Below, one piece after another: positions 1-64,000 of a DNA stretch of 64,000 nt; the first letter of the stretch is position 1, and every line of letters starts with the position of its first letter. The stretch lies in the NCBI RefSeq assembly GCF_036971445.1, contig NC_091469.1, positions 249,674,001 through 249,738,000 on the forward strand, read 5' to 3'. Made by a program: the position numbers and the translations under genes. This DNA comes from Narcine bancroftii. Taxonomy: Eukaryota. Under the pieces are notes generated by a model, which had not been told where the DNA came from, did not search any database, and was given only the letters and a program-made list of their open reading frames with translations.

Positions 1-315
1 TTTTTCCTTCCAAGTGGATAACCTCACAATTACCAACATTGTTCTCCATCTTCCAGACCTTTGCCCTCTCCCTTGACCCATCCATCCATCTCTGCAGACT
101 CTCTGCATCCTCTGCACAATTTGCTTTTCCACACAGGTTCGTTTCACTAACACACTTTAATGCACTAACCTCGGTTCCCTCTTCCAAATCATACGTCATG
201 AACAGATGAAGACCAAGCACCGATCCCTGAGGCACACCGCCCACCACTGACTGGCAGCCAGAGAAGCGCCCCTGTACCCCAACCCCCTGCCTTCGATTGG
301 TGAACCAATCCTGAT
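1..315 (-). mobile_element. Degenerate CR1 LINE fragment (RT region)
   Basis: Similar to the CR1 copies at 48.9 kb and 55.9 kb (aagtggataacctcaca..., gatccctgaggcacacc = antisense GVPQGS). Confidence 0.7.
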
Positions 316-461
316 TCCGTGAGCTTGTGAAGGGACTTGTCTGAGTTAATACTCTCCCGAGGTCTGTAATGGAGTAGTCAGGAACTTAGTGGTGGTGGTG
401 GTCGGGGGTGGGGGGGGGTGGTGTGAAGCGGTCTCTTGGGGAGACATGGCTCAGTACCCAC

Positions 462-579
462 CTCGAACAGCCAGCTCAAAGTTGCAGCAATCGAACTTGT
501 CCTTGTCGCTGACCTCACACCGGTAGCCGCCCGCATCACTGGTCTTGGCCTGGAGGATGTGCATCTCAAAGGTATACAC
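462..579 (-). CDS. MYBPC3: Cardiac myosin-binding protein C, exon encoding C-terminal half of Ig domain C1 (equivalent of human exon 6)
   Basis: [39 protein letters not shown]; acceptor tccctccag, donor GTGGGT; 118 bp, phase 0 to 1, same size as human exon 6. Confidence 0.95.
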
Positions 580-982
580 CTGGAGGGACAGGACAGAGGA
601 GTGAGGAGGGCAGGAAATGGCAGGGATAGGGCTCTTCCCCCTTGCCTTATTGCCCTCCCACATACATGCATACCCCAGCATCCATTCTTCCAGCTGCTCC
701 AGATGGACACATCCCGGCGGTCATATAGCCACGGGCTAGAGCAAAAAAACAGTGAGAACATCTGGAGGCCCCTCCATCACTTATGTCACAGGAGACAGTT
801 CACCCCATCCTTCAACTGACAGGAAAGGGAGGATGCACTGAATGATGAACAGGAAGAGTTAGGAGGAGGCTTCCCCTTTCTATGGACAGTGGTGGGGATC
901 CCCAATGACAGGGGCAATTGCAATTCCCCTACTCTCCTTGGGAGGGGAGGGTCCAGCCTCCAGCTGGGGCACTGTCCCATAC

Positions 983-1131
983 CTTGGTTTTCCGGTCGTA
1001 CGCCTCCTTTAACTGCAAGTGAGTCCCAGTTTTGCTGGTGAGATCCATCCATTTGCCCTTGAACCATCGGATGTTGGGCTTCCTCAGGATGTTGGTGCTT
1101 AGTACCCGTGCGATGAAGGTGATGTCCGACC
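983..1131 (-). CDS. MYBPC3: MYBPC3 exon encoding middle of Ig domain C1 (equivalent of human exon 5)
   Basis: Not in the ORF track in this frame. Hand translation [50 protein letters not shown] contains the MyBP-C WFKGKW motif; acceptor cttgtccag, donor GTATGG; 149 bp, as human exon 5. Confidence 0.95.
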
Positions 1132-1346
1132 CTGGACAAGAGGCACAGCCAGAGGCAAGTCACATGGCAGCACCTGCCAGTACCGCACGGGTGCATGGGG
1201 CCTGATAGTCTGAGTCCTGGGCTAATGGGGGCAGTGGGAATTACGTCAGAGGCATCGATCGCACGGGTCATTGGGGATAAGGAATCGAGGCTTTGAGTGT
1301 CATGCCAAGGAGTCAGGGGGTTTACGGGAACTTTGGAATTCCTTAC

Positions 1347-1610
1347 CAACCGTCACTGCTCCGGACTGTGGTCTTTCCATGAACAAGCCATCAGCCAAGC
1401 AGATCCCATCATTCCCAGCTCCTTGGTCTGTGCTGCTGCCTGTGGCCATCGGAATCTGCTCCTTGCAGTCTTCCCCCACAACCTGACCTGCACCCTGGGA
1501 CTCCAAAACCTTCTTCTCCCCTGGATCTCCAGACGCCACCTCTCCATTGGTCCCCACTAACACTTTCTCCCCATCAGGTCTTCTGGGAACATTCTCTGCC
1601 ATGCTGGCTG
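1347..1610 (-). CDS. MYBPC3: MYBPC3 exon encoding C0-C1 linker plus start of C1
   Basis: Ends GLFMERPQSGAVTV|G (human GLFVMRPQDGEVTVG); strong acceptor ttcttcccttcttctcag, donor GTAAGG; 264 bp, phase 1-1, compatible with both flanking exons. The 5' boundary is less certain than the 3' one. Confidence 0.85.
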
Positions 1611-1689
1611 CTGAGAAGAAGGGAAGAATACAGGTCATGCCATGTGGCAAGGTCAACACACAGTGAGAATGCCCAAGATGGTTAAACGG

Positions 1690-1920
1690 TTCTATCAGTT
1701 TGAGTGGGGTTTGATCAGTTTTAGGGAGGAGGTTCGATCAGTTTGAGGGAGGTTTGATTAGTTCCAGTGAGGAGGTTAAATCGGTTCAAGGGAGAAGGTT
1801 TGATCAGTTTGAGGGAGGTTTGATCAGCTTGAGGGAGGTTCGATTGGTTCGAGGGAGGAGCTTCGATCGGTTCGAGGGAGGAGGTCCAATCAGTTCCAAG
1901 GAGGAGGTTTGATCAGTTCA
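1690..1920. repeat. Short tandem repeat, ~19-22 bp unit GAGGGAGGTTTGATCAGTTT
   Basis: About 11 degenerate copies read directly. Confidence 0.85.
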
Positions 1921-2479
1921 CCATGGAGAACTGGTGGGAATGTTGTTAAGTTGTGATTGTAAAAGTAATGTGGGGGTGTGCGGAAATGAGTCTGTCAGCA
2001 CAACTTGTCATGTTCTCTGGCCTGGTCCCATTTTTCCCTCTGCCCCTGCACACTTGATATTAGCACTTAAGGAGAGGTTGGATATGGATACGGACAGGAA
2101 AGGAACAGGTTGAGTATAGTTCAGTGGGGTTAGGTGGGAGAAAGTGTTCAGCATGGACTAGAAGGGCCAAGTTGGCCTGTTTCTATGCTGCAATTATTAT
2201 ATGGCTTTACATATATATAATTTATCTCTGCCTCTCCCACTTGCCCTGGTCACTCCCACCATTCCCGTGCCAAGCTGCCTCTCAGCTCCCTTTTCAGCTC
2301 ATTAAACCTCTGGTTTTAGACTCCCCTATCCTGGGGAAAAGACTGTGACCAACCCCCTCTAGCCCCCTCCTGATATTGTAAACCTCTCGCTCCCAGTCTC
2401 CTGTTCTAAATCAAACACTGCAGTCCCAACAATGTCCTTGTTAACCGTTCCTTCACCTTGTTTTCTTATATTACATTGG

Positions 2480-4000
2480 TCATTCAGCATTCTCACTGCC
2501 CGTGGGAAGAAGCTGTTCCTCAGCCTGGTGGTTCTGGCTCTGACACCCCTGTATCTCTTCGCCGATGGGACTAGCTGAAAGATGCTGTTTGCTGGGTGGA
2601 AGGGGTCTCAATGATTTTGTACATCCTTTTCAGACAATGATCCTAGTAGATCACGTCGATGGGTGGGGTGGGGTGGTGGGGTAGGGAGACTCTACTGATC
2701 CTCTATGCAACTCATATGGTCCTGTGGATTGACCTCCAATCCATTTCTCTGCAGCAACCGTACCCACACTGTGATGCAGTCGGCCAGGACGGTGTCGGTA
2801 GAGCTCCTGTAGAAGGTTGGCATCATGGTGGCCAGTAGCCTTGCCCGCTTCAGTCTTCTCAGGAAGTGCAGTTGCTATGGCATCTTCCTGACAAGTGAGG
2901 AGATGTTGAGTGTCCACAATAGTTAAGTGAACTCCAAGGAACCTGGTGCTCTCCACTCTCTCCACTACAGAGAGACAGGTTGTTTCTCTTGCACCGTTTC
3001 ACGGGATTTCCCACCTCTTCTCTGCAGTGCGACTTATCGTTGTTGCTGATGAGGCCGACGACTGTTGTGTCATCTACATACTTGATGACACTGTTGGAAC
3101 TGAATCTGGCGATGCAGTCGTTGGTCAGTAATGTGAACAAGAGTGGGCTGAGCACACAGCCCTGAGGTACGCCAGTGTGATGGTGCTCGACATTCTGCTA
3201 CTGACTCAGAAGTCCAGGATCCAGTTACCGAGAGGGGTGTTGAGTCCCAGCGAGGACAGCTTCTCCACCAGCCTCTGGGGAATGATTGTATTAAACACCA
3301 AGCTTAAATCAATGAACAGCAGCCTGGCGTATGAGGCATCGTTCTCCAGTTGGGCTAGGTTGGAGTGAAGTGACAAGGCAATAGCATCGTCTGTGGAATG
3401 GTTTCTTCTATAGGGGAACTCAAATGGATGATGGTAGCTGTCTTGAAACCTGCGGGAATGATGGACCGCTGAAGTGAGATGTTGAAGATGTCCAAGGAAT
3501 CTTAGCCACGGCTATGCGGCGGCCAGTTCATCAGGGGACATGGAACTTCCTTTGCCGTCATCCTGTTCTTCTCATTAAACTGTGCATAGAAGGTGTTCCA
3601 TCTGTCCAGAAGGGAGACGTCATTGTCCTTAATTCGCAAGGTTGATTGTGATCCATTATATCCTTGATCCTTTGCCACATGTGTCTCATGTCAACTGTGT
3701 TGCACAGCTGTCTGTGGATCTTCTGGGAGTGCCCTCACTTTGCCTTCCAGAGAGTACGGGAGAGTTCAGCCTTGGCTGATCTTAATGCCATCCTACAACC
3801 TGTCCTGAAGGCAGCATCACAAGTTCTGAGAAGGGCCCTGACCTCTGCATCCAACCATGATTTCTGGTTAACCCTGGTTGTGAAGCATTTGATCTCAATG
3901 ACATCCTCAATGCACTTGCTGATGTATATGCTTCTGACCAGCCTGTCATGTGGGAACCTCATCAAAGGCCTCAGCATCGTCCATGTAGACAATGTCTACC
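2480..4000 (-). mobile_element. Degenerate Rex1/Babar-type LINE
   Basis: Minus-strand fragments LSPLLFTLLTNDC...IKYVDDTTVVGLISNND, ERVESTRFLGVHL and NQKSWLDAEVRALL; frameshifted. Confidence 0.8.
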
Positions 4001-4289
4001 TCCCTTAACAATTGTCTTGGTCACTCCATCAAAAAGATAATCAAATCCAACTTCCAACGCAGAAAGCCAGGCTGACTGCCCCTAATTCCAAATGCAGAAA
4101 GACCCTATCTCTGAATCCCATCCAAAAACTCTTGCACAAGCTGATCTGCATCAGGTGAAGGGAGGAAAGTTCAGGGGTTTATTTTGTTACCAGAGAGTGG
4201 TGGGCACCTGGATTCCATTGCTGGGAATGCTAGTAGATGCTGGTGTAATAGTGATATTGTACCAGTGATGTAGTATTAGTGAAAATCTA

Positions 4290-6040
4290 AGCCAACCAAC
4301 TCGCCGGAGCATACATGGACATTTTCAACCTCTCATTGCTGCAGTCAGAGATTTTCACCTGCTTCAAAAAGGCATCAATCATCCCGATCCCCAAGAAGAG
4401 TGTGTGAGCTTCCTCAATGACTACCATCCAGTAGCACTGACTTCTACTGTGTTGAAATGCTTTGAGAGGCTGGTCACGGCCAGAGTTAACATGGACCTAA
4501 GGAAAGGTCTGGACCTGCTGCAGTTCACCTATCATCACAATCCCTCCACAGCAGATGCAATATCGCTGCCTATCCACTCAGCTCTGGATCGCCTCGAAAA
4601 CAGCAGCTCATACACACGGCTGCTCTTCACAAACTACAGCTCGGTCTTCAATACCATCATTCCTTCACTGTTGGTCAACCCTAGGCCTCCGTACCCTCCT
4701 CCCACCACTACCCCCCCCCCCACCCCCTGCAACTGGATCCTTGACTTTCTCATCAGGAGACCGCAGTCAGTATGAATTGGGAACAACGTCTCCTCCTCAC
4801 TGATCATTGACGCAGGCTCACCCCAAGGGTGCGTATCAAGCCCACTGCTCTACTTCTTACACACTCACATGTTTGGGCAGGTACAATTCCAAAAACCATC
4901 TGCAAGTTTGCTGATGAACACCACAGTGGTCGGTAGAATCATCAATGACAATGAGGAAGCGACAGGAGGGAGACAGATCAACTCGTTGAGTGGTGTCACG
5001 ACAACAACCTGGCACTCATCGTCAGCAAAACCAACGAGATGATTGTGGACTTCAGGAGGAAGTCAGGGGAACACGGCCCAGTCCTCATTCAGGGCTCAGT
5101 AGTGGAGAGGGTCAAGAACTTCAAATTCCTGGGTGTCAACATCTCCGAGCATCTGTCCTGGAGCCTCCATGTTGATAAAATCACAAAGAAGGCTTGCCAG
5201 TGGCTATACTTTGTGAGGTGTCTGAGGAGATTCGGTATGTCACTGAAGACTCTCGAAAACGTCTACAGAGCATTCTGGCTGGTTGCATCACTACCTGGTT
5301 CAGACTTTCCATCACATCAGATGATGATGGTTCCTTTCAGTCAGTTTGTGGGTTTGATGTGAGGATACCCCACTCCTTAGAAAGGAACAGCATATGCATG
5401 GATGGATTTAGGTGAGTATAGTTTTGCACAGGTCCAAATCCACTCTCTGGACATCCCCTCCCAGATCCAGCGGCTGAGATCTGAGATGGCTGGGACTAAG
5501 TTCTGTTGCATTGAAAGGCTTTGATACAAGGGATGCCCTTTCCACGCTTCACGGCATGTGTTTGCTCGATGGCTGTGGACCCCACAAGAGGGTTCATCCA
5601 CACTTTGACAGGTCTTGTTTTTCATCCTGCAGGGTGTCTAGCCACCCTCCGCACTAGGCAAGCCTGGTGGGGGAGCCAGTTTAGTCGCCGACTAATGACC
5701 TCCAGAGGGTTGTTAACTCAGCGTGCAACATCACGGGCACCAGACTCCACTTCATCGAGGACATCAACATGAGGCGGTATCTTAAGGCAGCCTCTATCCT
5801 CAAAGACCCCACGACCCAGACCACCCCTCTTCACTTTACTACCACAGGAGAAAAAGGTACAGGTGCGTAAAGATGAGCACTCAATGGCACAAGGACAGCT
5901 TCCTCCCCACTGCCATCAGATTCCTGAATAATCAATGAAACAAAGACACTGCCTTGCTTTTCATGCACGATTAATTTTTATACAGTAATGTCGTAAGGTG
6001 GTTATAATATGTATATTTGTACTGATGCTGCCATAAATCC
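4290..6040 (+). mobile_element. Degenerate Rex1/Babar-type LINE, interrupted at about 5300-5700 by unrelated sequence
   Basis: LNDYHPVALTSTVLKCFERLV, CNWILDFL, MIVDFRRK...VERVKNFKFLGVNISEHLSW; broken frames. Confidence 0.8.
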
Positions 6041-6194
6041 TGATTCTGATATTCCAAGGACTCTTAGACAGGCTCATGGAAAATTAAGGGTGTGAGTTGT
6101 GGTCAGTTCAGATTGTTGAGCAGGTTTACATAGATCGCCTCACACCATGGTCTATAATGCTCTATCACTCAGAAAGTGTGGGATGGGGAAGATG

Positions 6195-6585
6195 AAGTTA
6201 TAGAGCCACACAGCGTGGAAACAGGCCCTTCGGCCCAACTGGTCAATGCCGACCAAAATGTCCCTCCCACGCTCGTCCCTCCTGCCTGCATTTGGCCCTT
6301 AAGCCCTCTTCACCCATCCTATCCATGTATCTGTCCAAATGTATCCATCCAAACAGTGCAATAGCACCCTCCTCAACCCCTGACAGTCCGTTCCATACCC
6401 CCACCATAATGATACCCCCGAGGATGCTGTTAGATCTCCGTCCCTCACCTTAAACCTCTGAACCCTGGTTACTGATTCCCCTACTCTTGGGCAAAAGGCT
6501 CTCTGCGCTCACAGGGTCTGTTCCCCTTGTGGGTTTGTCCACCTCTGTGAGATCACCCCTCGTCCTCCTACACTCCAAGGATTAA
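6195..6585 (-). mobile_element. CR1 LINE 3' fragment
   Basis: cagcgtggaaacaggcccttcggccc tail motif and downstream similarity to the CR1 3' end at 48150-48540. Confidence 0.65.
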
Positions 6586-6589
6586 AGGC

Positions 6590-7030
6590 CACGGAGGGTT
6601 ACCCGGCCAGTAGGGTAGAGAGAACACCAACCAGAACAAAGGACGGATGCTTGCAGCCTGGACAGTCACCCAGGCAGGAGTCATTTCCCCAGGTCTGTCA
6701 GGGTCAGACCAACCCACACCTTCCAGTTGGTTCCCTGCCTTACCTCAAGTCACATGGACCTACCCAGTATAAAACCCAGTGCACGGTCTAGTTCACTCTC
6801 TTTCCTTTTCCCTTCAGACCATCCTTAAGCTCCACTCCAGGTTGCGAGCCATGTAGTTGTAAGGTGTGTGGGGTGGGGGTTAATTGTGGAATACACCCAG
6901 GAGAGACTATCCGTGCTTGCTTGTCGAGGTAGGGGTGGCAGGTACTGTTGTTCCATCAGGACTTGCATCACTAGTATCTAGTTTATATCTGAAGCACATG
7001 ATTGTTACATTACTTGTTTGCGTGTCTCTT
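6590..7030 (+). mobile_element. Possible LTR-like relic grading into the minisatellite
   Basis: TATAAAA near 6769 followed by a pyrimidine tract and a GTAAGG donor-like site; no clear TG/CA ends or TSD. Confidence 0.25.
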
Positions 7031-7034
7031 GTTG

Positions 7035-9059
7035 CCTTACCCCGACAGTTCCGAAGGGACAGGGCCACAGTGCTTCACCACAGGGGGATCCTTCTGGCCA
7101 CGTTACCCTAATGGCTTCGGAAGCAGAGACACAGTGTTCTCCACAGGTATCTACCAACCTGTTACACCGAATGCCCCATGTCCCAGGGAGCCAGGACACA
7201 GTGCTCCTCCACTGGGACCTACTGCCCACTATTACCCCGATGACGGTGGGGTAGTGGGGACACAGCACTCCTACGCAGGGCCCCGCTGCCCATTGTTACC
7301 CCGATGATCATGGGAGAGTTAACACACAGCGCACCTCCACAAGGTTCTACTGCACATTGTTAACCTGATGACTGTGGGGGAGTGGGGACACAGCACTCCT
7401 CCACAGGGTCCAACTGCCCACTGTTACTCTGAAGCCCACTGGTGCATGGAGACACAGCGCTCTTCCACAGGGTCCTACTGCACACTGTCACCCAGATGAC
7501 CACGGGGGAGTGGGATCACATCACTCCTCCGCAGGGCGCCGCTGCCCATCGTTACCCTGATGAACGTGGGGATGTGGGGAAACAGCGCTCCTCCACAGGA
7601 TCCTCCTGTCCACTGTTACCCTGATGACCGGAGGGGAGTGGGGACAGAGCGCTCATCCAAAGGGTCCCACTACCCACTGTTAACCTGATGACCATGGGGG
7701 AGTGGGGAAAAAGCGCTCCTCCACAGGGTCCTACATCCCACTGTTACCCCGATGACCATGGGGGAATGGGGAAACAGTGCTCCTCCACAGTGACTTCGTG
7801 CCCACTGTTATCCTGATGACCACAGTGGAGTGGGGACACAGCGCTCCTCCACAGTGTCCTACTGTCCGCTGTTACCTGATGACCATGGGGGAGTGGGAAC
7901 ACAGCGCTCCTCCACAGGGTCCTCCTGCCTGTTGCTATTCTGATGGCCGTGGGATAGTAGGTACACAGTGCTCTTCTGCACGGTCCTACTGCCCATTGTT
8001 ATCCTGATGACTGCGGGATAGTTGGTACACAGCGCTCCTCTGCAGGGTCTAACTGCCCACTTTCACCCTGGTGTCTGCCAGGGAGTGGGGACTCAGCACT
8101 GCTCCACAGGGTCTAACTGCCCACTTTCACCCTGATGTCTGCCAGGGAGTGGGGACTCAGCACTGCTCCACAGGGTCTTACTGCCCGCTGTTATCCTGAT
8201 GACCTTGAGGGTGTAGAGATACATCACTCCTCCGCTGTGTGCTGCTTCCCACTGTTACCCTGATGGCTGTTGAGGAGTGGAGACACTTTGCTCCTCAACT
8301 GGGTCCTACTACCCACTGTTATCCTGATGACCACAGAGGAGTGGGGACACAGCGCTGCACCGCAGGGTCCTCCTGCCTGATATTATCCTGATGATCGCTG
8401 AGGAGTGGAGACACAGTTCTCCTCCACAGGGTCCTACTTCCCACTGTTACCCCGATGACCGTGAGGGAGTGGGGAAACAGTGATCCTCCACAGGGTCCTG
8501 CTACCCATTGTTACCCTGATGACTGTGGGGTAGTGGGGACACAACACTCCTCCACAGGGTCCTACAGCCCACTGTTACCCCAATGGCCATGGGGGAGTGG
8601 GTACACAGCGTTCCTCTACAAGGTCCTACTGCCCACTGTTATCCTTATGACCACAGAGGAGTGGAGACACAGCACTCCTCCATTGTGTCCTGCTGCCCAA
8701 TGTTACCCTGATGACCGCAGGGAAGTGGAGACACCACGCCCCTCCACAGGGTTCTGATGCCCACTCATATATGACGATCGCAGGGGAGTAGGGACACAAC
8801 TGCCCGTCGTTACCCTGATGATCATTGAGGAGTAGAGACATAGCGCTCTTCAACAGGAACCTCCTGCCCACTGTTAACCTGATGACCACGGGATAGTGGG
8901 GACACAGCGCTCCTCCACAGGGTCCTATTGCCCACTGTTATTCCGATGCATGCGGGTGTGCAAAGACACAGCGCTCCTCTACAGGGCCCTACTGCCCACT
9001 ATTACCCTGATGACCACAGGTGAGTGGAGAAACAGCACTCCTCCACAGGGTCTTACTGC
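7035..9059. repeat. ~59-bp minisatellite, left part
   Basis: Unit approx CCACTGTTACCCTGATGACCACGGGGGAGTGGGGACACAGCGCTCCTCCACAGGGTCCTACTG, more than 30 diverged copies. Confidence 0.95.
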
Positions 9060-11428
9060 TGTTGGAATCTAGGGGTTAAAACAGTATGAAATAAATGATT
9101 AATTAATAAGTGTATATTTACTGCATGGTTCAGGGAAAAAGGAATGTGATTAAGTGGCAATCACAGCATGGAGCAAAGTTGGCTGAGCAAAATTGTCTCT
9201 CCAAAATCTTTTTTTTTTTTTCTTTGGCTTGGCTTCGCGGACGAAGATTTATGGAGGGGGTAAAAAGTCCACGTCAGCTGCAGGCTCGTTTGTGGCTGAC
9301 CAGTCCGATGCGGGACAGGCAGACACGATTGCAGCGGTTGCAAGGGAAAATTGGTTGGTTGGGGTTGGGTGTTGGGTTTTTCCTCCTTTGCCTTTTGTCA
9401 GTGAGGTGGGCTCTGCGGTCTTCTTCAAAGGAGGCTGCTGCCCGCCAAACTGTGAGGCGCCAAGATGCACGGTTTGAGGCATTATCAGCCCACTGGCGGT
9501 GGTCAATGTGGCAGGCACCAAGAGATTTCTTTAGGCAGTCCTTGTACCTTTTCTTTGGTGCACCTCTGTCACGGTGGCCAGTGGAGAGCTCGCCATATAA
9601 TACGATCTTGGGAAGGCGATGGTCCTCCATTCTGGAGACGTGACCCATCCAGCGCAGCTGGATCTTCAGCAGCGTGGACTCGATGCTGTCGACCTCTGCC
9701 ATCTCGAGTACCTCGACGTTAGGGGTGTGAGCGCTCCAATGGATGTTGAGGATGGAGCGGAGACAACGCTGGTGGAGGCGTTCTAGGAGCCGTAGGTGGT
9801 GCCGGTAGAGGACCCATGATTCGGAGCCGAACAGGAGTGTGGGTATGACAACGGCTCTGTATACGCTTATCTTTGTGAGGTTTTTCAGTTGGTTGTTTTT
9901 CCAGACTCTTTTGTGTAGTCTTCCAAAGGCGCTATTTGCCTTGGCGAGTCTGTTGTCTATCTCATTGTCGATCCTTGCATCTGATGAAATGGTGCAGCCG
10001 AGATAGGTAAACTGGTTGACCGTTTTGAGTTTTGTGTGCCCGATGGAGATGTGGGGGGGCTGGTAGTCATGGTGGGGAGCTGGCTGATGGAGGACCTCAG
10101 TTTTCTTCAGGCTGACTTCCAGGCCAAACATTTTGGCAGTTTCCGCAAAGCAGACTGCTCAAACTACAGGGGAATCACGTTGCTCTCCATTGCAGGCAAA
10201 ATCTTCGCTAGGATTCTACTAAATAGAATAATACCTAGTGTCGCTGAGAATATTCTCCCAGAATCACAGTGCGGCTTTCGCGCAAACAGAGGAACCACTG
10301 ACATGGTCTTTGCCCTCAGACAGCTCCAAGAAAAGTGCAGAGAACAAAACAAAGGACTCTACATCACCTTTGTTGACCTCACCAAAGCCTTCGACACCGT
10401 GAGCAGGAAAGGGCTTTGGCAAATACTAGAGCGCATCGGATGTCCCCCAAAGTTCCTCAACATGATTATCCAACTGCACGAAAACCAACAAGGTCGGGTC
10501 AGATACAGCAATGAGCTCTCTGAACCCTTCTCCATTAACAATGGCGTGAAGCAAGGCTGTGTTCTCGCACCAACCCTCTTTTCAATCTTCTTCAGCATGA
10601 TGCTGAACCAAGCCATGAAAGACCCCAACAATGAAGACGCTGTTTACATCCGGTACCGCACGGATGGCAGTCTCTTCAATCTGAGGCGCCTGCAAGCTCA
10701 CACCAAGACACAAGAGAAACTTGTCCGTGAACTACTCTTTGCAGTTGATGCCGCTTTAGTTGCCCATTCAGAGCCAGCTCTTCAGCGCTTGACGTCCTCT
10801 CCAAAATACAGGGAGAGGAAATGCATAAAACAATTTAGGAGGAATGCTCAAACTAAATGAGGTGGTGAGTAGCACAGGAGACACAGGCCAGATCAGAACA
10901 AAGAATGGCCTGTAAGAAACAAAGGGAATGGAAAACAAGTCTAGGAGGAAGATTAAGGCAGGAGGAGGTGTTAAAGAGAACAGCAGAAATTGGCCAGACA
11001 AGAACAGAATGGTGATTAGAAATATCTGGGGATGAATTAATTTCTGATCAACACAACAGGATAGTCTGGCCTGGAGGATTAAAATGGGAGTGCTACACCC
11101 CAGATATCTGCAAAACAGGAGATGACTTGTGATAACCCTTATGCAAAAAGATCTAGCAAAGGAAGACAACTTTTCTTCTGTATGATAAGATTGACCTATA
11201 TAAACTGAGCCAACTGGACAATAGGGGTCAGTCTTGGGGAATAGCTCACTGTGCAGGTGACCTATGAACTAACGACTGACCCAGAGCTCTGTTAAGTTTT
11301 ATTCTTGTGCTGTGTAATAAACTGACTGTTGAACCGAATACCTTCTCCTATCACTTCATTCAAAGAACACGCTGGACTCAGACCACACATAGACTAAATT
11401 AAGAGTAAGGTAAAGCCAGAGTCCGACA
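9060..11428 (+). repeat. ERV 5' LTR (769 bp after removing the 1.6-kb RTE insertion)
   Basis: TGTTGGAATC...GTCCGACA; TATATAAA 11197-11204, AATAAA 11316-11321; matches 18886-19654. Confidence 0.97.
9208..10796 (-). mobile_element. RTE-clade LINE, 5'-truncated and 5'-inverted, inserted in ERV U3
   Basis: 3' part on minus strand (9208-~10153, ORF ending CNRCNRVCLSRIGLVSHKRACS); upstream RT part on plus strand (~10151-10798; YRGITLLS, FVDLTKAFD, GVKQGCVLAP); 11-bp TSD CTCTCCAAAAT at 9197-9207 and 10797-10807. Confidence 0.95.
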
Positions 11429-11431
11429 ATT

Positions 11432-11449
11432 TGGTGACCCCGACGTGAT
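11432..11449 (+). promoter_or_regulatory. Primer-binding site for tRNA-Trp
   Basis: TGGTGACCCCGACGTGAT, 3 nt after the LTR end; identical to the tRNA-Trp PBS of avian sarcoma/leukosis viruses. Confidence 0.92.
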
Positions 11450-11536
11450 GAAGATGGAGAAGTGACGGAAGAAAAAGATACGAAACACCGGTCGATTGTG
11501 GTGTGGTGATAACAACAAGTGACCATCCTACAAAGG

Positions 11537-11545
11537 GAGGTAAGC
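11537..11545 (+). promoter_or_regulatory. Putative retroviral major splice donor
   Basis: GAG|GTAAGC about 90 nt downstream of the PBS. Confidence 0.55.
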
Positions 11546-11642
11546 AGACGCCTGTTTTAACGAAGTTCTGCTATTGGCAAAGATAAATTGTGTGTTGTCA
11601 CTACTCTGCAAAAGCCCTCGTTAAAGCCAAAGAATAAAACAA

Positions 11643-11842
11643 AAGGGGGTTAGAATCCCCCTAGTAGAACGGGGTTGGAGTCCCCTGTAGTAGAAGGGGG
11701 TTGGAGTCCCCTGTAGTAGAAGGGGGTTGGAGTCCTCCTAGTAGAACGGGGTTGGAGTCCCCTGTAGTAAAAAGGGGGTTGGAGTCCTCCTAGTAGAAAG
11801 GGGGTTGGAGTCCTCCTAGTAGAACGGGGTTGGAGTCCCCTC
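11643..11842 (+). repeat. ERV leader tandem array 1 (~24-26 bp, about 8 copies)
   Basis: AAGGGGGTTGGAGTCCCCTGTAGTAG and variants. Confidence 0.9.
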
Positions 11843-11886
11843 GTAGCGATCTCGAGAGATAGCTTTAGACACTTGGCCAATTAGAA

Positions 11887-12190
11887 TAAGGTGTATGGTG
11901 ATGGTTATTTGCTTCTATAGTGTGTAATAAGTATTTGATTAAGGATCGTGTGCCATAGTAGTGTATAAGTATCTGTATAAGGTGCATTGTGATGGTTATT
12001 TGTTTTTATAGTGTGCAATAAGTATTTGATTAAGGATCGTATACCATAGTAGTGTATAATCAGTATCTGTATAAGGTGTATTGTTTTATAGTTATTTGCT
12101 TCTATAGTGGTTAAGTATCTGTTTAGGAATCGTCTAGTGTATCATAATATTTTATAATAAGGATTTGTTTAAGGATCGTGTGTAGTGTGC
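11887..12190 (+). repeat. ERV leader tandem array 2 (~90 bp, about 3 copies, AT-rich)
   Basis: TAAGGTGTAT...GGTTATTTG...TATAGTG...TAAGGATCGT recurs. Confidence 0.8.
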
Positions 12191-12280
12191 TGCTGGTGTT
12201 TATAATAACGTGGGAAGGGACGAAGTAGATTGCAGGGTGTCAAAATCACGAAGTCTAAAGGGTTAAAGATCAGAACGGAG

Positions 12281-14338
12281 ATGGAAGGAGTAAATAGGGA
12301 TGTAGGGCAAGAGCTCGGGGGAGACAGAGGGGTTCCCCCATCTGTAAACCGACAGTGGGAGAAAACAAGGAATCAATTACTGGGAGGATTACCGAAGGGA
12401 GAGGAGGTACAGGCTATGGCACGGTACGAACAGATATGGAGAGAGCTGCAGAATCAGGGGAAGGTTCCACGAGGGTTTGAAAAAATCCGGCTGGTACTGT
12501 ACTTAGGAGAAGCAGAGAGGGAAGCAGCCAAGGAGGTACAGGAACATGAGGCAAAAGGACAAGGATCTATATGGAATAGAAGAAGGTTTAAACAACAGAG
12601 AGAAGTGAAGGAACAGAGAAGGGCAGATTTACACATTATGACATTGGCTTGCATGGCTGTGGAAGCGAACCTTCAACATGATATTAAACAGGGATCCCAT
12701 AACACTAAGGAGAATACGGGGGAGGTGAAGCCGTCAGCCCTGTTATATCCAGAGTTACCGGAGACATTGCCACCACCTTATCCTATTCCCCAAATGCCAG
12801 CGATGCAGATAAGTGAGGGAATAGTGAATGTCACTGAGTTAACAGGTCCAGAACTACATGAGGCGAAGGAGAGACTGAAGAGAGTTGCACAGGAGAGAGT
12901 GGAGGAAACAAAAGAGTGGGTGCACGAAGTACAGAACGATAGATGTGCAGTAAGGAAAAATAGTAGGGGCTTGGGAAGTACAGATGAGAGAGAGCTGGGA
13001 CAAGAGGAGAATAGGAAGGGAAATGACCCAGCGAGTGTCTGATGGGAACGGGAGAGAGAGCAGAACGAGGATACTGATCTAGCTAGTGTGAGTGTTGAGA
13101 ATGAAGAGGAGGAACAGCCAGTCACGATCAGGGGAAGCATGATCACACATAGAAGACAGAGTCAGGATTACCCTCGTTCCCCTTTGGGATATGCGTTGCG
13201 GGACAGGGAGGAAGTACGGCTTCCAGAAAGGTATAGACAGATGCCGCTAATTTATAAGGGTCCGCAAATTGGGGAGAGGTATCAACCCTTCTCATTCACT
13301 GACATGAATTGTATTTTGGATAAAATGCCACCTCCGACTGAGGGAGGTGGAGCGTGGATGGGAAAGTTCTGCCAATATACGATGGGACATAAGATAGCCA
13401 TAGGGGATTGGAGAGCATTATTGGGTAAACAGCTTGGGCTGTGGGAGATACAGCAGGTAGAAATGATCGCAGGAATCACTAGGTGCCTCGATGCCGAGCC
13501 ATTTGCCAACCATGCTACGGCAGTAGGAGGGGCAATGAGAGATAAGTTCCCCGTTCCCCCCGGTGTCATGCAGTCCCTGACCTTTTCCATAAAGGAGGAT
13601 GAGGAGATCTCGACTTTTTTGAGTCAGTGTAGGGAGAGTTGGACTGATAAAGCTGGAGTACACCCAGCCACAGATCCCTTGCAGACTACACTCTTTAGGG
13701 CTGCAGTAACGAGTGGACTGCCAGCTGTAGTTAGGGAGGGATTAGAGAATAACCCTGATATTCCTGGCTGCTCGAGTGAGCAATGGGAAAAACATTTGAC
13801 CCATCACATGAAACGTTACAGGGCTAAGCAAAAGGAGGACAAACATACTATGGAGTCGGCACAAGTGCAACTCCTTACGCTTCAATTGGAAGAGGCTAGA
13901 AAAAAGGCAAACGAGGCAAAAAAGATTTCCTCAAAGGGTGCGAACCAGATGATTCAGCAGCCAACGCAGCCACCACAAGGGAATAATATGAGTTGGCACC
14001 CGGCCCCATATTGGGCACCGGGTCCCACCTTTGTGGCCAGAATGGGAGGTCCAATGGGGGGATTCCGAGTAAGAGGGAGAGGTCGGGGTGCTCCACGAAT
14101 GCAACCAGCCGTATGTTTTGTATGCGGTCAGCCAGGACACTGGAAGAGAGACTGCCCCCTGGCTTGGGATCCTCGGGACACTGGGGGAAGGGGATATGGA
14201 CCACCACAAAATGAGCATTGGGTCCAGCCCCAGAGATCGTCAGTGCCACCCCCGGTACATCAGGCACCCCATGCGGCTTTAGCTCCAAAGAGACAATTCC
14301 CTTTGCTGACAGAGGAGGAGCAATATTGCCCACAGTGA
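12281..14338 (+). pseudogene. gag: ERV gag with one premature TGA (13040-13042)
   Basis: ORFs 12230-13042 and 13088-14338 share a frame; LYPEL and PPPY late-domain motifs; zinc knuckle CFVCGQPGHWKRDC. ATG 12281 is the first in-frame ATG. Confidence 0.88.
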
Positions 14339-17152
14339 CGGAGCCCGAGCACCCACGAGCAGGCTAGGTTGGCAGACCCTTTCCTGCAGATTAAAGTTAT
14401 GGACATGGAAGTATCCTTTTTAGTGGATACGGGAGCCAGATTTTCAACACTCACTGGCACTGAATTTCAAGATAAAACATCATCCTCTAGCGTCCAGCTG
14501 ATAGGGTTCTCGGGTACACCAGAAAATCTGCCGTTTTCTACACCACTAGTCACTTCTGTGGCGGGACAGACTTTTACACATCAATATATTTTGTTAGCCA
14601 GGTGCCCTACCAATCTCTTGGGCAGAGACCTGTTGGTCAAGTGCGGAGCATCGATCCTTTGTGGACCCAGCGGAATAGAGGTCACCTTTCCAAATGGATA
14701 TTCTATGAACTGTTCATTAACTACACTGCATTCCAGTTCTCAGATGTTGTTGGCGGCAGCTGGAGGATCCGCGTCTGAGGGACAATGGGCTGACATTTAC
14801 TGGGGGTTGTTGCAACCAGAGGACCCTCAGAAGGGGGGGCTGCTAAAACTTTATAATCAATGGAAGCCGTGGATCCAGACGTTACACCCGTATACCCCTC
14901 CCTCGGACCCTCCCCATATGACCCTCTTTTACGATAGGGATGGGGATGAAATGTATCAGCATGCCTTTTATGAAGAGGTAGAGGGCATGCTATGGGAAAT
15001 TAATTCGGACTACATAGTGGTAGGAAAGGAGGGAGTGGCCGCTGCGCTGGCACTGACATCTGAACAGCTGGAATGGTATGAGATGGCAGGTGAGGCCATT
15101 CCTCATGTCACCCTTGCAATTGGCACTACTCATCAGGCAAAAGATTTGGGACCGATGTGTCGGAACTTGAAGTCCCTAAGGGACTGGTCTGACACCCAAA
15201 TACCGACAGTGCAGTTCTCCTCATCTGGTCAGGCATACAGAATTTTGTCTCCGACATATGATCAAGTCCTCCTTGAGCATAGACAGATTGAACGCTTTCA
15301 TGGTAGAGAGAAGATGGATCACCCCGACTCGGCCCCTATGCTAGATTCTCTCCCTGAGAACCTGTGGTCAGTGGGACCAGCAAATGTGGGTTTTTATCAG
15401 CAGGTTGATCCCATAACCTTCGAACTGTCAGATTTCACCCCTATTTGGCAGATGCAGTATCCCCACAAACCTGATGCTGAGGAAGGTTTGGCAAAGACCA
15501 TTGATGGCCTTATGTATTCAGGGGTGTTGGAACATTCGCGTTCTAGTTGGAATACACCCATTTTACCGGTTCCTAAACAAGACACGGGCAAATATCGGAT
15601 GGCCCATGACTTAAGGCGCATCAATGGTATTGTGAGTACACCCACAGTTCCAGTACCAAACCCATATACTGCCATGACTGCTTTAACCCCCAACCACAAG
15701 TGGTTCTCTTGCATAGATTTAGCGAATGCTTTCTTTTGCTTGCCGCTGGCAGAACCATTAAGAGATGTGTTTTCGTTCACGTATAGAGGTAGAAAGTTGC
15801 GGTATACTCGGCTTCCACAGGGCTTTATTTTATCTCCAGGGATTTTCAATCAGGTGTTGAAAGAACAGCTGGGGGGGCTAGCACTGCCAGGTGGGGTAGT
15901 TCTGATCCAGTATGTAGATGACATCCTATTAGCAGCACCTGATCATACTTCCTGTTTGGAGGCCACCTGTCTCCTGCTAGTGCAGCTGTTCAAGGCAGGC
16001 TTTAAAGTCTCTCGCTCAAAGCTGCAATGCTGCAGGCAGGTGGTCACCTTTTTAGGGGGAATGGTCTCAGCGAAAGGCACAGGGATTTCCCCTGCACATC
16101 GAACAGCGATACTACATCATACAAAACCAAAGACAGTTAAAGAGATGCTTTCGTTTTTGGGTTTGTCAGGTTATAGTAGGCAGTTTATCCCATCGTATGG
16201 TGAGTTGACACATCCACTGCGAACTTTGGTGAATGAGCAGGGGATGAGGAACCTGGGAGCTACACTTGATTGGACTGCACAGGCTGAGATGAGTTTTATT
16301 CTATTGAAGCAAGCTCTTACAACAGCTACAGATTTGGCGATTCCAAATTATAAACTACCTTTCTTTTTGGATGTTTCTGAAAAAGCACACACAATTGATG
16401 CTGTTCTTTTTCAGAAAAAAGGGGGTGGAAAATGTGTGCTTATGTATGTGAGTATCACACTAGACCCAACGGAAGACAGACACCCACCATGTACGAGACA
16501 TGCAGCGGGAGTAGCAAAGATTTTACAAAAGGTGGCACACATAGTAATGGGACATGGCCTGACGGTATTAACAACACATAGCATTGTAGCATTTGTGAGC
16601 TCGACAGCATTTACAATGACTTCACTAAGGCAGACGAGACTAGAAAAGATCCTGAATGCTCCAAATGTTACATTTACCCATGAAGGCATTAACATGGCAG
16701 ACAATATGGGAGAGGGAGAACCACACTGTTGTGTGAAGAGGGTAGTGAAGGATATTAAAATAAGACCTGACCTACAGGCTACACCCTTAAGAGAACCAGA
16801 TGAAACCTTGTTTACAGATGGGTGCTGTTACAGACACCCCACAGATGGATTGAAAGCTGCCTATGCGGTGGTACGAAAAACTACAGGAGGATTTGAAGAA
16901 ATCATTACAGGGACAGTGAGAGGAAAGGAGTCAGCACAACTCGCAGAACTACAGGGAATGATAGCAGCATTAGAATGGGCAGAAGGGAAGGAGGTCAATA
17001 TATATACAGACTCGGCATATGTGGTAGGGACAATTCAGGTCGAACTTAGTCAATGGATTAGAAGTGGGTTTTTAACAGCAGCAATGACCCCAATTAAACA
17101 CGAGAAGGATGTTAGGAAACTGGCTGAGGCCCTCCTGAAACCAAGGACATGA
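14339..17152 (+). CDS. pol: ERV pol: protease, 2H-phosphoesterase-like domain, RT, tether, RNase H (frameshifted at its C-terminus)
   Basis: FLVDTGA and LLGRDLL; HMT and HVT; IDLANAFF, RLPQGF, YVDD (15911-15922); FTDG, SAQLAEL, IYTDSAY. In frame with gag across a single TGA. Confidence 0.93.
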   Translation, partial: RSPSTHEQARLADPFLQIKVMDMEVSFLVDTGARFSTLTGTEFQDKTSSSSVQLIGFSGTPENLPFSTPLVTSVAGQTFTHQYILLARCPTNLLGRDLLVKCGASILCGPSGIEVTFPNGYSMNCSLTTLHSSSQMLLAAAGGSASEGQWADIYWGLLQPEDPQKGGLLKLYNQWKPWIQTLHPYTPPSDPPHMTLFYDRDGDEMYQHAFYEEVEGMLWEINSDYIVVGKEGVAAALALTSEQLEWYEMAGEAIPHVTLAIGTTHQAKDLGPMCRNLKSLRDWSDTQIPTVQFSSSGQAYRILSPTYDQVLLEHRQIERFHGREKMDHPDSAPMLDSLPENLWSVGPANVGFYQQVDPITFELSDFTPIWQMQYPHKPDAEEGLAKTIDGLMYSGVLEHSRSSWNTPILPVPKQDTGKYRMAHDLRRINGIVSTPTVPVPNPYTAMTALTPNHKWFSCIDLANAFFCLPLAEPLRDVFSFTYRGRKLRYTRLPQGFILSPGIFNQVLKEQLGGLALPGGVVLIQYVDDILLAAPDHTSCLEATCLLLVQLFKAGFKVSRSKLQCCRQVVTFLGGMVSAKGTGISPAHRTAILHHTKPKTVKEMLSFLGLSGYSRQFIPSYGELTHPLRTLVNEQGMRNLGATLDWTAQAEMSFILLKQALTTATDLAIPNYKLPFFLDVSEKAHTIDAVLFQKKGGGKCVLMYVSITLDPTEDRHPPCTRHAAGVAKILQKVAHIVMGHGLTVLTTHSIVAFVSSTAFTMTSLRQTRLEKILNAPNVTFTHEGINMADNMGEGEPHCCVKRVVKDIKIRPDLQATPLREPDETLFTDGCCYRHPTDGLKAAYAVVRKTTGGFEEIITGTVRGKESAQLAELQGMIAALEWAEGKEVNIYTDSAYVVGTIQVELSQWIRSGFLTAAMTPIKHEKDVRKLAEALLKPRT

Positions 17153-18443
17153 TAGAACAGATACGATGGTGGCTCGGGGAAATCAGGAAGCGGACATGGC
17201 CGCTAAAAGGGCAGCAGGATACGGCCCTCAGTTTATTATGATACAGGCAGACAGAACAGCACATGACTTATTACCACCGTGTAGGGTAGAAGTAATAATA
17301 CAGGAACAAGCAAAGGCATCACCTCAGGAAAGGATGGTATGGGAGGAAAGGGGGGCAACCAAGGATCAAGGACTATGGAGATCGATAGACGGGAGGCCAG
17401 TTTTACCATCTGGACTCATGAAACCCCTCCTCGAGGAGGCGCATGGGCTAACACACTGTGGAAAGAAGCAGATGATAAGGTACTTGATACATTGGTGGCA
17501 CCCCTTCCTGCCGGCGATGGTGGAGAACCATATTAGAGAGTGTGATGTATGTATAGCTTTCAATGTAAAGGCGACTGTAAAGCCACATGAAGGTCAGTTC
17601 CCTCTACCTAAGTTACCAGGGCAGGAAATCGTACTGGATTATACGGACATGATTGAGAGGGTAAGTGGCTATCGATACCTCTTAGTAGCAGTAGGTGTGT
17701 TCACAGGGTGGCCGGAGGCAATCCCTGCCAAAAGAGAAGATGCAAGGACGGTATGTAAATTCCTGATCAACCAGTATATTCCGAGACACGGATTCCCTAG
17801 AAAAATCAGGTCTGATAATGGAAGTCATTTTAAGAATAATAATCTACAGGAGGTAGAAGCAATGTTGGGATTGAAACATGCCTTTGGAACGGTGTACCAT
17901 CCGCAATCCCAAGGGAAAGTGGAGAGGATGAACCAAACAATAAAAAGTAAGATCGGGAAAGTACAGGCACGGACCAAACTAAATTGGGTGGATGCGTTGC
18001 CCCTGGCATTAATGTCAGTAAGGAGTTCGGTAAGTTCTGTGACAGGATTTACTCCATATGAACTACAAACAGGGCACCAGTTTCCAGGACCGGGAGCCGG
18101 AATTCAGACAACGAAGAATGAGGTAAGCTCAATGGGATGCAAGCTTTATTATGAAAAACTAACGGCTCTGGTGTCAGATTTTTCACAACAGGTCACAAGT
18201 CCCAACAGAGAAGGGGAAACACCGATACCTTCAGTCGCGGAGTGGGTTCTGCTAAAGGTCATCAAAAGAAAGTGGTCGGAGCCCAGGTGGACAGGACCCT
18301 ACAGAGTGGTGGAGAGGACGTCCCACGCGGTTCGACTACAAGGAAAAGGCGAGACGTGGTATCATTGGAGTCAGTGTGCAGCAACGGACCCACCAACACG
18401 GACACTGGAACAGATTCGAACGGAGGTGACTGAGAACCTGTGA
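17145..18443 (+). CDS. pol: ERV RNase H tail plus integrase (pol continuation after frameshift)
   Basis: GHDRTDTMVARGNQEADMAAK; HHCC (HGLTH...CDVC); D,D35E (LDYTD, SDNG, GKVERMN); WTGPY. Confidence 0.93.
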   Translation, partial: GHDRTDTMVARGNQEADMAAKRAAGYGPQFIMIQADRTAHDLLPPCRVEVIIQEQAKASPQERMVWEERGATKDQGLWRSIDGRPVLPSGLMKPLLEEAHGLTHCGKKQMIRYLIHWWHPFLPAMVENHIRECDVCIAFNVKATVKPHEGQFPLPKLPGQEIVLDYTDMIERVSGYRYLLVAVGVFTGWPEAIPAKREDARTVCKFLINQYIPRHGFPRKIRSDNGSHFKNNNLQEVEAMLGLKHAFGTVYHPQSQGKVERMNQTIKSKIGKVQARTKLNWVDALPLALMSVRSSVSSVTGFTPYELQTGHQFPGPGAGIQTTKNEVSSMGCKLYYEKLTALVSDFSQQVTSPNREGETPIPSVAEWVLLKVIKRKWSEPRWTGPYRVVERTSHAVRLQGKGETWYHWSQCAATDPPTRTLEQIRTEVTENL

Positions 18444-18552
18444 AGCAACCACGGACTAAGAACACTTAACGTCCCTTTTTAAAGAGACTATTGGACTACG
18501 GTGACTGTGTATCAGTGGTTGACGGCATAATTAATTTATTGGCATCAAAACA

Positions 18553-18840
18553 ATGAAGGGAGCTGAGATGAATACTATGTGGGGACTATGGGTGATGTTG
18601 TTCCTAGCCCTTGAAGCATCTGGAGAAGGAAACAACTGTACAAAGTGTTTATGATCAGCCTGGGAGGCCCATAATGAACCGAAACAGTACTTTGCGGATT
18701 GGACTGACGTTCCTGAACACTGTGTTGGGGCCCCCACTGAACTGAAGTGTGTTCATAATGGCCAAGTTTGTGAGGTTAAGTTTAACAAGGGGTCGGAGAT
18801 GCCGGTCCTTGCAAAAACTCCTGAGGTCTTGGTCCCATAA
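18553..18840 (+). pseudogene. Truncated env-like remnant
   Basis: Hand translation MKGAEMNTMWGLWVMLFLALEASGEGNNCTKCL*SAWEAHNEPKQYFADWTDVPEHCVGAPTELKCVHNGQVCEVKFNKGSEMPVLAKTPEVLVP*: signal-peptide-like start, Cys-rich, in the env position. Confidence 0.55.
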
Positions 18841-18874
18841 GTTAACTGGTGGTTGGTCTCATTTTCATGAGACC

Positions 18875-18885
18875 AAAAGGGGGAC
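18875..18885 (+). promoter_or_regulatory. ERV polypurine tract
   Basis: AAAAGGGGGAC immediately before the TG of the 3' LTR. Confidence 0.9.
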
Positions 18886-19654
18886 TGTTGGAATCTAGGG
18901 GTTAAAACAGTATGAAATAAATGATTAATTAATAAGTGTATATTTACTGCATGGTTCAGGGAAAAAGGAATGTGATTAAGTGGCAATCACAGCATGGAGC
19001 AAAGTTGGCTGAGCAAAATTGTCTCTCCAAAATACAGGGAGAGGAAATGCATAAAACAATTTAGGAGGAATGCTCAAACTAAATGAGGTGGTGAGTAGCA
19101 CAGGAGACACAGGCCAGATCAGAACAAAGAATGGCCTGTAAGAAACAAAGGGAATGGAAAACAAGTCTAGGAGGAAGATTAAGGCAGGAGGAGGTGTTAA
19201 AGAGAACAGCAGAAATTGGCCAGACAAGAACAGAATGGTGATTAGAAATATCTGGGGATGAATTAATTTCTGATCAACACAACAGGATAGTCTGGCCTGG
19301 AGGATTAAGATGAGAGTGCTACACCCCAGATATCTGCAAAACAGGAGATGACTTGTGATAACCCTTATGCAAAAAGATCTAGCAAAGGAAGACAACTTTT
19401 CTTCTGTATGATAAGATTGACCTATATAAACTGAGCCAACTGGACAATAGGGGTCAGTCTTGGGGAATAGCTCACTGTGCAGGTGACCTATGAACTAACG
19501 ACTGACCCAGAGCTCTGTTAAGTTTTATTCTTGTGCTGTGTAATAAACTGACTGTTGAACCGAATACCTTCTCCTATCACTTCATTCAAAGAACACGCTG
19601 GACTCAGACCACACATAGACTAAATTAAGAGTAAGGTAAAGCCAGAGTCCGACA
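18886..19654 (+). repeat. ERV 3' LTR (769 bp)
   Basis: Uninterrupted copy of the 5' LTR; I see only two substitutions by eye. Confidence 0.97.
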
Positions 19655-20960
19655 CTGCCCACTGTCACCCTTATGATTGCAGTGTAGAGGGGACACAGCA
19701 CTCCTCCACAGCGTCCTACAGTCCATTGTTAACCTGATGACCGCGGGATAGTGGGTACACAGTGCTACTCCGCAGGGTCCTCCTGCCCGCTGTTACCACG
19801 TTGACCGTGGGGGAGTTGAGGCACAGCGCTCCTCCGCAGGGTCCTCCTACCCACTGTTACCCTGATAACCACAGGGGAGTGGGACACAGCACTCCTCTGC
19901 AGGGTCATACTGCCCACTGTCTCCCTCATGACCCCTGGGGAGTGGAAACCCTTCGCTTCTCCACTGGGTCCTACTGCCCACTGTTATCCTGATGACCGCA
20001 GGATAGTTGGGACACAGCACAACTCCGCAGGGTCCTACTGCCTGCTGTTACCCTGATGACAATGGGGGAGTGGGGCCACAGCACTCCTTTACAGGAACCT
20101 ATTGCCCACTGTTACCCTGATGATCACGGATGAACGGGGACACAGCACTCCTCCACAGGGTCTTACTGCCCATTGTTAATGTGATGGCCTTGGGGGAGTG
20201 GGGATACAGTACTCCTCCACAGAGTACTCCTGCTCGCTGTTATCCTGATGACCATGGGGGTGTGGGAACACATCACTCCTCTGCAGGGTCCTCCTGCCCA
20301 TTGTTACCCTGATGACCGCGGGATAGTGGGTACATAGCGCTCCTCCGCAGGGTCCTACTGCCCACCGTCACCCTGATGTTTGCGGAGGAGTGGGGACTCA
20401 GCACTACTCCGCAGGGTCCTACTGCCCACTGTTATCCTGATGACTTTGTGGGTGTAGAGATACATCGCTCCTCCACTGTGTCCTGCTGTCCACTGTTATC
20501 CTGATGACCACAGGGGAGTGAGGACTCAGCGCTCCTCTACAGGATTCTCTTGCCCTCTGTTACCTTGATGACCGCGGGATAGTGGGGACACAGCGCTCCT
20601 CCACAGGGTCCTACTGCCCGCTGTTATCCTGATGACTGCAGGGTAGTGTGGACACAGTGCTCCTCTACAGGGTCCTACTGTCCACTGTTATCTTGATGAC
20701 CCTGGGGATGTAGAGATACATCAGTCCTCTACTGTGTCCTTCTGCCCATTGTTACCCTGATGACCGCTGGGGAGTGGATGCATTTCACCCCTCCACAGGG
20801 TCTTACTGCCTGTTGTTACCCTGATGACCGCTGGCGAGTAGAGATACAGCACTCTCTGCATGGTCCTACTGCTCACTTTCACACTGACTGCTCCATACCA
20901 GGAACTAGGGACACAGTGCTCTTCTAGAGAGTCTTGCTGCCCTCTCATTATCCCATGGCC
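19655..20960. repeat. ~59-bp minisatellite, right part
   Basis: Same unit as 7035-9059, about 20 copies. Confidence 0.95.
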
Positions 20961-21939
20961 TCCTGTAGGGTTAAAAGGCCTGTTTATGTGCTGATGGTGG
21001 TTTTCAACATCAGAGAACCCACGGGCCTCCACGTCCAAGATGGCAGTGTCTACGCTCGGCGGCCCAGACAGACCTTAAGGGTTGCAGGCTCTGGGAGAGC
21101 AGCAGTTCGGCTCGGGGCAGGAAACCCCCTCCCCCTTCCTCCATCCTGGGAAGGGGCCCCACAGAGTGGGAGACCAAGGCAGCGGACTGGTGAGGGGCTC
21201 AGCAGGAGGCCGAAGAACTTACACCAGGCTGCTTCTACTCGAGTCCGGTTTGTGTTGACCTGTAATCAGGACTGGGATCCGTGAGGATGGTGAGCAGGTC
21301 TCCCGAAGCCCCTTGGTTACTGACAGCTTCTTAATCGTATTGGGGGTCGGGAATCAAGGGCTCAGGTTGACTGCTGGAAGAGACTAGTGACCGTGAACCC
21401 TCGATGCATCCAAAGGGACTCTCTTTTGCTTCCCTTTCTCCTATTAGCGGGGACACCTGACTCGAGGGCACCTCTTTGTATGTCTTTACGGCTGGGAAAC
21501 TTGGGTTTATTTCTGTACATGACAAGAACGGATCCTTGAATCTTGCAAGTTGCTGGCACGCAGAGGGACGAGTTTAATTTTAAAACAGACTGTCCAGGGA
21601 GCTTTAAAGCTTTGAATCCCACTGTGGCTCTCTCTGTTGCTTTACTCCACCTGTCTCACTGAACAACAGGCCTCTTGGCTGAGGGTCAGTCCCCACATGC
21701 CTCCCATTCCACTTGCCTGCTGTTGCTGCACTGCAGGACATGACAGCTCGCACACACTCACTCCTAAGTTCACAGCACCTGTGAGAGCTGGGACATCACC
21801 CTGGATCATTGACATGGAGCAGCAGAGAGGCCAATGGTCCCACAGCTGACCTAAGCACGTCTTCTGTCGAACAGCTGCTTCTCACTCTTCCGACCCCTAT
21901 GGCAATGTCACGGCAATGTTGCGCTTCCAAAACTGCTAC

Positions 21940-22125
21940 GCGTTCGGAGCAACGCCATTATAGCGCCAGCAACGCATGTTTGAATCCAGCGCTGCCTGTA
22001 GGAGTTTGTGTGTTCTCCCTGTGACCTGCGTTGGTTTACATCAGATGCTCTGGTTTCCTCCCACGTTTGTAGGTTAATTGGGAAGCACGGGTTTCATGGC
22101 CTTGTACCGTGATGTATTGTTTAAA
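21940..22125 (+). mobile_element. HE1/V-SINE-like SINE
   Basis: GGAGTTTGTGTGTTCTCCCTGTGACCTGCG...GCTCTGGTTTCCTCCCAC core with a degenerate B-box (GTTTGAATCC). Confidence 0.7.
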
Positions 22126-22629
22126 TTAAAAATTGTAAAGAATCCCAAGGATTCCAACTGAGCTGTCAATGGCCATTGTTTGATCTATAAATAACCACTG
22201 CTGCTTGCAGACACTTGCCAGCTATCGTCATCCCCTTGTCAGGACCCCTGATGGTTTCTTGGAAAATCCACACATTCCAATCACCACCTCTCCTTCATTT
22301 CCCCACCCCCACAAGTGTCCCCAACCATTTAGTCGCCATTTAATCTTTTGGATGCTGGTTATCATTTGCCTTTCACTGCCCTTTCAGGAACACATTCCAG
22401 CTCATTGTTGAAGCCCTGGTCTCTATCCCCTGCTCCTCTCAGTGGTTTCAAGTCTGTATTCCCTGTAAATGCACCCTCTCTCCTCTCTAAACCCCTTCAC
22501 GGTGGTGCTGAGTCCCTCTGGCTGCTCCTTTCATCCCACCCAGTCCCTCGGATCCTGGACCTGAGACTGGTGTGCCCTTTCATCCCTCCCTTTCCCCCAG
22601 CTCAGTTTCCTGTCTCCCATTCTGTTTGC

Positions 22630-23195
22630 AGAAAGGGGAAGAGGACAGAGAGGGGTGAGAGGAGGGGAGACAGGGACAGAGAGAGAGAATGCAAGAGAGG
22701 AGAGAGGGGAGGGAGAAAAGGGAAGCTGGAAGGAGAGAGAAAGAGTGAAGGGAGAAGGGGCAAGATGGGGAAGTGAGGAGGAGAGGATGAATGAGGGGGA
22801 GAGAAGGCAGAGGGGTGGAGAGAGGGAAAGAGAAAAGGGGAGAAAGGAGGTGGGAGATAAAGGGATGAGAGAGGATGGGAAGGGGAGAGAGGGCTGACAG
22901 AGAGAGGGACAAAAGGCAGAGAGAGGGATGAGAGGGGGAGAAAGGGGAAGAAAGAGAGGTCAAGAGAGAAGGAGAGGGAGACAAAGAGAGGGGGAGGGGA
23001 GAAAGGGGAAGAGAGGTCAAGAGAGAAGGAGAAGGAATGGGAGGGAGAGGGAGACAGAAGAAAAGAGAGGGGGAGGGGGAGAAAGGGGAAGAAAGAGAGG
23101 CCAAGGGAGAAGGAGAAGGTATGAGAGGGAGAGAGAGACAGAGGTAAAGGGAGGGGGAGAGGGAGAGAAGTAGAGCAAAAGAGAGAGAGAGAGAG
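22630..23195. repeat. Polypurine (GA-rich) low-complexity tract with internal ~60-bp repeats
   Basis: Almost purely A/G; GAGAAAGGGGAAGAAAGAGAGGTCAAGAGAGAAGGAG repeats three times. Confidence 0.9.
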
Positions 23196-23616
23196 CACAA
23201 TAGCTGCAGCAAGGAGAGATGGGAAGACCTGCACTACCACAACTCTGCACCAAGACCATCAGTTTCTGAATCAACCTAAAACAGGATTGGGGAGAGTAGC
23301 TGGGGGGCTGGGATAGAGCAACTATGTGTACCCCTGGGAAACAGGTAAAGGGGAGGGGAGGAACAGACATGAAAATCCATCTCCCTCGTCCCAGTAACAT
23401 GGGCCTGTGACCAGAGAGGGTTGGAAGGTCATTAAAGATAATTGGGCTTCTGCTTGAATCTGGAAAACTTCGTCTCTCAGGATGGGTGAGATATTTGGAA
23501 CCATATCTTGCTAGGGTGCAGGTTTGTGACCTGGGGGACTCCTGGCATGGGGTATGTCCCGAGACTGATCTGCCTGGTTAGGGAAAGCTGCTGACCACTC
23601 TATCCACATCACTCAC

Positions 23617-23883
23617 CTGGCTCCTTGACTTTCAGCTCAAACTTGACCTTGGAGCTGCCTGCGATGATTGCGTAGTTTGTGGCATCCAGGAAGCTGACCT
23701 TATGGATAGTGAGTGAGTGTCTATTCCCCTCGGCTCCAATGGTCCACCGTTCACTAGGGCCCATGACCACTCCCTCTCGCATCCACCTCACCTTGCTCAC
23801 TCCCTGCTCCGTCTCCGCCTGGAAGGTGGCATCACTGCCCAGGTCCACCACCACACTCCGGGGCTTCCTGCTGAACGAGGAGC
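23617..23883 (-). CDS. MYBPC3: MYBPC3 exon 2, cardiac-specific Ig domain C0
   Basis: GSSFSRKPRSVVVDLGSDATFQAETEQ...KVRW...RHSLTI...YAIIAGSSKVKFELKVKEP (human SAFSKKPRS...YAVIAGSSKVKFDLKV); acceptor cccccacag, donor GTGAGT; 267 bp, as human exon 2. Confidence 0.96.
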
Positions 23884-23929
23884 CTGTGGGGGGTGACCAG
23901 GGCTCAGGGTATGGGACCAGGAACCAACA

Positions 23930-26900
23930 CCTACACACTGCTCATACCTCCCACACCACACACCCCACCCACACACCCATATACCCCCACCACTCACACC
24001 CTCCCGCACACCCCACCCCCATACATCCCCACAACTTCACACACACCCGCACCCGACAACCCTCATACACCCACCTATCCGCACCCCAACCACCAATAAA
24101 CCCCATATCCGCATCCCACACCCCCATACACCCCACAAATTCACACAAACCCACACCCCACAACCCCCATTTACTCCTAAACCCACACCCCATCCCCCAA
24201 TAACCCACAGACTCGCATCCCATACCCGCATCGGACACCACCACACACCCCCATACCTGCACTCTACACCCCCATACAACCCACAACCTCACATACACCT
24301 GCACCCCACAACCCCATCCCACACACCGTTACATCCCCATACCCACACCCTACACCCCCATACACCCTCACAACCTTACATGCACACATACACCACACCC
24401 CCATACACCCTCAGATCCGAACCCCACCCTCAATAACCCCCATAGCCGCATCCCACACCTCATACACACCCATAACTTCATACATACCCACACCCCACAA
24501 ACCCCATACACCCCTATACACCACCACACCCACACAACCCAACCCACACCCCCATATACCCATACCCATCACCCCCTCCCCCACACCTCACACCCCAACC
24601 CCATACACCCCACAACTTCACACATACCTGGACCACACAACCCCATACCTGTACCCCAAACCCCCATACACCCCCATATCTGCACCCCACACCCCCATAC
24701 CTGCACCCCTTACCCCCATATACCCCCACACCCCAAGCCCCAGCCCCATATACCTCATACACCACCATACAACCCCATACCAGCATCCCACATCCCCATA
24801 TGCTCCCATACCCATACCTCACATCCCACAACCCACCCTCATACACCCTCACAACCTCATACACACCCTTACCCCCTATACACCCCCATACCCACATTTC
24901 ACATCCCTATACACCACTATACACCACCATACCAGCACCCCACACCCCCATATGCCCCCATACCCTACACCCCACACCCCACCCCATACACCCTCACAAC
25001 CTCACACACACCCACACCCCACGCCCCCAATAACCCCCAGACCCACATCGCATACCCCCATACACTCCCATACCCGCATCTCACACCACCATACTCCCTC
25101 ATACCTGCACTCTACGCCCCCATACACCCCACAACCTCACATACATCTGTACCCCACAACCCCATCCCACCCCATACAACTCCATACCCGCACTCTACAC
25201 CCCCACAAACTTACATACACCCATACCACACCCCCATTCACCCCCAGACCAGAATCCCACCCCCAATAACCCCCATAGCTGCATCCCACACCCGATACAC
25301 ATCCACAACTTCATACATACTCACACCCCATAAACCCCATACTCTCCTATACACCACCACACCCCCATACACCCCCACAATCCAACCCACACCCCCATAT
25401 ACCCATATCCCTCACACCCTCCCTCACACCTCACACCCCAACCCCATACACCCCCACAACACACATACCTGGACCCCACAACCCCATACCTGTACCCCAC
25501 ACCCCCATACACCCCCATACCCACATCACACACCCCCATACATTCCCATACTCACATTCCACACCCCCATACCCCCATACACCCCCATATCTGCACCCCT
25601 CACCCCCATACCTGCACCCCTTACCCTATATACCCCCTCACCCCAAACCCTGGCTCCATATACACATACCCCTCACACCCTCCCCAACACCCTCACACCC
25701 CAACCCCATACACCCCCACAACTTCACACATACCGGCACACCACAACCCCATACCTGTACCCCACACCCCCATACACCCACATACTTACATCCCACACCC
25801 CCATACCTGCATTCCATAACCCTATACATGCACATAGTCACATCCCATATGCCATACACCCCCATACCCGCATTCCACACCCCATATACCCCCATACCAG
25901 CACTCAACATCCCACACCCCCATACATCCCCACACCCACATCCCACATCCTCATACACCACCATACACCCCATACCAGCCCCCCACATCCCCATATGCTC
26001 CCATACCCATACCTCACATCCCACACCCCACCCCCATACACCATCACAACCTCATACACAGCCTCACCCCCATATACCCCCATACACCCTCATACCCACA
26101 TCCCACATCCCTATACACGACTATACACCCCAATACCAGCAGCCCACACACCCATATGCCCCCATACCCCACACCCCACCCCATACACTCTCACAACCTC
26201 ACACACCCCCACACCCCACACCCCCACACACCCCCATACCCTCACCCCACACCCCCATACACCCAAATACATCACACCTGCACTCCACACCCCCATACAC
26301 CCCCATACAACATCATACCCGCAACTCACACCCCCATTGACCCACATACCAGCACCCACACCCCCATATGTCCTCATATCCAAACCCACTCATATCCCCA
26401 CCCATATACACCCTCACAACCTCACACACACCTGCACCCCACACCCCCATGCAACCCATACCAGCACCCCACACCCCCATACACCCATATACAACAGCAC
26501 CACCGCACCCCCATATGCCCCATAAAACATACCTGCACCTCACACCACACTGCACACTCACACCACCCAAACCCTCCCACACTCCCTACTATCCCACTCT
26601 CACACACCCCCCACACCCCTTTCTCCCATACACCCACCCCCCCGCCACAAACACACACGCACACAGATACACAGCTCAACGCACACGGACATGACACACA
26701 GTTTACCCAAAGCTCATACCCACCCCAAAGCAAACAAAGACAGTCGCCTCCTCATGAAACACAAGCACACACCTGCCCACTCACACACAGACACAAACCT
26801 CCTCCTCATACACACCCCCACACATTCACCCAAATGTGCACATTCACATAGATACAGACACCAACACACAAACACAACCCTTCCTCATACACACCCCAAC

Positions 26901-27019
26901 CCACTACACCCAAAAACACATCCAAACACATACCCTCACACACAGGCACACCCATACCCCCCACACATACACAAGCCCCTACCTCCCCTCACAGACTCTC
27001 ACACATCCCTACCCCCCCC

Positions 27020-27057
<38 letters not shown>

Positions 27058-28315
27058 AATACACACATATCCTCACACACATGCGCACCCCTACTCTCAG
27101 ACTCATAGACACCCCCTACCCCCCCCACACACACACATATACACAGACAAATACACATATAACCTGACACACACACACACCCCTCCCCTCACAGACTCAC
27201 ACACCCCTACCCACCCACACACACAAATAGACATATACCCTCACACAGACGCGCAACCCTAACTTCACAGACTCACACACACCCCTACCCCTCACACACA
27301 CACACACAAATGCACACATACCCTCACACACACGCACACCCCTACCCTCACAGACTCACACACATCCTTACCACCCACACACACACACATACACACATAC
27401 ACTCACACACACGCGCACCCCGATCCTCACAGACTCACACATCCCCATACCCCCCACACACACACAAAAACATACATGCCCTCACGAACACATGCACCCC
27501 TACCATCACAGACTCACACGCAACCCCTAGCCCCCCCACACACACACACACAAATACACATATACCCTGACACACACGCATACACCTCCCCTCAGACTCG
27601 CACATCCCCATACCCCCACACACACACAAATAGACATATACCCTCACACAGATGCACACCCCTAACCTCAGTCTCACACACCCCTACCCCCTCACACACA
27701 CACAAATACACACATACCCTCACACACACGCACACCCCTACCCTCATAGACTCACACACACCCCTACCCCCCACACACACAAATACACACATACCCTCAC
27801 ACACACACACCCCTACCCTCACAGACTCACACAAATCCTTACCACCCACACACACCAATACACACATACACTCACACACAAGCACAACCCGACCCACACA
27901 GACTCACAGACATCCCATACCACCACCCCACACACACACACACATAAATACACACATACCCTCACGGGCTCACACACACACCCTACCCATCTCACACACA
28001 CACAAATAAACACATACCCTCACACACAGGTGCACCCCTCCCCTCACAGACTCACACACAACCCCCTACCCTCCACCACACACACACAAATACACACATA
28101 CACTCACACACACGCATATTCATACCATACAGACTCTCTCTCACACACAGACACACACACGCACACATATCCTCACAAATGCACACATACCCTCACACAC
28201 ATGCAGACCCCTTCCCTCACAGACTCACACACACCCCTACCTACCCCCCACACACACAAACCCTCACACACATGTACACCCCTACCACACAGACAGTCTC
28301 TCTCTCACCCCCCCC

Positions 28316-28361
<46 letters not shown>
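23930..28361. repeat. C/A-rich low-complexity array filling MYBPC3 intron 1
   Basis: CACCCCCATAC-type motifs, then CACACA/CCCTA motifs, ending in a pure (AC)n next to the exon 1 donor. Confidence 0.95.
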
Positions 28362-28364
<3 letters not shown>

Positions 28365-28371
28365 GCCTCAC

Positions 28372-28396
28372 CTGATTTCTTCCCAGGTTCAGGCAT
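28372..28396 (-). CDS. MYBPC3: MYBPC3 exon 1 coding part (MPEPGKKS-G)
   Basis: ATGCCTGAACCTGGGAAGAAATCAG|GTGAGG; 25 coding nt, phase 1, as human MPEPGKKP-V. Confidence 0.93.
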
Positions 28397-28539
28397 CCTG
28401 TGCTTGTTGGTGTCCAGGTGTCCTGGCTTCTGGTGTCTGATGTGGAATGTCCTGTGTCCAAGTTGCCAGACTCTGGTGTCCAACAACTCGATGTCCCTAT
28501 GACCACCGTCTCTCCCTCCTTTGACACGCTCCCCACACA

Positions 28540-28720
28540 ATAACCTTGAGGATCTGACTTGCGAACATTTAAAGTCCAGACTGACAGACGTCACCATAAA
28601 TCAGCAAACCAGAGATAACCAGGCAGAAAGGACTGAGAAAGAGAGACAGAAATAATCACAGAGACAGATGGGGTGAGATGCCCGTAGATGTCGGGACAGT
28701 TCAGTGACAGATAGACATGC
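28540..28720 (-). promoter_or_regulatory. Putative MYBPC3 proximal promoter
   Basis: Unique sequence upstream of the ATG: TTTAAA 28568-28573, TGACAG 28582 and 28705, CRE-like TGACGTC ~28587-28593, GATA sites AGATAA 28613-28618 and AGATAG 28709-28714. Confidence 0.5.
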
Positions 28721-29439
28721 AGCAACAGAGAAGAAAGAGCCAGCCAAGCAGAGGGAATCTTTCAGCACAGGGACTACCTGACTTCTGGCCTTGTCCTTTC
28801 ATGGACTTCTCCGGATACTTCTTCAGTGTTGCAGGAGGAGTCGTCACCAAGCTTTCAGGCAGAATATTCCAAATATCAACCACCCTCCTACTGGAAAATT
28901 TATTTCTCAGATCCCCTTAAAACCTTTTACTCCCTGCCTATACCTTCTAGACTATGACCACCCACCCCCATCCCCAACCCAGTTCTGTAGACCTCTAACG
29001 TGAAATGCTGGGGATCTGGGGACTGTTGTAGAGCAGAGGGATCAGGAACTGCAGGCACATCCTACTTTGAAACTGATGATACAGGCAGAGAGGGTGGTCA
29101 AACATGCCTTCGACACAGTGGTCTTCAACAGTCAAAGTGTTGGGTGCAGACGTTGGGAGGACAGGTTACGTTTTTAAAAGATGTTGATGAGGCCCCATTT
29201 GGAGAATTGTGGAGTAAAACACGAAATTCTGCAGACACTGCGGTTGAAGGAAAAGCTCTATGCCAGAGAAACTTAGCAGGCCCTACATATAGTGAAGATA
29301 CAATTACAGAACCTAAGTCCTTCGTCAAGGTATGAGAAAAATGTGGGACAGGTGCCTGAATACAATGTTGGGGGGAAGTGGGGGGAGGAGATCAGCCCCA
29401 CGGGGCAGGAAGTAAAACTGTAGTTCCAGACTCGGGACC

Positions 29440-30180
29440 TTTTCATTTTCAACTGGAGCCGAGAAACCAACTGTCTCAACTTCATCCCTTGCCCCTCGTA
29501 TTCTAATCATTCTCCCTCTGAACACTTCAATCTCTCTACAACAATCCCACCTCACCATCAAAACCGCAGAGTGTTGTGGTCTGGCGCACTGACCCCTACC
29601 TTGCCGAGGCCAGACGGCAGCTTAGTCACCCTCTCCTACCTACCCCTTACACTAGAACCCACCATAGCACATCTCCAAACTCATTACTTCTGGCCACCTC
29701 CCTCCCACAGCCACCAACCACATTGTCCCCCATTCCCACATGCTTGTTTTAACTTTCTACCCAGGATACACACACCCAACCATCCGGGTAGACCCATTGT
29801 TTCCTCTTCCTCTTGCCCCAGCAAACTATTTCACTTTGACTAGATTTCTTCTCCCCGGTCCAATCCTTCCCCACCTACATCCACTATACCTTATACGTTC
29901 TCCATCTCTTCAATGACTCTTCCAGGCCAGATCTTCCACACTGTCTGCCTCCTTCCACAAACATGGCTTCCCCTCCACAACTCAGCCCTCACCCGCATCT
30001 CCTCCATTTCCCGCTCACCTGTCCTGGTCCCCTCTTCCCCCAGACACAACAAACACAGGATTCCCCTTCTCCTCAACTACAGACCCAACAGCCTCCATAT
30101 CCAACACATTCTCCTCCAGAATCTCCAGGAACATACAACAGGATCCCACTACGGACAAGTCATTCCCTCTCTTCCCCTCC
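29440..30180 (+). mobile_element. Degenerate Penelope-like element
   Basis: FLPRIHTPNHPGRPIVSSSSCP (Penelope RT LPKIHK...GRPIVS) and RIPLLLNYRP...IQHILL. Confidence 0.7.
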
Positions 30181-30184
30181 AAAA

Positions 30185-33100
30185 TCCAACACAGATACAG
30201 ATGCCAGACACAGACGCCAACACCCAATCCACACACAGACAACACCAACCCCAGACACCACCAAACATCCCAGAGACAGACGCCAACATCAATCTCAGAC
30301 TGAGACACCAACACTCACACCAGATACAGACACCAACACCCACCCCAGACACAGAAGCTAACACCCACCACAGACACAGACATCAACACCCACCCCAGAC
30401 ACAGATGCCAACACCCACCCCAGACACAGACAGCAACTCCCACCTAGACACAAATGCCAACACCCACCCGAGAGACAGACGCCAACACCCACAACAGACA
30501 CAGACGCCAAAACCCACCCAGACACAGACACTAACACCCACTCCAGACAGACACCAACATCCATCAAAGACACAGACACCAACACCCACCCGAGACACAG
30601 ACACCAATACCCACCCAAGACACACATGCCAACACCCACCCCAGACACAGATACCAACACCAACCCCAGACACAGACGGCAACACCCACCCCAGACACAG
30701 ACGCCAACACCCAATCCACACACAGACACCAACACCCAACACAGACACAGACAACACCAACCCCAGACACCACCAAACATCCCAGAGACAGACGCCAACA
30801 TCAATCTCAGACTGAGACACCAACACTCACACCAGACACAGACACCAACACCCACCCCAGACACAGAAGCTAACATCCACCACAGACACAGACATCAACA
30901 CTAACCCCAGACACAGATGCCAACACCCACCCCAGACACAGACAGCAAATCCCACCTAGACACAAATGCCAACACCCACCCGAGAGACAGACGCCAACAC
31001 CCACAACAGACACAGACGCCAAAACCCACCCAGACACAGACACTAACACCCACTCCAGACAGACACCAACATCCATCAAAGACACAGACACCAACACCCA
31101 CCCGAGACACAGACACCAATACCCACCCAAGACACACATGCCAACACCCACCACAGACACAGATACCAACACCAACCCCAGACACAGATGCCAACACCCA
31201 CCCAGACACAAATGCCAACACCCACCCAAAAGACAGACGCCAACACACACAACAGACACAGACGCCAACACCCATCCAAGACATAGACACCAACAGCCAC
31301 ACCAGACACAGACACCAACACCCACCCCAGACACAGACACCAATACCCACCCAAGACACAGACGTCAAAACTCACACCGAACACAGATACCAACACCCAC
31401 GCAAGACACAGACGCCAACACCCAGCCCAGATACAGATACCAACAACCACCTGAGAGACAGACGCCAACGCCCACAAAAGACACAGATGCCAACAACCAC
31501 TCCAGACACAGACACCAACATCCACCAAAGACACAGACACCAACACCCACCCAAGAGGCAGACACCAACACCTACACGAGACACAGACACCAACACCCAC
31601 CCCAGACACAGACGCCAACACCCACCCGACACAGACACCAACAACCACCCAAGACACAGATAACAACACCCACCTGAGACACAGACGGCAACATCCACCA
31701 CAGACAGAATACCAACAACCACCCGAGACACAGACATCAGCACCCACGCCACACACAGACACCATCATCCACCCAAGACACAGACACCAACACCCATCCC
31801 AGACACAGATACCAACACACACCTGAGACACAGACTTCAACACACACCCCAGACACAGATGTGAACACTCACCCAAGACAAAAATGCAAACACCCACCCG
31901 AGACACAGACGCCAACACCCACCCCAGTCACAGATACCAACACCAACCCCAGACACAGATGCCAACATCCACCCAGACACAAATGCCAACACCCACCCAA
32001 AAGACAGACGCCAACACACACAACAGACACAGACGCAAACACCCATCCAAGACATAGACACCAAGAGCCACACCAGACACAGACACCAACACCCACCCCA
32101 GACACAGACACCAACACCCACCCAAGACACAGACGTCAACACCCAGCCCAGATACAGATACCAACAACCACCTGAGAGACAGACGCCAACACCCACAAAA
32201 GACAGAGATGACAACAACCACTCCAGACACAGACACCAACATCCACCAAAGACACAGACACCAACACCCACCCAAGACGCAGACACCAACACATACCCGA
32301 GACACAGACACCAACACCCAACCCATACACAGACGCCAACACCCACCCGACACAGACACCAACAACCACCCAAGACACAGATAACAACACCCACCTGAGA
32401 CACAGACGGCAACACCCACCCCAGACAGAATACCAACAACCACCCGAGACACAGACATCAACACCCACGCCAGACACAGACACCATCATCCACCCAAGAC
32501 ACAGACACCAACACCCACCCCAGACACAGATACCAACACACACCTGAGACACAGACGTCAACACACACCCCAGACACAGATGTGAACACTCACCCCAGAC
32601 AAAAATGCAAACACCCACCCGAGACACAGACGCCAACACCCACCCCAGACACAGACACCAACACCCACCCAAGACACAGACGTCAACACCCACCCCGGAC
32701 ACAGATACCAACACCTACCTGAGACACTGACGCCAACACCCACCCCAGACACAGACACCAACACCCACCTGAGAGACAGATGCTAACACCCACAACAGAC
32801 ACAGATGCCAACACACACTCCAGACACACACACCAACATCCACCAAAGACACAGACACCAACACCCACCCAAGACACAGACACCAACACCCACCCCAGAC
32901 ACAGATACCAACACCAACCCCAGACACAGATGCCAACACCAACCCAGACACAAATGCCTACACCCACACAAAAGACAGACGCCAACACACACAACAGACA
33001 CAGACGGCAACACCCATCCAAGACATAGACACCAACAACCGCACCAGACACAGACACCAACACCCACCCCAGACACAGACACCAACACCCAACCAAGACA

Positions 33101-36100
33101 CAGACGTCAACACCCACACCGAACACAGATACCAACACCGACCCAAGACACAGATGCCAACACCCAGCCCAGATACAGATACCAACAACCACCTGAGAGA
33201 CAGACGCCAACGCCCACAAAAGACACAGATGCCAACAACCACTCCAGACACAGACACCAACATCCACCAAAGACACAGACGCCAACACCCACGCCAGACA
33301 CAGACACCAACACCCACCCAAGACACAGACGTCAACACCCACACCGGACACAGATACCAACACCCACCCAAGACACAGACGTCATCACCCACCCCGGACA
33401 CAGATACCAACACCCACCTGAGACACAGACGCCAAAACCCACCCCAGACACAGACACAAACACCCACCTGAGAGACAGATGCTAACACCCACAACAGACA
33501 CAGATGCCAACACCCACTCCAGACTCAGACACCAACATCCACCAAAGACACAGACACCAACACCCACCCAAGACACAGACACCAACACCCTCCCCAGACA
33601 CAGATACCAACACCAACCCCAGACACAGATGCCAACACCAACCCAGACACAAATGCCTACACCCACACAAAAGACAGACGCCAACACACACAACAGACAT
33701 AGACGGCAACACCCATCCAAGACATAGACACCAACTACCGCACCAGACACAGACACCAACACCCACCCCAGACACAGACACCAACACCCAACCAAGACAC
33801 AGACGTCAACACCCACACCGAACACAGATACCAACACCGACCCAAGACACAGATGCCAACACCCAGCCCAGATACAGATACCAACAACCACCTGAGAGAC
33901 AGACGCCAACACCCACAAAAGACACAGATGCCAACAACCACTCCAGACACAGACACCAACATCCACCAAAGACACAGACACCAACACCCACCCAAGACGC
34001 AGACACCAACACCTACCCAAGACACAGACACCAAAACCCACCCCAGACACAGACGCCAACACCCACCCGACACAGATACCAACAACCACACAAGACACAG
34101 ATAACAACACCCACCTGAGACACAGACGGCAACACCCTCCCCAGACACAGATACCAACACCAACCCCAGACACAGATGCCAACACCAACCCAGACACAAA
34201 TGCCTACACCCACACAAAAGACAGACGCCAACACACACAACAGACATAGACGGCAACACCCATCCAAGACATAGACACCAACAACCGCACCAGACACAGA
34301 CACCAACACCCACCCCAGACACAGACACCAACACCCAACCAAGACACAGACGTCAACACCCACACCGAACACAGATACCAACACCGACCCAAGACACAGA
34401 TGCCAACACCCAGCCCAGATACAGATACCAACAACCACCTGAGAGACAGACGCCAACACCCACAAAAGACACAGATGCTAACAACCACTCCAGACACAGA
34501 CACCAACATCCACCAAAGACACAGACACCAACACCCACCCAAGACGCAGACACCAACACCTACCCAAGACACAGACACCAAAACCCACCCCAGACACAGA
34601 CGCCAACACCCACCCGACACAGATACCAACAACCACACAAGACACAGATAACAACACCCACCTGAGACACAGACGGCAACACCCACCCCAGACACAGACA
34701 CCAACACCCACCTGAGAGACAGATGCTAACACCCACAACAGACACATATGCCAACATCCACTCCAGACTCAGACACCAACATCCACCAAAGACACAGACA
34801 CCAACACCCACCCAAGACACAGACACCAACACCCACCCCAGACACAGATACCAACACCAACCCCAGACACAGATGCCAACACCCACCCAGACACAAATGC
34901 CAACACCCACCCAAAAGACAGACGCCAACACACACAACAGACACAGACACCAGCACCCACCCCAGACACAGACACCAACACCCACCCAAGACACAGACTT
35001 CAACACCCACACCGAACACAGATACCAACACCCACCCAAGACACAGACGCCAACACCCAGCCCAGATACAGATACCAACAACCACCTGAGAGACAGACGC
35101 CAACACCCACAAAAGACACAGATGTCAACAACCACTCCAGACACAGACACCAACATCCACCAAAGACACAGACACCAACACCCACCCAAGACGCAAACAC
35201 CAACACCTACCCGAGACACAGACACCAACACCCACCCCAGACACAGACGCCAACACCCACCCGACACAGACACCAACAACCACCCAAGACACAGATGCCA
35301 ACACCCACCCAGACACAAATGCCAACACCCACCCCAGACACAGACACCAACACCCACCTGAGAGACAGACGCCAACACCCACCCAGACATAGACACCAAC
35401 AACCACCTGAGAGACAGACGCCAACACCCACAAAAGACACAGATGTCAACAACCACTCCAGACACAGACACCAACATCCACCAAAGACACAGACACCAAC
35501 ACCCACCACAGACGCAGACACCAACACCTACCCAAGACACAGACACCAACACCCACCCCAGACACAGATGCCAACACCCACCCGACACAGACACCAACAA
35601 CCACAAAAGACACAGATGCCAACACCCACCCAGACACAAATGCCAACACCCACCCCAGACACAGACACCAACACCCAACTGAGAGACAGACGCCAACACC
35701 CACCCCAGACATAATACCAACAACCACCCGAGACACAGACATCAACACCCACCTGAGACACAGACGTCAACACACACCCCAGACACAGATGTGAACACTC
35801 ACCCCAGACAAAAATGCAAACACCCACCCGAGACATAGACGCCAACACCCACCCCAGACACAGACACCAACACCCACCCAAGTCACAGACGTCAACACCC
35901 ACACCGGACACAGATACCAACACCCACCCAAGACACAGACGTCAACACCCACCCCGGACACAGATACCAACATCCACCAAAGACACAGACACCAAAACCC
36001 ACCCAAGACGCAAACACCAACACCTACCCGAGACACAGACACCAACACCCACCCGACACAGACACCAACAACCACCCAAGACACAGATGCCAACACCCAC

Positions 36101-38180
36101 CCAGACACAAATGCCAACACCCAACCCAGACACAGACACCAACACCCACCTGAGAGACAGACGCCAACACCCACCCAGACATAGACACCAACAACCACCT
36201 GAGAGACAGACGCCAACACCCACAAAAGACACAGATGTCAACAACCACTCCAGACACAGACACCAACATCCACCCAAGACGCAGACACCAACACCTACCC
36301 AAGACACAGACACCAACACCCACCCCAGACACAGATGCAAACACCCACCCGACACAGACACCAACAACCACCAAAGACACAGAGGCCAACACCCACCCAG
36401 ACACAAATGCCAACACCCACCCCAGACACAGACACCAACACCCACCTGAGAGACAGACGCCAACACCCACCCAGACATAGACACCAACAGCCACTCCAGA
36501 CACAGACACCAACACCCACCCAAGACACAGACACCAACTCCCACCCGAGTCACAGACACCAACACCCACCCGAGACACAGACGCCAACACCCACCCCAGA
36601 CAGAGACACCAACACCCACCCAAGACACAGATACCAACACCCACCTGAGAGACAGACGGCAAAACCCACCCCAGACACAGACACCAACAACCACCCGAGA
36701 CACAGACACCAGCACCCACCCCAGACACAGACGCCAACACCCACCCCAGACACAGACACCAACACCCACCCCAGACACAGACACCAACAACCACCCAAGA
36801 CACAGATACCAACACCCACCTGAGAGACAGACGCCAACACCTACAAATGACACAGATGCCAACAACCACTCCAGACACAGACACCAACATCCACCAAAGA
36901 CACAGACACCAACACCCACCCAAGACGCAGACACCAGCACCTACCCGAGACACAGACACCAACACCCACGCCAGACACAGACGCCAACACCCACCCCAGA
37001 CACAGGAATCAACACCAACCCCAGACAGAGATGCCAAAACCCTCTCCAGACACAGTACCAACAACCACCCGAGTCACAGACTCCAACACCCACCCCAGAC
37101 ACAGACACCAACAACCACCCAAGACACAGATACCAACACCCACCTGAGACACAGACGTCAACACACACCCCAGACAAAGATGTGAACATTCACCCCAGAC
37201 AAAAATGCAAACACCCACCCGAGACACAGACGCCAACACCCACCCCAGACACAGACACCAATACCCACCCAAGACACAGACGTCAACACCCACACCGGAC
37301 ACAGATACCAACACCCACCCAAGACATAGACGTCAACATCCACCCCGGACACAGATACCAACACCCACCTGAGACACAGACGCCAACACCGACCCCAGAC
37401 ACAGACACAAACACCCACCTGAGAGACAGACGCCAACACCCACAACAGACACAGATGCCAACACCCACTCCAGACACAGACGCCAACACCCACCCCAGAC
37501 ACAGACACCAAATCCCACCCCAGACAGAGACACCAACACCCACCCCAGACAGAGACGCCAACACCCACCCAAGATACAGATGCCAACACCCACCCCTGAC
37601 ACAGACATCAACACCCACAGCAGACACAGATGTGAATACCCACCCCAGATACAAATGCCAACTCCCACCTGAGACACAGACACCAACACCCACCCCAGAC
37701 ACAGACACCAAAGCCCACCACAAACACAGACACCAACACCCACCCAAGACACAGACGCCAACACCCACCCCTGACACAGACATCAACACCCACACCAGAC
37801 ACAGATGTGAACACCCACCCCAGACACAAATGCCAACACCCACCTGAGACACAGACACCAACACCCACCCACCCGAGACCCAGACACCAATACCCATCGC
37901 AGACACAGACACCAACACCCACTCCAGACACAGATACCAACACCCAGCCAAGACACAGACACCAACACCCACCCCAGACACAGATACCAACACCCACCCG
38001 AGACACAGGTGCCAACACCCACCCCAGACACAGGTACCAACACCCACCCCAGAGAGAGATGCCTGCACCCACCCCAGACCCAAAAGCCAACACCCACCTT
38101 AGACACAACACCAATACCCACCCCTGACAGAGACGCCAACACCCACCCCAGACACATACATCAACACCCACACCAGACAC
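30185..38180. repeat. 8-kb satellite, ~26-bp unit CAGACACAGACACCAACACCCACCC with higher-order duplications
   Basis: About 300 degenerate units; blocks of about 0.5-0.7 kb recur. Confidence 0.97.
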
Positions 38181-38241
38181 AATTTTCCTACATATTTTGT
38201 TCTAACTGTGTGGGCACTAGATGCAAGACTTCACTCTTAAT

Positions 38242-39293
38242 CTCTTCTTTGGCTTGGCTTCGCGGACGAAGATTTATGGAGGGGGTAAAAAGTCCACGTC
38301 AGCTGCAGGCTCGTTTGTGGCTGACAAGTCCGATGCGGGACAGGCAGACACGATTGCAGCGGTTACAAGGGAAAATTGGTTGGTTGGTGTTGGGTGTTGG
38401 GTTTTTCCTCCTTTGCCTTTTGTCAGTGAGGTGGGCTCTGCGGTCTTCTTCAAAGGAGGTTGCTGCCCGCCAAACTGTGAGGCGCCAAGATGCACGGTTT
38501 GAGGCGTTATCAGCCCACTGGCGGTGGTCAATGTGGCAGGCACCAAGAGATTTCTTTAGGCAGTCCTTGTACCTTTTCTTTGGTGCACCTCTGTCACGGT
38601 GGCCAGTGGAGAGCTCGCCATATAATACGATCTTGGGAAGGCGATGGTCCTCCATTCTGGAGACGTGACCCATCCAGCGCAGCTGGATCTTCATAAGCGT
38701 GGACTCGATGCTGTCGACCTCTGCCATCTCGAGTACTTCGACGTTAGGGGTGTAAGCGCTCCAATGGATGTTGAGGATGGAGCGGAGACAACGCTGGTGG
38801 AAGCGTTCTAGGAGCCGTAGGTGGTGCCGGTAGAGGACCCATGATTCGGAGCTCTTCAATCTGAGGCGCCTGCAAGCTCACACCAAGACACAAGAGAAAC
38901 TTGTCCGTGAACTACTCTTTGCAGATGATGCCGCTTTAGTTGCCCATTCAGAGCCAGCTCTTCAGCGCTTGACGTCCTGCTTTGCGGAAACTGCCAAAAT
39001 GTTTGGCCTGGAAGTCAGCCTGAAGAAAACTGAGGTCCTCCATCAGCCAGCTCCCCACCATGACTACCAGCCCCCCCACATCTCCATCGGGCACACAAAA
39101 CTCAAAACGGTCAACCAGTTTACCTATCTCGGCTGCACCATTTCATCAGATGCAAGGATCGACAATGAGATAGACAACAGACTCGCCAAGGGAAATAGCG
39201 CCTTTGGAAGACTACACAAAAGAGTCTGGAAAAACAACCAACTGAAAAACCTCACAAAGATAAGCGTATACAGAGCCGTTGTCATACCCACAC
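38242..39293 (-). mobile_element. RTE-clade LINE, 5'-truncated and 5'-inverted (copy 2)
   Basis: 3' part minus (38242-38852), upstream part plus (38852-39295, includes LFADDAAL); 11-bp TSD TCACTCTTAAT at 38231-38241 and 39294-39304. Confidence 0.95.
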
Positions 39294-39407
39294 TCACTCT
39301 TAATAGTCAGATACTAATTAACAATTTAATTTATGTTTTTAATTATATCAAATTGACTTTAAATGTCCAGATTATCTTGCCTTAATTGGCACAGGCTGGA
39401 ACGAAAA

Positions 39408-39762
39408 GGGACCCACACCAGGCTGCGGGCTGCTGGAGACTGCGGTCAAGAGACCCACACTAGGTTGCGGACTGCTGGATATTGCAGTCAAGGGACCCAC
39501 ACCAGGTTGCGGACTGCTGGAGGTTGCAGTCAAGGGACTCACACCAGGCTGCGGGCTGCTGGAAACTGCGGTAAAAGAACCCACACCAGGCTGCGGACTG
39601 CTGGAGACTGCAGTCAAGGAACCCATAGCAGGCTGCAGGGTGCTGGAGACTGTAGTCAAGAGATCTACAGCAGGGTGCGGACTGCTGGAGACGGCAGTCA
39701 GAGGACCCACACCAGGTTGCGGACTGCTGGTGACTGCGGTCAAGGGACCCACACCAGGCTGC
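39408..39762. repeat. 42-bp minisatellite, about 8.5 copies
   Basis: GGGACCCACACCAGGCTGCGGACTGCTGGAGACTGCAGTCAA. Confidence 0.92.
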
Positions 39763-40047
39763 AGTCTGATGGAATGAAATATGAAAATCTGCAGATGCTA
39801 TGATTGTAGTGAAAAAACAGAAATGCTGGAGGAAGTCAGCCGGACTCTCCACACCCATAGGAGGTAAAGATATGTTACTGACACTTCAGGCCTGAGCCTT
39901 TCCTCAATGAATGAGTAAAAAAGCAGGCAGGCACCTATTTAAAAGAGTGAAACACAGTCGGCTGCAGACACTGTGATTGTAGTAAACACACAGAGATGCT
40001 GAAGGAAGTCAGCTGGTCTTTTCAGTATCTATAGGAGACAAAGACAT

Positions 40048-43000
40048 TGTGGTGGTACACCACCGGCCTACTGCAGGGGGCAACCTCTGTACCTGCAGGA
40101 GTGTAAGGGGACAGTACAACACCTGGCCGGCTGTCAATCAGTCGGTCTGAATGGATCAAGCCCTACCCAGTCGGGTGTCAATCACCCTCTGGGATATATA
40201 AGCCTGTGCTGGCCTCGCGAGGCCTCACTCAGAGTTATTGCAGCCACAGCCAGCCTGGCTCTGTGGAAGTCTTTGTGGATTAAAGCCTGTTGAACAATCT
40301 TTACCTTGTGTGTGTCTGATTCTGTCCAATAGCACACCACAATTTAATCCACAAAATTTTTCCTACGGCTGGAAAAATTCCTGTCCGCAGAGAGCCTCGA
40401 AGTCGACCCACGCCACCCAGAAGCCCAGACATGCTTCGAGATCTGGCAGCACGCAGTCAAGACAATCATCGAGGCACACGAGGGCTACATCGTGGACTCT
40501 GATCAGAAGAGGTTGGTCCTACTCCGGTCAAAGCTGGGTCCCCGCGCCTTCCAGATAACCAAACACTGCTCCACGTACAAGAGCACAATGGACACTCTCG
40601 AGAACTTGTACAGGCCCCCCAAGAATGTGGTCTGTGCAAGGTAACTCCTCAACACCCAAGCCCAGTGAACCCGGGGAGACAGCTGAATCTTGCCAGGGAC
40701 ACTTGCGAGAGTTGGCCCGACCGTGTCTGGCTGAACCCAGGGTAGGTGTAGAGGATGTCAAAAGGTTGATCTAGGATGCCTTCGTCTGAGGGCTACGCTT
40801 GAGGACAACATCTATGCCCTAACCAAGACAGTGGAAGTGGTCCGAACCCTGGAAGCTGCAGCCCTGCACGTCAAAGCCTTCAATTTCAGGTTCCCCCAGG
40901 CCCCCTCATGGCCCTCTCACGCTGCAGCTGCAGCCCCAGGCTGAGCTGTGGAGAAGAACGTCGCTCTGGCAGGTCCCCAGTGCCCCTGTAAGTACTGTGG
41001 GTTCTGGTGTGAGTCAGATCGACGATCACGCCAAAACTGCCCAGCTAGGAACCAGTATTGCTCCCGATGCGGCAAGAAAGGCCACTTTTCAAACGTTTGC
41101 CTCTCTCAACTTGCCGGCAGCTCAGCAGCCCTCTATGACCTCCCCACCTCTCCCGCGGACCCCCCCACATGCACGTGCCGGGTGGCACTATTGTCCCCAC
41201 GTCGACTTCCCCCTTCCCCGACTTCGACTGCGCAACATCCGGCCCCACCAGCGACCATCACAGCATGTGCCACGAGCATCTGCACCAGCCCCTGCCCTCG
41301 CCGGCACCACTCACTGAGAACTAGTGACATCAATTCCGGCTGGCTCATGGCGTGATGTGACTTCCGGCTGACCCAACGACGTAACTGCCGCCGGCCGTGA
41401 TGACGTCACTTTTCCAGCACAGCGGACACAGCTGGGGAAGGAGGCCAACCACGTAGTGGCTCCCCATGTGCTGCCGCCATCTTGGGCCAGGCAGCGCCAG
41501 ACACAGAAGGCCCCTGACGACATTGAGAATGACGTGGTCAACTCGGGTGATGACCAGGCTGCCCTATCGATGCTCCCCACGCCTCCGGAGGCCATCAGCT
41601 ACCACATGCTCCACCTCATGACCGATATCAACATGGTCAACACGGGTGTTGATCAGGTCACCCTACTGAAGCTCCCCATCCCTCCTGATAGTGACGACTC
41701 CGAGATGGTCCTGGCCACCATCATGCTGACCAGGTACATCCCCCACGATCTCGGGCGCTCGATGATGGATGTGTGAGTCAACGGGCAGGTAACAAAGTGC
41801 TTGTTGGACAGTGGCGGCACCGAGAGCTTCATTCACCCAAGCATGGCCCACTCCCTAAGGTTAAAGGTCCACCCCACCACCTGCTCGATCACCCTCGCCA
41901 TAAGAATGTTGGTATGCTCGGGCGCAGCTTGGTCGATATAATAGTGGGAGGGGAGACTTACACAGGATTTAGGTTCCTGGTCATGCCCAAACTCTGCGCA
42001 CCACTCCTCCTGGGCCTGGATTTTCAGTGCCACCTGCAGAGTGTCACCCTTGCCTTTGGGGGGGGCCCAACCTCCACTCACATTGCACGGCACACCAACC
42101 TACCAGCCCCAGCTGACCTGTGGGCTCTCCACACTGCACATCACCCCACTGGTGCCCTTTCCACATCTTGCGCTAAGCTGCAAGCCGATCGCTGCCAGAA
42201 GTAGGTGCTATTGCACTGCAGACAAGGATTTCATCAAGGCGAAGGTGTGGTGACTCCTGGTGGAAGGTGTTTTAGACCTCAGTAACAGCCCTGGGAGAGC
42301 CCAAGTCCTGGTGGTCAAAGGGGGAAGTAAATTGAGGATGGTCATGGATTACAGCCAGACAATTAATCGGTACACTCAGCTGGATGCCTACCCCTGCCGA
42401 GGATCGCTGACATGGTCAATGAGATAGCCCACTACCAGGCTTTCTCCACGATTGACCTGAAGTCGGCATATTACCAAATCCCTATTCATCCGAAGGACAA
42501 GCCCTACACCGCCTTTGAGGTGGACGGGCACCTGTACCAGTTCCGCCAAGTTCCTTTTGGAGTCACGAACTGGGTCTCCATCTTCCAGCAGGAGATGGAT
42601 CGCATTGTAGACTGGCACAAGCTGAAGGCGACGTTCCCATATCTGGATAATGTCACTATCTGCGGCCATGACCAGCAGGACCACAATGCTAACCTGGAAA
42701 AATTCTTCCAGACGGCCAGGGAGGTCAACCTCATTTACAACAAGAAGTTTGTGTTCAGCATCACTCGCCTCGCCATCCTGGGGTACATCGTGGCCCATAG
42801 AGTCGTCGGCCCAGATCCGGAAAGAATGCACCTATTAATGGAGTTAACCCTCCCCCCAACACTAAAGTGCCTCCACAGGTGCCTGGGCCTGTTTTCTTAT
42901 TACTCACAGTGGGTCCTTCGCTTCTCAGACAAGGTCCGCCCACTGGCCAAAGCCAAAACACTTCCCCTCCCACCTGAGGCGCAGGCACCCTTCACCCTGA

Positions 43001-44966
43001 TCAGGCAAGACATCGCGGATGCCACGATGCAGGCTGTGGATGAGGACTCCCCCTTCCAGGTGGAGAGCGATTTCTCTGAGGTAGCCCTCGCCGCTACCCT
43101 CAATCAAGAGGGTCACCCTGTCGCTTTTTCCTCCAGGACCCTCCACGGCTCCAAGCTAGGGCATTCCGCCATTGAAAAGGCCCAGGTGATTGTGGAAGTG
43201 GTCCGCCACTGGTGCCACTACCTGGACGGCAGGAGATTCACCCTCTTTATGGACCAGCAGCCTGTGGTGTTCATGTCTAACACTTCCCACAAGAGCAAGA
43301 TCATGAATGACAAGCTCCTGCGCTGGAGAGTCGAGCTGGCAACCTACAGCTATGACATCCAGTACCGCCCCGGGAAGTTTAGCAACTCCCCTGATGTCGT
43401 CTCTCGCACCTGCGTGTCTATGCATGATGACAGGTTGCAGGCATTGCATGAGTCCCTCTGCTATCCGGGCATCACCTGGTGGTACCATTTCGTTAAGTCC
43501 CGAAATCTGCCGTACACCATCAGGGACGTCAGGGACATGACCAAGGCCTGTCGGGTCTGTGCGGAGTGTAAACCCCACCTTCCACTCCCCCCAGGCCCAC
43601 TTTATAAAGGCTACTCAGCCTTTCGAGCCTCTCGGCATGGACTTCAAAGGGCTCCTCCCTTCCACGAACCGAAACATCTACTTCCTCACAGTAGTGGATG
43701 AGTACTCACGCTTTCCTTTCACCATCCCTTGTCCGGACACCTCCACGGCCATCGTCATCAGGGCCTTGGGGCAGATTTTCACCATGTTTGGCTACCCCGC
43801 CTTCATTCATAGGGAGTCTAGTTTCATGAGCGATGAGCTGCGCCAGTACCTGATGGTGAGGGGCATCGTGACCAGTCACACGACAAGCTATAACCCGAGA
43901 GGCAATGGGCAAGTGGAACACAAGAATGGGGTGGTCTGAAAGGCAGTCCTCCTAGCTCTCAGGTCAAAAGGGTGGGCCATTGAGTACTGGCAGGACGCCC
44001 TGCCCGAGGCGCTCCATGCCATTCGGTCCCTGCTGTGCACGGCTACCAATGAGACCCCTCACGAACGCCTGATCTCATTCCCCAGGAGATCGGCGACTGG
44101 AATGTCACTCCCAGCATGGCTCACATCCCCGGGACGTGCTTCTGCGTAAGCATGTATGGATACACAAGGCCGAAGCCCTGGTAGAGCAGGTTTTCCTCCT
44201 TCATGCAAACCATAACTACGCTTATGTTAGGTTCAGCAGTGGCAGGGAGGACACCATCTCAACCAGGGACCTGGCACCAGCAGGAGCACCCACCACATCA
44301 CGCCACCCTCCAATCCAGGATGACGCTGCCCCAGGCAGCTATGGGGCACGCAGGGCCTCCTTGACCACCAGGGGCCCGCTTCAGCCTTAGGAGATGAACA
44401 AGCCCCCCCCCACCCATCCAATACTACCCACATACGTCAACCCCAGCCCCCCTGGCCACCCCTCCACATGGCATCACACCAGCCACACACACCCCTGCCG
44501 CCAGCCCCCCCCCCACTTCCCCTCTGACCAATGACCAGGAGCCAGTCCTACGACGGTCACAGAGACCCCGGTGGCTGCCGAATCGTTTCAACCTGTAAAT
44601 ATTGTATGTACATAATGGGTGAGATTCCTTGTTACTGCCACCACCCCCCTGGGACATTTTAAAGAAGGGGTGAATGTGGTGGTACACCACCGGCCTACTG
44701 CAGGGGGCAACTTCTGTACCTGCAGGAGTGTAAGGGGACAGGAAAACACCTGGCCGGCTCCCAATCAGTCAGCCTGAATGGATCAAGCCCCACCCGGTCG
44801 GATGTCAATCACCCTCCGGGATATAAGCCTGTGCCGGCCTCCTGAAGCCTCACTCAGAGTTGCTGCAGCCACAGCCATCCTGGCTCTGTGGAAGTCTTTG
44901 TGGATTAAAGCCTGTTGTCCAGTCTTTACCTTGTGTGTGTCTGATTCTGGCTAACAGCGCACCACA
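40048..44966 (+). mobile_element. Full-length decayed Ty3/Gypsy LTR retrotransposon (Mag-like gag knuckles)
   Basis: LTRs 40048-40341 and 44675-44966 (TGTGGTG...CACCACA); TSD GACAT/GATAT (5 bp, 1 mismatch); PPT AAAGAAGGGGTGAA 44661-44674. Confidence 0.93.
40365..44290 (+). pseudogene. Gypsy gag-pol, multiple stops and frameshifts
   Basis: CKYCG...CPARNQYCSRCGKKGHFSNVC; protease LLDSG (~41800); IDLKSAY, PFG, YLDN; RNase H; integrase MDFKG, VVDEYSRFPF, YNPRGNGQVE. Confidence 0.88.
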
Positions 44967-45399
44967 GATATATCACCGACGTTTCGGGCCTGAGCCCCTC
45001 TTCACGGAACAATCAGAAAGGGCAGAAGCAGGATATATAAGAAAGTCTCAGAATTCAAACAATGGGGGAGGAATCCAGACCAACAACAGTTGCTCATTGA
45101 CATTAAGACTCAACTTTATTGTCCTTGTGGCAAGTACAGATTCAAAGCCAATGAAATGCGATTAGCATCTAACCAGAGGTGCAAAGAACAAAGTTATTTA
45201 CAAGCAACTGCGAATAAAAGCAAACGCTCCAGCAAGCAAACACGTATAAAAGTACTGACAATACAATATGGTGCAATGCCACTCAGGGCTGTTATGTAAG
45301 GGTCAGCAGGGTCACAGCCTTCCTGAGCCTGCTGGTTCGGGAGCGGAGGTTCCTGTAACCCCTACTGGATGGAGGGAGATTTCAGGTGAGATGCATTCT

Positions 45400-46040
45400 C
45401 TTGTTACACTCTCTTGGCACAACATTGACCAAAGTTCTTCTTGAATTTGCATAATTAAATATTTTTCCCATCTTTGTTTTGATGCATATGTCTATTATCC
45501 CATAGTATCTTGTAATTTTATGTACATATTAGTGATGAATTTCTCAATAAATGTATCCGTAATTAAATATACGAATTGACTTTGTTCCGGGAGTCTTAAA
45601 TTCATGCCTAATTTCCCTTTTAAATATGGTTTGTTGATAATATTAAAAATTGTATGATGTTATATTTCATATTTCTCTTTCATTTGTTCAAAAGTCAAAA
45701 AAGATCCCAAAAAAAACCAATCTTTCATCTTCTGTATAACTCTACTGCACCCAGTATCGAATAAAGAATTATTCAAAGAAAAAGGACTAAGTTGGTTTGG
45801 TTTTAACATCATCTTATGTATTTGATCATTTTTAATTCCTCTTTCCATGTGGATTCCGTTCTATACCTTAAGCAAATGCCTTAAAATCAGTACTTCTGTC
45901 TTCTTTTTCAATAACACATGGTTCCATTTATACAAAAAATACACTTAATTAATTTCTCCTATTTTTATCCATTTCAATCTGAACCCACATTACTTTTCTC
46001 TCCAATCTGATAACAGGAGGACAAGAATATGAATGGAGCT
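45400..46040 (-). mobile_element. AT-rich L1 ORF2 C-terminal fragment
   Basis: FSLNNSLF...FLTFEQMKEKYEI resembles the plus-strand L1 peptide FTLNNQLL...FISFQRMKEKYEI at 47723-48082. Confidence 0.65.
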
Positions 46041-46886
46041 GTTTTATAATAAAACATCCTTGATAATACTTTACGCCCTGCCCAGGCAGCGTTTCCGATA
46101 AACATTCTCAACTGGCAGCAACAAGAAATTTTTTACAGATTGTAAACAAGCAGCAGAATTTGTGGAGACATTACCTATCAACAAATCAAGGGAATAAGAT
46201 GTGTTTATTTCAATTGTTGGTGTAATTAAGCTTGATACTTTGTTAAAAGAAGTATATACCTGGGAGGTTAGGGGTGTCAGGGTCTGGGAGCCTCTGATCA
46301 TGGGCTTTTCTGTGGCAGATGCCGTACCCCAAACAATAGAGGAGGTGGGGGTGGGGCCATATATTAAACAGTGCCACTAGGGGGGAATTTTTTTCCTTTT
46401 CTTGCTTACCTTTTGGATTTCAAGACAAGTTGGGAGCAATGCAGAAGTAAGATTTAATCTATTGGAGGTCCATTTGGGCAGATAGAAAGGAATACATTAA
46501 TAAATGGGAAGTAGTTTATTTACATTAATTTTAATTAATTCATAAGGAATACTAGGAAATGAAGAGATTAATGGAAGAATACTCTAAAAGGGGTGCCTAT
46601 ATTTATAAGTCAAATGTTAATTTTGTATCTTTGGTCAGTTAGATAGCAATATTAAGGGTATTGGGTTGAAAGCGAATGAATATAAAATAAATTTATTTGC
46701 AGACGATGTTTTGATATATTTACACAACCCAGGCAATCTTTGGGGAGTCTGCATGCTAGTAGGGTGAAGTATCAGGATATAAGATTTACTAGGATAAGAG
46801 TGAAATTATGCCTCTGGCTGATGTCAATTATTCGTTTTGTAGGCACATTGCAAATTTCAAGTGGTCTGATCAAATTAAATATTTAG

Positions 46887-47272
46887 GTTATATGGCGAGC
46901 TCTCCACTGGCCACCGTGACAGAGGTGCACCAAAGAAGAGGTACAAGGAATGCCTAAAGAAATCTCTTGGTGCCTGCCACAATGGCCACCGCCAGTGGGC
47001 TGATATCGCATCAAACCGTGCATCTTGGCGCCTCACAGTTTGGCGGGCAGCAACCTCCTTTGAAGAAGACCTCAGAGCCCACCTCACTGACAAAAGACAA
47101 AGGAGGAAAAACCCAACACCCAACCCCAACCAACCAATTTTCCCCTGCAGCTGCTGCAACCGTGTCTGCCTGTCCCGCATCGGACTTGTCAGCCACAAAT
47201 GAGCCTGCAGCTGACGTAGACCTTACCCCTCCATAAATCTTCGTCCGCGAAGCCAAGTCAAAGAAAGAAAGA
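46887..47272 (+). mobile_element. RTE LINE 3' fragment (copy 3)
   Basis: Same family as 9208 and 38242, (AAAG)n tail; no TSD seen, and about 15 bp of host L1 appear missing relative to the paralogous L1 at 62710. Confidence 0.9.
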
Positions 47273-48205
47273 ATTATAATAATTTGTATAAATTGAATTA
47301 TTTACCCTTGTTGTCTAAAATTAAATATGATTTAAATTGGTGGAAAGATTTACCAATAACATTAATAGGACATGTTAATTGTGTGAAAATTAATGTCTTT
47401 CCCCATATTCAATATCTTTTTCAGTCTATTCCTTGTAGGATTCCCCAACATTATTTTAAAGATTTGAATGCTTCGGTGAGGAAATTTTTGTGGAAAGGTA
47501 AAATGTCGAGGGTGTCGTTGCAGAAACCTACTTGGAAATAGGCTTTAGGAGGACTGCAACTTCCTCATTTTCTGAATTATTATGAATCGGTGCAGTTGAA
47601 ATTTATTAATGGGATAAACCTTTGGTTTGGGCCAAGATTAAATTATCTCAGATTGATGAGAAGAGGATGATCATTTTTTTTATAAATGGAATTCTCAGCT
47701 TTTACAGAGTTATAATTTACTGGTGTTGAAGCATTTAATGGAGTTATGGACTAGGAAGAATGGAATTATAGGTACAGAAAGCAAAATCTCGGCTAAAACT
47801 TTGTTTCAAAATAAGTTTTTTTCTTTTACATTAAATAATCAACTTTTGAAATTGTGGGAACAGAAAGGAATTAGATTGGTAGAGGATTGTTATGAAGCTG
47901 GGTATTTTATTTCATTTCAAAGAATGAAAGAGAAATATGAAATTTCTTCAAATACTTTGTTTACTTATTATCAAGTTTTTGCCTTATTATTAGATAATTT
48001 TGGGCATACGTTACAGTTCCCTAGGCAGTCTAAATTTGAAAGTTTACTTACTGAAGGTGGCAAGAGAGGATTTTATATCTGAGATGTATGCTTTATTACA
48101 GAAGAAAATGCTTAAACCAGATATTAACATAACATAACATAACAATTACAGCATGGAAACAGGCCATTAGGCCCTTCTAGTCCGCACCGAACCAAACACC
48201 CCTTT

Positions 48206-51133
48206 CTAGTCCCACCTCCCTGCACAATGCCCATAACCCTCCATCTTCTTCTCATCCATATACCTGTCCAACCTTTTCTTAAATAATACAATTGACTCCG
48301 CCGCCACTATTTCTCCCGGAAGATCATTCCACACAGCTACCACTCTCTGAGTAAAGAAGTTCCCCCTCATGTTACCTCTAAACCTCTGCCCCTTAATTCT
48401 TAACTCATGTCCTCTTGTTTTAAACTTTCCTCCTCTTAACGGAAATAGTCTATCCACATCCATTCTGTCTATCCCTTTCATAATCTTAAATACTTCTATC
48501 AAATCCCCTCTCAACCTTCTACGCTCCAAAGAATAAAGACCCAATCTGTCCAATCTCTCCCCATACTCCAGATGCTTAAACCCAGGCAACATTCTGGTAA
48601 ACCTTCTCTGCACTCTCTCCACTCTGTTTATATCCTTCCTATAATTAGGCGACCAGAACTGCACACAGAACTCCAAATTAGGCCGCACCAACGTCTTATA
48701 CAATCTCAACATCACCTCCCAACTCCTATATTCCATGCAATGATTGATAAAGCCCAGCATACTAAAAGCCTTCTTCACCACCCTATTCACGTGAATTTCT
48801 ACCTTCAGGGAACGATGTACCGTTACTCCTAAATCTTTTTGCTCTTCTGTATTCCTCAATGCTCTCCCATTTACCACATATGTCCTATTCTGATTCTTCT
48901 TACCAAAATGAAGCACCTCACACTTATCAGCATTAAATTCCATCTGCCATTTTTCAGCCCACTTTTCTAAGCAGCCCAAATCCCTCTGCAATCCTTGAAA
49001 ACCTTCTTCATTATCCACTATTCCACCTATCTTAGTATCGTCTGCATATTTACTAATCCAATTCACCACCCCATCATCTAGATCATTAATGTATATAACG
49101 AACAACAATGGGTCCAATACAGATCCTTGAGGCACACCACTGGTCACCGGCCTCCAACCTGACAGACAATTATCCACTACCACTCTCTGGCCTCTCCCTT
49201 TCAGCCAATGTTCAATCCATTTGACTATCTTAAAATTTATACCTAAAGACTGCACCTTCCTAACATGTGGTACCTTATCGAAGGCCTTACTGAAGTCCAT
49301 ATAGACAACATCCACTGCGCTACCCTCATCCACATTCCTAGTCACCTCTTCAAAAAATTCAATCAGATTGGTCAAACATGACCTTCCTCCCACAAATCCA
49401 TGTTGAGTGCTCCTGATCAGACCCTGTCTATCCAGATGTTTATAAGTACTATCTCTAAGAATTTTCTCCATTAATTTACCTACCACAGATGTCAAACTTA
49501 CAGGCCGATAGTTGCCAGGCTTCCTCCTTGAACCCTTTTTAAATAACGGAATCACAGGCGCAATGCGCCAATCCTCCGGCACTATCCCCATATCTAATGA
49601 CATTTGGAAAATTACCGCCAGAGCCTCTGCTATTTCCTCCTTCACTTCTCTCAATGTCCTGGGTAAGATCCCGTCTGGTCCCGGAGACTTATCCACCTTT
49701 ATATTTTTCAAAAGCCTTAAAACTACACCTTTTGTAATCTCTATATTCCCCATATTTACCCAATTTGCTTTTTTTATTTCACATCTCCCAATATCCTTCT
49801 CCTTAGTGAATACCGAAGAAAAGAAACTGTTCAATATCTCCCCCATTTCTCTAGGCTCCACACACAGTTTTCCGCTCTGATTTTCTAAGGGACCAATTTT
49901 GTCTCTAGCTTTTCTCTTACCATTAACATATTTGTAGAACTCTTTTGGATTAGTTTTCACCCTGCTTGCCATAGTTTTCTCGTACCTTCTTTTAGCTTTC
50001 CTAATTCCTCTCTTAAGATTCCTCTTACATTCAATGTATCTTTCAAACATCTCCTTAACTCCATGCTTCTTATATCTAATGTACGCCTCCCTTTTTCTTC
50101 GAACCAAGTTTCCAATATTCCTTGAAAACCACGGCTCTCTCAAACCTTTTGCCCCTCCTTTTAACCTAACAGGAACATAAAGCTTTTGCACTCTCAAAAT
50201 CTGATCTTTAAAAGACTTCCATCTCTCTACTACATCCTGCCCATAAAACAAATTGTCCCAATACACACCCTGCAAGTCCTTTCGCATCTCCTCAAATCTA
50301 GCTTTTCCCCAATCAAAAACCTCAATCCTTGGCCCTGATTTCTCTCTTTCCATAATGACATTGAAGCTGATGGCATTATGATCACTGGACCCGAAGTGCT
50401 CGCCAACACTAACCTCCGTCACTTGACCCATCCCATTTGCCAACAGTAGATCTAACACTGCTCCTTCTCTGGTCGGCACCTCTACATATTGTTGTAAAAA
50501 ACTATCTTGCACACATTTCACAAACTCTAACCCATCCAGTCCTTTCACAGAATGTGTTTCCCAATCTATATGTGGAAAATTAAAATCTCCCATAATTACA
50601 ACCCTGTGCTTATCACAAATATCTACTATCTCCCTACAGATTTGCTCCTCTAGGTCTCGGTCCCCTCCGGGTGGTCTATAATACACCCCTACAAGTGTAA
50701 CCTCTCCTTTCCTGCTCCTCAGTTCCACCCAAATAGCCTCCGTGGATGTGCCCTCTAATCTATCCTTCCTAGGCACCGCTGTAATATTCTCCCTGTCAAG
50801 CAATGCAACCCCACCTCCTCTTGCCCCTCCGACTCTATCACACCTAAAACAACGAAACCCAGGGATATTCAGTTGCCAATCACATCCCTCCTGCAACCAT
50901 GTCTCACTAATCGCTACCACATCATACTTCCAACTATCAATCCACACCTTCAGCTCATCCACCTTTTTTACAATACTCCTGGCATTAAAATATATGAATT
51001 TCAGAGATTTCCCAATTTTTAATCCCTGTTTTCCCTCATCTTTAATAACAACATTATTTACTTTTCCTGCCAATTGCCCTTCATCTTCTTCCAGAGCATT
51101 TCCCTTCTCTATCACCTGCCCATCCATATTCAA
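48206..51133 (-). CDS. CR1 ORF2: APE endonuclease plus reverse transcriptase
   Basis: 975-aa open frame: NARS, ISETWL, MGDFN, SSDH, KSPGPDG, YRPVSLTS, DFSKAFD, GVPQGS, YADD. Confidence 0.95.
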   Translation of the reverse strand: MNMDGQVIEKGNALEEDEGQLAGKVNNVVIKDEGKQGLKIGKSLKFIYFNARSIVKKVDELKVWIDSWKYDVVAISETWLQEGCDWQLNIPGFRCFRCDRVGGARGGGVALLDRENITAVPRKDRLEGTSTEAIWVELRSRKGEVTLVGVYYRPPGGDRDLEEQICREIVDICDKHRVVIMGDFNFPHIDWETHSVKGLDGLEFVKCVQDSFLQQYVEVPTREGAVLDLLLANGMGQVTEVSVGEHFGSSDHNAISFNVIMEREKSGPRIEVFDWGKARFEEMRKDLQGVYWDNLFYGQDVVERWKSFKDQILRVQKLYVPVRLKGGAKGLREPWFSRNIGNLVRRKREAYIRYKKHGVKEMFERYIECKRNLKRGIRKAKRRYEKTMASRVKTNPKEFYKYVNGKRKARDKIGPLENQSGKLCVEPREMGEILNSFFSSVFTKEKDIGRCEIKKANWVNMGNIEITKGVVLRLLKNIKVDKSPGPDGILPRTLREVKEEIAEALAVIFQMSLDMGIVPEDWRIAPVIPLFKKGSRRKPGNYRPVSLTSVVGKLMEKILRDSTYKHLDRQGLIRSTQHGFVGGRSCLTNLIEFFEEVTRNVDEGSAVDVVYMDFSKAFDKVPHVRKVQSLGINFKIVKWIEHWLKGRGQRVVVDNCLSGWRPVTSGVPQGSVLDPLLFVIYINDLDDGVVNWISKYADDTKIGGIVDNEEGFQGLQRDLGCLEKWAEKWQMEFNADKCEVLHFGKKNQNRTYVVNGRALRNTEEQKDLGVTVHRSLKVEIHVNRVVKKAFSMLGFINHCMEYRSWEVMLRLYKTLVRPNLEFCVQFWSPNYRKDINRVERVQRRFTRMLPGFKHLEYGERLDRLGLYSLERRRLRGDLIEVFKIMKGIDRMDVDRLFPLRGGKFKTRGHELRIKGQRFRGNMRGNFFTQRVVAVWNDLPGEIVAAESIVLFKKRLDRYMDEKKMEGYGHCAGRWD

Positions 51134-51212
51134 ATACTTACTACAAACTTTGTTTGCATTCTAACCTTCTCCTTACTGCTCTGTACTATTTTGTTCCCTC
51201 CCCCCAACCATT

Positions 51213-51748
51213 CTAGTTTAAAGGATCCTGAGTAGCCCTAGCAAATACCTCTGCCAGGATTCTGGTCCCCCTGGGATTTAAGTGTAACCCGTCCTTACTG
51301 TACAGGTCACATCTCCCCCAAAAAAGGTCCCAGTTATCCAGAAACTTAAAGCCCTGCCCCTTACTTCACCCCTTCAGCCACGTGTTAATCCTCCACCTCA
51401 TCCTATTTCTATTCACACTGTCACGTGGCACAGGGAGTAATCCAGAGATTACCCCCTTTGCGGTCCTTCTTTTTAACTCCCTACCTAACTGCCTGTACTC
51501 ACTTTTTAGGACCTCTTCTCTAATTCTCCCTATGTCATTGGTACCTACATGTACCACGACCTCTGGCTCCTGTCCCTCCCACTTTAGGATATCCGGGACA
51601 CGAGCAGCAACATCCCGGACCCTGGCACCAGGGAGGCAAACCACCATCCGGTTCTCCTTGCTGCGTCCGCAGAATCCCCTATCCGTCCTCTTAACTATGG
51701 AGTCTCCTACCACAATTGCCCTCCTCTTCCTTTCCCTCCCTTTCTGAG
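51213..51748 (-). pseudogene. CR1 ORF1 SGNH/GDSL esterase domain with one internal stop
   Basis: IVVGDSIV, LPGARV, HVGTND; reading through TGA at 51366-51368 gives ...DLYSKDGLHLNPRG. Confidence 0.88.
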
Positions 51749-52412
51749 CTAAATTTCCCATTCTAAATTAAAATGGGAAAAAGATTTGCCTATATCTATT
51801 TCTCAAGATGAATGGATGACTTTATGTGAGGGCAGTGAAACATTTTTGGAATAGAATTAAGGAATGTTTAGAAGGTTTGTTTAAATTTAAAATCTTGCTT
51901 GATCCTATGGTATTTTTATTGAGTTATATTAAGAAATTGAGTCTGGAATTAAAACTAGATAAGTTTCAAATTGATTTTTTTGAGATTGGTATTACCTGTG
52001 GCTAAAAAAATGTTTGGCAATTACTTGGAAAAATTAGACTGATTTGAGTATTCAGTGGTGGCATTTGGAAATGAGGTCTTGTATTCCATTGGAAAAAATA
52101 ATGTATAATTTATGTAATAATTATTCTTTTTTTTAATTAAAGTTTGGAGCCCGTATATGAGATATATAGGTTTGTATTTATAATAGTTTTTCTTTTCCAC
52201 AGTTGGTGGGGTTGCACCATGGCAATAACTGAAGATTATTATGTAAGTCTATTCTTTTGGGGAAGTTTAGAGGAGGGCTGGTGGGAGGGGTGGGTGGGTT
52301 AGGATTGGGCGGTGGGGGATTATATAGGGTAAAATATCATGTATTTACTTGTAATTTTATTGTATGACTTATTGTGATTAATAAATAAAATTTACAAAAA
52401 CAATATTAATTT

Positions 52413-53846
52413 TGTTACAGGCCCAGAGGACACCAAAACCCAGCAGCAATAGAAATTCAGCAACAAATTATCTTTAAATTATCTTTAAACATGAAAATAG
52501 AATCAAACTTTAACTTACTTAACCCCTTTCTAATTTTAAGCACACGTGTGTGTAATGTGTGTGTAAGTTCAGAAAAATTATTTGATTCACAGTCTAATTT
52601 CACTTCTCACTCCTCCAAGTTCTTATACTGTGCACAGAATTTAACATTTATAAAGTTCACCAGGCTTTGGTGATTTAAAGGTAAATGGTTACTACTAAGG
52701 AAGATTCTTGTCAGTTTTCAGAGAGAGATTTGTTGTTTGCTGGACCTCCACAACTGATTCCTTCTGATAAGCCACTTCAGTATCTTGATGAAGAAACTTG
52801 CCTCTTCATGGTTTTCCAGATGATAACCTCTTTCTTTCAGGTCACCACAGAGTTCCTTTTGTTTCCCTTATTTCAAGTGAAACATTAGACGGCCAGTCCT
52901 CTCCTCTTGCATGAACTACAAGGGCTTTGACCAGGCCATCTTTCCAAAACGGGACTTTCCATAAGCTTTTCAGCTTGTCCTGTTTTAGAACCAGTTGCTT
53001 CTGCTGGCTGTAATATTGTACCAGTGATCTGTGTGTGTGTGTCTCTCTCTCCCTCTGAGAGAAAGCCTGTTTGACTCTCTCTGCTTGCAAAACCACATGA
53101 TCCTCCTAGAATAACAAGGTCTCTTCCAGACAATCTGCGGCTCTAGCAAGATCTTTCATCTGTTGCCTTTTGTAAACAACAATCCACTAGTGAAGTCTCT
53201 TGAGCATTTTTCAAAGCTCTTGCAAAAGCTCTGAGGCCCTGATATGTCTAGCATGGGGCAGAGCTCCAGTAATTCAAATAAGATCTGTTTTCAAGTGTTT
53301 GTATGTGACCTAATCTAACAAACCTTTCCCAATTTATCTCCCAAAAACATATCTATATAATCTGTCACANNNNNNNNNNNNNNNNNNNNNNNNNNNNNNN
53401 NNNNNNNNNNNNNNNNNNNNNNNNNNNNNNNNNNNNNNNNNNNNNNNNNNNNNNNNNNNNNNNNNNNNNNNNNNNNNNNNNNNNNNNNNNNNNNNNNNNN
53501 NNNNNNNNNNNNNNNNNNNNNNNACCGTCTTAGAACAGCACTCTGCACTCAGACAAACTCCGGTTACACACCTGATCTTCTGAGTTCATTCATCTGTTGC
53601 TTTCCAAAGCAATAATCCACTACTCCACAGCATGTCTAATTAACACCTACTTGTGAAGTCTCTATAGGCATCCTTCAATGTTTGTGCAAAAGCACTCGGA
53701 GCCTGGATTGAGCAGAGCACTGGTATTTTAAATGAGATCTGCATTGTGAAGTATTTGTTTGTGACCTGCACTAAAAAAACCTGCCACAATTTATATCCTT
53801 AAAAATATATCTATATACAATATAAAATATTACATAATCTTTCACA
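52413..53846. mobile_element. LTR-type element spanning the assembly gap
   Basis: Starts TGTTACA, ends TTTCACA, flanked by a 4-bp direct repeat ATTT (52409-52412, 53847-53850); a related end TGTCACA sits at 53369 just before the gap. Confidence 0.6.
53370..53523. other. Assembly gap (154 N)
   Basis: Run of n. Confidence 1.
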
Positions 53847-54323
53847 ATTTAGAGACTTTTTTTATATATATGTGATCCTCCTTAAGGAATATATATACAT
53901 ATGTGGCATTGTGTTGTGAAGACAAGGAAAGCCTCGCTTTTTTCTTTTTTTCCTATATCTATTCTAATCTTTCTATTTCTTACCTTTTTTTCTTTTTGGG
54001 GTTTTGGTGGGGTAGGAGAGAAATCAAACACAATGTAGTATATATAGGATTAATATTGATATATGTATTTATAGACTTGCAATTGACTGCATCGTGGAGG
54101 AAAACTTTAAATAAAGTGCTCAATAAAGAATGGTGGGTGATTGGGAGCCAATAATCCACTAGGCTGTTTTCGCCACCCACTGGAGTGCTTTACGGTCCGA
54201 TAGGGGACAGTTGCCAACCACTCTGAGATGCCGTAGGTGAGTCTGCTCCCAATGGTACAGCAGTAAAAATCCATCAGTATCCTGGGACAAAGGGGACCTT
54301 TCTCGATGCTCTACATGAAACTA

Positions 54324-55132
54324 AAAACTCAAAACGGTCAACCAGTTTACCTATTTTGGCTGCACCATTTCATCGGATGCAAGGATCGACAACGAGATAG
54401 ACAACAGACTCGCCAAGGCAAATAGCGCCTTTGGAAGACTACACAAAAAAGTCTCGAAAAACAACCAACTGAAAAACTTCACAAAGATTAGCGTATATAG
54501 AGCCGTTGTCATACCCACACTCCTGTTCGGCTCCGAATTATGTATCCTCTACCGGCATCACTTACGGCTCCTAGAATGCTTCCACCAGCATTGTCTCCGC
54601 TCCATCCTCAACATTCATTGGAGTGACTTCATCTCCAATATCGAAGTACTCGAGATGGCAGAGGCCGACAGCATCGAATCCACGCTGCTGAAGATCAAAC
54701 TGTGCTGGGTAGGTCACATCCCCAGAATGGAGGACCATCGCCTTCCCAAGATCGTGTTATATGGCGAGCTCTCCACTGGCCACCGAGACAGAGGTGCACC
54801 AAAGAAGAGGGACAAGGACTGCCTAAAGAAATCTCGGTGCCTGCCACATTGACCACCGCCAGTGGGCTGATATCGCCTCCAACCGTTCATCTTGGCACCT
54901 CACAGTTCGGCAGGCAGTAACCTCCTTTGAAGAAGACCGCAGAGCCCACCTCATTGACAAAAGACAAAGGAGGAAAAACCCAACACCCAATCCCAACCAA
55001 CCAATTTTCCCTTGCAACCGCTGCAACCGTGTCTGCCTGTCCCGCATCGGACTTGTCAGCCACAAACGAGCCTGCAGCCGACGTGGACATTACCCCGCCA
55101 TAAATCTTCATCTGCGAAGCCAAGCCAAAGAA
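54324..55132 (+). mobile_element. RTE LINE 3' fragment (copy 4, more diverged)
   Basis: Same family sequence with a frameshift; ends GCCAAGCCAAAG. Confidence 0.9.
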
Positions 55133-56624
55133 ACATAGAAACATAGAAACATAGAAGATAGGAGCAGGAGTAGGTCATTCGACCCTTCAACGAGATCGTG
55201 GCTGATCTTAAAGTTCAGTACCCCGTCCCCACCTTCTCTCCGTAACCTTTAATACCCTTATACTGAAGAAATGTATCTAATTCCCTCTTAAATATATTTA
55301 ATGAACCTGCTTCTACTGCCCTCTGTGGCAATGAATTCCACAGATTCACCACCCTCTGAGTAAAGAAATTCCTCCTCATCTCTGTCCTAAATGGTTTGCC
55401 TATTATCCTCAAACCATGGCCCCAGGTTCTGGACTCCCCCACCATTGGAAACATCCCTTCCGCATCCATTCTGTCCAGTCCTGCCAGAATTTTATATGTC
55501 TCTATGAGATCCCCTCTCAATCTTCTAAACTCCAGCGAGTACAATCCCAATTTGCGCAATCTTTCCTCATAAGTCATTCCTGCCACTGCAGGTATCAGCC
55601 TTGTGAATCGCCTCTGCACTCCCTCCATTGCAAGAACATCCTTCCTTAGATAAGGTGACCAAAACTGCACACAATACTCCAGGTGTGGTCTCACTAAGGC
55701 CCTGTACAGCTGCAGTAAGGTATCCTTGTTCCTATACTCAAACCCTCTTGATATGAAGGCCAACATACCATTTGCTTTTTTAACCGCCTGCTGTACCTGC
55801 ATGCTCGCCTTCAGAGACTGGTGTACAAGTACCCCTAGGTCTCTCTGCACTTCCCCATCTCTTAATCTATTGCCATTCAAATAGTAATCTGCCCTCCGGT
55901 TTGTATTACCAAAGTGGATAACCTCACATTTATCCACATTGTAGTGCATTTGCCATGTATCTGCCCAGTCCCTCAATTTATCCAAATCACACTGGAGCTT
56001 CCTGACCCCCTCTTCCGTGCACACAACCCCTCCTAGCTTAGTGTCGTCTGCAAATTTGGAGATATTACATCCAATCCCCTCATCTAGATCATTAATGTAA
56101 ATTGTAAACAGCTGGGGTCCCAGTACAGATCCCTGTGGCACCCCACTGGTCACCGCCTGCCACTCAGAAAATGAGCCATTTATCCCAACTCTCTGTCTTC
56201 TCCCTGCCAGCCAGTTCTCAATCCACATCAATACTTTGCCCCCAATCCCATGAGCCTTGATTTTGTAAGCCAGTCATTTATGCGGGACCTTATCAAAGGC
56301 CTTTTGGAAGTCCAGGTACACCACATCCACTGGCTCTCCCCCATCTATTTTACCTGTCACCATCTCAAAGAATTCCAATAGATTTGTCAAGCACGATTTA
56401 CCTTTTGTAAATCCACGTTGACTCTGTCCGATCCCTTCTCTGCTAGTCATATGCTCCGCTATTACATCCTTAATAATGGATTCCATCATTTTGCCCACTA
56501 CTGATGTAAGGCTCACCGGCCTATAATTCCCCGCTTTTTCTCTACCCCCCTTTTTAAATAGTGGGGTAACATTAGCTACCCTCCAATCCATGGGTACTGA
56601 TCCTGAGTCTATCGAGTTCTGGAA
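55131..56624 (-). mobile_element. CR1 LINE, 5'-truncated (RT region), second subfamily
   Basis: ORFs 56274-56591 and 55215-56231 (YRPVSLTS, DFQKAFD, GVPQGS, FADD); (TTCTATGT)n tail abutting the RTE tail. Confidence 0.93.
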
Positions 56625-56639
56625 AAAAGAAAAGACATG

Positions 56640-58440
56640 AAATAAAGTAACTGTTGTGTTTTTTTGATCAGGATGGGTGGGGGAAAGTTTGGGGTACAGG
56701 TGAGATCATCAGAAATGTGGACACCAGCCTCCATTGATGTAGATAGGGGCACGCCTAATCTCCTTGGTCTTCTGAGCGTTAAGGGCCAGGTTATTGTCAG
56801 TGCACCATGCGGCCAGGTGCTGGACCTCATCCCTGTAGGCCGTCTCATCATCCCCTCTGATCAGGCCAACCACAGTGGTGTCGTCAGAGAACTTGATTAA
56901 GTAATTAGTCATGGGTGAAGAGGGCTCAGCACACACCCTGAGGCTCAGGGTGAGAATGGAGGAGGAGAGGTTGTCTAACTTAACAGATTGGGGTCTTTAG
57001 TCAGAAAGCCCAAGGTCCAATTGCAGAGGGATGAGATGATATCAAGTTTGGCGATTGGCTTGGAGGGAATGAGAGCATTGAATGAAGAAGTAAAGTCAAT
57101 GCACTGCATTCTGACATAAGAGTTGGGGCTGTCCATGTGGGTCAGGGCAGAGGGAAGTGCCGTGGAGATGGCAGCCTCACTTGACCTGTTTGTGCGAGAG
57201 GCAGGGTGATAGGCAAACAGGATTTCAAATGTGATAGAACCAGTCTCTCAAAGCTCTTTGCAATGACAGGGGTGAGGGCAACTGGACAGGATGGTTCGGC
57301 ACTGGCATGATGGTGGCAATCTTGGTTTGTGACGATGACTGCCTGGGCCAGGGACAGATTGCAAATGCCCGTGAAGACCCCGGCCAACGGGCCTGCACAG
57401 ACTCTGAGCACATGGCCAGGTATACCATACGGACCAGATGCCTTCTGCACATTCACCCTTATTGGTGGCGCAAACCTCTGAGATGAAAAGTGAGAGTGGC
57501 ATTTCACCAGATGGAAGATCCCCTCCTTGTTCCCTCAGTCAATGCAAGCACAGAAGTAATTGAGCTCCTCAAGGAGGGAAGCACAGCTGGAAGGGGGCAC
57601 AGGATCTGTATGCCATGCCGCACGCGCTGGGGATCCGAGGAGTTGAAATGCTCCTCAATCCTTTGTGTGTATTTAGCCGGAGAGGATCCCCTCCTCAGGT
57701 TGGCCCTGGCTGAGCTATGTCTTCCAGTCTCCAGATCTGAAGGCTAAATCTCTGTCTTTGAGCAGACGTCATATCTCCCTGTTCCTCCATGGTTTTTGAC
57801 TGGGGAAATGTTTTATTTGTTCTTGTGATGTCACTCTGTCTAGATGCTTGTTGAAGTACTTGAGGACAGTCAATTTAAATCTGAGAGTCAGTGGTAGCAA
57901 ACACACGCCAATCTGTGTGCTGGAATTGTTCCTGAAGAACAGAGTCAACACCCTTAGACTGTCCTGGGGGGAGAGTAATAGCTTTGTAAGCATCAGCCAC
58001 ATTTTTGTAGACATGATCAAAGGTTTTATTTCCTCTCATGGTACATTTTGGTAAAATCTTGGAAGTACGATACGTAGGTTGCAATGAGTAAAGTCGCTAG
58101 CCACAATAAAAGTTCTGTCTGGATGCAAGGTCTGCAGCACTGAGGTCTTTAGCATCTGGAGGTACATAAACTGTGACAGCATTGATATGTGTAAACTTGA
58201 TACTGATAAAAAGGTCTACACTTAACAATCAGGTGTCCCAGATCCACAGAGCAGTAAGTAATGGTAGAGTTATTGCACCGTGATCAATTCACATAGATGA
58301 ATAAACTACCCCTTTACTTTTACACATCACTACTGCCATTCTGTGTGCCCTTCTAGTTCCACCATGTCGCTGTTTAGCTCATCTCCATAAAAAAATGGCG
58401 TTGCAATCCATAAGCCTTCTTTGTGTGAGCATCCAAATAT
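56640..58440 (-). mobile_element. Degenerate Rex1/Babar-type LINE
   Basis: IKFSDDTTVVGLIRGDDETAYRDEVQHLAAWCTDNNLALN, PVALTPVIAKSFERLVL, endonuclease remnants. Confidence 0.8.
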
Positions 58441-58454
58441 CAAACTATCAATAA

Positions 58455-61400
58455 TGAGGAAAACTAAAGCTTAAGCAACTAAGAAAATGGCAACCAAATG
58501 GGCTACAATGTCGGATGCAACGCGGCCTACCTCACCCGTGAAGCCTGGGGACTCCATTTCTTTACAGCCCAGACCTCAGAGGCAGTCTTTCAGTAAGGCC
58601 TTCTCTACAACAGCATCAATCTCACGTACAGTCGCGCAAGGTGGCACTGGTGTGCAGTGTCGATCGACTTCGGAACAAGAAGATCAACTGCACATGCACG
58701 AACTTTCACACATGCACACAATGCCCAACAAGGCCCAGGCTGCTGGGGGAGGGGGGGGGAAACCCGATCTCCATTGGACCAGTGAACCTGGGCTGGTGTG
58801 AGGGGGGGGGGAACACATCCATACCCGCAGTCGGGTCAAATCGGCTGTTTTCCCAACAGAGCAGGAGGAAGACCTTGTCGAGCTGGAAGAGGAAGAGGAT
58901 CAATTTTTTAATAGAAGAAGAAACTGCTACATTTCAGGGTTGGCCTATGGTGAACCAGGCTACTAAGTTTGAGTCTGGCTCCCACCTGTTAGATTCACCT
59001 TCTAATCAAGATTTCTCTATTATGAAGGATCAATTTGCAGAGATGAAAGGGGAAATAGCAACAATTAAAATGGATGTGGCTAAATGTCTGAAAGCTGTGG
59101 ATAATGTTAAGGATAAATTCAAAAAGATTGAAGAAGAGTTTATTAATTGTAAAGATGATGTTGACTTTTGTAAAGAGAAGATGGGACAGATGGAAGATTC
59201 ATTTACTGGTTGGGAAATACAAAAGAGTGGTTTCTTAAAGAAGATTGGTCTTTTGGAGAACCAAAGTTGGAGGAATAATGTTAAGGTAGTTGGTTTTCCG
59301 GAGGATTTTGAGGGACCGGATCTAGTCCAGTTTTTCCAAAAGTAGATTCCAAAGGCTTTGGGACCAGCACATTTTCTGACTGAATTGGAGCTGAACAGAG
59401 CTCATCAAGCAATACGGAGGAAGCTATTCTTTGGCCTAGCACCACGGTCTATTCTGATACGTTGTTTACGTTATCAAGATAGAGAACTGATTTTGAAACT
59501 TGCGATGCAGAATGTGAGAAATAATCAGAGGGCCTTTGCTTGTTAAAAATAACAGGGTCTTTTTTAATGCTGATTTGAGACAACCGGTGATTAAAGGCCA
59601 TAAAGAATTTAATTCGGCTAAAGCTGTCTGTTGGAGGAAAGGGTATAAATTTGCCTTTCGTTACCCAACTGTGTTAAAAACATTTATGGGGATTATCAGT
59701 CTCAATTTTTTTCGGATGATGAAGAAGCTTTGGAATTTGTTCATTCATTACGTGATAATAAGCAGGGCCAAAATTCAAATAAATTTTCTCAGCAGCTTGT
59801 GGCTTCTCTGAAGGGGAAGAATGGTAAACGAGAGATGAAATCTCGGCAGATGATTGATATTGGTATTGATGATGATCAAGTTAACCGGGATTTAGAAGAA
59901 GCATTTCATACTGGAGATGAATATCTGTATTTTTTTTTTGATGTTCTGTTCAGGATGGGGTCCAACTATAGATCCTTCTGAAGTCGTCGGCCACTTTGTG
60001 GCATTTGTCACTCCCGAAAAATTGAAGGAGGTAATACCATTGGGAATTCTTTTTTTAATGGGGACATTCTTTTCTTTCTATTCTTTTTGGAGGAGAGTTT
60101 TAATTTTTTGTGTATTGATGTTGTGGGGAGGCACTTCACCATTTATGGTAGGAGGAATGAAGAATTCTTAAATGGGTCATTTAAATTTTGTTACTATTAA
60201 TGTTAACGGGCTAAATAACCCCATAAAAATAAAGAGGGTATTGGAATATCTTTAAAAATTGAAGGTTGACGTAGCTTTTTGGCAGGAAACTCATTTGACC
60301 GATAAAGAGCATCAGAAATTGAAAAGAGATTGGGTTGGGCAGGTAGTATCATCTTCTTTTAATTCTAAAGCAAGAGGGGCCATTATTTTGATTAATAATT
60401 AAACTGGAATCAGTTATTAACTTTTGATTGTTAATTGTAAAATTTTTCTGAATCTTGGACTTTCATGAATGTTTATGCCCCAAATACTGATGATAAACAA
60501 TTTATGGTGGATTCTTTTCTTAATTTGAATCAGGCTTATGATAAAATTATAGGAGGTGATTTTAATTGTTGTTTAGATCTATTACTGGATAAATTTTGAA
60601 AAATGGTAATTAGAACTAAAATGGCTAAACAGTTGATGGTGTTAATGAAGGAGTTGAATTTAGTAGATATATAGAGGATATTAAATCCTGAAAATAAAGA
60701 TTTTTCATTTTATTCAATTCAGCATGATTCCTTCTCACGAATAGATTTGTTCTTAGTGTCGGTGCAGTTGCAAGGTCGAATTATGGAAGCTGTGTATAAA
60801 CCTAGGATTTTGTCTGTTGTTGATTTCTTGTAGTGTTTCAGAGAGGATGGATAATGTGTACCGGTGATGATTTAATTCCTTCTTACTTAAAGATCCCGAG
60901 TTTTGTAAATTCATACGGGATCGCATTCAAAGTTTTTGTGAAGATAAACGTGGGTTCATTTGACAATAAATTTGTTTTGTGGGATGCTTTGAAAGCTTAT
61001 TTATGGGGACAAATCATTAGTTATATAGTTAAAGTTAAGAAATGGCAAAAGACTGAAGCTGATAAGTTGGAGAAGGAGATTGAAGTTCTGGAGAAAGATT
61101 TACAATGTGGTTCAATGGAAGATAAAACAAAATATACAATTAGTTAATTGAAAATTTCAGTATAATTCGTTACAAATTTATAAATATGAAAGGCTTTTAC
61201 AGAGGATTAAACAATGGTATTATGAGTTAGGGGAGAGAGCCCATAAGGTCTTAGTATGGCAATTGAAAACAGAACAGGCATCTAGGACAATAAATGCTAT
61301 TCGATATCAGTCAAAAATTACATAAACTTCAAGAAATTAATGATGAGTTTTGTAGATTTTTGAGAAGTTGTACACATCTGAGGTAGGGCAGGATATGGTA

Positions 61401-63282
61401 GCTATTGAAGAATTTTTATCTGGTTTAACTTTGCCTTCTTTAAATGATAGGGATGTTAAGGATTTAGATGCTCATTTTACTGTTAATGAATTAACAGAGG
61501 CACTTCAAAATATGCCGAGTGGTAAGTCTCCAGGCGATGATGGGTTTAACCTCTGAATTTTATAAGGAGTTTCAAAATTTATTAGTCCCTTTGTTGATGG
61601 AGATTCTAGATCAAGTGGGTAAAGTTTGTTCCTTACTCTAAAGCAATTACAGGTACATAATCCTTTATCTGGATATCTAAAATCTGGAAAGCTCCAAAAA
61701 CTGGCAAGTGGGGAGAGAGATGGCAGCACAAGTCAGGCAGGCGATGGCGAGAGACCAGCAGCGCAAGTCAGGTGGGCAAGAGACCGGTAGCATGAGTCAG
61801 GCAGGTGGGTGGAAACGGAGGCATGACTGGAAGGGGGTGATGTGGATACGGCAGCATAATTCAGGTGGGCTTAAATCTGGATTTCTGAAATCCGGAAAAA
61901 TCCAAAATTTGAAAAACACTGCCCCCCCCAAGAGTTCCAGATAAAGGATTGTGTACCTATATTACTGTTATTCCTAAGAAGGATAGGGATCCTTTGAATG
62001 TGGGATCATATAGACCTATTTCTTTGTTAAATGTGGATTATAAGATAGAAGCCAAGATTCTGGCTAATAGATTGGCAAAATATCTACCTGATTTGGTTCG
62101 TGAATCAGATAGCTTTTATTAAGAACCATTATTCAACAGATAATGTAGTAAAATTGAGTTCTTTGATTAATACTTCACAGCAGCGCAATCTGACCAACCG
62201 ATGGTAATTTCTTTGGATTCTGAAAAGGCCTTTGATAGAGTTGAGTGGAATTTTTTGTTTAAGGTCTTGAAAAGTTTAATTTTGGGCCTCTTTTTACTGG
62301 TTGGGTTAAGGCTTTATATAAAAATCCTACAGTGAGAATGGTGACAAATGGACAAATATCTTTACCTTTTGCATGATCTAGATCAACTAGACAGGGTTGT
62401 CCTTTGTCACCAGCTCTGTTTGCATTAGTTATTACTGGTGTAGATGATCAGGCAGGATAAAGCTAAAGCAGGTATTAGGGTGAATTCTAATGAATACAAG
62501 ATAAATATGTTTGCAGATGATGTGTTGATATATTTAACACATTATTCACAGTCTTTGGAGATCTTACATGAACATTTGGAACAGTATGGAGTGTTATCTG
62601 GTTATAAAGTAAATTGGGAGAAGAGGGAGATTATGTCTTTGGTGGAGATGGATTATTTGTCGTGCAGACAGATTGTGAAGTTTAGATGGTCTGATCATAT
62701 TAAATATTTGGGTATTATTATTGATAATAATTATGATCATTTATTCACATTGAATTATTTACCATTACTGGCTAGAATTAAAGATGACTTCAATAGGTGG
62801 AAGGATTTACCAATAATGTTGGTGGGATGGGTGAATTGCATTAAGATGAATATCTTTCCTTGAATTCAGTATTTGTTTCAATCTATTCCATGTAAGATAC
62901 CTTATAATTTTTTTTTTAAGGATTTAAATTCTTTGGTAAGAAAGTTTCTGTGGAAAGATAAAATGGCGAGAGATTCATTACAAAAATTAACATGGAAATG
63001 TGCATTAGGAGGTTTACAACTACTGAATTTTAAAAATTATTATGAATCAGCTCAGTTAAAATTTATAAATAGGATGTTTTAAGTGGATTTGGGCCACTAT
63101 TGAATTATCTCAGATTGGTGAAAAGAAAATGGATCAATTTATTTATCGATGGAATTCTCAGTTATTACTTAGTTATAATTTACCGGTATTGAAACATTTG
63201 TTTTTGTTATTGGCAGATAAGAATGAACTTTTAGGGATGGAAGGTAAAATTTCAGCAAAGACACCTTTATTTCAAAATAGAC
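58455..63282 (+). mobile_element. Decayed near-full-length L1 (ORF1 and ORF2)
   Basis: ORF1 coiled coil and LENQSWRNNVKVVGFPE, ELNRAH, FRYP; ORF2 from ~60172 (INVNGLN, QETH, NVYAPN, GGDFN, KSPGDDG, YRPISLLN, EKAFD, RQGCPLSP, FADD); many stops. Confidence 0.88.
61650..61959. mobile_element. Tc1/mariner (pogo/Tigger-like) MITE
   Basis: ~24-bp TIRs CAGGTACATAATCCTTTATCTGGA / TCCAGATAAAGGATTGTGTACCTA, TA duplication; removal restores L1 peptide KAIITVIPKK. Confidence 0.88.
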
Positions 63283-64000
63283 TGTAATGGAGGATTAAAA
63301 CCATGTGCCCAGATGCTTTTTGCTTATGTGGAACTGACGACACTGGGTCCACACTCAGGTCACGTTACTTTCAGAACTAGCAGATGTAATTAAACTCAGC
63401 CATAGGGATTTATCTGAAGATACACTTTGAAATGGAATTCCACTGTGAGGCCCAGGGAAAGCAGTTGTCAAATGCGACACTCTGAAATTGACGAATTGGT
63501 CACAACCTGTCTTGCTCGAGAAGTTTTAATAAGTCTTTGTATCTACGAGATAAACCAGGAAATCATAACATCCTGGTTCCATAATAATTAATCTTCTAAA
63601 TTGTAGAATAGCATGTTCAGTTTTGATTTTGACTGACAAATGGTAGAAGGAGTAGGCGCATGATTAATTGTTTTTGGGGTATATAAGCCTGTGGTCCTGC
63701 TGCTGAAGTTTAGACTCTCCGAGGGGTGGGAACACCCCTTGTCAAGAAGGAAGAACAGCCAGAGTCCGAGCAACGTCCCGGTCGGGGGAGGTGGAGAAGC
63801 TGCTACCGGTGCCCTGACAACCTACTACAAGTGTGCAGTCGTTGCCTCGCTTCGGCAGTTGGGACCAGTCCAAGCGTTGATAAGTATAGTTGGGAAGGGC
63901 TTGCATATTGTAGTGTGAAATCAGCTTTTGAATTAGTAATAAACATTTGTATAAACTGAACTGCTCTCGGTGTGTGTGTCTATTTTCTTCCGGTAGCTCA
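63283..64000 (+). mobile_element. Probable LTR, cut by the window end
   Basis: L1 similarity stops abruptly at TGTAATGG; TATATAA ~63680, AATAAA 63938-63943. Confidence 0.6.

What the first reader, a model, noticed from the sequence alone, without database searches (positions are those of the whole stretch)
40272..40355. Gypsy element with no tRNA PBS: a perfect 13-nt complement of its own LTR poly(A) signal sits in the PBS position
Seen: one base after the 5' LTR end the sequence is TTTAATCCACAAA (40343-40355), with no TGG. It is the exact reverse complement of TTTGTGGATTAAA (40272-40284) in the LTR, a segment ending in the ATTAAA hexamer and unchanged in the otherwise diverged 3' LTR (44898-44910). 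The pairing points the 3' end of the LTR segment at the LTR boundary, as a primer would. Known: Tf1/sushi chromoviruses self-prime using the first ~11 nt of the transcript. Here the complement lies ~70 nt past the TATA box (40195), so probably not at the cap site, and the element looks Mag-like with no evident chromodomain. Inference: a distinct tRNA-independent priming mode and/or a switch that masks the poly(A) signal only in the 5' LTR.
Basis: partly seen in the sequence, partly recalled or inferred. Interest (0 to 1): 0.8.

Follow-up and report, generated by a model that had tools for sequence, protein, structure and literature searches.

The report
Self-priming Gypsy clade in animals
This dead jumping gene and its distant relatives carry, where a host tRNA normally binds, a perfect mirror copy of a short piece of their own terminal repeat that changes in step with it, so the group likely starts copying itself with its own RNA, and the same pairing is predicted to hide the repeat's poly(A) signal at the front end.

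Summary
Confirmed. One base after the 5' LTR lies a perfect 13-nt complement of an LTR segment ending in ATTAAA; 0 of 20,000 shuffles reach 12 nt. It is clade-wide: 20 representatives from this genome and from metagenomes have different sequences, yet 256 of 260 pairs are Watson-Crick and each site fits its own LTR best (0 of 100,000 permutations). The spacer to the LTR end is always one base. Compensated transversions occur within families. No tRNA fits (28 tested), while a control Gypsy family matches tRNA-Ser over 14 nt.

Best reading (0.78): self-priming, likely by an RNase H cut at the duplex end, as in Tf1. The clade has no chromodomain and lies apart from the fish chromoviruses sampled. 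In this genome the segment sits about 45 nt past the likely start site and is the poly(A) hexamer. Poly(A) masking is a plausible second role, not the sole one: 4 of 21 families keep the duplex without the hexamer.

Start site, cut and masking are untested. This scan noted apparently the same clade in three other genomes. New variant of a known kind.

The parts
40043..40047 (.). left target-site flank (4 of 5 bases match the right flank)
40048..40341 (+). 5' LTR (TG..CA)
   Evidence: loose ends at 40047-40048
40195..40201 (+). TATA-like box
   Evidence: kept in sister copies; function inferred
40224..40229 (+). initiator-like site about 30 nt after the TATA box; likely start site
   Evidence: sequence; consensus recalled; not mapped
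40272..40284 (+). LTR arm of the duplex (predicted 3' end of the self-primer); its last 6 nt, 40279-40284, are the ATTAAA hexamer
40306..40325 (+). GT-rich stretch 22-41 nt after the hexamer, like a downstream poly(A) element
   Evidence: role inferred
40342..40342 (+). one-base spacer between LTR end and primer site
   Evidence: 20 of 20; fixed by the search pattern in 9 of these, but also seen in LTR-defined loci
40343..40355 (+). PBS-position arm, perfect complement of 40272-40284
40945..41355 (+). gag remnant with a weak CCHC zinc-knuckle match; broken frame
   Evidence: E 0.094, below cut-off
41807..41815 (+). protease-type Asp-Ser-Gly codons in a broken frame
   Evidence: read by eye; no Pfam hit for the one frame tested
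42367..43440 (+). reverse transcriptase and RNase H, unbroken frame, YLDN motif
43541..43939 (+). integrase core, after RNase H; no chromodomain found downstream
44661..44670 (+). polypurine tract
44675..44966 (+). 3' LTR; its copy of the arm (44897-44909) has no partner downstream
44967..44971 (.). right target-site flank

Best explanation
The 13 bases after the 5' LTR are complementary to a segment of the element's own LTR and covary with it across a wide chromodomain-less Gypsy clade, so they are likely a self-primer binding site: the R-region segment would fold onto them, the element's RNase H would likely cut at the segment's 3' end as in Tf1, and the new 3' end would prime minus-strand DNA one base from the LTR end. 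Shown: the complement, its covariation, the register, the lack of TGG, the conserved RNase H acidic residues. Inferred: priming (about 0.8); a cut in cis by RNase H (about 0.65); in this genome a capped primer of roughly 45-60 nt, because the likely start site is well upstream of the segment (about 0.5); hiding of the 5' poly(A) hexamer as a second use of the same duplex, possible only at the 5' end because the partner lies outside the LTR (about 0.5).
For: (1) Cross-family covariation: 256 of 260 pairs Watson-Crick in 20 representatives; at pairs 5-13 own-family match 8.8 of 9 against 4.6 for other families, 0 of 100,000 permutations. (2) Sets chosen by RT only: of 13 metagenome loci whose LTR pair reached the 5' LTR end, 10 have a perfect duplex of 13 nt or more, 3 an imperfect one, none TGG; of 20 own-genome loci, 13 gave an LTR pair with a CA end and all 13 carry the duplex, 11 scored 12-13 of 13 and 2 had the boundary misplaced by my script. 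(3) Register: an extra A in the arm is met by an extra T in the site, keeping the arm's end one base from the LTR end (L032, L183 family). Priming needs this register; masking would not (inference). (4) Within families: L047 differs from six sisters of 97.8-98.8% identity by a compensated transversion present in both LTRs and in the site; in the window's family all 15 copies with both letters of pair 8 changed are compensated; among 8 arm variants with a readable 3' LTR, the 7 found only in the 5' LTR are uncompensated and the 1 found in both LTRs is compensated. (5) No host primer: longest complement to 28 tRNAs of this genome is 5 nt for the window and at most 8 nt for 20 representatives; a control family matches the tRNA-Ser 3' end over 14 nt and has no self-complement. 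(6) The three RNase H aspartates are kept in 22 of 22 relatives and the E-K-E-A-type motif in 21 of 22. (7) A second helix is predicted to start at the first base after the arm in 14 of 21 families, like an inner duplex of the Tf1 'pretzel' (passages).
Against: No start site, poly(A) site, cut or primer was observed; the RNA data were contigs only. The 20 representatives were picked as the best-paired copy of each family, 9 of them through a pattern that fixed pairs 1-4, the three following bases and the spacer, and two (L047, L049) are one family, so the permutation value is inflated by selection and kinship. Three of 15 pattern-picked LTR junctions pair at only 7-10 of 13. 34 of 52 metagenome loci scanned showed no such duplex; many are short or lack an LTR pair, so they neither confirm nor refute. 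The second helix is not predicted in the window's own copy or in the young L183 family, and no third 'pretzel' duplex was seen. My prediction that the mismatched G/A copies would be recombinants with a main-family body failed: they carry the subfamily body. Mismatched copies exist (7 of 22 subfamily copies), so one mismatch is tolerated or arose later. Covariation shows a selected duplex, not priming as such. The tRNA set was incomplete (14 anticodons) and snRNA 3' ends were not tested one by one.
Confidence: 0.78

Rival explanations
1. The duplex is mainly a switch that hides the promoter-proximal poly(A) signal in the 5' LTR, as the HIV-1 poly(A) hairpin is thought to do; priming uses something else.
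For: A[A/T]TAAA lies in the arm in 17 of 21 families and flips only between AATAAA and ATTAAA in this genome, with the partner compensating; a GT-rich stretch follows; elements with the signal in R must suppress it (review passages, PMC12789967).
Against: 4 of 21 families keep a perfect duplex without the hexamer, 2 of them with a canonical hexamer further down. The one-base register would not be needed. No other primer site is visible. G-U pairs, expected in a purely structural helix (general knowledge), are 2 of 260 (picked copies).
Confidence: 0.08
2. Self-priming, but from the copy of the arm in the 3' R region (same or co-packaged RNA), freed by trimming or cutting off the last bases and the poly(A) tail.
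For: The arm is present at both ends of the transcript if it lies in R; mixed 5'/3' LTR states in 5 of 14 subfamily copies suggest exchange between molecules.
Against: The 5' arm is 36-66 nt from the site and would pair first (inference); the Tf1 precedent is a cut near the 5' end.
Confidence: 0.07
3. Plain Tf1-type priming from the first 13 or so bases of the transcript: the real start site is at the arm and the upstream TATA-like box is not the one used.
For: Tf1 uses its first 11 bases; Tf2 has alternative start sites; 7 of 9 metagenome families show no TATA-like match upstream.
Against: TATA-like boxes lie 73-93 nt before the arm's end in 8 of 12 own-genome families and none lies 30 nt before the arm in the window (loose pattern written after seeing the sequences). 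This reading overlaps with the best explanation in chemistry and differs only in primer length.
Confidence: 0.05
4. A host RNA (tRNA half, small RNA) primes at this site and the LTR match is incidental or a decoy.
For: Half-tRNA primers are known in other LTR elements; my tRNA set was incomplete.
Against: The site differs from family to family and follows each family's own LTR, within one genome too; no tRNA match above 8 nt; no Rfam family at threshold.
Confidence: 0.02

Closest known systems
Tf1/Tf2 (Schizosaccharomyces pombe), Tj1 and the Tf1/sushi group of chromoviruses
   Same: Ty3/gypsy domain order; no tRNA site; PBS complementary to an LTR-derived stretch; RNase H available for a cut; often a second helix next to the duplex (passages of PMC7175516, PMC4600332, bioRxiv 10.1101/2022.12.06.519325).
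   Different: No chromodomain (0 of 8 scanned, 0 of 120 listed); RT about 25% identical to fish chromoviruses and outside them in a quick tree; arm likely internal to R and overlapping the poly(A) hexamer instead of being the first 11 bases; no full three-duplex structure found.
Predicted self-primers of the Tcn1 (gypsy) and TAR (copia) lineages of plants
   Same: Called on the same criterion: 10 nt or more of LTR complement starting 0-5 nt after the 5' LTR (PMC6317226, passages), which this element meets.
   Different: Different lineages and hosts; covariation and overlap with the poly(A) signal are not mentioned in the passages I saw.
HIV-1 poly(A) hairpin and other 5' poly(A)-site suppression in retroviruses
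   Same: A poly(A) hexamer in R held in a helix (PMC12789967, passages).
   Different: Here the partner lies outside the LTR, at the primer site, so the helix can form only at the 5' end; the HIV hairpin lying within R is recalled, not read.
Cigr-1 clade (Ciona; also molluscs) and Mag/Tor lineages of non-chromovirus Gypsy
   Same: Lead only: an ascidian relative is in the clade (P0097) and size (about 4.0-4.9 kb, one frame of about 1,200 codons, short LTRs, 5-bp target duplication) fits what I recall of Cigr-1. PMC6238403 lists Cigr-1 as a small clade, filed under Mag in its supplement.
   Different: Not tested: no named sequence was available and the original paper is not held, so a prior remark on its primer site cannot be excluded.

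Membership tests
Ty3/gypsy LTR retrotransposon | two TG..CA LTRs, target duplication, polypurine tract | tested here: met
   perfect 5-bp duplications in young relatives
Ty3/gypsy LTR retrotransposon | order protease - RT - RNase H - integrase | tested here: met
tRNA-primed LTR elements | TGG-started site complementary to a tRNA 3' end | tested here: not met
   5 nt at most for the window against 28 tRNAs; control family 14 nt
Self-priming LTR elements (sequence criterion of PMC6317226) | 10 nt or more of LTR complement starting 0-5 nt after the 5' LTR | tested here: met
   13 nt at offset 1; covarying
Tf1/sushi chromoviruses | chromodomain at the integrase C-terminus | tested here: not met
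   0 of 8 full-length relatives, 0 of 120 listed; fish chromoviruses show it in the same table format
Tf1/sushi chromoviruses | RT groups inside the chromovirus clade | tested here: not met
   quick tree, 7 fish chromoviruses only; not nested, but a sister position is unresolved and fungal members were not sampled
Tf1/sushi chromoviruses | [quoted passage not shown] | tested here: inconclusive
   TATA-like spacing argues for an internal arm; no start site mapped
Tf1/sushi chromoviruses | three-duplex 'pretzel' structure | tested here: inconclusive
   second helix predicted in 14 of 21 families, third not seen; local folds only
Tf1/sushi chromoviruses | RNase H cut that releases the primer | not testable with these tools
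   catalytic residues conserved; the cut needs biochemistry
Gmr1-like (integrase before RT) | integrase upstream of RT | tested here: not met
   such elements in this genome form a separate clade
Mag or Cigr-1 lineage | RT groups with named Mag, SURL or Cigr-1 references | not testable with these tools
   no named references obtainable; apart from the tRNA-Ser-primed family of this genome, whose Mag label is recalled

The most novel reading that the evidence does not exclude
An independent, animal-wide origin of self-primed reverse transcription in which the primer's 3' end is the poly(A) hexamer itself: one duplex first blocks premature polyadenylation at the 5' LTR, then is cut to give a capped primer of about 45-60 nt, and copying that primer in the plus strand rewrites the primer site from the LTR, so the two arms stay matched after a single mutation.
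Probability: 0.38. Interest if true: 0.78.

Novelty: new variant of a known kind. Interest (0 to 1): 0.62.

Why it matters
In the papers I could read, self-priming among Ty3/gypsy elements is tied to the Tf1/sushi chromoviruses. A second, chromodomain-less clade, with RT relatives in rays, sharks, a sea anemone, a coral, an ascidian, a sea slug, insects and worms, would make tRNA-free priming a repeated invention. It bears on whether hairpin priming is ancestral or derived in LTR elements. If the primer is an internal R segment that is also the poly(A) signal, it links two standing problems of LTR elements (making a primer, silencing the 5' poly(A) site) in one 13-bp helix that can be tested on a 130-nt RNA. 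In practice, tRNA-PBS filters would miss or misclassify this abundant clade.

Tried and rejected
RNA mapping: no RNA holder was listed as such; three runs of guessed RNA kept as contigs were laid twice and gave no start or poly(A) site. Viral contigs: 0 of 90 candidate stretches encoded a relative. The loose junction pattern was not enriched genome-wide (18,978 against 18,116) and served only as a list; 5 of the 20 places picked from its first 100 were not LTR junctions. Pair 7 double changes: none. Recombinant origin of the mismatched G/A copies: rejected. Rfam: two matches far below threshold. The careful tree did not finish; both trees are quick ones, with L124 and L128 left out as too short. 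Naming the clade failed. Ten literature searches listed no paper on self-priming in such a clade; most subscription papers, Repbase reports and the primary Tf1 papers are not held, one supplement of PMC6238403 was unreadable and bioRxiv supplements were closed, so absence from print is not established.

Full report
OBSERVATION. The window holds a dead Ty3/gypsy element from 40048 to 44966 with LTRs of 90-93% identity, a polypurine tract and broken gag, protease and integrase frames around an unbroken RT-RNase H frame. One base after the 5' LTR stands TTTAATCCACAAA (40343-40355), the exact reverse complement of 40272-40284, which ends in ATTAAA. None of 20,000 shuffled LTRs gave a complement above 11 nt. 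The host is a 3.33-Gb animal genome; the closest named RT relatives, at 60-65%, come from rays and sharks. The family is large: 696 junction matches against 27 for the control; 25 of the 30 best copies keep a perfect duplex and 5 have one mismatch.

COVARIATION ACROSS FAMILIES. An RT alignment fetched 80 metagenome loci at 36-58% identity. I searched 47 of them for LTR pairs. In 13 the pair reached the end of the 5' LTR; 10 carry a perfect duplex of 13-16 nt starting one base after the LTR, three an imperfect one (L031, and L099/L100, one decayed element seen twice), none a TGG. An inverted-repeat scan of 52 loci found the same geometry in 18; most of the other 34 are short or have no LTR pair. 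In the own genome, 20 places picked from a pattern list gave 15 LTR junctions, 12 pairing at 12-13 of 13 and three at 7-10, and 5 unrelated places. Twenty loci chosen by RT alone gave 13 LTR pairs with a CA end, in three families, all with the duplex. For 20 representatives, 256 of 260 pairs are Watson-Crick, 2 are G-T and 2 mismatch; at pairs 5-13 each site matches its own LTR at 8.8 of 9 and other LTRs at 4.6, and no permutation of 100,000 reached the observed sum. These were the best-paired copies, nine were found with a pattern that fixed pairs 1-4, and kin are not independent, so the RT-chosen sets carry more weight than the permutation value.

REGISTER AND WITHIN-FAMILY CHANGES. In two families the arm has one more A and the site one more T, leaving the arm's 3' end paired one base from the LTR end. 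L047 differs from six sisters of 97.8-98.8% identity by a transversion in both LTR arms and the matching change in the site. In the window's family I took 14 copies with an arm variant: of the 8 with a readable 3' LTR, 7 have it only in the 5' LTR and are uncompensated, and 1 has it in both and is compensated. Genome-wide, all 15 copies changed on both sides of pair 8 show that same compensated state, and none is changed on both sides of pair 7. They form a subfamily that also holds both mismatched states. This fits a site that is rewritten from the primer, but does not prove it: my prediction that one mismatched class would have a main-family body failed, and 5 of 14 copies have discordant LTRs. 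It is one subfamily event, not fifteen.

NO HOST PRIMER. Against 28 distinct tRNAs of this genome (14 anticodons, incomplete) the window's site matches 5 nt at most and the representatives 8 nt at most, all internal. A control Gypsy family of the same genome starts with TGG, matches the tRNA-Ser 3' end over 14 nt and has no self-complement. Rfam gave nothing at threshold. A single host RNA cannot follow a site that changes with each family's LTR (inference).

WHERE THE ARM LIES. In the window the TATA-like box is at 40195 and an initiator-like site near 40227, so the arm begins about 45 nt into the transcript; a GT-rich stretch follows the hexamer (consensus motifs recalled). TATA-like matches lie 73-93 nt before the arm's end in 8 of 12 own-genome families, but in only 2 of 9 metagenome families at 58-70 nt (loose pattern). 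A[A/T]TAAA is within the arm in 17 of 21 families; four keep a perfect duplex without it, two of them with a canonical hexamer further down. A second helix is predicted to begin at the first base after the arm in 14 of 21, not in the window's copy. RNA contigs showed neither start nor poly(A) site.

MECHANISM. Tf1 pairs its first 11 bases with the PBS, and RNase H cuts between bases 11 and 12 to make the primer (review passage, PMC7175516); a three-duplex structure is required (passages, bioRxiv 10.1101/2022.12.06.519325). By analogy the arm here likely pairs in cis and is cut at its 3' end. The RNase H acidic residues are conserved in the relatives aligned. After such a cut about 58 nt would be copied first, with only the stretch between cut and poly(A) site left for strand transfer (inference). 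Because the partner lies outside the LTR, the helix can hide the hexamer only at the 5' end, which elements with the signal in R need (review passages, PMC12789967). Priming explains the register and the four hexamer-free families; masking alone does not. I put self-priming at 0.78-0.8 and the dual role with a long primer at about 0.4.

FAMILY. No chromodomain in 8 of 8 full-length relatives scanned or in the 120 listed, whereas fish chromoviruses show it. In quick trees the element and its relatives form one clade (SH-aLRT 100) apart from 7 fish chromoviruses, the tRNA-Ser family and integrase-first elements, each about 25% identical; the order among these four is unresolved. The duplex occurs in several subclades. 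So it works like Tf1 but is not filed under Tf1/sushi. Cigr-1 is a recalled lead, untested.

LITERATURE AND EARLIER NOTES. Seen as passages: PMC6317226, PMC6238403 (and rows of three supplements), PMC3601003, PMC4600332, PMC5341516, PMC7175516, PMC5006619, PMC6934838, PMC13524379, PMC12789967 and the bioRxiv preprint above. They place self-priming in Tf1/sushi, Tcn1 and TAR copia, and name unexplained non-tRNA sites in Skipper, GalEa and Tcn2-5. Ten searches listed nothing on this clade; the primary Tf1, sushi and Cigr-1 papers were not read. Three earlier notes of this scan describe what looks like the same clade in other genomes; they agree but are not independent evidence, and look-ups by place and sequence were empty.

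VERDICT. Real, selected and clade-wide; most likely self-priming with a possible second role in poly(A) masking. New variant of a known kind; interest 0.62.

Noticed in passing
window 42367-43440 and proteins P0001-P0240: The RT active-site motif is YxDN in 185 of 240 relatives, YxDD in 32 and not matched in 23. YVDN also turns up in a search listing of BEL/Pao papers.
   Followed up: partly
L216-L240, L204 (subfamily of the window's family): 5' and 3' LTRs of the same copy differ at the compensated arm position in 5 of 14 readable subfamily copies, and all four arm/site combinations occur. Unexplained; exchange between co-packaged RNAs or later conversion.
   Followed up: partly
window 40355-40385 and relatives: An ATG lies 14-33 nt from the start of the primer site in 17 of 20 representatives, so the duplex sits next to the likely gag start and could affect translation.
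   Followed up: no
window 40301-40306; L032, L047, L064, L080: A TTACCT motif (a splice-donor match on the opposite strand) recurs in unrelated LTRs of the clade, on either side of the arm; no chance control run.
   Followed up: no
L183-L196: A young family of the clade in this genome has 240-nt LTRs of 97-100% identity and a duplex one base longer at its inner end.
   Followed up: partly
window 40000-40047 and 44967-45030: The element sits inside another repeat: contigs join position 40044 to the sequence that follows the 3' LTR, i.e. the empty site.
   Followed up: no
window 39363-39824; 38299-39385; about 24000-38200: A 42-nt tandem repeat of 8 units, LINE-like RT fragments in opposite orientations (label recalled) and long C/A-skewed arrays with 24-25-nt units.
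   Followed up: no
L131-L133, L146; L141-L143, L150; L134: Other Gypsy groups in this genome: integrase-first elements with a five-base spacer before a TGGG site, a tRNA-Ser-primed family with 178-nt LTRs, and a decayed chromovirus-like copy.
   Followed up: partly
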